The position numbers and the translations under genes are program-made. A stretch of 64,000 bases of DNA, from positions 38,936,001 to 39,000,000 of the forward strand of contig OX597839.1 in assembly GCA_951406725.2 (NCBI GenBank). Direction: 5' to 3'. The notes under the pieces were generated by a model. That model was given only the letters and a program-made list of their open reading frames with translations. It had not been told where the DNA came from and made no database searches. Below are positions 1 to 64,000 of the stretch, one piece after another; position 1 is the stretch's first letter; each line of letters starts with the position of its first letter. Source of the stretch: Octopus vulgaris. Lineage: Eukaryota.

Positions 1-150
1 TCATTTAATCAGTTAATTAATCTACAGTCTGATTAATTGTTCGGTCAAGCAATCAATTAATCAGTCATTTAAGTTCGTCAGTGTTGTTTCGTCGCCATTC
101 GTGATCTCATCAATGACATGCGCTCTCGCAACCTTAGATCAGTTTCAAAT
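1..150. repeat. Unclassified dispersed repeat, homologous to ~21360-21500
   Basis: Shared blocks TGATTAATTGTTCGGTCAA and TCAATGACATG in the same order at both loci. Confidence 0.6.
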
Positions 151-189
151 CTGTTTGTCCTTGAGTTTACTGCACGTTCGTACACAACA

Positions 190-256
190 CCAAATTTCAC
201 AACGTACACACGATCGCACACATACATAAATATACATGCGCACATCTATGTAAACA

Positions 257-294
<38 letters not shown>

Positions 295-649
295 CTCTCT
301 CTCACACACACACACACAGGAACACAGGTACATGTATAAACTCTCACTCACATACATGCACAATCATGCGCAAAAACACACAATGCTTGCAAATCAAACA
401 AATACGCGAAGACACAAATATACATACACAGAGACACACACACACAGACACACGGTGGCAGACAATGAAATATATATACACACACACAACTTACACAAAA
501 CGCATACACAAACACATACACATGCACAACCACGCACATATACACATACACACAAATTACGCACATACACACAGTTACAAAAACTACACACACAAATACA
601 TAAATATATACAAATAAAAATATACACATATACACAAAAAATTACATGC

Positions 650-731
<82 letters not shown>

Positions 732-1159
732 AGTATATACATACACGAATTACACGCATATCTACAGGCAGAAACATATACATGCAGATGCATACATACA
801 CACGGACAAAACACAGACATCCACACATATACACACACAGCTATTAAACAAAAATTACACACACGCCGACACAAAAATAAATATATACAAAAATATACAC
901 ACATGCGCAAAAAAATATACGCGACATAAATTCACAAATACACATGTTTATACACACACCAATAACACACACATATATATATACAGGGAGAGACGCATAT
1001 ATACAGATACTTACAAACAGGCAAACGCATACACACACACACACACACACACACAGATATACACATATATTCAATCACTCATACAAAACGATCTGATCGA
1101 TTCATCTAAATTAACAATGGCGTATGGTATACAAAGAAAAATAAACGCTGGCATACAAC

Positions 1160-1191
<32 letters not shown>

Positions 1192-1375
1192 ATACAGACA
1201 CACGTAAACACATATAACGGCATATACAAACACATACATATATAGAGACATGAACACACACAGCTGCACTCACACAAATACATTCAAAGAAAGAAATATA
1301 CACACACATACGCGAACGCAACGACACAAACACACTGAACACACAGACACAAACACACTGAACACACAGACACAT
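190..1375. repeat. Degenerate (CA)n/(TA)n compound microsatellite field
   Basis: Directly visible; explains the overlapping His/Thr and Val/Cys ORFs. Confidence 0.95.
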
Positions 1376-1659
1376 TTTAGTGATTTATCAATGGAAGATA
1401 TTGCTTCTAACAAGTAACGACTTATGTCTTAAAAGGATTTCTAATTTATGAGTTTATGTCTGGTTATTTACACGCACCCACCCACCTACCCAACACACAC
1501 ATGCGCGCGCCGCAAACACACACAGAGAAACATATATATGTATATATATATGTATATATATATGCACGCGTACACATTAATATATAGAAAAATATATATA
1601 CACGTACATAGTTCCATGCATCGACATCTAGTAATACATACAGACATACGTGCATGCAT

Positions 1660-2075
1660 GGAGTGGTTGTGTGCCAAGTAGCTTGCTTACCAACCACATG
1701 GTTCCGGGTTCAGTCCCAATGCGTGGCACCTTGGGCAAGTGTCTTCTACTATAGCCTCGGGTTGACCAAAGCCTTGTGAGAGGAAACTGAAAGAAGCCCG
1801 TCGTAGGTATAAATATATATAATTATATATATATATATATATATATTACATGTGTGTGTGTGTATATGTTTGTGTGTCTGTTTGTTCCCCCAACATCGTC
1901 TGACAACCGATGTTGGTGTGTTTACGTCTCCGTTACTTATCGGTTCGGCAAGAGAGACCGATAGAATAAACACTAGGCTTACAAAGAATAAGTCCTTGGG
2001 TCGACTTGCTCGACTAAAGGCGGTGGTCCAGCATGGCCGCAGTCAAATTAATGAAACAAATAAAAGAAAAGAATA
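1660..2075 (+). mobile_element. tRNA-derived SINE, family A
   Basis: Head GGAGTGG.TGTGTG...GGTTCAGTCCC (Pol III A/B-box-like), internal (TA)/(TG) tract, tail ...GAAACAAATAAAAGA; many copies in the window. Confidence 0.9.
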
Positions 2076-2366
2076 AAATAATATATGTATAAATACAGAG
2101 AGAGAGAGAGAGTGAGAGAGAGAGAGAGATACAGATATATAGAAATAGGTATAGATATATATTCACAAATGTATATACATCCATATACATATGCATATGC
2201 ACTTATCAGCGCACACACATACACACACACACACGTACAAACATATATACTCGTATACATAAATATAAACAAATGGATGTATGATCATAGTTGTTTCCAT
2301 ACAGTGACACGCACATCCACATATAACATTATATTCAAATACGTATATACTAATATACACACGTTC

Positions 2367-2418
<52 letters not shown>

Positions 2419-2419
<1 letters not shown>

Positions 2420-3530
2420 TGTGGTTATGTGGAAAGAATCTTACTTCCCAACCATATGGCTCCAGGTTCAGTCCATCTGTGCGGCACCATGGGTAAGTGT
2501 CCTCTACTTTAACCTCGGACCACACCGTTTGGCAACAGATGCTGGTCTGTTTATGTCCCCGTAACTTAGAAGCTCGGAAAAGAGATTGATAGAATGAGTA
2601 CCAGGTTTTAAAAAATCAGTACTGGGTATTGGGGTCGATGTGTTCGACTAAAAATTCTTGGATCTTTACCCTCTGAACGGCAGATCGAGAAATTAATTTT
2701 TTGTAACTAAACACTTTCAAACTTCGGACACAGGTAGAATGCGTCACATAAAACATCTTTTACTCTTAGCGTTTTTGAGAACAGTTTATGTTTACAAAGT
2801 TATTTCGTGTTAAAGTTCTCGTGTTTCAGTAATTTCAACCAATCAATGACGTGTATTCAGCTGAATAAAATTACTGCTGTTGTTTGTCAACAACAACTTC
2901 CGGCGGTGTATATTTCGTTTGTCACTGTTATTTATGACATATTTCATCTCATTTACGTTCGTATGAATAAAAGAGTGTATCTGAAGCATGTTTACTTCAT
3001 GGCACCACCATAATCGCTTGTGCTTCGTTTTTCCTTTTTTTTTTCTGTAACTCTAACCCTAAGACCCTAACCTTAACTCTAAAACCCTAACCCTAAAACT
3101 CTAGCCCTAACCCTAAAACCCTAACTCTAAAACCCTAACGCTAACACTAAAACCTTAAAGCTAAAACCAGTACAAACGCACGAACGATGTTATAAATAAC
3201 AGTGATAAACGAAATATACACCGCTGATAGTTGTTGTTGATAAATAACGGCAGTAATTATATTCAGTAATTATATACACGTCATTGATTGGTTGAAATTA
3301 CCAAAATACGACATCTTTAACACGAAATAACTACGTAAACATAAACTGTTCTCAAAAACGCTTAGAGTAAAATATATTTTATATGAAACATTCTACCAGT
3401 ATACGAAGTTTGAAAGTGTTTAGTTACAAAAAATTATTTTCTAAATCTGCCAGTCAAAAGGTAAAGATCCAAATTCTTAAAGGTGGTGCCCCAGGATGGC
3501 TGCTGTCTAATAACTGAAATAAGTGAAAGA
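2419..3530 (+). mobile_element. Diverged SINE family A copy split by a MITE insertion
   Basis: SINE sequence stops at ...CGACTAAAAATTCTT (2659) and resumes AAAGGTGGTGCCCCAGGATGGC at ~3479. Confidence 0.8.
2660..3470. mobile_element. Non-autonomous DNA transposon (foldback/MITE) with ~280-bp TIRs, 8-bp TSD and internal telomere-like repeats
   Basis: Ends GGATCTTTACC...GGTAAAGATCC; long imperfect inverted arms; TSD AAATTCTT at 2652-2659 and 3471-3478; degenerate TAACCC units ~3047-3168. Confidence 0.9.
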
Positions 3531-3879
3531 AATACACACACGTACACACACACATACGCACACACAGACACAGACACACACACATACAACAATATAGAAT
3601 ATGGAAACTTGTTCTATTTCCTCTTATATAATTTCATACTGCATATTTTTATGGTTGTCGTCTACAGGTATTTCCACTGCACAAAGTCTGGGCAGTTGCA
3701 CATGAAACCGGGCATGATTTTCTATGCAGCCTCTTCGGGGTCTGTCCATTTGGCTAGTTTCAAAGCAAACAGGATACAGGTAATTGCTTGTTAGTTAAGG
3801 TTCAGGGGGTGGTAGGGAGATGCTGTTTTGAAACTGAAATCTGAACTTAGAGCCTCTACGGTATCCACCCGGATTATAA

Positions 3880-4109
3880 GGCGGCGAGCTGGCAGAAACG
3901 TTAGCACGCCGGGCGAAATGCTTAGCGGTATTTCGTCTGCGTTACGTTGTGAGTTCAAATTCCGCCGAGGTCGACTTTGCCTTTCATCCTTTCGGGGTCG
4001 ATAAATTAAGTACCAGTTACGCACTGGAGTCGATGTAATCGACTTAATACCTATGTCTGTCCTTGTTTGTCCGCTCTGTGTTTAGCCCCTTGTGGGTAAT
4101 AAAGAAATA
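3880..4109 (+). mobile_element. SINE family B, monomer with 15-bp TSD
   Basis: Head GGCGGCGAGCTGGCAGAAACG, B-box-like GAGTTCAAATTCC, core GACTTTGCCTTTCATCCTTTCGGGGTCGATAAA; TSD GGTATCCACCCGGAT at 3860-3874 and 4110-4124. Confidence 0.92.
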
Positions 4110-4149
4110 GGTATCCACCCGGATAATTATATCCATCTAAAACTCACAA

Positions 4150-4187
4150 CTGCCCGACGAACGGGAACGTGAAACTCTGAGTAGCAG
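4150..4187 (+). ncRNA. Type I hammerhead ribozyme-like motif (U4C core variant)
   Basis: ctgc-CCGACGA-acg ggaa cgt-GAAA-ctc t gag-TA-gcag; all three stems pair. Confidence 0.6.
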
Positions 4188-4204
4188 ATTTTGTGATATT
4201 TTTG

Positions 4205-4345
4205 CGTAACTGGTACTTATTTCATCGAAGCCGAAAGGATGAAAGACAAAGTCGAACTCAGCGGAGCTTGAACACAGAACGTAGAGACGGACGAAATGCC
4301 GCTTGGCATTTTGCCTGGCGTGCTAACGATTCTGCCAGCTCATCA
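4205..4345 (-). mobile_element. SINE family B fragment
   Basis: Reverse complement of B head and core. Confidence 0.8.
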
Positions 4346-4387
4346 CAACAACAACGACAACAATAATAATAATAGTAATAATAATGA

Positions 4388-4937
4388 TTGATGCAGTACC
4401 AGGCAGTGGCTCTCATGGCTTCTGATCTTAACTGATTGGAAGTGTTACCATGAACATTGTTTTGTCTTGGTATAAAAGATGGGCTACAGCAAATATTCTG
4501 CTCAATACCACAGATTTGCTTGTCAGTTGTTTGACCTTAACCAGTTGAGCATGTCCCTTAGTGGCTGACGATATGTGCATCTCTGATCACGAGCAGAAGT
4601 AGTGGGGGAGCATCATAGCCATGTGTTGAGAGGGATTCTTTGGGGTTTGAATAATTCACCTCTGAAACATGGGTGGTTCTTTCAACATCCTTAAACAACC
4701 CTTATTCAGGGACCTTTTGAGCGGGATGGGCTACTCAACCTGAAGAAAATTCTAACTGGGCCCCACCTGCAAGGTCATGTGCTGTTTATCTTGATATGAG
4801 ATCACCATGTCGCGCACATATGGTTGTGATGCATGTGCCTGGTGTACCCTTATCAGACGGGTAGTCATGATGGGTATATTGGGCTTCGTATATTTTACCC
4901 CAGTGTCACTTTGATGGCATGAACTGCTCTCTCACTC

Positions 4938-4938
<1 letters not shown>
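4388..4938 (+). mobile_element. ~550-bp non-coding interspersed element embedded in (TAA)n
   Basis: (TAA)n on both sides; near-identical right portion with the same end CTCTCTCACTC(AAT)n at 35531-35771. Confidence 0.75.
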
Positions 4939-4984
<46 letters not shown>

Positions 4985-4985
<1 letters not shown>

Positions 4986-5200
4986 CCTTTCTACAATAGG
5001 CACAAGGCCTGAAATTTATGGTATGGGGGTGGGGTAAGTCGATGATATCGACCTCAGTACATGACTGATAGCTACTTTATCGACCCCGAATGGATGAAAG
5101 GCAGCTTCGACCTCGGCGGAATTTGAACGCAGAACGTAAAGATGGACGAAACGCCTCTAAGAATTTCGCCCGGCGTACTAACGATGCTGCCAGCTCACCG
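4985..5200 (-). mobile_element. SINE family B with alternative tail (GGCCTTGTGCCTA..GTAGAAAGGA(TTA)n)
   Basis: B head and core on the minus strand; tail differs from the 3880 copy. Confidence 0.8.
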
Positions 5201-5204
5201 CATC

Positions 5205-5211
5205 AGTGATG

Positions 5212-5260
<49 letters not shown>

Positions 5261-5408
5261 GAAGAAGAAGAAGAGGAGGAGGTGGAGAGAGAGAGAGAGA
5301 GAGAAAGAGAAGGTGGAGGTTTGGTTGGTAGTAGCGATGGTGGATTTTAGAGAAGAAGAAGAAGAAGAAGAAGAAGAAGAAGAAGAAGAAGAAGAAGAGG
5401 AGGAGGTG

Positions 5409-5443
<35 letters not shown>

Positions 5444-5770
5444 GGTGGAGGTTTGGTTGGTAGTAGCGATGGTGGATTTTAGAGAAGAAGAAGAAGAAGA
5501 AGAAGAAGAAGAAGAAGAAGAAGAAGATGGTAGATGGCAGGCAAGGAAGAAGTAGAAGAAATAGGAGAAGAAAAAGAAGGGAAGGAAAGAAGAAGAAGAA
5601 GAAGAAGAAGAAGAAGAAGAAGAAAGAAGAAGAAGAAGAAGAAGAAGAAGAAGAAGACGACGTCGACGACGAAAAGAGAAAGGAGATGAAGACAGGAATG
5701 GTGGTGAAGAACCGCGGGAATAAGTAGAAGAAAATAAAGGAAAAAGAAGAAGAGAAGGAATTCTGAGAAT
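5205..5770. repeat. (TAA)n/(GAA)n/(GA)n low-complexity tract with ~125-bp tandem duplication
   Basis: GAGAAGGTGGAGGTTTGGTTGGTAGTAGCGATGGTGGATTTTAG occurs twice. Confidence 0.9.
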
Positions 5771-6329
5771 TAATGTAAAAGAGATATTGAAGACAGAAAG
5801 CAATGAAAAGTATTCTAACAACAACGACAACAACACCTAGAACAACACGAACAGAGTGTGTCGATTTCGACAAGAATTGGAATATAAAACGCACTGGAGT
5901 GAATAAAAGCATTTTGAATGTGTTTTGGTACGGAAGGAATTCAGTAGAGTTTTACAACGCCAACATTTGTCTCCTGCCAAAAACCTTTGACAAGTTCTAA
6001 CTAATCAGACCTCGTCGCTTAAGCTGTGTTGGCTTCTGTCCAGCAAGAAAGAAAGCAAAAATACACATATACGAGAGAAAAATAGATAGACAACAAGATA
6101 GTAGAGAGAGAGAGAGAGAATCTGGCCTTTGCTACGATGCCGAAATCGGACTTTAGGAGATGAACTTTTGCTCTAACAAAGAGCCGCCATCATCCGCCTC
6201 GCTATCTGTTTTGTCGGTATGATTTGTATAAGCAGAAGAGAAGAGGTTTTCTTCTTTTTTTTTCTTTTTCAGTTGCATAAATAAAGCAAAACCGAATATA
6301 TTTATATGTATTTATACATAGACTACGCT

Positions 6330-6399
<70 letters not shown>

Positions 6400-6519
6400 A
6401 CACACACACACACATGTGCGTGTGGGCCCGTGTGTATGCATATAAATCAACACGGCAACAATAATGTATGTATGTATGTATGCATGTATGTATGTATGTA
6501 TGTATGCATGTATATATAT

Positions 6520-6657
6520 ATATATGAACTTTTTACAGGCGTGTGTGTGTATATGTATATATATATATGTGTGTGTGTGTATGTATATATATATATGTGT
6601 GTGTGTATATGTATATATATGTGTATATGAACTTTTACAGGCGTGTGTGTGTATATG

Positions 6658-6688
<31 letters not shown>

Positions 6689-6865
6689 ATGTATATATAT
6701 ATATGTGCGTGTGTGTGTGTGTATGTGTATATATATGTGTATATGAACTTTTACAGGCGTGTGTGTGTATATGTATATATATGTGTGTGTGTATGTATAT
6801 GTGTGTGTGTGTATGTATATATATGTGTATATGAACTTTTACAGGCGTGTGTGTGTATATGTGTA
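6520..6865. repeat. Compound minisatellite, four units of ~100 bp
   Basis: Anchor ATGAACTTTTACAGGCGTGTG repeated four times with (GT)/(AT) spacers. Confidence 0.9.
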
Positions 6866-7622
6866 TAATTATATATACATTGGAATACTCATTAATACAC
6901 ACGTATAAGCATGTTTTTCTAGTCTTTGTGTGTATATGTGTGTCTGTGGGTATATATACACCAAAACACACTTCTTCAAGCACCACCATCACTAAATGCT
7001 AAATCAAATTTAAATGCTTCTGCACATGTTACACAGAACCCTAAAATCTGCCGCTATTTCCAACGGGGGAGATTATGCCTGATGCGTGATTGCTCCTTCA
7101 TTCATCTTCCAGGGACTATTAAAAGCTTGTCTCCTAACCTTGTCTCCACCACCACCACCACCACCACCAAGTCTGATCTTTCTTTCTTGGTTCGGACGTC
7201 GTCCGTGCAACATCTATATTCCTCCCTGTACCTGTGAAATCTTGTATCCCTACCTAAGGTTTTATTTCCACACACGGTAGCTTAATTGAATTCGTCCTCA
7301 GTCGAAAGACACCTGTTGTTATCTCCTGTTTTTTGCATTTGTATTTGTGTAACATTCTCCATTTTTTTCCGTCCTTGTTTTCATATACATTCGCTGCCTT
7401 CATCCAATGAATCTAAAGCTCTTAGCTTAGTTTTTCCTTGGGGCTGGCCAGATTGAAGCAATCTCGAGTATAACCCGCCGAAATTGCAAAGATAATCAGG
7501 AACTTGACTGACGAAAGAAAACTCCGAATGACCCGTCCTTGTTTTCTTTGTATCGTCTGTTTTGTTGTCCCTTTTTTCTATCACCTAACTGTCTGGATGT
7601 TTTGCATTCTTGTCCCATTTTG

Positions 7623-7672
<50 letters not shown>

Positions 7673-7691
7673 CTGTGTACGTACACTTTGG

Positions 7692-7727
<36 letters not shown>

Positions 7728-8234
7728 AATATATATATACATATATACCATTATCTCACTGATTTCAGTTATTCGCCTAGAGCCATACTAGTATACGACC
7801 ATTCGCGTTTTTATAGCTGTTCACATGGACTTCTGCACTTGTCTCAGTCACGTATACTTATATCATATCAGCACCTATTTATCGAATGAGAAACTTATGA
7901 TACGGAACACTAGTGTAAACGGTTAAGCCTAAACCGAAGGAAAGCTTGGGCTTTTCCCAACTCCTTCAACAACATTCTGCTTATAAGACGATGGTAAATC
8001 AAGAATAGAATATCAGTAGAAGATAGTCGTTGTCTTCCACGAAATGGAATGTGTGGATGCGCTGCAAGTTGGACTCGTTAAACATACAGCCTTAATGGCG
8101 GCTATAAAATTTGTCCAACGTTAACAATAATAATTTAAGATATTAGCAATTATAAGGCGGCGAGCTAGCAGAAACGTTAGCATGCCGGGCGAAATGCTTA
8201 GCGGTATTTCGTCTGCTATTTTCTGTATGTTATA

Positions 8235-8747
8235 CTAGCAGTATCGCCCGGCGTTGCTCGGATTTGTAAGGGAAATAACTATATAAGCATTTTTAGAGAG
8301 TTATTTCCCTTATAGATGCCAATTCGGGCTTTCTTAGCCATTTCTGTTTTGGTGTCTTCAAGCCATGAAGTCGTTGTTCTAAAAGAACGCTGGTCTCCTT
8401 GACAACGCTTTACGACGTTGATTTCCTTACACTCCCTTCCCCACAGCTTCACGAGGGAGGGAAGAAGGGGGAGAAGCAAACAGGTGCAGGTGTGACCATG
8501 GACGCCAACTCCGCCGCCATCGACACACGAAAAATTATGCATTAAAATGGAATAAAAAATGATGTTAAATTATTTTTAAAATCGTAGACTCAGCGTAGAC
8601 GCGCGCTAATACTCAGACGGGCTCGATATGAATCACGACTATAAGATACCCGAATTTGGTTAAACTGCACCGCAAAATGTGGGAGTAGTTAGGAATCTAA
8701 ATCGAAGGGGACAGACACTCACACAACTACAGTTTTATATATATAGA
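8235..8747 (-). mobile_element. Non-autonomous Helitron
   Basis: On the minus strand starts TC(TATATATA), ends with GC-rich CCGAGCAACGCCGGG and CTAG, sits between A and T; shorter copy at 36875-37171. Confidence 0.8.
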
Positions 8748-8754
8748 TATATAG

Positions 8755-8925
8755 TTAATCCAAACATGAAAGCACAAAAAAACACAACAACGCGAGGACG
8801 TGGAATAAATATAGTATTATTGGACGTTTCGAGCGGAGCTCTTCGTTGGAAACATAGGAGAAGGTAAGATCCAGAGAAGGGAAGACAGAGGGGAAAAAAT
8901 CGCCAACGGTACACACGAGGTCACA
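8755..8925 (-). mobile_element. Penelope-like terminal-repeat fragment (family P1) with degenerate hammerhead
   Basis: Homologous to 43597-43790 and 28995-29280; minus strand CCAACGA-a-gagc tcc gctc-GAAA-cg. Confidence 0.65.
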
Positions 8926-9297
8926 TATATATAACTCTTGCCCACTGTACCTCGCAGTGGGACTGAACTCACGAAACCACATGGTTGCAAAGCGACCTTC
9001 TTAACCACACAGCCTACGCATATACTAAGTGTCATTTGGTATCAAGCTTTACAGATGGCTATCTGTAGAGATTCATACCAAATCCTCCTTGGAGATTACG
9101 TGTTTATTTAATGATATGCATCTGTGTCCGTCTTTGGGGCTTATTGTTGTTGCTGATACTCTCAATTTTACTTACGTTGTTGTTGTTTTTGTTGTTGTTG
9201 CTATTCTTGTTTCAGCCGTTTTTGTTCTTCGCATTGTTTGTGTTATTGTTGTTGTTGTTCGTGTTGTTATTAGAGATGCATGGCTCTACAACTAGAA

Positions 9298-9338
<41 letters not shown>

Positions 9339-9388
9339 CAAATAGATAGATAGATAGATGGATAGACAGATAGATAGATAGATAGATA

Positions 9389-10162
9389 TGTTTCTTTATT
9401 AGCCACACAGGGCTGCACACAGATAGAACAAATTACAAGGTAGAGCTTTTCTTTTGAAGGTTTAAGAAAGAAAAAAAAAAAAAAAAAAAAAAGGAAGGGG
9501 GAGTTTCGATCAAAAGGGATCGTAAAAGGAGAGAAAGAGGACAAAAAAAAGGGGGGAGGAAAAAAATTGATCAATAGGGATCGTTATCACAGAAATGTCA
9601 ATATGAAGTGTAAAGGGGAGGACAGGTGAGGTTTACCCGTGCAAAGAAAAGCCTACGGAAAAGACCACGGTAACCTCGGTCAATGATGTCACATTTTATA
9701 TTTCTTTTTTTTTTTTTTTTTGCAAATAAGCAACTCTCTGTTTTCGATTTCTGGGTTCATAGGACTATGCTCAAGGTGGCTTCGTCATTCATACGTGCCA
9801 TTCTTGCTACATTCACCCATCTTTTTTTAAAACATTCGCTAGACAAAACTTGCCTCTCTACTCTCACTTTCCTTTTCAAGTGGTACTTGAAGAAGTTGAT
9901 GAGAGATTGACCAGAGAGGAAAGTGTTTGTCTCCAATCCTTTCAGACGCGTCCACCAGATACATTCTTTCGCCATAGCCACAAGGATGATGAAAATAGCT
10001 CTTCCTTCCCGTTTGAAGGAAGGAGGCGTGACAATATTGACGATAGACTCAGCTGATAAACCGACTCGTCCCACACGTGACAGCAGTTGTTCGACATAAG
10101 CCCACAGGTCGGAAATTGTTGGACACTGAACGAGTGCGTGCAGAACGGTTTCGTCGCTCTGA
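9389..10162 (-). mobile_element. 5'-truncated Tx1/L1-clade LINE (ORF2 C-terminus plus 3' UTR) inserted in (GATA)n
   Basis: Minus-strand frame [27 protein letters not shown]...AKECIWWTR...KRW resembles the zf-RVT C-terminal region; AATAAA near the 3' end; (TAGA)n on both flanks. Confidence 0.8.
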
Positions 10163-10171
10163 CAGATAGAC

Positions 10172-10204
<33 letters not shown>

Positions 10205-10231
10205 CATGAATAGATAGATGGATCGATAGAC

Positions 10232-10317
<86 letters not shown>

Positions 10318-10456
10318 ACATATAGCAAGCTCTATAAGTAGATAAATACATAGTAAGCCCTATAAATAAATAGTAAGTTCAACTGATACATAAGTAAGCT
10401 GGATGTAGATAGTTAGATAAATAGATAGCTATGGAGAGAGACGGAAACATTAACAA

Positions 10457-10526
<70 letters not shown>

Positions 10527-10924
10527 TAGTTAAGTTAGGTAGGTAAGTAGGTAGATAGATAACTCAGATAATTCGGTAGTCGTTCGGACGAAGATAACTA
10601 AGGAAACAAAAAGACAAGCTGTCCCATTAAAGAGGTTAAGTTCACTGGAATAATATATTTAATGCAAGAGAGACAGCGAGAGAAGACGTACTATAGAGTT
10701 GTATATATGTATATATGTATATATATATATATGTATAAGTAAGGTAATGCCGAGATATTTTCAACGTATGTTTAGCTATGGTGTAATAACGATATCACGT
10801 GACAGTAAATCTATAATGTAACGTTAAGCCGTCGTCGATTGCCCGGATGTGTAATGCCTGCGTTGAAGTGGATTAGAACATGTGTGTCCGTATGTATTTG
10901 TTGTTGTTGTGTGTGTGTGTTGTA

Positions 10925-11150
<226 letters not shown>

Positions 11151-11199
11151 GTGTCTATATATCTATATAGGTAAATATAATGGTATATACATATATGCG

Positions 11200-11242
<43 letters not shown>

Positions 11243-11426
11243 TTATGTGATGTTCCTTGTATCGTGTCTTCACAGTCACGTGTTCTACATCTTTGTGTCT
11301 TCCATGTAGATTACGTCTTCACTTAATGACTTACGTATCTGTGTCTACGTCTTTAGGATTAGTTGCTGTTGTTGTTGTTGTTGTTGTTACTGATACTGTT
11401 GTTCTTGATATTGTTATAGTTACTTA

Positions 11427-11457
<31 letters not shown>

Positions 11458-11876
11458 GTCAGTATTGTTGCTGTAGTTGTTACATCCGTTACTGTGTTAT
11501 TGTTCTTCTTACTGTTATTATTAAAGCTGCATTTGCCTCCATTTTTGTTGTTCTTGTTCTTGTTGTTGTTGCTCTTTTTCTTCTAGCCTTCTGTATTGAT
11601 TTAGACAGGTTACGGTGTGTAGCATATTTCTGTCTTATTCGGAGATGTTGTCGTTCGTTTTGTTTTCTTGGTTGTCATTCTCTTTGTTGTTGTTAGTCTT
11701 CTTGGTGGTGGTGGTGATGGTGTATGTGTTTGGTGGGTTGGGATTCTCCTCTATCCGCCATTGATTCGACGTACTTTGTACAAATGATTTTGTCGTCTTC
11801 CTGTTATTATTGGCGTTGTTTCCAACTGCTCCAACTACTACCACTACAACTGCCTCACATAATAATAATAATAATG

Positions 11877-11961
<85 letters not shown>

Positions 11962-12021
11962 TAATAATAATAATAATAATGATAATAATAATAATAATGA
12001 TAATAATGATAATAATAATAA

Positions 12022-12280
12022 TCCTTTCTACTGGAAGCAGATCGATCCAGTACGTAACTGGTACTAATTTAATCGACCCCGAGAGGATGGAAGGCAATGT
12101 CGACCTCGGTGGAATTTGAACTCAGAACGTAAAGACAGACGAAATACCTATTTCTTTACTACCCACAAGGGGCTAAACACAGAGAGGACAGACAAACAGA
12201 TCAAGTCGATTACATCGACCCCAGTGCGTAACTGGTACTTATTTAATCGACCTCGAAAGGATAAAAGGCAAAGTCGACAT
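12022..12280 (-). mobile_element. SINE family B partial tandem (about 1.5 units)
   Basis: Unit junction GACGAAATACCTATTTCTTTAC at ~12138-12160. Confidence 0.8.
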
Positions 12281-12539
12281 AATATGGAATGAAAACAACT
12301 GTAGAGACACAGAAATTCAAAATATGAACGAGGAAATCCTGCGTTTCGATTTTGATAGAATTACATTATCAGTTTCCACTTTTTGTAACTAGTGAAAGGA
12401 AAAAGAAAAAAAAAAGAAAAGGGAAAAAGAATATTTAGGCGAACAGTTCAGTGTAAATGTCGGGCATCTAAGGAAAATCGTAATAATAATAATAAGAAGA
12501 AGAATAATAATAATAATAATAATAAGAAGAAGAAGAAGA

Positions 12540-12815
12540 AGAAACTATCAAGCAAAAGGTATGTGCTAAAGCTACTCGCATAGCAAGGTATGAAAAGTGT
12601 GTTAGATTCTTCTAAGACAACATGTTCAAAAATAACCCCCAAAATTTGTACAGGAAGATGGGGAAAATACCAGTTACAGCAAAGTCTGTCCCGTCAAAAG
12701 AAGAAAGGCAGGAATTTTAGAATAGAATTTGGGCAGAAGAAAAAAACACACGACCAAATATATGAGGCCTCTGGGTGAGAGTTGGAGCCAACTTGTACAA
12801 ATACAAAGCAAAAGT
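12540..12815 (+). pseudogene. Decayed R4/Dong-like ORF fragment (region N-terminal to RT)
   Basis: TIKQKVCAKATRIARYEK...FKNNP...EF*NRIWAEEK resembles the LKQ..AKAQRIRRY..F..N motif of Dong-like elements; frameshifted. Confidence 0.5.
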
Positions 12816-12852
12816 CAAACATATAATAATAATAGTAATAGTAATAATAAAA

Positions 12853-12893
<41 letters not shown>

Positions 12894-12895
<2 letters not shown>

Positions 12896-13325
12896 AATTA
12901 AGGCCAACAGACCAGATATAGTTGTCAGAGACCATGAAGAAAAAAATGCTTTCTAATTGATGTATCAGTACCGGCAGATGACAACGTGTCTCTAAAAGAA
13001 ATGGAGAAACTCTCAAAATACAAAGACCTGGAAATAGAGGTAACTAGAATGTGGAATCTGAAAACAGAAACAATTCCTATCATAGTAGGTGCATTAGGCA
13101 TGATAAAAAAATATTCAGACAAATACATAACAAAAACACCAGGACTTACAAAAACATATAACATACAGAAAATTGCACTACTAGGCACTGCACACATCCT
13201 ACGCAGAACACTTTCCATACAATAACCATCAGAGCATCACAACAAATCACAGCACATACCCAAGGCACACAGAGCTGCGCTCGGTAGTGAAGTGAAAGCA
13301 CGCTATAAAAATAAAAATAAAACTA

Positions 13326-13330
<5 letters not shown>
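12894..13330 (+). mobile_element. 5'-truncated R4/Dong-like non-LTR retrotransposon (RLE endonuclease C-terminus plus 3' UTR) in (TAA)n
   Basis: NRPDIVV...LIDVSVP..K..KY.DL...W..IIVGALG...QKIALLGTAHILRRTL; (TAA)n on both sides. Confidence 0.9.
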
Positions 13331-13385
<55 letters not shown>

Positions 13386-13386
<1 letters not shown>

Positions 13387-13530
13387 CTTTCTACTATAGA
13401 CACAAATCCTGACTTTGAGGGGCGGGGGACTAGTCGATTACATCGATTTCAGTGTTCAACTGGTACTTATTTTATAGACACTCAAATGAGTGAAAGGCAA
13501 AGACGACCTCAGTTGAATGTGAACTCATAC
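13386..13530 (-). mobile_element. SINE family B fragment, alternative tail
   Basis: TTTCTACTATAGACACAAATCCTG...GAAAGGCAAAG. Confidence 0.7.
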
Positions 13531-14650
13531 CAGTAGTAGTTACTGCAGTAGAAAGAATCTTTTTTGTCCTTTTTCCTCTCGAAAACGCCTAATGTAAAAT
13601 CTATTCATAATTGCACTAATAATAAAAATAACAACAGCAAAGCAAACACTAGAACACATTAAATATTAATAGACGTATATTTATAATGCATTCATCACCT
13701 AAGTAGTATCTCCTCTATAATACCACATTAAATATTCCTTATACCTTTTGGGCCAAGATTAATAACGTACTTACAAAACTAAACATCATGAATATTACTT
13801 ACTACACAATACATACATGTCATTTCAAGTGTGCTGTGTGTGTTGTGTGTGGTGTGTGTGTATCGCTATATTAAACATTTCATTTTAACTCTCTTAATTA
13901 ATTCATAATCTTTTACAGTGATTAACCAACAATAACGTTTATATTGAATACAGAGCCAATAACTGGTATAAAAGGCATACGGGTAATACAAGACATATGC
14001 TAATTTCCGCGGCGCACAGACAGGAAAAAACCAGCTTCTGGTGCATCAAAGCCTGTAATACAGGCCAACTTGGCACATAAGACCCGGGATTAATTTCTGA
14101 CACATTTTTGGGGGAAAAAATTGGTCTTATATCATTTATACCCTCTCTACAATAGGTCTAAGACCAGAAGTTTTAACGGAGGGGCTAAGTCGATTGACAG
14201 GAAGATTCAGCAGTTATGTCGTTACCGGACGTCTGTCACCAGGCGGAATCAACGCGGCCGTAGCAGACGGTTCTTGTCTATCAACGATATAAACACGAGT
14301 GGTTTTGTGCACCACAAGGTCATTAGAGATGTCCACTCAAGGTAAATAACGCAGTATTCTGGGTTCTAACACAATCTCCAAGCTGGAGATCAAGATTTCT
14401 CTTTGACATAAATACTGCCCCTGTCGCTATTAATTATATACATGTGTGTGTATGTGTGAGCCAGTGTGTATGTGCGTTTGTTTGTCAGTCTTTGTGTTTC
14501 TCCCTCCAAAATTACTTGACAACCGGTGTTGGTTTTATTACGTCTTCATAATTTGGCGGTTCGGTCAAAGGGTCCGATAGAACAAGTACCAGGCTTTAAA
14601 AATAAGTTGGATATAAAGATTGCTTTTTATATTAATATTGCTTCTATCGC

Positions 14651-14694
<44 letters not shown>

Positions 14695-14700
<6 letters not shown>

Positions 14701-14915
14701 AGAATTCACAAAAAAAAACCCCAAAACAAAAGACGAAGACAGGTGGTGTAGACAACAAACAGATGTATTAGTATAACGTATATATATATAAATATAAATG
14801 TATATATATATATATAGGGAGAATTCACAAAAAAAAACAAAACAAAAGTCGAAGACAGGTGGTGTAGACAACAAACAGATGTATTATATAACGTATATAT
14901 ATATATAAATATAAA
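14695..14915. repeat. Tandem duplicate (~120 bp) of a repeat terminus also present in reverse at 28775-28845
   Basis: GGGAGAATTCACAAAAAAA...GAAGACAGGTGGTGTAGACAACAAACAGATGTATTA twice. Confidence 0.8.
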
Positions 14916-14922
14916 TGTATGC

Positions 14923-14995
<73 letters not shown>

Positions 14996-16120
14996 GTATG
15001 TCATTGTTCAGTTTTATTTCAAGATTTCTTGCCAATAGAGAAAGAACCGGTTTCTAACCTAGATTCAAGGCTCCTTCATTGGAATTTCCACATCAACAAC
15101 AGGGGATTTTTGTAGGTGTGTATGTATATGTGTAAATTTGTATGTTTTGCTCTACGTATGTATTCTCATGCATATAGTTGCATATCTAGACATGTTCGTA
15201 TATATTTAAATGATAAAATTTACAGAAAGTTTTACAGATTTTTACAGTTCCAGTGATGGATTGGATCTGTAGTCTTCGAGTGCGTCTGTGTGAGTGTGTA
15301 TGTGTGTGTGTGTGTCTTTGTGATATTGTCCCGCCAACATCACTTGACAACCGGTGTTGGTTCACGTCTCGATAAAATGGCGGTCCGACCAAAGGGTCCG
15401 ATAGAATTACTGGTGGGGTTCATTCTTTTCGACTGAACCAATCAGGGATGTGCCCCCAAATGGCGGCATTCGAACGACTGAAACAAGAAAAAAATGTGCG
15501 TGTGTGTGTTAGCGTGTGTGTGTGTTGGTGTGTGTATGATGTCTGTATACGCTGGCGTTTTTGTCTAACCCCAGGTGATTACTCATCCCACGCGTCTAAT
15601 ACCAAAATCGTTCCAGCTGTGTCAAGCCTGTCTATTATTTTTCAGTTATAGTGTATTAGGACTCACATAGTGATGTATCTACCACTACGAAGACCACACA
15701 CGAACACACGGACACATACACACACGAACATACACACACACACGCAGACATACATACATGTATACATACATATATGCATACACACAAGACAAATAAGCAT
15801 ATTGGAAAGAGGGGAGAGAAAATGGCCTGAAGAAATACCTACTCTTAAGCTCAGCTTTATACGTACACGTATAAGGATACATACACATACACACAGATAC
15901 ACGCAGAAATACATATACAAGTAGACACACAACATTATTAAATATGGTGAAAGCTAGCGAGAAAATGACCCCCAGAAACACACGCATTCCCTCACGTATA
16001 CAGTTACACGCATGACCACACACACACACACACACACACACAAACATACGACACGATTAAACATGGCGGAAACAAGTGAGAAAATGGTTGCCTTAAAAAC
16101 ACGCTCATACAAATACACAG

Positions 16121-16152
<32 letters not shown>

Positions 16153-16479
16153 ACTCACACGCACACCAACACGCCTTTACATCAATCGAAGTCCTATCAA
16201 TAAACGAATCAATAGCCAATATTTTCGTGTCCAGAATGGGCGTCCATTACAAACAGGATCGTAACAATTGCAACATCAACCGAACCATAAGACTCTCTCT
16301 ATTGATCGGCTTTGCTAACGGCAGCCATTTATAAACCGATCACTGCTTGAAATTATTGATTCATCGCCATCGTTACATGTTTAACAATTCTGACGTCCTA
16401 TTCACAAACGCACACAGACACACACAAACACACATGCTCGTACAGAGAGAGAGAGAGAGAGAGGGTGGGGGGGAGAGAA

Positions 16480-16510
<31 letters not shown>

Positions 16511-16600
16511 CTACGCTAACAAACACATTTACATATATGTACATATGCACATAAATGTGTGTGGATATATGTACATACATACACATATAAGTACATAGAC

Positions 16601-16683
<83 letters not shown>

Positions 16684-17171
16684 ATAATGTACAAGTGTAT
16701 ACATACACGCACACATATATATATATGTATTATGACACACAGACACACACACATATACAGACACATATGCATCATACCATATATATGTATATATGTACAC
16801 ATGTACGCACACATTTCTCTCTATTTCCTTTTTCCTCTTTCACCACCACCACCACCACCACCACCACATATATATATATGTACAAATATACATACATTAT
16901 ATAACAATCACCGTCACCATCATCACCACCGACACCACCCCTATTCCCTCTCTTTCTAAACAAGCCAACGAGAGGAACTCTTATATGGTCATATGACCCG
17001 CTAGAAAACGCAGTCGAATGCTCCATTTAGCGCTGGCAACAGATAAACTACTCGACCAACGGAACGTGGCTTATACCCTACGTGTCTTATACCAGTGCTA
17101 CTCAAAGTGGTGATCCGCGAACCATCAGCTGCCGGTACGTTGCCTGTTTCCAGAAAAGAAAGAAACAGTAT

Positions 17172-17328
17172 AGGAGTGGCTGTGTGGTAAGTAGCTTGCT
17201 TACCAACCACATGGTTCTGGGTTCAGGCCCATTGCGTGGCACATTGGGCAAGTGTCTTCTACTATAGCCTCGGGCCGACCAAAGCCTTGTGAGTGGATTT
17301 GGTAGACGGAAACTGAAAGAAGCCTGTC

Positions 17329-17365
<37 letters not shown>

Positions 17366-17376
17366 CGCAGGAGTGG

Positions 17377-17429
<53 letters not shown>

Positions 17430-17530
17430 GCACTTTAAGCAAGTGTCTTCTACTATAGCCTCGGGCCGACCAAAGCCTTGTGAGTGGATTTGGTAGACGG
17501 AAACTGAAAGAAGCCCGTCGTATATATATG

Positions 17531-17612
<82 letters not shown>

Positions 17613-17810
17613 TGTGTTTGCCCCCCCCTCCAACATCGCTTGACAACCGATGCTGGTGTGTTTATGTCCCTGTAACTTAGCGGTTCGGCAAAAGAGATCG
17701 ATAGAATAAGTACTAGGCTTGCAAAGAATAAGTCCTGGGGTGGATTTGCTCGACTAAAGTTGGTGCTCCAGCATGGCCGCAGTCAAATGACTGAAACAAG
17801 TAAAAGAGAG
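17172..17810 (+). mobile_element. SINE family A: head half followed by a second copy with (GT)n replacing its promoter region
   Basis: Heads at 17172 and 17362; tail CTGAAACAAGTAAAAGAG. Confidence 0.85.
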
Positions 17811-18848
17811 TACATGTCTGTGTATGTACATCGTCTATGTGTTTGTCCTTCCCTCATCCCCCACCCCACCGCTTAACAATTGGTGTTGGTTTGTTTACTT
17901 CCCCAGTAACTTAGCGATTCCGCAAAACAGACCGGTCTACAGTCCAATGACAGAAACAGCTGTCAGACAAAAGACTATCAATAACAGACCGGTCTATAGG
18001 CCAATGACAGAAACAGCTGTAAGACAAAAGACTATTAATATAGCAGAACTTCAAAAAATAAAAAAACCTGATGTCCTAGAATAAGTGGTGGCGGTGGAGA
18101 AGTTGTTGAGTAGGTGGGGGAACCCTATGGCATTACTTAATTTATATAGTTATATATATATATTTTTTGCATAAATTTTTGAAAAAAAAAATTGTATCCC
18201 CAAAAGAATGAGATATGGAAATGGCATAGATTTCATAGAAAAATTTTATGAGAGAATTTGAGAATATAAAAAAAAAATGAAAAAAATATTAAGTAGACAA
18301 TTAAAAAATGGGAAACTGTTAATGGCTAATAGCCGTGCTGGTGGCAATGGTGGTGGTGGTGATGGCGGTGACGGTGATGGTGGTGGTGGTGACGACGATG
18401 GTGACTGTAGCGGAAGTCATAAAGGTAGCTTGTGGCGCGGTGATGAATGATGATAGTGATGGTGACAGCGGGGAGGTGGTTGTCATCGTGGGGTAGTTGC
18501 GGCAGCGGTGGTGGTGGTGAAGGACGTGAAATTATTCTTGTTTTGCAGCTTTCTGAGTGCAAAGATTGCTTTCGATAACAAAAAAAAAAAAATAAAAAAA
18601 AAAATAAAGAAAAGAAAGAAAAGCATAAATTCGAATAAATTCGTTTTTTGATGCACTAAAATTAAAATGTTTGACTAATGCAGTTGTAGAATGGACAATT
18701 TCGTTTTTATTTCTTCTTTTTATTTCTCTCTCTGGAATGTCTAAAAAACCCAAAATGTCTGAAATAATTTCACAGCAAATGTACTACCTACTATTCTGTA
18801 ACATTACTTAGCTCGGTTATATTCTAGCATTAAATTTTAACTAATAGC

Positions 18849-18888
<40 letters not shown>

Positions 18889-18904
18889 TTTTTAAAATTT
18901 TGAA

Positions 18905-19170
18905 TATTTTTTTGAGTGGTTGGTGTAACACTGCGCTTTGTTTAACACTTTGATTTAGTGTAGCCTCAATCAGACACTTGCAGTTTTTATCCCAAACAAC
19001 AAACACACCGTTATATTTAACTTCTTTGAGTCGTAGGTTTAAAGAGGTGCTTTAACCCCCATGTGTCTGTGTAGCCTCAACTGAACACTTGTTGTTTTAA
19101 CCGCAATAATGCACCAGTTTATTTAACTTCTTTTGAGTGGTAGGTCTGACACGGTGCTTTGTTTAAAAGA
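18905..19170. repeat. Diverged tandem repeat, ~110-bp unit, about 2.3 copies
   Basis: TTTGAGT(G/C)GT three times; GTGTAGCCTCAA and TATTTAACTTCTTT twice each. Confidence 0.75.
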
Positions 19171-19702
19171 ACGATTCTCTCCTCTGTCTATGCCCATGCC
19201 CAGATAGGACAACTACTGTCTCAGGATCGCCATTCCGGAGAGTAGGAAGGCCAGCTGACAAAAGGTCGTGAAGAATGTCCCTCATCTATGACCTAATATT
19301 AATATCTGAAACGCTAAGCCACGTGTGCTTTTTCATTTGGTTAGCGGTGCCCTCTCTTTAAGTTTGTTTCTTTCTCTTTAGTCAGAAGTGAAGGCAGTAT
19401 TCATGACTCGTGACAGGGCCTCTGAGGCTAGTGAGAAGGAGGAAGGTGTCCTCAACTCGTAAACCTGGGCCGCTTGCAACAGGATCAAGTGCACTAAAGG
19501 CACTTAAAGTGTAAAAGTAGTGGTGGGCAAATTTGACCTCGATGGGAATTGAACTCAGAACGTATAGTGTCAGAACAAAATAGCGTATGACTTTCTGTCC
19601 GTTGCTTTAGCAACTGCGCCGGGTTGTCTCTAACGCCTTTACACGCGCGAAGGGAAAAGTAGTGGCTTTACTGAGAAAGGTGAAACAGAGAAAAAGAAAG
19701 AT

Positions 19703-19751
<49 letters not shown>

Positions 19752-20141
19752 AGGTAAGAAGATTGATAGAGTGGTGGTATTGGCGGTGTCTTATAGCACA
19801 ATGGATCCATCTTCGCAGTGTATAATCATTTTAAGTAGTGTTGTGGCGGAAGTTCTAGGAAAATACTGCATGAAACATATTTCTACTACTACTACTACTA
19901 CTACTACTAGCAGATACTCGACAGCCAAAATGCTAAAACGTAGCATTCATTTATGCTGATACACACTTTCACCATTACCACTATCAACAACATCAGAGCA
20001 CCTGCTACTCACACGCCACCTATCGGTGTTGCCAACATACACCCACATATACGCTTTACAGGACGGGTATGAAAATATACGGCACCGTTACGCACGGGGA
20101 AGGTAATCATCTACAAAAGACACACACTCAGACAAAACAAC

Positions 20142-20179
<38 letters not shown>

Positions 20180-20731
20180 AATATGTAAATGATAGAGTGT
20201 AATGGAGAAAGAAAGAGGGTGCAAGAGATAGTAGTCAGCCTACAATAAGACGAGCGAAAGAGAAATAGGGTGAAAGAGAGGCGAACGAGTAACGAAAGAA
20301 GGGATAACGTGAGTTAGAGAGGAGAGGTGGAAAGGAGTTAAAGTTCTATAATACAGAGGGGGAATTAGAGGGGTAATGAGGTAGAGTGAGCGAATGAATA
20401 AGACAAGAACGAAAGAGTTAAACAGAGAGGGGATAGAAAGACGTTGAGAAGTGAAGAAATGTGGAGGTAGATTTTGATTGAGATAAAAAGACGAAGGAAG
20501 TTTATATATACACATAACGCACATATAAACGTACATGTTGCATATTTATTACATCATACTTTGTTACTGTGTGGACTAAGGTCCCCGTTAACAGCTCGCT
20601 GGTATTTATAGAGTGCTAAACACTTTCGGTGTGCAAATTAGGGACTCCTTCATAGAGTAACTGCTGCATTTGTTAAGTATATAAGCAGTTAGACTGCTTG
20701 TTTTTCTGGAGACTGTCAGAATGGTGTAGAC

Positions 20732-20774
20732 ACCTCTGATGAGAACCCAATAAGGTTCGAAAATCGATTAAGGT
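20732..20774 (+). ncRNA. Minimal type I hammerhead ribozyme (Penelope-like)
   Basis: acct-CTGATGA-gaacc caataa ggttc-GAAA-atcgat-TA-aggt; canonical core, palindromic stem III. Confidence 0.8.
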
Positions 20775-21609
20775 TATTCCTCATTCTTTTCAGTCTGCGG
20801 AGAAATGAGTAAACTTTGCCCGTTACATATATATCACAGAATGAGAGAGAGGGAGGGAGATATATATATATATATAATTCTGAGGAGAGAGGTTAGTCGG
20901 TGCCGAGTACCAATATTCGAGAAGACAAAAAAATGACCTTGACAGGAGGATATGTATACAGCACGTAAAGAGCAAGGACAAGTACCATAAAATATTTTCC
21001 CCGACACTCTAAGGACTCTCCCAATCCACTGATCTTACGAAAAGAAATAATGAAATATGTGACCGAGACAATGAAAATAATGAAGTACTATGAATGGAAA
21101 AAAGTGAAAGGAATAAGAATAACTGAAGGAAGACAGTACGAAATACCAGAAGAAAATAGAGCAAATAGGCTTCAAATAAAAATCATTAAGAATCACTGAA
21201 AGTTTCGTTTTTGTAATTGGTTTGCGAGATTCTAAATGTCTACTCGTTCGTGTGCTGAAATATATGTTGTTGTTGTATCTCCGAAGGGTCATATACCAAT
21301 AATAAACGCACACGTTGGTGCTATTTCATTTCTTTACTTTTTTATTAGTCAATTGGTTAGCCATTTAACCAATTAACTCATCAATTGTTTGATTAATTGT
21401 TCGGTCAATCAATCTACCAATCAGTTACGTTTGTCAAAGTGCTTCCGCCGCCATAACGTAGTCGTCAATGACATGTTGCTTCTACTCCAAGTCTGTTTCA
21501 GGTCATGACAAAAAAATAATAAATCATTATAATAAAGGGAAATAAAATCAATACATGTGTTTGTTTTCATCATGACCCTACAGTGATGTGACAAAATTAC
21601 TGAAAAATA

Positions 21610-21800
21610 TCAGCAATAAACACCGTATTCCGGCTAATTATGCCATCGTCAGACTGCAAATGGACATTGGTTTAACTTCGAAGTCACTTTTAAAAAAATT
21701 CTTCTTTTAGCATAATAAATTCGTACTCTAAAAAAGTATAGAGTAACCTGTTAGATTAATGTTAAATAGTTATTATAACTAAGCACAAAAACAAACATGA
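21610..21800. mobile_element. Diverged copy of the 41053-41270 Penelope-like terminal repeat
   Basis: Shared AACTTCGAAGTCACTTT...AAAAGTATAGAG...TATTATAACT; minus-strand CTGACGA near 21650. Confidence 0.6.
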
Positions 21801-21862
<62 letters not shown>

Positions 21863-23444
21863 GAAGGTAAATTACAGAAATAAACCCCGTTATTTTTTGC
21901 AGGTACTACGCCAGTTTGGGAATGAAAAATGTTACAGTGTTACTAACACATATATGCACTCAGGTACACTTCCATGCACGTTACATATATACGAGTGTCT
22001 CTGTGTGTGTATGCGTGGGTTTGTGTGTGCGCATATGCGTACGTGAATGTATGTATGTATGTATATATAATATGCAGACACTATACACACACAAGTGAGG
22101 TTTGTCCAATGATTTCAATGTATTCTTTTTATGTGTAAAGTTTTAAAAAAATATCGACAAAGAATTGCTAAGACCTGCTGATAATTACCAACGGCAAATT
22201 TTCATGTCCCATTTAACCAATAATAATTTTAAAATAAATGCATATTAATTAAAAAAAAAAGAGAAGCAAAACTTGAAAAAAACGCCAATTTATATTTTAT
22301 CATCTAAACAATATAGGATTTGATTGGTTTCCAAGCAAAATGGCTGAAAATTTTTGCTGTTATTTTTACGGTGTTCAATGATAAAATTTAAATATTTCCT
22401 CAAAAATAGGAAAACTACGTGCTGAAAATAAGAAAATTCTATAAGGTCCATGAATTGGATTTTTGTTGAGTAATCAGAACTGCTGTGTTTTTCCCCAGCA
22501 CCAGCAACAACTAGATCAACAGTAATGACAACAACATCAGCTACAAGAAGAAGAAGAAGAAGCATTGAGAGCAAATATAATGCTTGTATCAGCTGTAGAA
22601 GAATGGAGGATTTTGTTGTTTTTGGTCGGTGTAGACCCTTCCTCACCACCGTCAATTCTTCCCCGTCATATCTAATGCATTCTTCAAAGACTTATTTTGA
22701 TGGGAAAAAAGGGGGAGGAATTTTGTACTCCATTGAGTGGACTCTTGTTTGTGATTAATCCATTTTAATTTGAAACCGGAAGGATGGAAAACAAAACACA
22801 ACAAAGAAATAAACAAAAAAACACACAAAAAAACGTAGTAAAATAATTCCCTGGGCAATTTAAGAAGTGAAAAAAAAAATCAAACCTGGACTGAAGAATC
22901 AAACCGAAACGCATGGTTCTTTGTCAAGAATATAATTAGAACAACGACAACAACAACAACAACAAAAAGTAATAATAACAGTTTTGGATTTAGGCATAAG
23001 GACAGAAATTCTGAAATAAGAGGCGGAGGTGGTGATGGCGGTGGTAAGTGTGTTGTGGCAGTCGATGCAATCGACTCCAGCACTTGGCTGCGACAACTTC
23101 ACGTTCTTAGTTCAAATCCCGGCGAGGTCTAGAGTGCCTTTCATCCTTTTGAGCTCGAATACAACGAAGAACCAATAGAAATACCAGCGCAAAACATTTC
23201 TTTTTCGACGCACCAAACTTCTAGCAGCTCGCTCGCCAATAATGATATTAAATCAGCCAATAGAAACAAAAGCAATAACAATAACGACAATTTCGGATTT
23301 AGGTACAACGCGTGAAAGGAAGAACGGTAGAAGAGAAGTTAGCCAAGACGATCGACTCCAGCACTTGACTGGTAACTGGTACTTTATGTTTCTAAGTTCA
23401 AACCCTGTCGAAATCAACTAGTGTGCCTTTCATCGGTTCGAGGT

Positions 23445-23681
23445 TGGCGGTGGTGGTGGACAAACACAGACACACAAACATATACACACACATACATATA
23501 TATATATTTACATATATACGACAGGCTTCTTTCAGTTTCCGTCTACCAAATCAGGTCACAAGGCTTTGGTCGGCCCGAGGCTATAGTAAAAAACACTTGC
23601 CCAACTTGCCACGCAGTGGGACTGTACCGGAAACCATGTGGTTCGTCAGCAAGCTACATACCACACAGCCACTTCTACGCC

Positions 23682-23682
<1 letters not shown>
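23445..23682 (-). mobile_element. SINE family A (head half)
   Basis: Reverse complement of A head. Confidence 0.85.
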
Positions 23683-23756
<74 letters not shown>

Positions 23757-23820
23757 TTTATATATATTTGGCTGACGATTAGTAAGGAGAGACACAAATA
23801 AGAAAGAAGAAAACAAAGGA

Positions 23821-23860
23821 CCACTGATGCGGTCACAGGAGTGTGACGAAAGAACTCTGG
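23821..23860 (+). ncRNA. Type I hammerhead-like motif with A9C change
   Basis: cca-CTGATGC-g-gtcaca ggag tgtgac-GAAA-gaac-TC-tgg. Confidence 0.55.
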
Positions 23861-24534
23861 CCGAAATAAGATTAAGATTAATGTAAAAAATAAATAACAC
23901 TGAAGCAAAGTAACACCAAATATATAGTGCGTGTGTTTTTATTGGCTAAACTGGCAAAATGACCATTCCGAAATATAACAATATATATATATATATATAT
24001 ATAAAGAAATTGAGATGACAAGGTGATACTCAGACATTCAAACACGAGCCCACTGCATCTTATAGCAGAAACGGCTGTAAGCTAATGGAGTTCAGAAGAT
24101 AATCGCTTATTCCTTTGTCATCTCAATCACTTATTACCGGTCTGTACCCAACTACCGTTTCGTTCTGAACCATATGTATACTGAGTTCTACATCAGGTTA
24201 TTAACATCGTAATACCTAAGTGAAATATATATATACGCACATACAGAGGTGAATGGTCAAGCTTATCGCGAGATTACCTAATAACGACAGTAGCATTGCA
24301 GTTGCTACATTTCGTGTTATAGCTGATTGTGAACTTCTGAGAATATCTTCATTTAAGAATTATTTGTGCAATCTCTACTTTCCGAAAACAAATTTACAAT
24401 CAACACTTTTCTTTTCCTTTTACGTTCAACAAATCAAGTTTGCAGCTGTAATTGTTTTCTTGAAAATAATTTAGCTGTGGGTGAACTTCATCCAAGTGTA
24501 ATTTTAGTCTATTCAGAAGTCAATAGAGCGATCA

Positions 24535-24580
<46 letters not shown>

Positions 24581-24939
24581 GTTGTTGTTGCTGTTGTTGT
24601 TGTTATTTCCATTATATAGCAATTACATAAGTCATTATTAAGTTCATATCTCCAAGAAAAATGTACTTCATAATTCAATTTTCTTCTATAACTATAATTA
24701 ATACGATTCTGTTTACTATTTTCGATGTTTTCTTTCCGTTCTTCTCTGATGTTGTTGATGTTGTTATGCCCAGCCCAGGTTTCATTCAGATTTCAGACAA
24801 ATATCTTTAAAACTTCTGCATGAAAGCTTTCTTAAATAAATGTAATTAGAAGAATAATTAATTATTTAACAAGACTGATAGTTTAGAGATGGTATTTAGT
24901 ACAAATTCAATGAATTTGTAGTCGCTACTCAAAGTTTGT

Positions 24940-25410
24940 ATGGCTTCATATCGTGTACTGTATGTGACTTCATATCGTGTACTGTATGTATAGAATGTGT
25001 AAATTATGCAATGTGAGCATGTTGTATAACGTATTACGTTTTCCACACAGTGTGTTGTACAATGTCTGTTATGCAAAGTGTGTTATGCAATGTATGTATA
25101 TTATGCCCTGTGTCCCATATCACGCAATATGTACATGTTATGAAACAAGTGTGTTGGTATTGTGTGTATGTTAGGTAACGCGAAAATGACATGTAATGTG
25201 GGTTATGCAATGTGTGTTTTGCAACATGTGTTATGCAATGTGCGTTATGTATGTATTGTGCAGTATGGTTTATGGGAAATGTCATGCAACTTGTACTATG
25301 CAATGTTTGTATTATACAATGTGTGTTATGTGTGTATTATGCAGTATGCATTTTGTGAAATGTCATGCAACTTGTACTATGTAATGTCTGCATTATGCAA
25401 TGTGTGCATG
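24940..25410. repeat. Degenerate TGTGTTATGCAA-type minisatellite
   Basis: Recurrent TATGCAATGT and GAAATGTCATGCAACTTGTACTATG. Confidence 0.75.
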
Positions 25411-25419
25411 TAACACATT

Positions 25420-25660
25420 TAAAGTATAATGCTCCATCCCGAATCATATAAACTCATAGGGCGATTCTTTGGCGTGTATATACACTCCACTGGGCAGTAC
25501 ACCAGTCCGTCGTAAGAAACCTTATTTTTGTGAGCTGAGTGGACAGAAGCAGCGCAAAATGAAGGGCCTTGCTCAAGAACGCAAGGTACCGCCGTTCCAG
25601 GAAACCACAATCTTAGGATCATGAGTCCAATACCTTAACCACTAAATCATGTGTCCCCAC
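25420..25660 (-). mobile_element. Diverged SINE family D (same family as 37496-37744)
   Basis: AGCTGAGTGGAC...TTGCTCAAGAAC...TAACCACTAA matches the reverse complement of the 37496 copy. Confidence 0.65.
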
Positions 25661-26239
25661 TTGCGTGCAATGCCTTGGGGGAATATTATGTAGTGTGTGT
25701 ATACTACGTAATGCATGTTATTTTGGCTTATTTTCCAAATTTCTCACCAGTAGAGAAAGAACTGATCTCGAACCTAGAACAACTAGATAATCATACATTT
25801 GATGGCGTATAAGACACACATTTCTCCACCCACAAAAACCTCAAAATAAGAAAATTATCCCGGCTTCTATGTGCGCCACTGCGCCTATATTATATGATTT
25901 AATGCAGTAAAAATTTGTAGAATAGCGTCGTAGATAAAGACGTTGGTTAATGCAGTGCAGTAATCTGGAGGTTCTGTGTTTAATCCCAAGCAAGGGTCTG
26001 AGTCGAATTCCAAGGTAAATTCACAAAACATCATCTGAAGCAAAAAAGACTATGAAACGCAGAGAGCAGAATGAGAACAGTTCACCCCTTTGGATCAAAT
26101 AAAGGGTTAGATTTGAAATTCTGATGCAGCAACTGAATTCATCACAAGACACCCGAAGAAAGCTGGAGTGTACAAAAGCTGAATCGTAGCGAAAGCAACA
26201 ATCGAGACGAAGAGACCAATCTGACTAATATAAACAGTA

Positions 26240-26409
26240 TTCTTTTATTTGTTTCAGTTATTTGACTGTGGCCATGCTGGAGCACAGCCTAGTACCTATT
26301 CTATCGGTCTCTCTGCCGAATCAATAAGTTACGGGGACGTAAACAGACGAACACTAGTTGTGAAGCCTTGATGTAGTGTTGGTGGTGGTGGGGGACATAC
26401 AGCCAGAAA

Positions 26410-26482
<73 letters not shown>

Positions 26483-26590
26483 CGGTTTCTCTGTCGAATC
26501 GCTAAGTTACGGGGACGTAAACAGACGAACACCAGTTGTCAGGCCTTGATGTAGTGGTGGTGGTGGTGGGGGACATACAGCCAGAAAGAC
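26240..26590 (-). mobile_element. SINE family A 3' half, locally duplicated
   Basis: TAAGTTACGGGGACGTAAACAGACGAACAC twice. Confidence 0.75.
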
Positions 26591-27027
26591 ACACACACAT
26601 ATATATATACATACATACATTCATACAAACATACATATATATATACATATATATATATACATACATACACACATACACACATACATACACACATACATAC
26701 ATACATACATACACACATACATACACACATACATACATACACACACACGTATACCATACAAGGATGCGATAGCGAACATACATGACTATATGCGGATACA
26801 CACATACACACACACATACATACATACATACATACATACATACATACATACATACATACATACATACATACATCATACACACATACATACACACTTATGC
26901 ATGCATATATTTCCCAACCATAGATGTATATGTAAACCTAAACAAAGTTTGTGCTTATATAATTCAGCTTCATCGTCATACACATGTGCTGCAAGTTCAT
27001 TATACACACACACACACACAAACACAT

Positions 27028-27080
<53 letters not shown>

Positions 27081-27446
27081 AACTCCATTGTTACATGTTT
27101 GTGTGTGTATACATATATATATATATATATGCATCACTTCAGTGCAGCGATACCCAAAAACAGACACACACACAGATACACACAAGGGCAAAATTACAAT
27201 CATATATGTATGTATATATGCATCCCCTTAGTGCAGCATTATATACGCATTTTTCAAAATTATGCAACATCGCATATGTATATATTTAACTCCAGCAACG
27301 TCAATAATTGGAACAAATGCATAAAATCTGTTAGACGGCGCCGCCATATTCTCGAAGATAGATTCTTGATTTGATAAAGAAAAAAAAAAAACGACAAAAA
27401 TATCTAATGGATACATAAACACGTCAATACATACATTTATACATAC

Positions 27447-27477
<31 letters not shown>

Positions 27478-28061
27478 CCATCTATCATACTTAAGATGGA
27501 TAGTGATAATGACAACAGGATTATGTAATTATTAAGACATTCACGGAAAAAATATGCAGAGAGAGAAGGTGGGAGCGAGAGCTATGCATGTATGTATTGT
27601 ATGGGCGTATGTATTTTAGTATATGGATAAGTTACTGATGAATGTTTCTATATACATGTTTAAGTTTTGTTTGTATGTATAACGTACATACACAAACATT
27701 CCTACACACACACACACTGATTCTGGCACACACGAGCATAAATACATGCATATATCACACTTTTTCTCATCTATACACATATTAAAATTTTTAAGCGCAT
27801 ACTTATATAAATACATATAGACTCTCACTCTATTATCTCTCTCTCTCTCCCTCACACACATACACACACACACTCTCTCTCTATCTCTCTAAACACACAC
27901 ACACACACACATATATATGTATATATATACAAACACATTTAGCTTATACTCATACACGCAATAACACAAATTTACCCGCACCCTCTCTCTCTGCCAGTCT
28001 CAGTTCATCCATAAATACATAGATATGTGTATGTGTGTATGTACATATGTACATGTGTGGG

Positions 28062-28112
<51 letters not shown>

Positions 28113-28115
28113 GGT

Positions 28116-28159
<44 letters not shown>

Positions 28160-28234
28160 TGTATATATGCATACAAACACGTATACACATACACACACAC
28201 ACATATCTATATAACCACTCGCATATCCATTTAT

Positions 28235-28530
28235 AATGAAGTCTGTCCAAAAAGAAACTAAACTTTTTATGATAAATTCATTGTTTTTTGGAACAGGACT
28301 TTATCAGATTTTTTTGCAAAATATCTTCGTTCATTGTTGACTCACGGCTATCGACCTTTCGCTGGTATGATGATAACATCACATGGACCACGGACGATTT
28401 TGGGTCTGGACATCCTGGTTCCAAATGACTCTGCATCGTCCTCGAATGCATTTCTGCAATTTCTTCCAACTCTTTTGTCGTTTGAAATGAGCAAACCTTT
28501 CAAGGATTATTTCAAATTTGGGAACTAAAT
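28235..28530 (-). mobile_element. Possible highly decayed mariner 3' end
   Basis: Minus strand FPNLK*SLKG (compare LFPxLKxxLKG); TIR-like GTCTGTCCAAAAAG. Confidence 0.35.
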
Positions 28531-28550
28531 TAAAAAGGAAGTGAGAGTGA

Positions 28551-28592
<42 letters not shown>

Positions 28593-28654
28593 TTTGTGGT
28601 TAAGGAGTTCGGTTTGCAATCACTTGGTTTCGGTTTCATATATATATATATTCG

Positions 28655-28845
28655 CCGTGATAGATCGCTAGCCACTACACATTCTTTACTTTCTCTCTTT
28701 GTTTCTTTCTGTCATCCTTTCTGTGGAAGAGCGTAAGCTCGAAACGTTAAAGACTTTTTCACTTCCCGAACCTTATACTAATACATCTGTTTGTTGCATA
28801 CACCACCTGTCATCGTCTGTTGTTTTTTTGTGAATTCTCCCTATA
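28655..28845 (+). mobile_element. Penelope-like terminal repeat with hammerhead-like variant (28717-28752)
   Basis: cttt-CTGTGGA-a-gagc gtaa gctc-GAAA-cgtt-aaag. Confidence 0.55.
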
Positions 28846-28852
28846 TGTATAT

Positions 28853-28888
<36 letters not shown>

Positions 28889-28903
28889 GATAAACACATA
28901 AAT

Positions 28904-28994
<91 letters not shown>

Positions 28995-28995
<1 letters not shown>

Positions 28996-29280
28996 AATGT
29001 TATTGGTTGCTCAGGAAAGGAAAGAAAAGAAAGAGGATTTCACGTTTCGAGTGGAGCTCTTCATCAAAAATATAGAAAAAGTCCAAAGAAGGGAAGACGG
29101 AGACAGAAAATAGCCAACGATACTCAGGCGGTCTTCTCCGTCTTTCCTTCTTTGGACGCTCGAAACGTGAAATCGTTCTTTCTTTTCTTTCCTTCCCTGA
29201 GCTTTCCAATAACACTGAACTCATTCCACGTCCTCACATTGTTGTTTTTTCTCTTGCTTGTTCTTCTTTGGATTGACTAT
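28995..29280. mobile_element. Family P1 terminal repeat as an inverted partial duplication
   Basis: TGTTATTGG..GCTCAGGAAAGGAAAG..GATTTCACGTTTCGAG mirrored by CTCGAAACGTGAAATC..CTTTCCTTCCCTGAGC..CCAATAACA. Confidence 0.75.
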
Positions 29281-29350
29281 GTACTGACCCCGGCCTCTGA
29301 CTGACTTTGGAGTATATATATATATATATGATATACTGATATTTTGATAT

Positions 29351-29393
29351 CCACCTGAAGATTGTCGATCAAGACAAGAAACGATTGTAGTGG
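29351..29393 (+). ncRNA. Minimal type I hammerhead ribozyme
   Basis: ccac-CTGAAGA-ttgtc gatcaa gacaa-GAAA-cgattg-TA-gtgg; perfect stems I and II, GUA cleavage triplet. Confidence 0.8.
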
Positions 29394-29481
29394 CGGTGTT
29401 TTTTGACTATTTATTAAAATTTTATGTATTGATTAAGTCTTTCCTTGTTTGTTTTGCAAAATAGTGGTTTTGTCTCTAATA

Positions 29482-29548
<67 letters not shown>

Positions 29549-29740
29549 GTATATATATAATATATATATATATATGACAAGAATAAAAAGAGTCAAAAGG
29601 AAGAGGGAGTACGATTCGACAGCTGTTTAATGACCACTGGTAATTCTATATATTGTGTATATATATGTATGTATGTATATATGTATGTATGTATATATAT
29701 ACATACAACATATATGCACATGCACACACGTATACATGCT

Positions 29741-29780
<40 letters not shown>

Positions 29781-30388
29781 TATATATAAGTCTACATAAA
29801 CAAACATATATATATATACACATAAAAATACATATACATTTATATTCGCACAATCGTATACTTGCATTCATAAATACCTGAGTGGACGCGCGCGCGTGCG
29901 AAGAGATAAATATAGAGAGGTGGAGAGGTGGAGAGGCAGAAAACCGAGAGTGATTAATAGAAACCTCCAATCACGTCCACTATTCACCACTAGGTGTCAT
30001 GCCTGTATGTCCTACATAACCTCTGTTATAGTCTCCATTATATCACGGACAGACGTGACGGATGAACATCAATATTTTTAATTATCATTTTATCACAACT
30101 GAATAGGTTTTGTTTTCACTGTTGTTGTTGTTGTTCGTTATATTATTTTTGTTGTTGTTTCTTTGTTGCTTTTGCTAGTGTGTTTTTTTGTCTGTTTTTG
30201 TTGTTTATCTTTTATCTTTTACTTGTTTCACTCACTGGACTGCGGTCATTTTGAGGCACCACCCTGAGGGGTGTTGTTGAACAAATTATCACCCAGTACA
30301 TAATTTAAAGTCTGGTACTCATTCTATTTATCCTCTATTGCGCAACTACAAAGTTATGAGGTGGTGGGAGTACGTAAACTAATACGGT

Positions 30389-30509
<121 letters not shown>

Positions 30510-30785
30510 GCAAACAAAGTCCCATACCTGCGCACACAGGCGCGCATTCACACACACCCGTGTGCACAGTTTCCGTCTATGAAATTTAGTTCCAAAGAAT
30601 TGGTTTGGTCTCACGATACAGTAGATGTCACAAGCCCAACATACCGCGCAACGTGACTTTGCTAAATCAGTAGTTTCCAACTGGGGTCCATAAGACCCTC
30701 GGAGGTGCATATAAGATTTCGTCGTTAAAATTTATGTGCAACCAATTGGTTATACTTCTACAATTCACTAAATATATTCTCTCTT

Positions 30786-30988
30786 ACACTTTTACTTGTT
30801 TCAATCATTTGACTGTGGCCATGCTGGAGCACTGCCTTTAGTCGAGCTAATCGACCCCAGGACTTATTCTTTGTAAGCCTAGTACTTATTCTATCGGACT
30901 CTTTTTGCCGAACCGCTAGGCTACGGGGACGTAAACACACCAGTATCGGTTGTCAAGCGATGTTGGGGGGACAAAGACAGACACACAA

Positions 30989-31024
<36 letters not shown>

Positions 31025-31180
31025 GAAGGGCTTCTTTCAGTTTCCGTCTACCAAATCCACTCACAAGGCTTTGGTCGGCCCGAGGCTATCGTGGAAGACA
31101 CTTGCCCAAGATGCCACGCAGTGGGACTGAACCCGGAACCATGTGGTTGGTAAGCAAGCTACGTACCACACAGCCACTCC
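30786..31180 (-). mobile_element. SINE family A, near full length
   Basis: Tail-to-head reverse complement match. Confidence 0.92.
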
Positions 31181-31217
31181 TAACAATTTATTTTATACAA
31201 TTCCTATTAATATTTAA

Positions 31218-31430
31218 TCCGTTCTACTGTAGGCACAAGGTCTGAAATTCGGGGGAAGGGATTAAGTCGATTAAATCGACCCCAGTGCGTAAATGGTACT
31301 TCTTTAATCGACCCCGAAAGGATGAAAGGCAAAGTCGACCTCGGCGTAATTTGAGCTCAGAATGTGGTGACAGACGAAATACCGCTAAGTGTTTCGCCAG
31401 GCGTGCTAACGATTCTGCCAGCTCGCCGTC
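31218..31430 (-). mobile_element. SINE family B, alternative tail
   Basis: TTCTACTGTAGGCACAAGG...CTGCCAGCTCGCCG. Confidence 0.88.
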
Positions 31431-31436
31431 TTAATG

Positions 31437-32014
31437 ATACAAAATAGTAAAGCCAGTCGCCACATCAAAGTGGCTGTTGAATGGTACTACTAGTTTAACC
31501 CCAGGCAGATTCTCCGCCAGCTGGTTATCGGTGGGACACTGCACCCTTTATATACAATATATTGTTAGCAGGGGGGAGCGAACCCCTACCGTCCTGTAGC
31601 AGGTATCAAGGATCGCGAGACTGACTTAGTTTCGAGTTCCCCCTGCTAAAAATATATTTATATAAAGGGTGCAGAGTGTCGCACCGATCACCACCTGGCT
31701 GAGAATCTGCCCGGGGTTAAACCAGTAGTAACATTCAACAACCACTTTGATGTGGCGATTGGCTTTACAGGCGGCGAGCTGGCAGAAACGTTAGCGCGAC
31801 GGGCGAAATGCTTAGCGGTATTTCGTCTGCCGTTACGTTGTGAGTTCAAATTCCGCCGAGGTCGACTTTGCCTTTCATTCTTTCGGGGTCGATAAATTAA
31901 GTACCAGTTACGCACTGGGGTCGATGGAATCGACTTAATCGCTTTGTCTGTCCTTGTTTGTCCCCTCTGTGTTTAGCCCCTTGTGGGTAGTAAAGAAATA
32001 TTTACTGTTTAGTA
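31437..32014. mobile_element. Palindromic MITE (~140-bp TIRs); right tip interrupted by a SINE B
   Basis: GTAAAGCCAGTCGCCACATCAAAGTGG...CCACTTTGATGTGGCGATTGGCTTTAC; remaining tip TTTACTGTTTAGTAT lies after the SINE. Confidence 0.85.
31770..32000 (+). mobile_element. SINE family B monomer
   Basis: Full head, core and tail; TTTAC on both sides. Confidence 0.92.
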
Positions 32015-32134
32015 TAGTTACTACTCAGGTCTCTTCGTGAAATTTTAGAACTAATTATTTTATTTGTTGCAAATCAGTGACCGATGGTCACTTTGTTAGC
32101 GGACTCTGGCTATCGCTCTGGCGTACGGGTTCTT

Positions 32135-32179
32135 GCGACTGAGGATGAGCCAAATAGCTCGAAACTGAATCAGTCACGC
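32135..32179 (+). ncRNA. Type I hammerhead ribozyme motif
   Basis: gcga-CTGAGGA-t-gagc caaata gctc-GAAA-ctga a tcag-TC-acgc. Confidence 0.65.
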
Positions 32180-32621
32180 GACCCTGATACCTGCCCGAGG
32201 CTATAGTAAAATACACTTGCCCAAGGAACAATGCAGTGGGACTGAATCCGGAACCATGTGGTTGAGAAGCAAGCTTCTTTTATTCATTCAATTGGCCACA
32301 AGGGCCTCACAAAAAAAGGAAGCTGCGGGTTGGACACGCACATAATGATATGAATGACAAATGAAATGATGAAAAATGAGGGCAACAAGCAACGGCCGCC
32401 GATTGCTGTTTACCCGAAAACATTGTTCTTAGAAGCTTCTTGCCACACGGCCATCGGGTGGTTATGAGAGTCCACCCGAGTAAAATAAGAATCAAAGGTG
32501 TCAATAGGTAAAAAAAAAAAATTGTTGAGAAATCCTGGACTAAACCCTTGAAGACGGTACCCCAGCATGGCCGTAGTCCAGTCACTGAAACTAATAAAAG
32601 AATAAGCGGTATCTTCTCCGT

Positions 32622-33398
32622 AAGCTGGCAGAATCGTTAGCACGCCGGGCGAAACGCTTTGCGGTATTTCGTCTGCCGTTACGTTCTGAGTTTAAATTCC
32701 GCCGAGGTCGACTTTGCCTTTCATCCTTTCGGGGTCGATTAAATAAGTACCAGTTACGCACTGGGGTCGATATAATCGACTCAATCCGTTTGTCTGTCCT
32801 TGTTTGTCCTCTCTGTGTTTAGCCCCTTGTGGGTAGTAAAGAAATAGGTATTTCGTCTGCCGTTACGTTCTGAGTTCAAATTCCGCCGAGGTCGACTTTG
32901 CCTTTCATCCTTTCGAGGTCGATTAAATAAGTACCAGTTACGCACTGCGGTCGATATAATCGACTCAATCCGTTTGTCTGTCCTTGTTTGTCCTCTCTGT
33001 GTTTAGCCCCTTGTGGGTAGTAAAGAAATAGGCATTTCATCTGCCGCTATGTTCTGAGTTCAAAATTCGCCGAGGTCGACTTTGCCTTTCATCCTTTCGG
33101 GGTCGATTAAATAAGTACCAGTTACGCACTGGGGTCGATGGAATCGACTCAAACCGTTTGTCTGTCCTTGTTTGTCCTCTCTGTGTTTAGCCCCTTGTGG
33201 GTAGTAAAGAAATAGGTATTTCGTCTGCCGTTACGTTCTGAGTTCAAATTCCGCCGAGGTCGACTTTGCCTTTCATCCTTTCGGGGTCGATAAATAAGTA
33301 CCAGTTATGCACTGGGGTCGATATAATCGACTCAATCCCTTTGTCTGTCCTTGTTTGTCCTCTCTGTGTTTAGCCCCTTGTGGGTAGTAAAGAAATAT
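32622..33398 (+). mobile_element. SINE family B concatemer: one partial head plus four 184-bp units inside one 13-bp TSD
   Basis: Units start 32663, 32847, 33031, 33215; TSD GTATCTTCTCCGT at 32609-32621 and 33399-33411. Confidence 0.92.
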
Positions 33399-33699
33399 GT
33401 ATCTTCTCCGTTTTTTTTAAATCTAAATTCTAGCGACTGTGGTTTTGTTTTATTTGTAGAAACCCTCTCCAGCCATATTTTTCAAGGAAGAATTCAAATA
33501 TTTAAAAAGGAGAACGTTAACATGTTTATAGGCATGTTATTAACAATAGAAACATCGAAAACAACAAAGAAGAAGAACAGCAAATGCAACAACAATTATA
33601 ACAACATCAATAGTTATACAAAGAGAAAAACAACCAGAAAAAACAACAAAGAGAGTAAAAAGCAACAACAACATCAGTAACAAAAAGGAAGAACAAATT

Positions 33700-34020
33700 G
33701 TAATAAGGATGATGATGATGCTGATGCTGATAATGATTATGGGGACGACGAAGACGATGGCGATGATGATGATGATGATGATGAAAATAATAAAATGAAA
33801 CCGGTGATAATGTTCGTGATGATGATGATGATGATTATGGGAGCGACGAAGACGATGGAGATGATGATGGTGATGATGATGCTGATAATGATTATGGGGG
33901 CGACGAAGACGAAGACGATGGAGATGATGATGATGATGATGAAAATGAAAAAAAATGAAGCTGGTGATAATGATCGTGATGTGATGATGATGATCATGAT
34001 AAAGATGATAAATAACAATA
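33700..34020. repeat. (GAT)n-derived low-complexity tract
   Basis: Direct. Confidence 0.9.
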
Positions 34021-34270
34021 AAAATGTTCTCATAAATTGCAGTTCATTCTGTTTATGTGTTGCCTTTCATTTATCCCCCCCCCCTTCACCCGCCACTCTT
34101 CTCCTGCACCTACTCCTCCTCCTCCTCGCCGTAGTCTACTCTCATTTCTCTCCATATGTTGGACTGTCTCCATTTTTTCAATACCACCTCACTCTCCTTT
34201 TCTATACTGCTTTTCTCTCTCCCCCTTATTCTTCCTTTCTTGCCCTCATCTCTGTCTCTCTCTCTCTCTC

Positions 34271-34325
<55 letters not shown>

Positions 34326-34475
34326 TATACACAAAGATTAATGTATATGTGTATGCGTCTGTGTGTGTGTGTGTGTGTGTGTGTGTATGCACATATATGT
34401 GTATGTCTGCTAATGCACTACATGTACCACGTCCTCGCGTTGTTGATTTTTTTCTTTGTTTTGTTTGGATTATAA

Positions 34476-34509
<34 letters not shown>

Positions 34510-34542
34510 ACATACATACATACATACATACATACATACATA

Positions 34543-34588
<46 letters not shown>

Positions 34589-35137
34589 AATATATATACC
34601 CTTTAATATCAAGCTCCGAAATCAGTGTTCCACTGAAATATCCGAAATCTTTTCTTCCTTTAATATTAATAATGATGATGATGATGATGATGCCAGGAGA
34701 AATAGTAGTAGTAGTAGTAGCAATATCAGCTGCAGTAGTAGTAGTGATTGCAATAATATTCATGATAATAATAATAATTATAATAATCATTGCGATGATG
34801 ATGATGATGATGATTATAATAATCATGGCGATGATGATGATGATGCCGACAATAGATGCGTGAATGAGAAAAATTATTAATCTGCAAAACATATTGTAGT
34901 CTTTTGTCATTTTTGAATAAATAAGAAATATAAAAAATAAAATTCTGATAAAAAAAAAACAAAGCCCAAAGCAAAAAAAAGGAAAAACAACATACAAGCA
35001 AAACAATTTACAAAAAATAAATACAGCACAATATATATCTATATGATAAAAAAAACGGAAAAACGAAATGAAATTCTTCCATTTTGATTCAACATATTTC
35101 TTGTAATTTCCGCCCAACCAGGCATTAGCTACTACTA

Positions 35138-35192
<55 letters not shown>

Positions 35193-35530
35193 ACGTTGTG
35201 TATCGTACACTTTTGCAGAGCGTTGATGATACGACAACGAAAGGGTCCCCCCGAATAAGCGCGATTTATGCCATCTAATGAAGTCACAGAGCTATTTCGT
35301 TCTGACTTTCTCATAGTGTTCTCATGGCAAAGATATTGGGACCACTACCACTACTACTACTACTACTACTACCACTACTACTGGAGAACATTTAATCATT
35401 ATAAGCAAATCATTTGTGCAGATCATCCAGTAAAATCTGAACACTTATACAGCGTCTTCGACTCCTCCTCCTCCTCCTCCTCCTACAACTACTACTACTA
35501 CTGATGATGATGATGACTTCAAATTTTGGC

Positions 35531-35771
35531 AGGAGCCTTCAGAGGACCTTTTGGGTGGGATGGGCTACTTGACCTGATGAAAATTCTAACTTGGCCCCAC
35601 CTGCAAGGTCATGCGCTGTTAATCTTGATATGAGATCACTATGTCGCTCATATATGGTTGTGATGCATGTGCCTGGTGTACCCTTATCAGACGGGTAGTC
35701 ATGATGGGTATACTGGGCTTCGTATATTTTACCCCAGTGTCACTTTGATGGCATGCACTGCTCTCTCACTC
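35531..35771 (+). mobile_element. Left-truncated copy of the 4388-4938 element
   Basis: Near identity; same right end followed by (AAT)n. Confidence 0.85.
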
Positions 35772-35818
<47 letters not shown>

Positions 35819-35836
35819 TGATAATAATAATAATTA

Positions 35837-36618
35837 TTGAGAAGCTCAGGACTCAAAGCAGAAACAGAGGGATTTTTAATTGCAGCACAAGACCAAAGCC
35901 TCCCCACCAGAAATTACCAAAAACATGTAATGAAAAGAAATATTACAAGTAACTGCAGAATATGTGGAGATGGACAAGAAACAATAAATCATATTATCTC
36001 TAGCTGCCCAGTCCTGGCTAAGAAGGAATATATTCACAGACATGACAGAGTTGGAACCTACATACATTGGAAGCTATGCCAACATTATGGAATAACAACA
36101 GAAAAAAGATAGTATAGGCACACACCAGAAAAGGTCTCAGAAAACGAGAAAGCAACCATACTCTGGGATATGCCGATACACACAGATAGAGAAATTAAGG
36201 CCAACAGACCAGATATAGTTGTCAGAGATCATGAAGAAAAAAATGCTTTCTAATTGATGTATCAATACCGGCAGATGACAACGTGTCTCTAAAAGAAATG
36301 GAGAAACTCTCAAAATACAAAGACCTGGAAATAGAGGTAACTAGAATGTGGAATCTGAAAACAGAAACAATTCCTATCATAGTAGGTGCATTAGGCATGA
36401 TAAAAAAATATTCAGACAAATACATAACAAAAACACCAGGACTTACAAACACATATAACATACAGAAAATTGCACTACTAGGCACTGCACACATCCTACG
36501 CAGAACACTTTCCATCCAATAACCATCAGAGAATCACAACAAATCACAGCACATACCCAAGGCACACAGAGCTGCGCTCGGTAGTGAAGTGAAAGCACGC
36601 TATAAAAGTAAAACTACT
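35837..36618 (+). mobile_element. 5'-truncated R4/Dong-like retrotransposon: CCHC knuckle plus RLE endonuclease, in (TAA)n
   Basis: ETEGFLIAAQDQSL, CRICGDGQETINHIISSC, RHDRV, ILWD, RPDIVV; one stop codon and one frameshift. Confidence 0.93.
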
Positions 36619-36619
36619 A

Positions 36620-36660
<41 letters not shown>

Positions 36661-36874
36661 TGACGTCGTTATCATAATCATAATCATCCTCATCGTCAAT
36701 ACTTATTCCAACACAACAACAACAACAATGTTTTTAGTCACCGATTTTTTTTCCTTCGTAGTCTTAATGAATCAATAACGCACTGAAGCGATCAAAAGTT
36801 GTTGGTGCATACATGTGTATACACACACACACACATTTACATACACACACACACGCATATATATATATATCATA

Positions 36875-37171
36875 CTAGCAGTATCGCCCGGCGTTTCTCG
36901 GGTTTGTAAGGGAAATAACTATATAAGCATTTTTAGAAAGTTACTTCCCTTATATAAACCGAGCAAAAAATGCGTTAAAAATGCGAAAAAATGATGGTAA
37001 ATTTTTTTATCATCGTAGACGCGCGCTAATACCCAGAAGGGCTCGATATGAATCACGACTATAAGATACCGGGTTTTGGTTAAACTGCACCGCAAAATGT
37101 GGGAGTAGTTAGGAATCTAAACTGGAGGAGACAGACTTTCACACACACAACTTCAGTTTTATATATAAAGA
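36875..37171 (-). mobile_element. Non-autonomous Helitron, short variant
   Basis: Same termini as 8235-8747. Confidence 0.8.
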
Positions 37172-37212
37172 TGATATGTATATAATATGATTTACAAGCA
37201 TATACACATATG

Positions 37213-37822
37213 TAAAAAGGTATTGCTCTTACATGATAATGCAAGGCCACATGTTGTCAATCAGGAAAAGGTAATGGCACTAAATAGGGAAGGTTTACCT
37301 CATCCTCTTTACTGTTTTGACCTTGCTCCATATGACCATCATCTTTTCAGATCATGCAGCATTTAGGAGAACAGTTTATCTATTGCAATGAGGCTAAAAG
37401 GATTTTATGCCCAAGGGACCAACTATTTTCCAGATAGATGGGATTATGTTATCAACAATAAGGAGAAATATTATCTTGACTGAATATATTAATTAGTGGC
37501 TTAGTGGTTAGTGTGTCAGCATCATGATCGTAACATAGTGGTTTCGATTCCTGGACCGGGCGACGCGTTGTGTTCTTGAGAAAAACACTTCATTTCACGT
37601 TGCTCCAGTCCACTCAGCTGGCAAAAATGAGTAACGCTGCGATGGACTGGCATCCTGTCCAGCTTGGGAACACATACGCCATTGAATCGGGGAAACCGGG
37701 CCCATGAGCCTGTCTAGGCTTTAAAAGGTGCATTTATTATTTTTAATATATTAATTAAGACTAATGAAGTATTTGTTTCTTTCCCACCTTGAAAAGTGAA
37801 AGGACTTTCTTTCAAACCTAAG
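37213..37822 (+). mobile_element. Mariner transposase remnant plus 3' TIR, interrupted by a SINE
   Basis: LLHDNARPHV...LPHPLYCFDLAPYDHHLFRS...DRWDYVINNKEKY; TIR-like ACTTTCTTTCAAACCTAA. Confidence 0.85.
37496..37744 (+). mobile_element. tRNA-derived SINE family D (Nin/Deu-domain-like) with 13-bp TSD
   Basis: TGGCTTAGTGG...GGTTTCGATTCC boxes; CTGCGATGGACTGGCATCCTGTCCAG...GAAACCGGG; TSD AATATATTAATTA at 37483-37495 and 37745-37757. Confidence 0.85.
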
Positions 37823-37857
37823 AATTCTTCACAGACGCGCGGGCGCTCACGGGGATA

Positions 37858-38225
37858 TTTCACTTGTTTTAGCCATTTGACTGCGGCCATCTTGGGGCAA
37901 CACCTTAAAGTATTTAGTCGGCTCCAGTAGTTATTTTATGTCTTATACATATTCTACAGCTCTCTTGCTTGGCGAAACGCTACATTATGAGGATGTAAAC
38001 AAACCAAGATTTGGTGTCCAATGGCAGAGCAGCAAACAAAAAGACAAGCACTCAAACACATATATGTACTACGGGATTCCATGCAATTTCCGTTTCCATC
38101 CTCCAAATTCACTCACCAGGACACTGGTCATCCCAGGGCTATAGCAGAAGACGCTCACCCAAGATGTCGTGTAGAGTGACCAAACGAACCCAAAACCATG
38201 TGGCTACACAGCAAACTTCTTTACA
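37858..38225 (-). mobile_element. Old SINE family A copy
   Basis: Diverged match through tail and head. Confidence 0.7.
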
Positions 38226-38257
38226 CAATCTTACATACAGACACACACACGCACGCA

Positions 38258-38311
<54 letters not shown>

Positions 38312-38434
38312 CAGATACATACATATATATTTACACACACACATATATATACACATATACGTAGATACACACACATACATTTCGATAGATAGCTACATTT
38401 ATATATAGAGATACGTGTGTGTGTATGCATGTGT

Positions 38435-38710
<276 letters not shown>

Positions 38711-39079
38711 CACACATATATAGATATACATAGATGCATATACATACATACCGACGTATGTGTGTGCGTACACATACACTCATATATATTGCAATCCCGC
38801 CAATTGCTAAAAGTTATATCAAAGGTCACGAATATCAATCTTGATTACATGAAAATAAATGGAGAACAACATGAAAAAAAAAAAAAACGGAAAAAGAAAA
38901 AAAAGAGACGTAATAAAAAATATATTTGTATTTTAGGTTTGGGCATGCGCAGTTGACGACGGAAATGATATAATGTGATAGTAACTGATTAAAGAAAAAG
39001 AATAATAATGAAATAAACAGCGAACAGAACGATTAATGGCGTTTTGTTCATACTCACACACATACACAATTATGTATAT

Positions 39080-39102
39080 ATACACACATGTAGGTATATA
39101 TC

Positions 39103-39152
<50 letters not shown>

Positions 39153-39232
39153 TATATACATGACCAAATAATCCGGTTTCCTAACACAAAAACGCTCGTA
39201 TACATAAATATATGTACACTGTACATACACAC

Positions 39233-39282
<50 letters not shown>

Positions 39283-39412
39283 GTAGGTATATATCTTCAT
39301 ATATATATACACACACACACATATACATGACCAAATAATCCGGTTTCCTAACACACAAACGCACGTATATGTAAATATATGTACACTGTACATACACACC
39401 CATATACATACA
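39080..39412. repeat. Local tandem duplication of microsatellite-rich DNA
   Basis: CATGACCAAATAATCCGGTTTCCTAACACA twice. Confidence 0.85.
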
Positions 39413-40156
39413 TATTCACGTATTCCTTGCAATTTTTATTTTCCTAAATTACAAATAGATTAAACTATAGTCGATAATCGCAGAAGCCCAAACACACATA
39501 TAAACATGTATCTACGCATGCATGCTTATATATAATACATATATACATATACATGCATATATGCATACATATATAAGTATACACGCATACACCCAACTAT
39601 CTGGAAGTATGTATATATATGTGTGTGTGTGTGTGTGTGTATTAATATATACCTGTGTTTGAATGTTTAATCTATTCTCTGTTGCTTTCTTGAAAATTGT
39701 ATGTAATGTGTTGTCTTTCATGAAGATATGTATGCACCATATGTAATTATACATGAATACATACATATGTACACACACACGCATATATATGTATCACTGA
39801 ATGGTGATGAAATACATAAAATATAAATGAAAGGAAGAACGATAGAATGAAAGATTAAACAGGAAACCAGAAGATAAGCTCCTTCTATTTGAACCTTCGA
39901 TTCAACATGATCAGGATTCCATTAATGTTTACGATCAGATAACGTTTTAAGTCCCCCTGGTTGGGGAATTGGTAGCCTCTTAAAACTCATTAGGTTTTCA
40001 TCATAAAGGAAAAAGTAGGAAGCAAGACAAAAAAAACGGGGGAAAAGAGAAAAAAACAGTAAGGGAGAATAAAGAAAATATCAAAGTATAGAAGAATATA
40101 TATATACAAATGATGTAAAAAATTGATTAATAAAACTATTATAAAATATAAAAATA

Positions 40157-40212
<56 letters not shown>

Positions 40213-40958
40213 TGATAATAATAATAATAATGATAATAATAATAATATGAAGAGCAACAAGGACGACAGGGATTATAATAACAAGTGCAACCAGCGGCAG
40301 CAGCACTGAAAAAAGACTACTACACTAATATAAAAAGATAAAAATGACAACAAAATATTAACAATATGCAACAACACCAACAAAAGATGCAAATATATTT
40401 TACATTTATATTTGTTGTATAGTGTCCGCTTTTTTTGTTTTTACAAGTTGTATAGTATCCTTTTTTTTTTTTGGTTTTTACAATTTGCTTTTAAACTTCA
40501 AGTTTCAAATTTTTGTAAGTTTTGCTTTTGCAAGCGTTTATTGTAATGTTATATAATATAGATTATTATTTTTTGTTTAACTGTTACTCTCGTTCGCATT
40601 GTTGCAGCTGACGTTGTTGTTGTGCGTATGTGTATATTGGAATGTTCTTTGCTATTTGTTTGTAATATTCGGATAGAAGATGGAGGTGGGCCGGAGGCGT
40701 CGTTCGTTTCGTTGTTTATATTTTTATCATTTTTTTTTGCCTCCTAATTTCGAAAATGTCTCTTGGCACTTTGTCAATGATGTCTTGAAGTGTGTCATCA
40801 AAGACAGCTTGTCACCCAAAGGAACTGCAGCAATGGCAATAAAAAAGACCCCCACCACCATCACCACCACCGCCGCCACCACCACCACCACGAGTATGAT
40901 CCGCTAGAGATGCTAGATATAGCAGACAAAACTTTCTCCTATATATATATATAATACA

Positions 40959-41028
<70 letters not shown>

Positions 41029-41052
41029 TACATATATATATATATATACATA

Positions 41053-41270
41053 ATTCTTATACAAAAATGTTGTTGACAGCGACTTCAAAATTTCGACCAA
41101 CTAAGCCAACGTCCGATGATGGCTTAGTTTAGCTGGCCGAAACTTCGAAGTCACTTTCAACAACATTCTTGTATAAGAATAATAAATTTGTAATCTACAA
41201 AAGTATAGAGCAACCCATCAGACTAATGTAAAATTGTTTTTATTATAACTGAACAGAAAAACACACACAC
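41053..41270. mobile_element. Penelope-like terminal repeat with head-to-head inversion and hammerhead-like core
   Basis: Inverted arms ATTCTTATACAA..GTTGTTGA / TCAACAAC..TTGTATAAGAAT; CCGATGA-tggc...gcc-GAAA-cttcgaag-TC. Confidence 0.7.
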
Positions 41271-41329
41271 ATACACACTTGAGTATATGTCTGTGTGTAC
41301 ACACAGATACCTATATATGTCTGTGTGCA

Positions 41330-41690
<361 letters not shown>

Positions 41691-41991
41691 GTGTGTGTGT
41701 ATGACATATGTGCTTAAATTCTGGGGACACACACACATATCTATATATTCATACCGAAATGTAGCCATCTATATTTGTGTATCTCATTTACGATAAGCAA
41801 AAGGAAAGCAAAATAAGCCAGTAATTGGATTAAAATTTAAAATGGTTTAACATAGAAAAAGAAAAAAACAGAAAATAGAACTATAAAATAAACAGCAAAC
41901 TACAATAACATCTAACAAAAAAAGAAGAACATGATAGTAACAATACAAACAGCAGAAAGAGCCAAAGCAACGGTCGAGCAAATAACACAAT

Positions 41992-42408
41992 AGGCGCAGG
42001 AGTGGCTGTGTGGTAAGTAGCTTGTTTACCAACCACATGGTTCCGGGTTCAGTCCCACTGCGTGGCACCTTGGGCAAGTGTCTTCTGCTATAGCCCCGGG
42101 CCGACCAATGCCTTGTGAGTGGATTTGGTAGACGGAAACTGAAAGAAGCCTGTCGTATATATGTATGTATATATATATAAGTGTGTGTGCGTATATGTTT
42201 GTGTGTCTGTGTTTGTCCCCCTAGCATTGCTTGACAACCGATGCTGGTGTGTTTACGTCCCCGTCACTTAGCGATTCGGCAAAAGAGACCGATAGAATAA
42301 GTACTGGGCTTACAAAAGAATAAGTCCCGGGGTCGATTGGCTCGACTAAAGGCGGTGCTCCAGCATGGCAGCAGTCAAATGACTGAAACAAGTAAAAGAG
42401 TAAAAGAG
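41992..42408 (+). mobile_element. SINE family A, young full-length copy
   Basis: AGGCGCAGGAGTGGCTGTGTGG...(GTAAAAGA)2. Confidence 0.95.
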
Positions 42409-42581
42409 AATAATAATAATAATAATAATAAGAAATATTTTAATTTGCCACCAGGGCGACAGATGAGATGACAATACAAAGACAAGCATAAAGTGTGGAG
42501 ATTTACATAGAATGGAATGATATAAGAAAAAAAAAAAGGAAATGATAGAAATGATATACGATGATGATGATACTACTACTA

Positions 42582-42632
<51 letters not shown>

Positions 42633-42845
42633 GGTGCAACAATTGTGAAAATGATATGCAAATGAAACGTAAGGAGATAAACGTTAACTACAATGGCGGC
42701 CCAAAATGAAAAATGGACAACAACAAGGAGAACAACATCAGGAAAAACAAGAAAAATAACATCTACAATTGACGATGTTAAGAGGAAGAAGAAGAACAAC
42801 AACAATAAGTATTTCAGGAACAATTGATATTTGTGTTTTCTGATA

Positions 42846-42894
<49 letters not shown>

Positions 42895-42956
42895 TACGTG
42901 TGTGCGTATACATGTGTGTATGTGACACAGACACACAGACGCACGCACACGCACAC

Positions 42957-43011
<55 letters not shown>

Positions 43012-43113
43012 GAGACAGGTTAAATGCGAAGCTTGAAAATGTAGTTTTAAACATGGCGAATTGGCGTGGAACCATTTAATCACCAGCAGTTAGGCTGGTA
43101 TCCAAAATGATAC

Positions 43114-43177
<64 letters not shown>

Positions 43178-43500
43178 TAATAATAATAACAACAATAACA
43201 ACAAATAATTACAACAAAAAGAAAACTTGAAAAACGGCTGGAATTGCGGGCTAAGAAGGATATGCATCTTGAGAACAAGAATAATGTATAGTTAATAATA
43301 GTGGTGATAATGACAACAACAACAACAACAACAGCAGCAGCAGCAACAATAATAATAATAATAATAGTACTAATAATAATGGTGATGAAGAATAAAAAAC
43401 TGATAAATGGATTAGAATGTTTCCGGGCTGATCGGGTCTAATGTGATGTGGTAGGGGAAAATAGATTAGATTTTAAATATATATACGTGTGTGTGTATGA

Positions 43501-43536
<36 letters not shown>

Positions 43537-43596
43537 ATCTATGATATTTATGTACGTATGTATGTATGCATGTATGTGTATATATATATATAGTTA

Positions 43597-43790
43597 CTCC
43601 AAACATGAACAAAGAGAAAACACAACGCGAGGACGTGGAACAAGTATAGCGGTATTGGACGCTCAGGAAAGGAAAGAAAGGAGGATTTAACGTTTCGAGC
43701 GGAGCTCTTCGTCAGAAACATAGAAAAATGAAAAGTCCAAGGAAGGGAAGACGGAGAAAGATAATCGCCAACGATACACACGCGGTCACA
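43597..43790 (-). mobile_element. Family P1 Penelope-like terminal repeat with hammerhead (43685-43719)
   Basis: Minus strand gttt-CTGACGA-a-gagc tcc gctc-GAAA-cgtt-aaat. Confidence 0.75.
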
Positions 43791-43982
43791 CACACACACA
43801 CACACATATATACATACATATATACGAAGGGGTTCTTTCAGTTTCCGTCTACCAAATCCATTCAGAAGGCTTCGGTCGGGTCGAGGCTATAACAGAAGAC
43901 AGTCGCACAAGATGCCACGTAGTGGGACTGAACCCGCAATCATGTGGTTGGGACGCATTCTTCTTACCATGCAGCCACTCCT
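43791..43982 (-). mobile_element. SINE family A head half
   Basis: Reverse complement match. Confidence 0.8.
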
Positions 43983-44150
43983 AGGAAAATGAGACGACAA
44001 AGGAATAAACGGTTATCTTATGAACTTCATTAGCTTACAGCTGTTTCTGCTAATAAGAAGCAGTAGTCTCACATTTGAGGGCCTCCGTAACACCTTTATG
44101 TATATAACGTTCTACACAAGGTTATTAGTCTCGCAATGCACTAACCCAAA

Positions 44151-44266
<116 letters not shown>

Positions 44267-44269
44267 ATG

Positions 44270-44315
<46 letters not shown>

Positions 44316-44337
44316 TGTGTGTGTGTGTGTATGTATG

Positions 44338-44453
<116 letters not shown>

Positions 44454-44456
44454 CAT

Positions 44457-44617
44457 GCGCAGGAGTGGCCGTGTGGTATGAAGCTTGCTTCCTAACCACA
44501 TGGTTCCGGGTTCAGTCCCACTGCGTAGCACCTTGGGAAAGTGTCGTCTACTATAGCCTCAGGCCGACCAAAGCCTTGAAAGTGGATTTGGTAGATGAAG
44601 ACTGAAAGAAGCCCGTC
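44457..44617 (+). mobile_element. SINE family A head half
   Basis: GCGCAGGAGTGGCCGTGTGG...GAAGCCCGTCG. Confidence 0.85.
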
Positions 44618-45356
44618 GAATGTACATATATTATGCGCACACGCAGATATTTATTCAGTATCTGCAACCGTGACTCCGACAAAATATATTTCGTTTCCCC
44701 CGCGGTTGACATACATACGCTTACCCAATCCCTGTGTCTCAAGAGGTCTCGCGAATGTGATCTTTAGCGTAAGACAGATTCAGTAGTGTCAAGAGCAAAA
44801 CCTACCTCTCTATAAAGTTTTCATTGTTCTAACGAAAGCCTTTACATACATCGTATTTCATCAGCAGCATCACGTCTCACCGGGAAGTAGTACCTTATAT
44901 AATGTCACGTCTTAAATATCTGTTAATCCCATGTGTAATATCGATTGGATCGTATAAGTGATATAATCGATATTTTTGTCCTCATCTCGGTTGGATAAAT
45001 GCTTCATCGCCATTTTTATTTATTAGATATTTTATGGTAGGTATTCTGGTCGTGGACAGCTAAAACATAACGAACGATTAAAATGTGACGTGTAGTAATC
45101 GTCAAGAGTCCAGTAAGGACCACTATTCTGTCAGTCTCCGGAAGGTCAATGAGAGGGCAGGTTCTTTTCGAAGAGTTTCTTCCCGAACACCAGAATGTTC
45201 TTTCCATTTATGAGGATTTGGTTCTTATGTATATCAAATGCTATCTGGACTGATTTTCCCTTTGCTTATCACATTTCTGTGGAAATAAATATATTGCCTT
45301 AATTTCAGTTAATTTTGAAAATTATGAAGTTAGCAGAAACAGTACGGAAGCCCGTC

Positions 45357-45390
<34 letters not shown>

Positions 45391-45392
<2 letters not shown>

Positions 45393-45745
45393 TTTTACTT
45401 GTTTCAGTCATTTGACTGTGGCCATGCTGGAGCACTGCCTTTAGTCGAACAAATCGACCTCAGGATTTATTCTTTGTAAGCCTAGTATTTACTCTATCGG
45501 TCTCTTTTGCTGAAGCGCTAAATTTCAGGGACGGAAACACACCAAGGTCGGTTTTCAGCGATGGTGGGAGGACAAACGCGCACACACACACACACATATA
45601 TACGACGGGCTTCTTTCAGTTTCCGCCTACCAGATCTACTCACACACTTTTGGTTGGCCCGAGGCTATAGTAGAAGACACTTGCCCAAGGTGCAACGTAG
45701 TGAGACTGAATCTGGAACCATGTTTCTTACCACACAGCCACGCCC
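45391..45745 (-). mobile_element. SINE family A
   Basis: Reverse complement match. Confidence 0.85.
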
Positions 45746-45969
45746 ATGGATGGAATGATAGGCGTGTGTGTAATTTTGTGATTGTCCCTCCACCGCTTGA
45801 CAGCCAGTATAGTTTGCAACGGGGATGTAACTTAGCGGTTTGCCAAAAGAGACCGATAGACTAAGAACCATACTTAAAAATAAGTACTGGAGTTGATTTG
45901 CTCGACAAAGCTCTCAAGGCTGTGTTCCAGTACACTAATGTTCAGAACATAAATTTGCATCAAACATTG

Positions 45970-46375
45970 GTTTCTAATTCTGGCACAAGGCCAGCAGATT
46001 CGGGGAAGTGGGTAAGTCTATTACAGCGAGCCCAATGATCAGCTGGTTTATTTTATCGACCCCGAAAGGATGAAAGGTGAAGTCAACCTCGGTGGAATTT
46101 GAACTCAGAAAGTAAAGACGGAGGAAAGACTGCTAAGCATGTTACCCAGCGTGCTAACGATTCTACCAGCTCTCCGCCTAAAATTAACATAAAATATTGG
46201 TTTCAAAATTCTGGCTCAAGATCAGCAATTTCAGGGGAAGGGTTAAGTCGATTACATCAACCCCAGTGATTCGCGTAAAGATGAGAGACAAAATCGATCC
46301 CGGCGAAAACCAACTCAGAACGTAAGACGGACGAAATGCCGTTAACCATTTGCTCTTAGCACGCTAACTCACTGC
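45970..46375 (-). mobile_element. Two adjacent old SINE family B copies (TGGTTTC..GGCACAAGGCC tail variant)
   Basis: B core on the minus strand twice. Confidence 0.7.
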
Positions 46376-46656
46376 CAAAAAATCAACTTTAATTATTAAT
46401 GAAAAGTTTAAATTCAAACCACTTTAAAATATGAATTTTGTATTGTAGAACCATGGAGCGGTTTCAAGTTGATCGGCATCAAAAGAGTAAATCCTTTGCC
46501 AGTGAAAAGAATTTTGTCCTGAACGTCTATGCTTCTTTTCAGACTTCTAGTTAGTCCTTGTTTCATGCATTCCAAGAAATATAAAGCTTTCCTTACATAA
46601 GTCTCGAGTTACTCAGTCGGATGAACAAAAAAAAATAAATAAATAAATAAATAATA

Positions 46657-46824
46657 AGGCGCAGGAGTGGCTGTGTGGTAAGTAGCTTGTTTACCAACCA
46701 CATGGTTCCGGGTTCAGTCCCACTGCGTGGCATCTTGGGCGTCTTCTGCTATAGCCCCGGGCCGACCAATGCCTTGTGAGTGGATTTGGTAGACGGAAAC
46801 TGAAAGAAGCCTGTCGTATATATG

Positions 46825-46855
<31 letters not shown>

Positions 46856-47066
46856 TTGTGTGTCTGTGTTTGTCCCCCCTAGCATTGCTTGACAGCCGAT
46901 GCTGGTGTGTTTACGTCCCCGTCACTTAGCGGTTCGGCAAAATAGACCGATAGAATAAGTATTGGGCTTACAAAAGAATAAGTCCCGGGGTCGATTTGCT
47001 CGACTAAAGGCGGTGCTCCAGCATGGCCGCAGTCAAATGACTGAAACAAGTAAAAGAGTAAAAGAG
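46657..47066 (+). mobile_element. SINE family A, young full-length copy
   Basis: Near identity to 41992-42408. Confidence 0.95.
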
Positions 47067-47299
47067 TAACCCAATTCGGAATACGTATCATATGTGATGC
47101 ATGGGTATCAAGGAAAAAAATGTCCTGTGTATCACATGTAATTCAGAGGACACGCAAAGGGTTAAGCCTTTTCATTAGCGATAGAATCGGTCAAAAATCG
47201 ATATTTTATGAGTAAGCTGCAAACTGATGCTTGAGTTTGGTGGGTTTTAATGACACTGGAACGGAATCCCTCTACAGACTGACCAAATATTCCAAACAC

Positions 47300-47790
47300 T
47301 GGTTCCAATATCCATTGTAAAAAGGCGTTATTGAATATTGCTTTGATGTAAAAGAAAAGCTTTGACTACCATATGAAAAAAATCTAATATAATAAAAATT
47401 TGTTGTCCTCTTTTTGTTCGTTGCACCTTTATATCATACATTTTCCTCAATTATGTTTTTATAGCACTTATGGAACAAGGGGATGCTTGGGAGGCCATTG
47501 ATGTGAAGGTTTTTCGATTTCGGGAATTTTTTTTTTTTAGTTTAACTATCAAATATGAACATTTCTTTTGGCCAAATTCCATCCATATTTCAGTAAAAAA
47601 TGTTGCAGCTGATTCCTGCTGATTCCACACAAAAGAAATTACGAGTTTCATTAGTGTATATCCCGCTGTTTTAGACTGAAACATAACATCTATACTTTTG
47701 TATAAGAAATAACATGAACAGAAGCGCAGACAGAGTGTCGCCCTGGCATATTCCTTTGAAAGACTTATACAATATCGAAGTCAATCGATA
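47300..47790 (-). pseudogene. Decayed reverse transcriptase fragment, R4/Dong-like
   Basis: Minus strand KGICQGDTLSALLF and EIWMEFGQKKC match the GIFQGDSLSPLLF and DIGMEFGxxKC motifs. Confidence 0.7.
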
Positions 47791-47913
47791 TGCTTTCAGT
47801 TACAATTATGGGCCATTGCTGACGAGGTCTTTGTGAACCTTTCTCTGGCAGTAACTAGGTCAGTGAAAACCTTGCTCAAGAATAGTGACTCTACCAACCA
47901 CGAGTAGAGTTGG

Positions 47914-48265
47914 ACTTATTCTATCGTTCTTTTTTTGCCGAACCGCTAGTTACGAGGACGTCAAAACACCAACACCAGCTGTCAAGCGTAAGGGGGAGGA
48001 ACATAGACAAACACACACACACACACATAACAGGCTTCTTTCAGTTTCTGTCTGCCAAATCCACCCACAAGGCTTTAGTTGGCCTAAGGCTATAGTACAA
48101 GACACTTACCCAAAATGCCATGCAGTGGAACTGAAACTGGAACCATGTGTTTGGGAAGCCAACTCCGAACCACACGGCAAACTCCGTACCACACAGCAAG
48201 CTCCGTACCACACAGCAAACTCCGTACCACACAGCAAACTCCGTACCACACAGCCACGCCTGCGC
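47914..48265 (-). mobile_element. SINE family A with a 19-bp head segment amplified five times
   Basis: CTCCG(T/A)ACCACAC.GC at 48163, 48182, 48201, 48220, 48239. Confidence 0.8.
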
Positions 48266-48503
48266 TTATAAGATGGACTTTCACGCAGCATTCATTCAAA
48301 GTATTCATTAAATCAAATTCGTTCAAAAGCAGAAAACACTTGCCCAAAGTACCGCGCGCGGTGAGACAGAATGGGAAACCGGCTGGTTGCAAAGTTAGCT
48401 TCTGAACCACATAGCCATGCCCGCGCTCAGTAGTTTTCCTTGTTGGTAATTCTGGAAGAGACGTTCACATCTGCAGGGTGTCCGAGACTTCTATGGCTTA
48501 ACA

Positions 48504-49185
48504 GTCGAACCAATTCTACTATATGGCTCAGAAATCTGGACGTTATCAAAGAAGCTTGAGAGGCGGTTGGATGGAACCTACACTCGCCTCCTTATGAGAG
48601 CTCAAAATCTCTCGTGGAAGCGCCATCCAACCAAAATGCAAATATATGAGAATCTACCACTTGTGTCATCTCTTGTGAAAGGTAGGAGAGTCCAGTTTGC
48701 TGGACATTGTTGTAGAGCTGAAAAAGAGGTAATTTCTGCTCTTCTCCTCTGGAAGCCATCTACTCGCAATACCAGAGGGCGCACACTCTCCTACCCTGAT
48801 GTAATCTCCAGGGATACAGGCATCCAGCAACAGGAACCTACACTCACCTCCTTATGAGAGCTCAAAATCTCTCGTGGAGGCGCCATCCGACCAAAATGCA
48901 AATATATGGGAAACTACCACCTATGTCATCTCTTGTGAAAGGTAGGAGAGTCCAGTTTGCTGGACATTGTTGTAGAGCTGAAAAAGAGGTAATTTCTACT
49001 CTTCTCCTCTGGAAGCCATCTACTCGCAATACCAGAGGGCGCACACTCTCCTACCCTGATGTAATCTCCAGGGATACAGGCATCCAGCAACAGGACCTCT
49101 GTAATGCCATGATGGACCGTGAAGTCTGGCGTAGCATAGTAAATTCCATTGTCTCGACCACGGTCGAACAATGATGATGATGATG
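48504..49185 (+). mobile_element. 5'-truncated RTE-like LINE with internal 260-bp duplication, (TGA)n tail and 11-bp TSD
   Basis: LLYGSEIWTL...FAGHCCR...MDREVWR; TSD ATGGCTTAACA at 48493-48503 and 49186-49196. Confidence 0.9.
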
Positions 49186-49465
49186 ATGGCTTAACATGAT
49201 AATTCTTTTCGCTTCCAAACAGCGACACCAGGAATGTTATATTTGCATTATACAAATGTATTCAAGGAAATATTTCACCAATATTTCTTGCGTTCACATC
49301 TATGTATTCAATATGCATAAATGTATGTATACATTTATAAATCCGTATGTATATATGTGTGTGTATGTGTTATTCATCAAGCATACAATTGCATTTGCTT
49401 TGTGAATCTGTAGGTTTTGAATTATCCATGCAATTCAAAGTATGTGTATTTACATAAGTACATAT

Positions 49466-49884
49466 CTCTTTTACTCTTTTACTTGTTTCAGTCATTTGAC
49501 TGCGGCCATGCTGGAGCACCGCCTTTAATCGAGCAACTCGACCCCGGGACTTATTCTTTTTTTGTAAGCCCAGTACTTATTCTATCGGTCTCTTTTACCG
49601 AACCGCTAAGTAACGGAGACATAAACACACCAGCATCGGTTGTCAAGCAATGCTAGGGGGACAAACGCAGACACACAAACATATACACACACATACATAC
49701 ATATATACATATACATATATACGACAGGCTTCTTTCAGTTTCCGTCTACCAAATCCACTCACAAGGCATTGGTCGGCTCGGGGCTATAGCAGAAGACACT
49801 TGCCCAAGGTGCCACGCAGTGAGACTGAACCCGGAACTATGTGGTTGGTTAGCAAGCTACTTACCACACAGCCACTCCTGCGCC
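49466..49884 (-). mobile_element. SINE family A, young full-length copy between ~140-bp direct repeats
   Basis: Full reverse complement match; flanks 49328-49465 and 49885-50030 are similar. Confidence 0.93.
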
Positions 49885-50368
49885 TATACATTTATAAATC
49901 CGTATGTATATATGTGTGTGAGTGTGTGTATTATTCATCAAGCATACAATTGCATTTGCTTTGTGAATCTGTAGGTTTTGAATTATCTACGTATACAAAT
50001 ACAAGTATGTGTATTTACATAAGTACATATATTTACTTACTATGCAGAAAACGTCTGGAATATTATATGTGTACTAACAGTTCAATCAATGGCTTTTTTT
50101 TTAGCTGGTGTTCTCCATTAGATCTTGTTCTTTCTGGGTTTCGTAAAGCCTATCATCTTAACATGGTTGCTGAAGTAGTTAGCGACATACTCAAGTGCCC
50201 AAAGGAAGAAAATCTTAAGTTAAAGTCCACAGTCCAACTATGCCTATGTGTATGGCATTTATGCTAAGTATGCAAGTATGCAAACGTAAATGTATGCACA
50301 TGTGTGTGCATATATATGAACATGTATGTATATGTTATATACGTATGAAGAGAAACTGCTCTTATATT

Positions 50369-51308
<940 letters not shown>

Positions 51309-51560
51309 TACTTGGAGGAAACGAAACGACGCGAGGGCGCTCAGTCATACAATAGTGTAATAAATAAAATATATGCATATATACATACATATATGTACGT
51401 ACCTACATCTACATGTATATATACATGCATATATAAATATATATACGTGAGTACAGGACACCACAAATAGACGTAGAACTCAACGATGCAAACATATCTA
51501 TATACACACATACATAGGCACGAACGCACACGTACACACACACACACACACACACGCATA

Positions 51561-51725
51561 TGCGCAGGAGTGCCCGTGTGGTAAGAAACCTACTTCCCAA
51601 TTAGATGATTCCGGGTTTAGTTCCACTACGTGGCACCATGGTCAAGTGTCCTCTGCTATAGCCCTGGGCCAACGAAAGCCTTGTTTAATGTATTTGGTAG
51701 AGAGAAACTGAAAGAAACTCTTCGT
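51561..51725 (+). mobile_element. Old SINE family A head half
   Basis: GCGCAGGAGTGCCCGTGTGG...GAAACTGAAAGAA. Confidence 0.75.
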
Positions 51726-51979
51726 TTATATAAATGTGTGTATGCGTGTGTGTGTATGTGTGTGTCCATGCATCTGTATATGTGTGTGTATGTGTATGTG
51801 TGTAAGGATGTATGTATGTATGTATGTATGCATGTATGTATGTATGTATTTATGTATACACAGATATGGGATGTTAGAAATGGATAGATTTTATGGCCAG
51901 AACTATCGGTATATATCGATACATCTCACAATCGGTGGGAAATATATTTTATGAGTAACAACAACCACAAAAGGAACAG

Positions 51980-52325
51980 GAGCAGTAGCAGCATCAGCAG
52001 TCACAGTATCCAGCAGCAGCAGCAATTAAAGCAGTATGATTATAAGCATTATCATCAGCAGCAGCGACAGAAGCGGCAGCAGCCGCAGTAGTAGTAGTAA
52101 ATGCATTATTAAGAAAAACCAGCAGTAGCAACGGTAGTAGCGGGCAGCAGCAGCAGCATTACCAGCAACAGCAGTTGTAGCGGTATCATTATCATCATTA
52201 TCATAATTTACATCAACAGCAATAACAGAGGTACTATATAATCAGAGTTTAATATTAAACAGCAGCAGCAGCAGCAGCAGCAGCAGCCGTAATAGCAGCA
52301 GTGGTAGTGGTAGTAGTAGTAGTAG
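51980..52325. repeat. Degenerate (CAG)n/(TAG)n tract
   Basis: Direct; stop codons interspersed. Confidence 0.85.
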
Positions 52326-52537
52326 GTGCTGTATAGCACACGGTCTGGTAATGGGTAGCAGTGTGAGGACTATAACTGCTTACAGGTTAGTACGGTGAAT
52401 AATCTAGTCAATACACGGGGAACCTGGCAAAGTGAAACTCGGATCAGATAGACCAGCGTACGAGAACGAGACAATACAAAGCGATCAATATTACTTCCTC
52501 TTCTACTCCTCCTCCTTTCCTATCTCTCTCTCTCTCC

Positions 52538-52584
<47 letters not shown>

Positions 52585-52607
52585 ATACGCAACGCCACCA
52601 CGAAGTA

Positions 52608-53398
52608 GGCGGCGAGCTGGCAGAAACGTTAGCACGCCGGGCGAAATGCTTAGCGGTATTTCGTCTGCGTTACGTTGTAAGTTCGAATTCCGCTGAGGTC
52701 GACTTTGCCTTTCATCCTTTCGGGGTCGATAAATATCAGTACCAGTTACGCACTGGCGTCGATGTAATCGACTTCATCCGTTTGTCTGTCCTTGTTTGTC
52801 CCCTCTATGTTTAGCCCCTTGTGGGTAGTAAAGAAATAGGTATTTCGTCTGCCGTTACGTTCTGAGTTCAAATTCCGCCGTGGTCGACTTTGCCTTTCAC
52901 CCTTTCGGGGTCGATAAATTAAGTACCAGTTACGCACTGGGGTCGATGTAATCGACTTAATACCTATGTCTGTCCTTGTTTGTCCCCTCTGTTTTTAGCC
53001 GCTTGTGGGCAATAAAGTAACAGGTATTTCGCCTGTCGTTACGTTGTGAGTTCAAATTCCGCCGAGGTTGACTTTTCCTTTCATCCTTCCGGGGTCGATA
53101 AATTAAGTACCAGTTACGCACTTAATGTAATCGACTTAATACCTATGTCTTTCCTTGTTTGTCCCCTCTATGTTTAGCCCCTTGTGGGTAATAAAGAAAT
53201 AGGTGTTTCGTCTGCCGCTATTTCTGAGTTCAAATTCCGCCGTGGTCGACTTTGCCTTTCATCCTTTCGGGGTCGATAAATTAAGTACCAGTTACGCACT
53301 GGGGTCGATATAATCGACTTAATCTGTTTGTCTGTCCTTGTTTGTCCCCTCTGTGTTTAGCCCCTTGTGGGTAATAAAGAAATAGGTATTTCGTCTGC
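52608..53398 (+). mobile_element. SINE family B concatemer: head plus four ~184-bp units plus the start of a fifth
   Basis: Units start 52655, 52839, 53023, 53202, 53385. Confidence 0.92.
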
Positions 53399-53923
53399 AC
53401 CATATATTTGGTCTTCACTTCAGCTTTATTACTATTATTATTGCTTTAGTTTCTTTATCAAAGGCGGTGCTTCTGTATGATTACAATCAAATGACTGAAA
53501 GAAGTGAAGTTAAAAGAAGACTTAAGATCAGGGATTCTTGGTAACGAAGTGCACTGTATAGACAAGTAAAAATCAGTTTGGCGAAAGTGGGAATGTCTAA
53601 AGCTTTGTACAATAAGCCAATGTTGTTCGTATTTGTTACTTCTACCAGGTAAATCGTTAGTTATACTATTTGCACCTATAATTTAGTTTTAGTCGAAATA
53701 TGTTCCACGCTGATGAAGGATCCACACAGAACTGTCAGTCTTACTCTGTTCCATACGGTATGCTAATTTACACGCCAGTGAAATAAACAGTAAGACCCGA
53801 GGCTACTAGTAACTGACAACGACGGCGATTTATTAATGAGAATAAACAATTTAAATATGCTTGTTTGGTGGAAGATAAAACGTCAAAATATCTTACTCGC
53901 TGATGAAAGGTCCAAACAGAACC

Positions 53924-54154
53924 TATTTCTTTATTACCCACAAGGGGCTAAACATAGAGGGGACAAACAAGGACAGACATAGGTATTAAGTCGATTACAT
54001 CGACCCCAGTGTGTAACTGGTACTTAATTTATCGACCCCGAATGGATGAAAGGCAAAGTCGACCTCGGCGGAATTTGAACTCAGAACGTAACGGCAGACG
54101 AAATACGGCTACGCATTTCGCCCGGCGTGCTAACGTGTCTGCCAGCTCGCCGCC
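53924..54154 (-). mobile_element. SINE family B monomer with 13-bp TSD and 5' (TCTA)n addition
   Basis: TCCAAACA(G/T)AACC at 53911-53923 and 54175-54187. Confidence 0.9.
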
Positions 54155-54909
54155 TCTAGATAGATAGATAGATATCCAAACATAACCGTCTGTTTCACTC
54201 TCTTCCACGCAGCATACAAACTCAAATCCAAGTAAAGTAACTAGTAAAGTCGGAGGCTACTAGTTTACGGACTACATTTACAATTTGCTTTGTGAGTGTA
54301 CCCAACTCAAAATCGTTATGCTAGGTGGAAGAGGAAATGGTTAAATATTTCGATGAATACATCAAAGGTCTAAGCGACTATAGAATACATAGTTTCTTTA
54401 CATGATCTGTGCCATATATTTTCAAAAGACCAGCCATGTTAAACAGAGTCAAACTAATTCCTCTTGAGGATTATATCAAAAACAAATACACACACATGAG
54501 TGTCTGAGTGAATTTTTTGGGGAGGAGGCCAGTCGATTAGATCGACCTCAGTACGCAACTGATACTTAATTTATCGACCCCAAAAGGATGAAAGGCAAAG
54601 TCGACCTCGGCGGAACTCAGCCACTTTTGGGAGAATAATGGGAGGAAAGATACACTGTAGTTCGAAGGGCAAGGGCTTGTCACCAAACTGCTTCCAAGAC
54701 ATTTCTGGGGGATTATGATAGGGATTATAAACCCCTTTACTCAACTGCTTACCACATAAGGGAATGAGGAACTGAATTATCTGTGTGTGTACACACACAT
54801 GTATGTTTATATATATATATGTGTGTATGTGTACATACACTTACAAAGGGAGAGAGAGAGAGTGGGAGAGAGAGAGAGAGAAACAGAGAAATACAGTGCT
54901 GTTTATATA

Positions 54910-54991
<82 letters not shown>

Positions 54992-55487
54992 TGCGTATGT
55001 GTATGCATTTATGCATATATGCATGCATACATAAATATACATATGTATGTTTAAAGTTATTTATACATGTATATATCAGTGTAAATGTAAATTCATGTGT
55101 ATATGTGTATATTAGTAATTGCACATGTAGGTATACATATGCAAGCGTATATGTGTATGTGTATATAACATACACACATCCATGAAGACATACAAATTCA
55201 CACACAGCATTTCACACACACACACACACACATCAGGCGCATACACACATACAGTCGAACGTAGATCGTATAGATGGCCATGAACCCATCATTGGTGATC
55301 GATTATTTCCACTTAATGACTCTATACAAGTTAGTGGCTGTTGAAACTGTTCAAAATGGTATTGATTGGACGGACAAATCGCTCAGAAATCGTTATCGAT
55401 CCGTTATTAGATCAGACTTCTTTACGTTTTGCAACAATTTTTGAAACATTCTTCGCTTTTTCTGGCTTTTTTTCGTTTATTTTTTTA

Positions 55488-55519
<32 letters not shown>

Positions 55520-55602
55520 AATCATCACCACCATTGCTGTTGTTATTATTTGAATTGAATTTCTTTGATTTTGGGGGATTTTCCATTTTTTTCTGTATGT
55601 TA

Positions 55603-55646
<44 letters not shown>

Positions 55647-55991
55647 GCTATTGTATTTTTTTTTTTCCTTGAATAGTATTTTTTCGAAATTTTCACTGTT
55701 ATTATTATTGTTGTATTTCTGGTTATTTACGTGTTTTATTTATCTAGTTATTTATTTTTGTTTTTTTTTTTATAGATGTTTGTTATTTTTTAAATATCCG
55801 TTTTTCATATTTCTTATTTGTTTTTTTCCTTTGTTTGTTTCTAGAACTTTCCCAATTTTTCTATCAATGCTATTGTTGAAAGTGTGTGTATTTTTGTACA
55901 CATAGTTCTGTGTATGTGCGCTTGTCTGTCTATCTATCTATCTATCTATCTATCTATCAGTGTGTATGAACGCACATGTATGTATGTGTAT

Positions 55992-56026
<35 letters not shown>

Positions 56027-56046
56027 CATGTATACATATATATCTG

Positions 56047-56090
<44 letters not shown>

Positions 56091-56182
56091 TATACATAAA
56101 TATATATATACATATAGGTGTCTGTGTATATTTTAATTGTTCAATCTCATTTGATACCTATTGTGTTATTTCTGTGCGTCAC

Positions 56183-56262
<80 letters not shown>

Positions 56263-56300
56263 TATACACACATACATACATATATACATACATACATACA

Positions 56301-56337
<37 letters not shown>

Positions 56338-56776
56338 GTGTGTGTGTGTATATAGTAATGCAAAAGTTGTGAAGCAAATTCAAAAATATTTTACATACTA
56401 AAAACATTGAGACATAGAACTCAATACAACTGGCTGAGTAAATATGTACGTATCCACACACACACAGACACACATACAGGCATTCGCATGTACACACATG
56501 GGCACTCATACATACATACATACCAACCAACTGAACTACCTATATACATACATGTGTATGTATGTATGTACGTACGTATTCAGATTATGAATAATCTTCG
56601 TAGATAGTTTTACAATTTTTTGAAATATAATTTTCTTTATTATGTTACATTATATTTAGATATGATCGAATAATATTTTTAAAAAAACCTATTTCATCTG
56701 TTTTTTGTTTTGATTTCTTTCTTTTCTATTTCATTCCCGCTATGTTTAAAAAAGAAAGAAACTATATTCATTGTGC

Positions 56777-56835
<59 letters not shown>

Positions 56836-57039
56836 TTTCCTCTATTAGTTTGCAAGATTACGTGTCCAACGTCTCTTCGACATTCCTATAATTATATTTT
56901 ACCGAAAGTCGATTTTCAATTTGATCCTCTCTCGGGGTCGATAAAATCAAGTACCAGTCAAGTACTGTGGGATTTTGATGCAATCGAATGTCCCCCTCCC
57001 TAAAATTACTGGCCATGAGAACATTCTTTGGCGCTATTT

Positions 57040-57447
57040 CTCTTTTACTTGTTTCAGTCATTTGACTGCGGCCATGCTAGAGCATCGCCTTTAGTCGAGC
57101 AACTCGACCCCGGGACTTATTCTTTGTAAGCCCACTACTTATTCTAGCGGTCTCTTTTTGCCGAACCGCTAAGTGACGGGGACGTAAACACACCAGCATC
57201 AGTTGTCAAGCAATGCTAGGGAGACAAACACAGACACACAAACACACACACATAATACATATATATATATAAATACATATATACGACAGGCTTCTTTCAG
57301 TTTCCGTCTACCAAATCCACTCACAAGGCTTTGGTCGGCCCGGGGCTATAGCAGAAGACACTTGCCCAAGGTGCCACGCAGTGGGACTGAACCCGGAACC
57401 ATGTGGTTGGTTAGCAAGCTACTTACCACACAGCCACTCCTGCGCCT
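57040..57447 (-). mobile_element. SINE family A, young full-length copy
   Basis: Full reverse complement match. Confidence 0.95.
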
Positions 57448-57454
57448 ATCTTCA

Positions 57455-57645
57455 CATTCTTCATTATTCATAGCCGGGCTATTTCGTACTTAAAAGAATT
57501 GTACATGTCTAGTTTTACGCCTTCTTTCTTGACTATTTGTAGGTCAAAGGGGCATGCGATATCAATTATGTAACACATGTGGTTCACCTTGATCGCCACC
57601 GCTTGGTCCGGTTTGTTTTGCTCCAGCATCTGGTCCGATTGCATA
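57455..57645 (-). pseudogene. Older R4/Dong-like RLE fragment
   Basis: NKPD...CYIIDIACPFD..IVKKE..KL..Y..KYEIARL. Confidence 0.7.
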
Positions 57646-57885
57646 ATCATCATCATCGTCAATATTATTATTATTATTATTATTATTATTATGGTACTTC
57701 TGAGAGCTCTCAATCTTACTTGTTCTGTTTGACTCTGTGTAAGCGGACAACAACCTGTTGTCAGGGGTCTCACAAGGTCTCTTTCTGCAAATCATAAGAC
57801 TTGGTACATGGATGTTATCTACCGTGGAAGATAATCAACACCCAGCCCCTAATCTCAAAAATCATATCTGCCCCCAATAGAACAG

Positions 57886-57936
<51 letters not shown>

Positions 57937-57939
<3 letters not shown>

Positions 57940-58213
57940 TAGTATATCTTTTATAACGTGCTTTCACTTCACTACCGAGCGCAGCTCTGTGTGCCTCGGG
58001 TATGTGCTGTGATTTGTTGTTATGCTCTGATGGTTATTGTATGGAAAGTGTTCTGCGTAGGATGTGTGCAGTGCCTAGTAGTGCAATTTTCTGTATGTTA
58101 TATGTGTTTGTAAGTCCTGGTGTTTTTGTTATGTATTTGTCTGAATATTTTTTTATCATGCCTAATGCACCTACTATGATAGGGATTGTTTCTGTTTTCA
58201 GATTCCACATTCT
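57937..58213 (-). mobile_element. Third copy of the young R4/Dong-like 3' end, in (TTA)n
   Basis: Near identity to ~13045-13330. Confidence 0.92.
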
Positions 58214-58265
<52 letters not shown>

Positions 58266-58266
58266 A

Positions 58267-58470
58267 AGGCGACAAGCTGGCAGAAACGTTAGCACACCTG
58301 GTGAAATGCTTAGCGACATTTCATCCGTCCTTACGTTCTAATTCCGCCGAGGTCGACTTTGCCTTTCATCATTTCGGGGTCGATAAAATAAGTACCAATT
58401 ACAAACTGAGGTCGATGTAATATCGTCTAGTTCCCTCCCATAAAATTTCCGGCCTTGTACCTTTTGTAGT
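58267..58470 (+). mobile_element. SINE family B, alternative tail
   Basis: GGCGACAAGCTGGCAG...GGCCTTGTACCTTTTGTAG. Confidence 0.8.
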
Positions 58471-58691
58471 CTGCACCACACTAGACCGGGTGGGGCGTTG
58501 TGTTATTGAGCAAAACACTTCATCTCATGTTGCTCTGCGATCTCTCCGACATTTGACGCGTGGTGCACCGTGCAGCTGTTCGGACATCGTCGATTTGATG
58601 GAGAGAGTGAGCACGAACATTCGATCATTATACAGCAAATCATTAAACAAATCATTTGTGCAGGTCGCTCAGCAAAAAGCTGAACGTTCAT

Positions 58692-59270
58692 GGAAGCACT
58701 CCGTCGGTTACGACGATGAGGGTTCCGGTTGCAGCCGCATGGTTTTGCGTTCAATCGCTCTACAAGATACCTTAGTCAAGTGTCATGTGCTTATTTCCAA
58801 ACTTAAAGCAATGGTGTTTTTGTTCAAATTTATATGAAAGGTTGATAATGCTTGAGTATATTTTTGCATGGAGTCTGTGGAACTTTGGAAGCACTCCGTC
58901 GGTTACGACGACGAGGGTTCCGGTTGATCCGAATCAACGGAACAGCCTGCTCGTGAAATTAACGTGTAAGTGGCTGAGCACTCCACAGACACGTGTACCC
59001 TTAACGTAGTTCTCGGGGATATTCAGCGTGACACAGAGAGTGACAAGGCCGGCCCTTTGAAATACAGGTACAACAGAAACAGGAAGTAAGAGTGAGAGAA
59101 AGTTGTGGTGAAAGAGTACAGCAGGGATCACCACCATCCCCTGCCGGAGCCTCGTGGAGCTTTAGGTGTTTTCGCTCAATAAACACTCACAACGCCCGGT
59201 CTGGGAATCGAAACCGCGATCCTACGACCGCGAGTCCGCTGCCCTAACCACTGGGCCATTGCGCCTCCCA
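58692..59270 (-). mobile_element. tRNA-derived SINE family C with duplicated tail, inside a 12-bp TSD, nested in an older plus-strand SINE (58483-59306)
   Basis: Minus-strand head GGAGGCGCAATGGCCCAGTGG...GGTTTCGATTCCC; TSD CTGAACGTTCAT at 58680-58691 and 59271-59282. Confidence 0.88.
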
Positions 59271-59397
59271 CTGAACGTTCATACGTCGTCTTCGACGGGA
59301 GGACCCATTGCTATCATCATCATTATTATTTTTCGAATGCTATTACAAGCAAATTTAATTAGCAGGTATATTGTTCTGAAGGTTTATTGACAAATCT

Positions 59398-59740
59398 TCT
59401 CAAATCTCAAGAACCTTTCTTAACAATTCTTGTAGAATACAGGATTGTACTTTCTGCATGTCGACAAACGCAAATCTCAATGTCCTTCATTCTGTGAGCT
59501 AAGTGTGCAATGGCAGGTGTACCAATAACCACAAGAATAATAGGCATCTTAGTCTTCCACAAGTTCTTCATCTCACTGGCAAGGTCCTTATGTTTTACAC
59601 ATTATATTTTTCAATTTATTTGCTATCCAATTCTGTCTATCGTCATCAGGCATTGCAAAGTCTCTGGTCTTTCGCAATTTGTTCCTGTTCTCTACGATTA
59701 TATCTGGCAACGTGCTACGATTGCATGGCAATTCTATAAT
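59398..59740 (-). pseudogene. Ancient R4/Dong-like RLE C-terminus
   Basis: DFAMPDD...HKDLASEMKNLWKTKMPIILVVIG...LRKVLEI*. Confidence 0.6.
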
Positions 59741-59749
59741 TATCGCTTG

Positions 59750-59853
59750 TCACCACCAACACCACCGCCGCCGCCAGCACCAGCACCAGCACCACCACCA
59801 GCACCACCAGCACCAACACCACCACCACCACCAGCACCACCAGCACCACAACC

Positions 59854-59884
<31 letters not shown>

Positions 59885-59955
59885 CCAGCACCAGCACCAG
59901 CACCACCACCAGCACCACCAGCACCAGCACCACCACCAACAACACCACCACCATC
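59750..59955. repeat. (CCA/GCA)n trinucleotide tract
   Basis: Direct. Confidence 0.9.
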
Positions 59956-60949
59956 ACATTATTACCACTATTACTACTTTTATTGCTATTTATCAGTTTA
60001 TAATGACGGTGATAATGATGATGATGATAGTGATAATGATGATGGTGATGATGACGATGATGATGATGGTAATGATGAATAAGATTAATGATAATGACGA
60101 AAATAGTAATTATTTTCACTGTTGGTGTTGGTGTCGTAATTGTTGTTGATGACGTTGTTGTTACTATTAACTGAGATCGATACAAATAAACAATCGATAT
60201 GATACTGCATAAATAAATAAGCCGAGCGGTCTTTAGTTACGTCACAACGGCATCTAAATTTGAATTTCCATCACAACAAACATACACATACACATACATT
60301 CACACACACACACACACACACACAGGTACATGTATACGCGCATACATTTATATATGTGTGTGTGTATGTATGCGTGCGTGTAGCTCTGTGTGTGTATGTG
60401 TACATATATGTCTTTGTGTTTGCGTTTGTCTTCCTTGCCTACAGCACTTGACAACCAATTGACAACCGGTGTGAGTTTGGTTACGTCCTCATTTCTCAGT
60501 GCTTCGGTGAATAATAAAACGATAGAATAAATACCTGACTGGAAAAAAAACTAAACAAAACAAAACAAAAGTATAATTATAGTTTCTGGGGTCGATTTGC
60601 CCGAATGAAACTTTCCAAGGCAAGTGCCCCAGCATGGCCACATTCTAATGAATGAAGCAAATAAAAAATAAAGATATGCAAAAGATAAAACAGAATATGC
60701 TGGAAAAAAAAAACATGTAAGATAATGCAATCCTACATGCATCTAAAAGAAGAAGAAGGGATGGTCACGGTTTGGTTGGAAGTCCTTTGATCATAGGTCA
60801 GATCGATCAAGGTTGGCATCGGGCAAAAACAATTATCACAACAACAACAATAACAATAACAACAACATTATTGACTGCTACATCAATAAAACATATTTGC
60901 ATATATTAACAACTGAATCGACGACGATATGATTATCAACAGCAAAAAT

Positions 60950-61778
60950 CCATATAATCATCATCATCATCATCATCACAATCGTCATCACAATCATGAC
61001 CATCATCATCATGACCATCATCATCATGACCATCATCATCATGACCATCATCATCACAATCGTCATCACAATCATCATCATGACCATCGTCATCGTCGCC
61101 ATTGCCATCGTCATCATCATAACCATCACCATCATCATCATCATAACCATCATCATCATAACCATCATCATCATAACCATCATCATAACCATTATCATCA
61201 TCATCATTATCATCACCATCATCATCATCATCATAACCATCATCATGACCATCATCATCATGACCATCATCATAACCATTATCATCATCATCATTATCAT
61301 CACCATCATCATCATCATCATAACCATTATCATCATCATCATAACCATCATCATCACCATCACCATCATCATAACCATCACCATCATCATCATCTTCACC
61401 ATTATCACCAGCCATCATAGTGGTCATCACCATCACCACCACCCTCACTATCATTATAATCGTCATCGTCATCGTCATCATCATCATCAACGTCATCGTC
61501 GTCGTCGTCGTCATCGTCATATTCGTCCCCAACATCATCGTCGTCGTCAAAGTCGTCATCATCATTACCATCTCCGTCCATCATCGTCATACCTATCATC
61601 ATCATCATCATCATCATCCTCATAATCATCATCACCATCATCGTCGTTGTGTCGTCATAGTCTTCTTCATTAACAACAATCAACTGCACCACTAGTACTA
61701 TGACAACTACTGCCACCGCCACCAGAACCACCACCACCACCACCACCGACACCACCCTTACCATCACCACCACCACCT
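60950..61778. repeat. Long degenerate (CAT)n/(CAC)n tract
   Basis: Direct. Confidence 0.95.
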
Positions 61779-61974
61779 TTTAATCGCCACATTTGCCATC
61801 AATAACGGAAGAATAATAAAAAATAAGATATAAAATCAAATGATTTCATATTTTAAATAAAATTATCAGATATAATGAAATTATCAAAAATAATCAAACA
61901 ATTCCATAAAAAAAATAACAAATAAAAATATACATATATTAACTATATATATATATAACATACATATATTAACA

Positions 61975-62179
<205 letters not shown>

Positions 62180-62627
62180 CATTAAACTGATAACCCTAGA
62201 ATTGAAACCGGTTCTCTTTTAAGTTGTTCGGTAAAGCAAAGTTGAGATAAGTGATAAAAATTATAATAGCCATAGAGCTTATAATGTCGGCTGATGGCAG
62301 TGTAGAAAGTTATCTTCAATGCAGGAGAGCGTATTGTCTGCATACACCTATATTGCATGATGTGGCGTATTTTTTTTTTCTTTTACATAAAATATCGTTG
62401 TTTTTTTTCTGATTTTTTTTTTATCTCTTTTTAATTCATTCATATTTTTTATTTGTGTAACTTATCTCTCTCTCTTTCTTTCTCTCTCACTCTTTCATTT
62501 TCATTCATTCTTCCTTTCTTTCTCTCTCTGTGAGTTTTTTTTTTTTACCTCCGACGTATTCTCGGTTTCAATAGAATAGAGTATATTGTCTACATACGTA
62601 ATGCCGAAGATGGCATACACACCCACA

Positions 62628-62663
<36 letters not shown>

Positions 62664-62822
62664 AAACTGCATATAGACGCATACAAACATAAATATAAAA
62701 ATATACACATACGCACACATATATACATACAAATACAAACGCACGTATGTAGACACACACTTATATATAAACCCCTACAAATATCTACATACAAATATAT
62801 ATACACCTACATATACACACAC

Positions 62823-62857
<35 letters not shown>

Positions 62858-62997
62858 CATATATACATACATACATATATACATACATACAATACACACA
62901 TATATATACACACAGGCTCCATATGTGTGTGTACTTTGATATACCTAGAACCACATTCTTTTCGTTCCTACTCCCTCATTCACTCATTCATCGCGTT

Positions 62998-63032
<35 letters not shown>

Positions 63033-63371
63033 ATATATATCCTTCCTCCTCCTCTCTTTATCTCTCTCACTCCTCCTTTCTCCCTCGCACAGTCTAAAAC
63101 ACATTTTCAACACAGGAGAATGTATTGTCTAAACACATTACAGCATAAAATGTTCTTTTGAACATTTACCTGAAACTACGTTACTTTCCGTGTTCCTTCT
63201 TTCTTTCTTTCTTTCCTTTTTTCTTTCTTTCCTTCTTCATTCATTGCTTCTTTTTTCTTCATCTGTCTGTCTGTCTGTCTGTCTCTCTCTCAATCCCTTC
63301 TTTCTTTCAGTCCCCACTCCCGATATGCATTATCGCCTTGCATTTCTCTACACATCATCATTCAGTACTCC

Positions 63372-63416
<45 letters not shown>

Positions 63417-63766
63417 CACACACTATACATACATATACATACACACTTACTATACATGCTTATATGTGAGTATATATATATATATATATATAAATACACA
63501 CACACACACACATACACACATATATATTAAATATCTCACGTAATATATAATATATACAATAATATACAATACACTGTAATATCTCTAGTATAATATCTAA
63601 CAACCTCTGCTAAATTAACGGCCCACTTATTCTTTGTTTCCAAAATCTATTCCATCATATTTTCCGCCATTTCATTGTTTCTTATCACTGGAATATTATT
63701 TTATCATAAAAGACAAATAACAACAGAAGAACAATACCAAAAAATTACATAAAACACAAAAACACT

Positions 63767-63840
<74 letters not shown>

Positions 63841-64000
63841 GCAGGGTGGATGTATGTATACAAAGAGAAAACAAAGACACTCGTAAACAAAACAGGGCGA
63901 ATAAAAACATGTTTCCTGTTCCGTGTTTGCGTGTGTATATATACGTGTTTGAATGTCAGTTTCAGTATGTGTGCGCACATACATATATACGTAGATACAC

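What the first reader, a model, noticed from the sequence alone, without database searches (positions are those of the whole stretch)
32609..33411. SINE concatemer inside a single TSD, with GTAT-starting target sites
Seen: one head then four exact-phase 184-bp units (head-less, joined ...AAAGAAATA/GGTATTTCG), all within one 13-bp TSD. The same junction occurs at 52608-53398 and ~12145. TSDs of B insertions begin GGTAT (3860), GTAT (32609) or GGT (53923, minus), matching the first bases of the next unit. Inference: source RNAs are multimeric or circular and prime by microhomology, resembling retrozyme-type amplification but without a visible ribozyme in the unit. Post-insertion tandem expansion inside the TSD remains possible.
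Basis: partly seen in the sequence, partly recalled or inferred. Interest (0 to 1): 0.72.

Follow-up and report, generated by a model that had tools for sequence, protein, structure and literature searches.

The report
SINE that pastes into itself
A short jumping element in this animal genome inserts at one fixed base inside older copies of its own kind, and this likely builds its thousands of one-head, many-body chains, with the RNA's run-on into its previous landing site likely choosing the spot; no sign of a circular RNA or ribozyme was found.

Summary
The array is real: a head, four units (184/184/184/183 bp) and one 13-14 bp TSD. The junction is genome-wide: 19,435 exact copies against 79,264 exact tails. 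It is not retrozyme-like: no ribozyme was found and arrays mix subfamilies. Unit start (head position 48, C|GGTAT) matches the family's own insertion target. There are 101 exact nested intermediates genome-wide; in 17 of 25 read, host-specific bases are duplicated as a TSD, which shows insertion into pre-existing copies. In single-head arrays ending in the sister SINE, the last unit is older than its neighbour (54 vs 11). One subfamily sits only first (13 vs 0). Tail subfamily predicts both the self-junction (48 vs 15) and the external TSD start, and downstream TSD copies are RNA-like (19 vs 2), so RNA run-on likely guides targeting. How the second head disappears is inferred (homologous annealing); whole-multimer retroposition is the main rival. 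This array's four units share a rare base, so they probably multiplied locally after insertion. The partner LINE was not found. This scan reported the same phenomenon earlier on other DNA of this genome.

The parts
32608..32621 (+). left TSD copy (14 bp if G32608 is counted); site reads C|GGTATC, the family's main target class
32623..32662 (+). single tRNA-like head, family positions 8-47, with the A-box-like part (box names from recall of Pol III promoters; ARAGORN finds no tRNA)
32663..32846 (+). unit 1 (positions 48-231), starting at the self-target C|GGTATTTCG; B-box-like motif at about 32688-32700 carries a private C>T
32847..33030 (+). unit 2; 3 differences from unit 1
33031..33214 (+). 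unit 3; outlier with 10-11 differences from the others, 6-7 of them in its first 43 bases; still carries the shared rare 167C
33215..33397 (+). unit 4 (183 bp), ending in the B tail ...GTAGTAAAGAAATA
33398..33411 (+). right TSD copy (T in place of G at 33398)
33411..33418 (+). first T-run after the head: predicted Pol III terminator, outside the units
3860..4124 (+). monomer of the same family with a 15-bp TSD starting GGTAT
52608..53398 (+). second array: head + four units of four different haplotypes + 14 nt of a further unit start; no TSD found
12041..12278 (-). truncated B unit joined at position 48 to a unit that continues into an A-type tail
53923..54154 (-). monomer followed by GGTTC...; probable TSD by eye
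31770..32000 (+). another B monomer 600 bp upstream; no TSD found

Best explanation
This SINE inserts at position 48 of existing copies of its own family, and repeated self-insertion likely builds the one-head, many-unit arrays, which then likely grow further by local unequal exchange, as probably happened at this locus. Steps: (1) Shown: new copies end at AAAGAAATA, and the head itself contains the preferred target at 47|48 and a second one at 14|15. (2) Shown: full-length copies sit at position 48 of older hosts with a normal TSD made of host bases. (3) Inferred: the template RNA runs past the tail into the bases that followed its source copy. That run-on pairs with the nicked target, so lineages descended from a self-inserted source prefer the same site again: a heritable target and a positive feedback. 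(4) Inferred: the cDNA's 3' end is homologous to the host head, anneals to it and replaces most of it, so the usual outcome is one head, +184 bp, the host's old TSD kept, and the target rebuilt next to the head. (5) Shown once, inferred generally: unit number then changes by unequal exchange or conversion. The reverse transcriptase and endonuclease must come from a LINE that I did not identify.
For: Nested intermediates: 101 exact host-head + new-head structures genome-wide. Of 25 distinct loci read, 22 resume the host at position 48 after the new tail and 17 duplicate at least one non-consensus host base on both sides, 9 of them two or more (a few single shared bases may be chance at the TSD end). 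Antisense self-insertions keep head and TSD (L084, L116, L227). Old host last: in arrays ending in the A1 sister tail, the last unit is more diverged than the unit before it in 54 vs 11 of 65 (0.078 vs 0.044, p=1e-7). Last units show no master clusters (Mantel r 0.04, p 0.34; pairs sharing >=2 non-CpG variants 57 vs 52.5 null). Polarity: the ATACCTATG subfamily is first-only in 13 and last-only in 0 of 66 all-B arrays. Subfamily-coupled targets, from the first 100 rows of each search counted by eye: GGGTAR tails give J48:J15 = 63:1 and external GG:AGA/AGG starts 21:2; GGGCAR tails give 15:13 and 12:15 (Fisher 2e-7 and 7e-4). RNA run-on: where the first 5 TSD bases differ, the downstream copy is nearer the class motif in 19 vs 2, ties 5, of 77 TSDs (some upstream anchors may be misplaced). 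Site -1 is C in 27 and G in 6 of 77. Head mosaic: positions 20-39 in B+A arrays are B-like (0.069 vs 0.074 B, 0.147 A), positions 9-25 intermediate (0.057 vs 0.033 and 0.092; p 0.024 and 0.052). Base 19T is commoner in arrays than in monomers of the same tail type (13/37 and 12/36 vs 3/28, p 0.04). Later change: paralogous loci L171/L177 share flanks and TSD but hold 3 vs 2 chimeric units; within-array distance falls from 0.077 (dimers) to 0.034 (>=5 units). Precedent for 3' flank pairing and 5' annealing: Drosophila R1/R2 (PMC2718515, passages).
Against: Nested intermediates are rare next to single-head arrays (101 vs 7,308 exact heads and 19,435 junctions), so head replacement must be about 98% efficient, and this step was not observed. 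The TSD-age test did not show older TSDs on host-terminated arrays (mismatch 0.095 vs 0.082 B monomers and 0.069 A1 monomers, not significant). Most of the head is donor-like, which whole-RNA models also predict. Pairs of last units sharing >=3 variants are in slight excess (9 vs 3.7, p 0.025), though A1 monomers show the same excess. 10 of 40 dimers share a rare variant (random pairs 2.4%). No partner LINE turned up at the site in 200 listed rows or among 510 tails. No RNA data were examined. For this locus no step can be dated with certainty.
Confidence: 0.66

Rival explanations
1. Multimeric source RNA: nested or arrayed loci are read through by Pol III from the inner head, and the whole chain is retroposed into a fresh TSD. 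Self-insertion only seeds the sources.
For: No TTTT in the focal units (155 of 591 sampled units do have one). RNA run-on is real. L405 has one TSD around a partial head plus a full element, and L407 has a dimer inside a host TSD. The inner head is donor-like. TSDs of B+A arrays are not detectably older. Self-hits exceed what a 6-mer target predicts: 18 of 85 CGGTAT sites in 464 kb lie in heads, yet 40 of 70 tail ends are J48 against 11 external GG.
Against: Nested sources are about 2% of arrays, yet 19 of 40 B elements in the unbiased sample are multi-piece. Last units come from many unrelated hosts. The outer head is partly host-like.
Confidence: 0.17
2. Template jumping in one insertion event: RT copies one SINE RNA to position 48 (or 15) and switches to the 3' end of another by shared bases.
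For: Explains the single TSD, the donor head, mixed units and sister-family last units. Position 47/48 lies in the loop of a predicted hairpin.
Against: Predicts equal ages, but last units are older 54 vs 11. It does not produce TSDs of host-private bases or subfamily polarity.
Confidence: 0.07
3. Pure DNA-level tandem duplication or satellite formation between the GGTAT TSD start and head position 48, with no retroposition at the junction.
For: L171/L177 3 vs 2 units. Long arrays are homogeneous (0.010-0.012 in three of them). All four focal units carry 167C, which has 132 exact 42-mer copies genome-wide and sits in one unit only in 9 of 11 other multi-unit loci.
Against: Cannot join two families or subfamilies inside one TSD. 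30 of 40 dimers share no rare variant. Junctions with a reiterated tail end, a sign of RT initiation, occur (10 of 30 loci). It explains growth, not origin.
Confidence: 0.07
4. Retrozyme-like circular 184-nt RNA copied by rolling reverse transcription.
For: Exact phase; units 1, 2 and 4 differ by only 3-4 bases.
Against: No Rfam hit other than one chance match at E 4.9 and no CTGANGA core on either strand. Unit 3 is an outlier at 10-11 differences. Arrays are heterogeneous and ordered. A single head and sister-family last units are unexplained.
Confidence: 0.03

Closest known systems
TSD1-(SINE)n-TSD1 multimers of the blood clam Scapharca broughtonii (PMC11481361; section 15 read whole, other passages)
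   Same: Same architecture: first copy with a complete tRNA head, head-truncated repeats, one TSD around all.
   Different: There about 3% of SINEs, middle units also lose the tail, and the authors invoke unequal recombination. Here about half of B elements, units keep the full tail, and the junction is the family's own insertion site.
SINE-derived satellites (sSat) of squamates (PMC10702118; outline, Background and Discussion read)
   Same: Tandem repeats of part of a tRNA SINE with one longer terminal unit; homogeneity rises with array length.
   Different: Attributed to duplication and concerted evolution, with varied unit boundaries. Here one base defines nearly all junctions, arrays are short and dispersed, and they mix families in age order.
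SINEU-3 with Tx1-Mar LINEs of crocodilians (PMC4494074; passages)
   Same: A SINE with a target inside another repeat, inserted sequentially in tandem.
   Different: SINEU-3 targets a Mariner and its tandems sandwich a TSD with full copies. Here the target is the SINE's own head and the second head is usually lost. A Tx1 partner is claimed only in earlier scan notes; I did not verify it.
R1/R2 site-specific retrotransposons of Drosophila (PMC2718515; passages)
   Same: Works like them: 3' flanking target bases in the transcript may pair with the nicked strand, and upstream target bases anneal to give precise 5' junctions, with a TSD-plus-duplicated-upstream form when annealing fails.
   Different: Autonomous and rDNA-specific. 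Here a non-coding element whose target is itself, with the preference differing between subfamilies.
3' microhomology signature of RTE/CR1/L2 retroposons (PMC6007223, PMC13295347; passages)
   Same: TSD start follows the RNA's 3' end.
   Different: There the guide is a terminal microsatellite with 1-2 bases of overlap in animals. Here it is about 5 bases of non-repetitive run-on that equal an internal site of the element.
Animal non-LTR retrozymes (PMC7229834; passages)
   Same: Tandem units of a few hundred bases, sometimes within a TSD.
   Different: Defined by a type I hammerhead and circular RNA. None was found here, and a Pol III-type head is present.

Membership tests
tRNA-derived SINE | short, non-coding, high-copy, dispersed | tested here: met
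   231 bp; 79,264 exact tails genome-wide
tRNA-derived SINE | TSD-flanked insertions with a fixed 3' end | tested here: met
   78 of 111, control 4.7
tRNA-derived SINE | tRNA-related head with A and B boxes | tested here: inconclusive
   box-like motifs seen by eye (consensus recalled); ARAGORN and Rfam give no tRNA hit
tRNA-derived SINE | 3' tail shared with a partner LINE | tested here: inconclusive
   no LINE carrying the tail seen; these searches were weak
tRNA-derived SINE | Pol III transcription | not testable with these tools
   no raw RNA runs offered
Non-LTR retrozyme | hammerhead ribozyme in each unit | tested here: not met
   (Rfam scan and core-motif search; a novel ribozyme is not excluded)
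Non-LTR retrozyme | circular monomer RNA | not testable with these tools
   needs RNase R or long-read RNA
Non-LTR retrozyme | units copied from one template (homogeneous arrays) | tested here: not met
   dimers 0.077 within vs 0.091 between; 30 of 94 arrays end in another family
SINE-derived satellite (sSat) | tandem partial-SINE units with a longer terminal unit | tested here: met
SINE-derived satellite (sSat) | long homogenised arrays, subtelomeric bias | tested here: inconclusive
   most arrays have 2-4 units, a few 9-16 are homogeneous; location not tested
Target-specific SINE/Tx1 pair (SINEU type) | SINE prefers a fixed site in a repeat | tested here: met
   63 of 100 GGGTAR tails at position 48 (by eye)
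Target-specific SINE/Tx1 pair (SINEU type) | Tx1 LINE with the same target | tested here: inconclusive
   none seen; asserted in earlier notes only
Named octopus SINEs or CORE/Meta superfamilies | central domain matches a published consensus | not tested

The most novel reading that the evidence does not exclude
A non-coding retroposon whose target site is inherited epigenetically through its RNA: each lineage carries the first bases of its last landing site as a 3' guide. Once a source copy landed in a SINE head, its descendants homed on SINE heads, replaced the resident promoter head by homologous annealing and rebuilt the target. The result is a self-amplifying loop that converts dispersed SINEs into tens of thousands of satellite seeds.
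Probability: 0.45. Interest if true: 0.75.

Novelty: new variant of a known kind. Interest (0 to 1): 0.57.

Why it matters
How dispersed retroposons become tandem repeats is usually put down to unequal recombination. Here the junctions keep a record of retroposition into self, with intermediates, age order and subfamily-specific targets, across about half of a family with roughly 100,000 exact tail copies. It gives a testable route from SINE to satellite and a natural case of RNA-guided target inheritance. It also warns that annotators will split or misdate these composite elements: one TSD does not mean one insertion event.

Tried and rejected
Retrozyme or hammerhead: Rfam gave one chance hit, no core motif; monomer fold z = -1.62, unremarkable. 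TSD mismatch as an age clock: no significant difference (crashed). Head-vs-last-unit correlation: none, too few bases. Crossovers inside the last unit: last A1 units are cleanly A1 from position 61, so no long conversion tract. Few master chimeras: not supported, though power is limited. Partner LINE: not seen. Empty-site or unit-number alleles in other samples: contigs are too short. The tail-flank join is present in runs labelled as other organisms (X7 record 16; X8 record 25), so the insertion is old; no empty site was seen, which proves nothing. Literature searches found no paper describing self-insertion of a SINE into its own head; the library lacks most subscription journals, and no supplements were read.

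Full report
Observation. The window holds a head (32623-32662), four units starting at 32663, 32847, 33031 and 33215, and a direct repeat at 32609-32621 / 33399-33411. The genome is 2.8 Gb in 227 contigs. It is likely an octopus; that is an inference from its repeat content and from earlier scan notes, and I did not identify the assembly. I number the element 1-231 from the 52608 copy; units are positions 48-231. 'B' is the family with the ...AAAGAAATA tail; 'A' (A1, A2) are sister SINEs with the same head and centre but other tails, and they are older.

Scale. The exact tail-to-48 junction occurs 19,435 times against 79,264 exact GGGTAR tails. In 464 kb sampled without regard to the element, 19 of 40 B-tailed elements had two or more pieces and 40 of 70 tail ends were at position 48. 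Junctions fell at 48 in 277 of 303 cases, at 15 in 7, and at 77 in 8 from one locus (that set is enriched by junction searches).

Target sites. TSDs begin right after AAAGAAATA (78 of 111, control 4.7). In 77 non-simple TSDs the upstream copy reads mostly G/T/A, G/A, T, A, T, with C or T often at -1 and G rare. The head contains C|GGTAT at 47|48 and C|AGAA at 14|15, so the two junction classes are the family's own targets. Tail subfamilies differ. Counted by eye in the first 100 rows of each search, GGGTAR tails gave 63 at 48, 1 at 15, 1 antisense self-hit and 35 external (21 GG-start, 2 AGA). GGGCAR tails gave 15 at 48, 13 at 15 and 72 external (12 GG, 15 AGA/AGG, many TATAT). Where the two TSD copies differ in their first five bases, the downstream copy is nearer the class motif in 19 vs 2 cases. 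I infer that the RNA runs past the tail and that this run-on helps choose the site. Different partner enzymes for different subfamilies remain possible.

Direct evidence of self-insertion. A pattern for host head + up to 24 bases + new head gave 101 matches. I read the first 30, which are 25 loci. In 22 the host resumes at position 48 after the new tail, and in 17 the two copies share non-consensus host bases, up to 7 in L407. These are ordinary target-primed insertions into pre-existing copies. Antisense self-insertions, which cannot use homology, keep head and TSD (L084, L116, L227).

Single-head arrays. 30 of 94 arrays end in an A unit. Genome-wide, 1,235 A1 units follow a B tail against 731 that follow a head (the patterns are not equally strict, and 8 of 50 of the latter follow a position-15 junction). 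In 65 of 70 such loci that could be parsed, the last unit was more diverged than its neighbour in 54 and less in 11. Last units did not cluster by source. One B subfamily was first-only in 13 and last-only in 0 of 66 all-B arrays. Heads are donor-like at 20-47 and partly host-like at 9-25. This fits insertion next to the head with the cDNA annealing to, and largely replacing, the host head, as proposed for R1/R2 transcripts that carry flanking target sequence (PMC2718515, passages). That step is inferred. Against it: intermediates are only about 2% as common as arrays, the TSD clock was uninformative, and compound RNAs do get retroposed (L405), so whole-multimer retroposition may make part of the arrays.

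This locus. All four units carry 167C. That variant has 132 exact 42-mer copies genome-wide and sits in a single unit in 9 of 11 other multi-unit loci among the 30 fetched. Units 1, 2 and 4 differ by 3-4 bases; unit 3 differs by 10-11. So the unit number here most likely rose by local duplication or conversion after an initial self-insertion, and a rolling copy of one template does not explain unit 3. Paralogues L171/L177 show such a change directly (3 vs 2 units, same TSD). The tail-flank join exists in runs labelled as other organisms, so the insertion is not recent.

Retrozyme comparison. Animal retrozymes are defined by a hammerhead and circular RNA (PMC7229834, passages). Neither Rfam nor a core search found one, and arrays are mixed and ordered. 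No RNA was examined, so a circle is unlikely, not excluded.

Known relatives. The same architecture is described in a bivalve (PMC11481361, section 15) and in squamate sSats (PMC10702118), both ascribed to recombination. Sequential targeted SINE insertion is described for SINEU-3 (PMC4494074), and 3' microhomology signatures for RTE SINEs (PMC6007223; PMC13295347). Passages of PMC13282606, PMC4824008 and PMC8967140 did not mention these arrays. Nine searches found no report of a SINE homing on its own head; supplements and Repbase-type records were not seen and may describe the family.

Earlier scan notes reached the same self-insertion reading on other DNA and name a Tx1 partner. I formed my reading before consulting them. 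They gave me the SINEU-3 paper; I could not confirm the Tx1.

Verdict. A real feature and a new variant of known kinds. Self-insertion is shown; RNA-guided target inheritance is well supported but indirect; seamless head replacement is inferred. Interest 0.57.

Noticed in passing
L470-L487 and other rows: Many position-48 junctions carry a reiterated tail end (GAAATA twice): 10 of 30 loci by script, about 43 of 100 rows by eye, among 2,829 matches of that filtered pattern. This looks like slippage at RT initiation.
   Followed up: partly
L011, L018, L089, L119, L120, L183, L186: Older A-type SINEs stack head to tail as full-length copies at ATTAT/AATAT sites just upstream of other heads; A1 targets read mostly C|AATAT.
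   Followed up: partly
L161 (minus, about 7726-9260); G000:C1:4442667-4442871: Arrays with other periods: a 154-bp unit joined at about position 77-80 (ten pieces), and a 156-bp unit joined through TATAT. These are probably local expansions of one odd junction.
   Followed up: no
L426-L430, L410-L411: The head alone is tandemly repeated (55-bp and 65-bp periods) in front of nested insertions.
   Followed up: no
L361 (+780), L012 (+2822): A1 tails joined seamlessly to head positions about 17 and about 36 of another copy, through AGAA/GAAA overlap: the sister family may self-insert too.
   Followed up: no
L081, L367, L004: Inverted pairs of SINE copies joined near position 48-65, forming palindromes.
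   Followed up: no
run X23 laid on window 32780-32860: Most of the few reads carry a variant junction (A32839C, G32848C) with foreign flanking bases, perhaps a homogenised SINE-derived repeat in that sample.
   Followed up: no
L157 (minus 1205-4372), L160 (minus 2-4510): Open frames of 1056 and 1503 codons in the random sample, unrelated to the finding.
   Followed up: no
window 31257-31428 (-), 4203-4341 (-), 5035-5201 (-), 46013-46178 (-), 58268-58421 (+): A-type sister SINE monomers in the window.
   Followed up: partly
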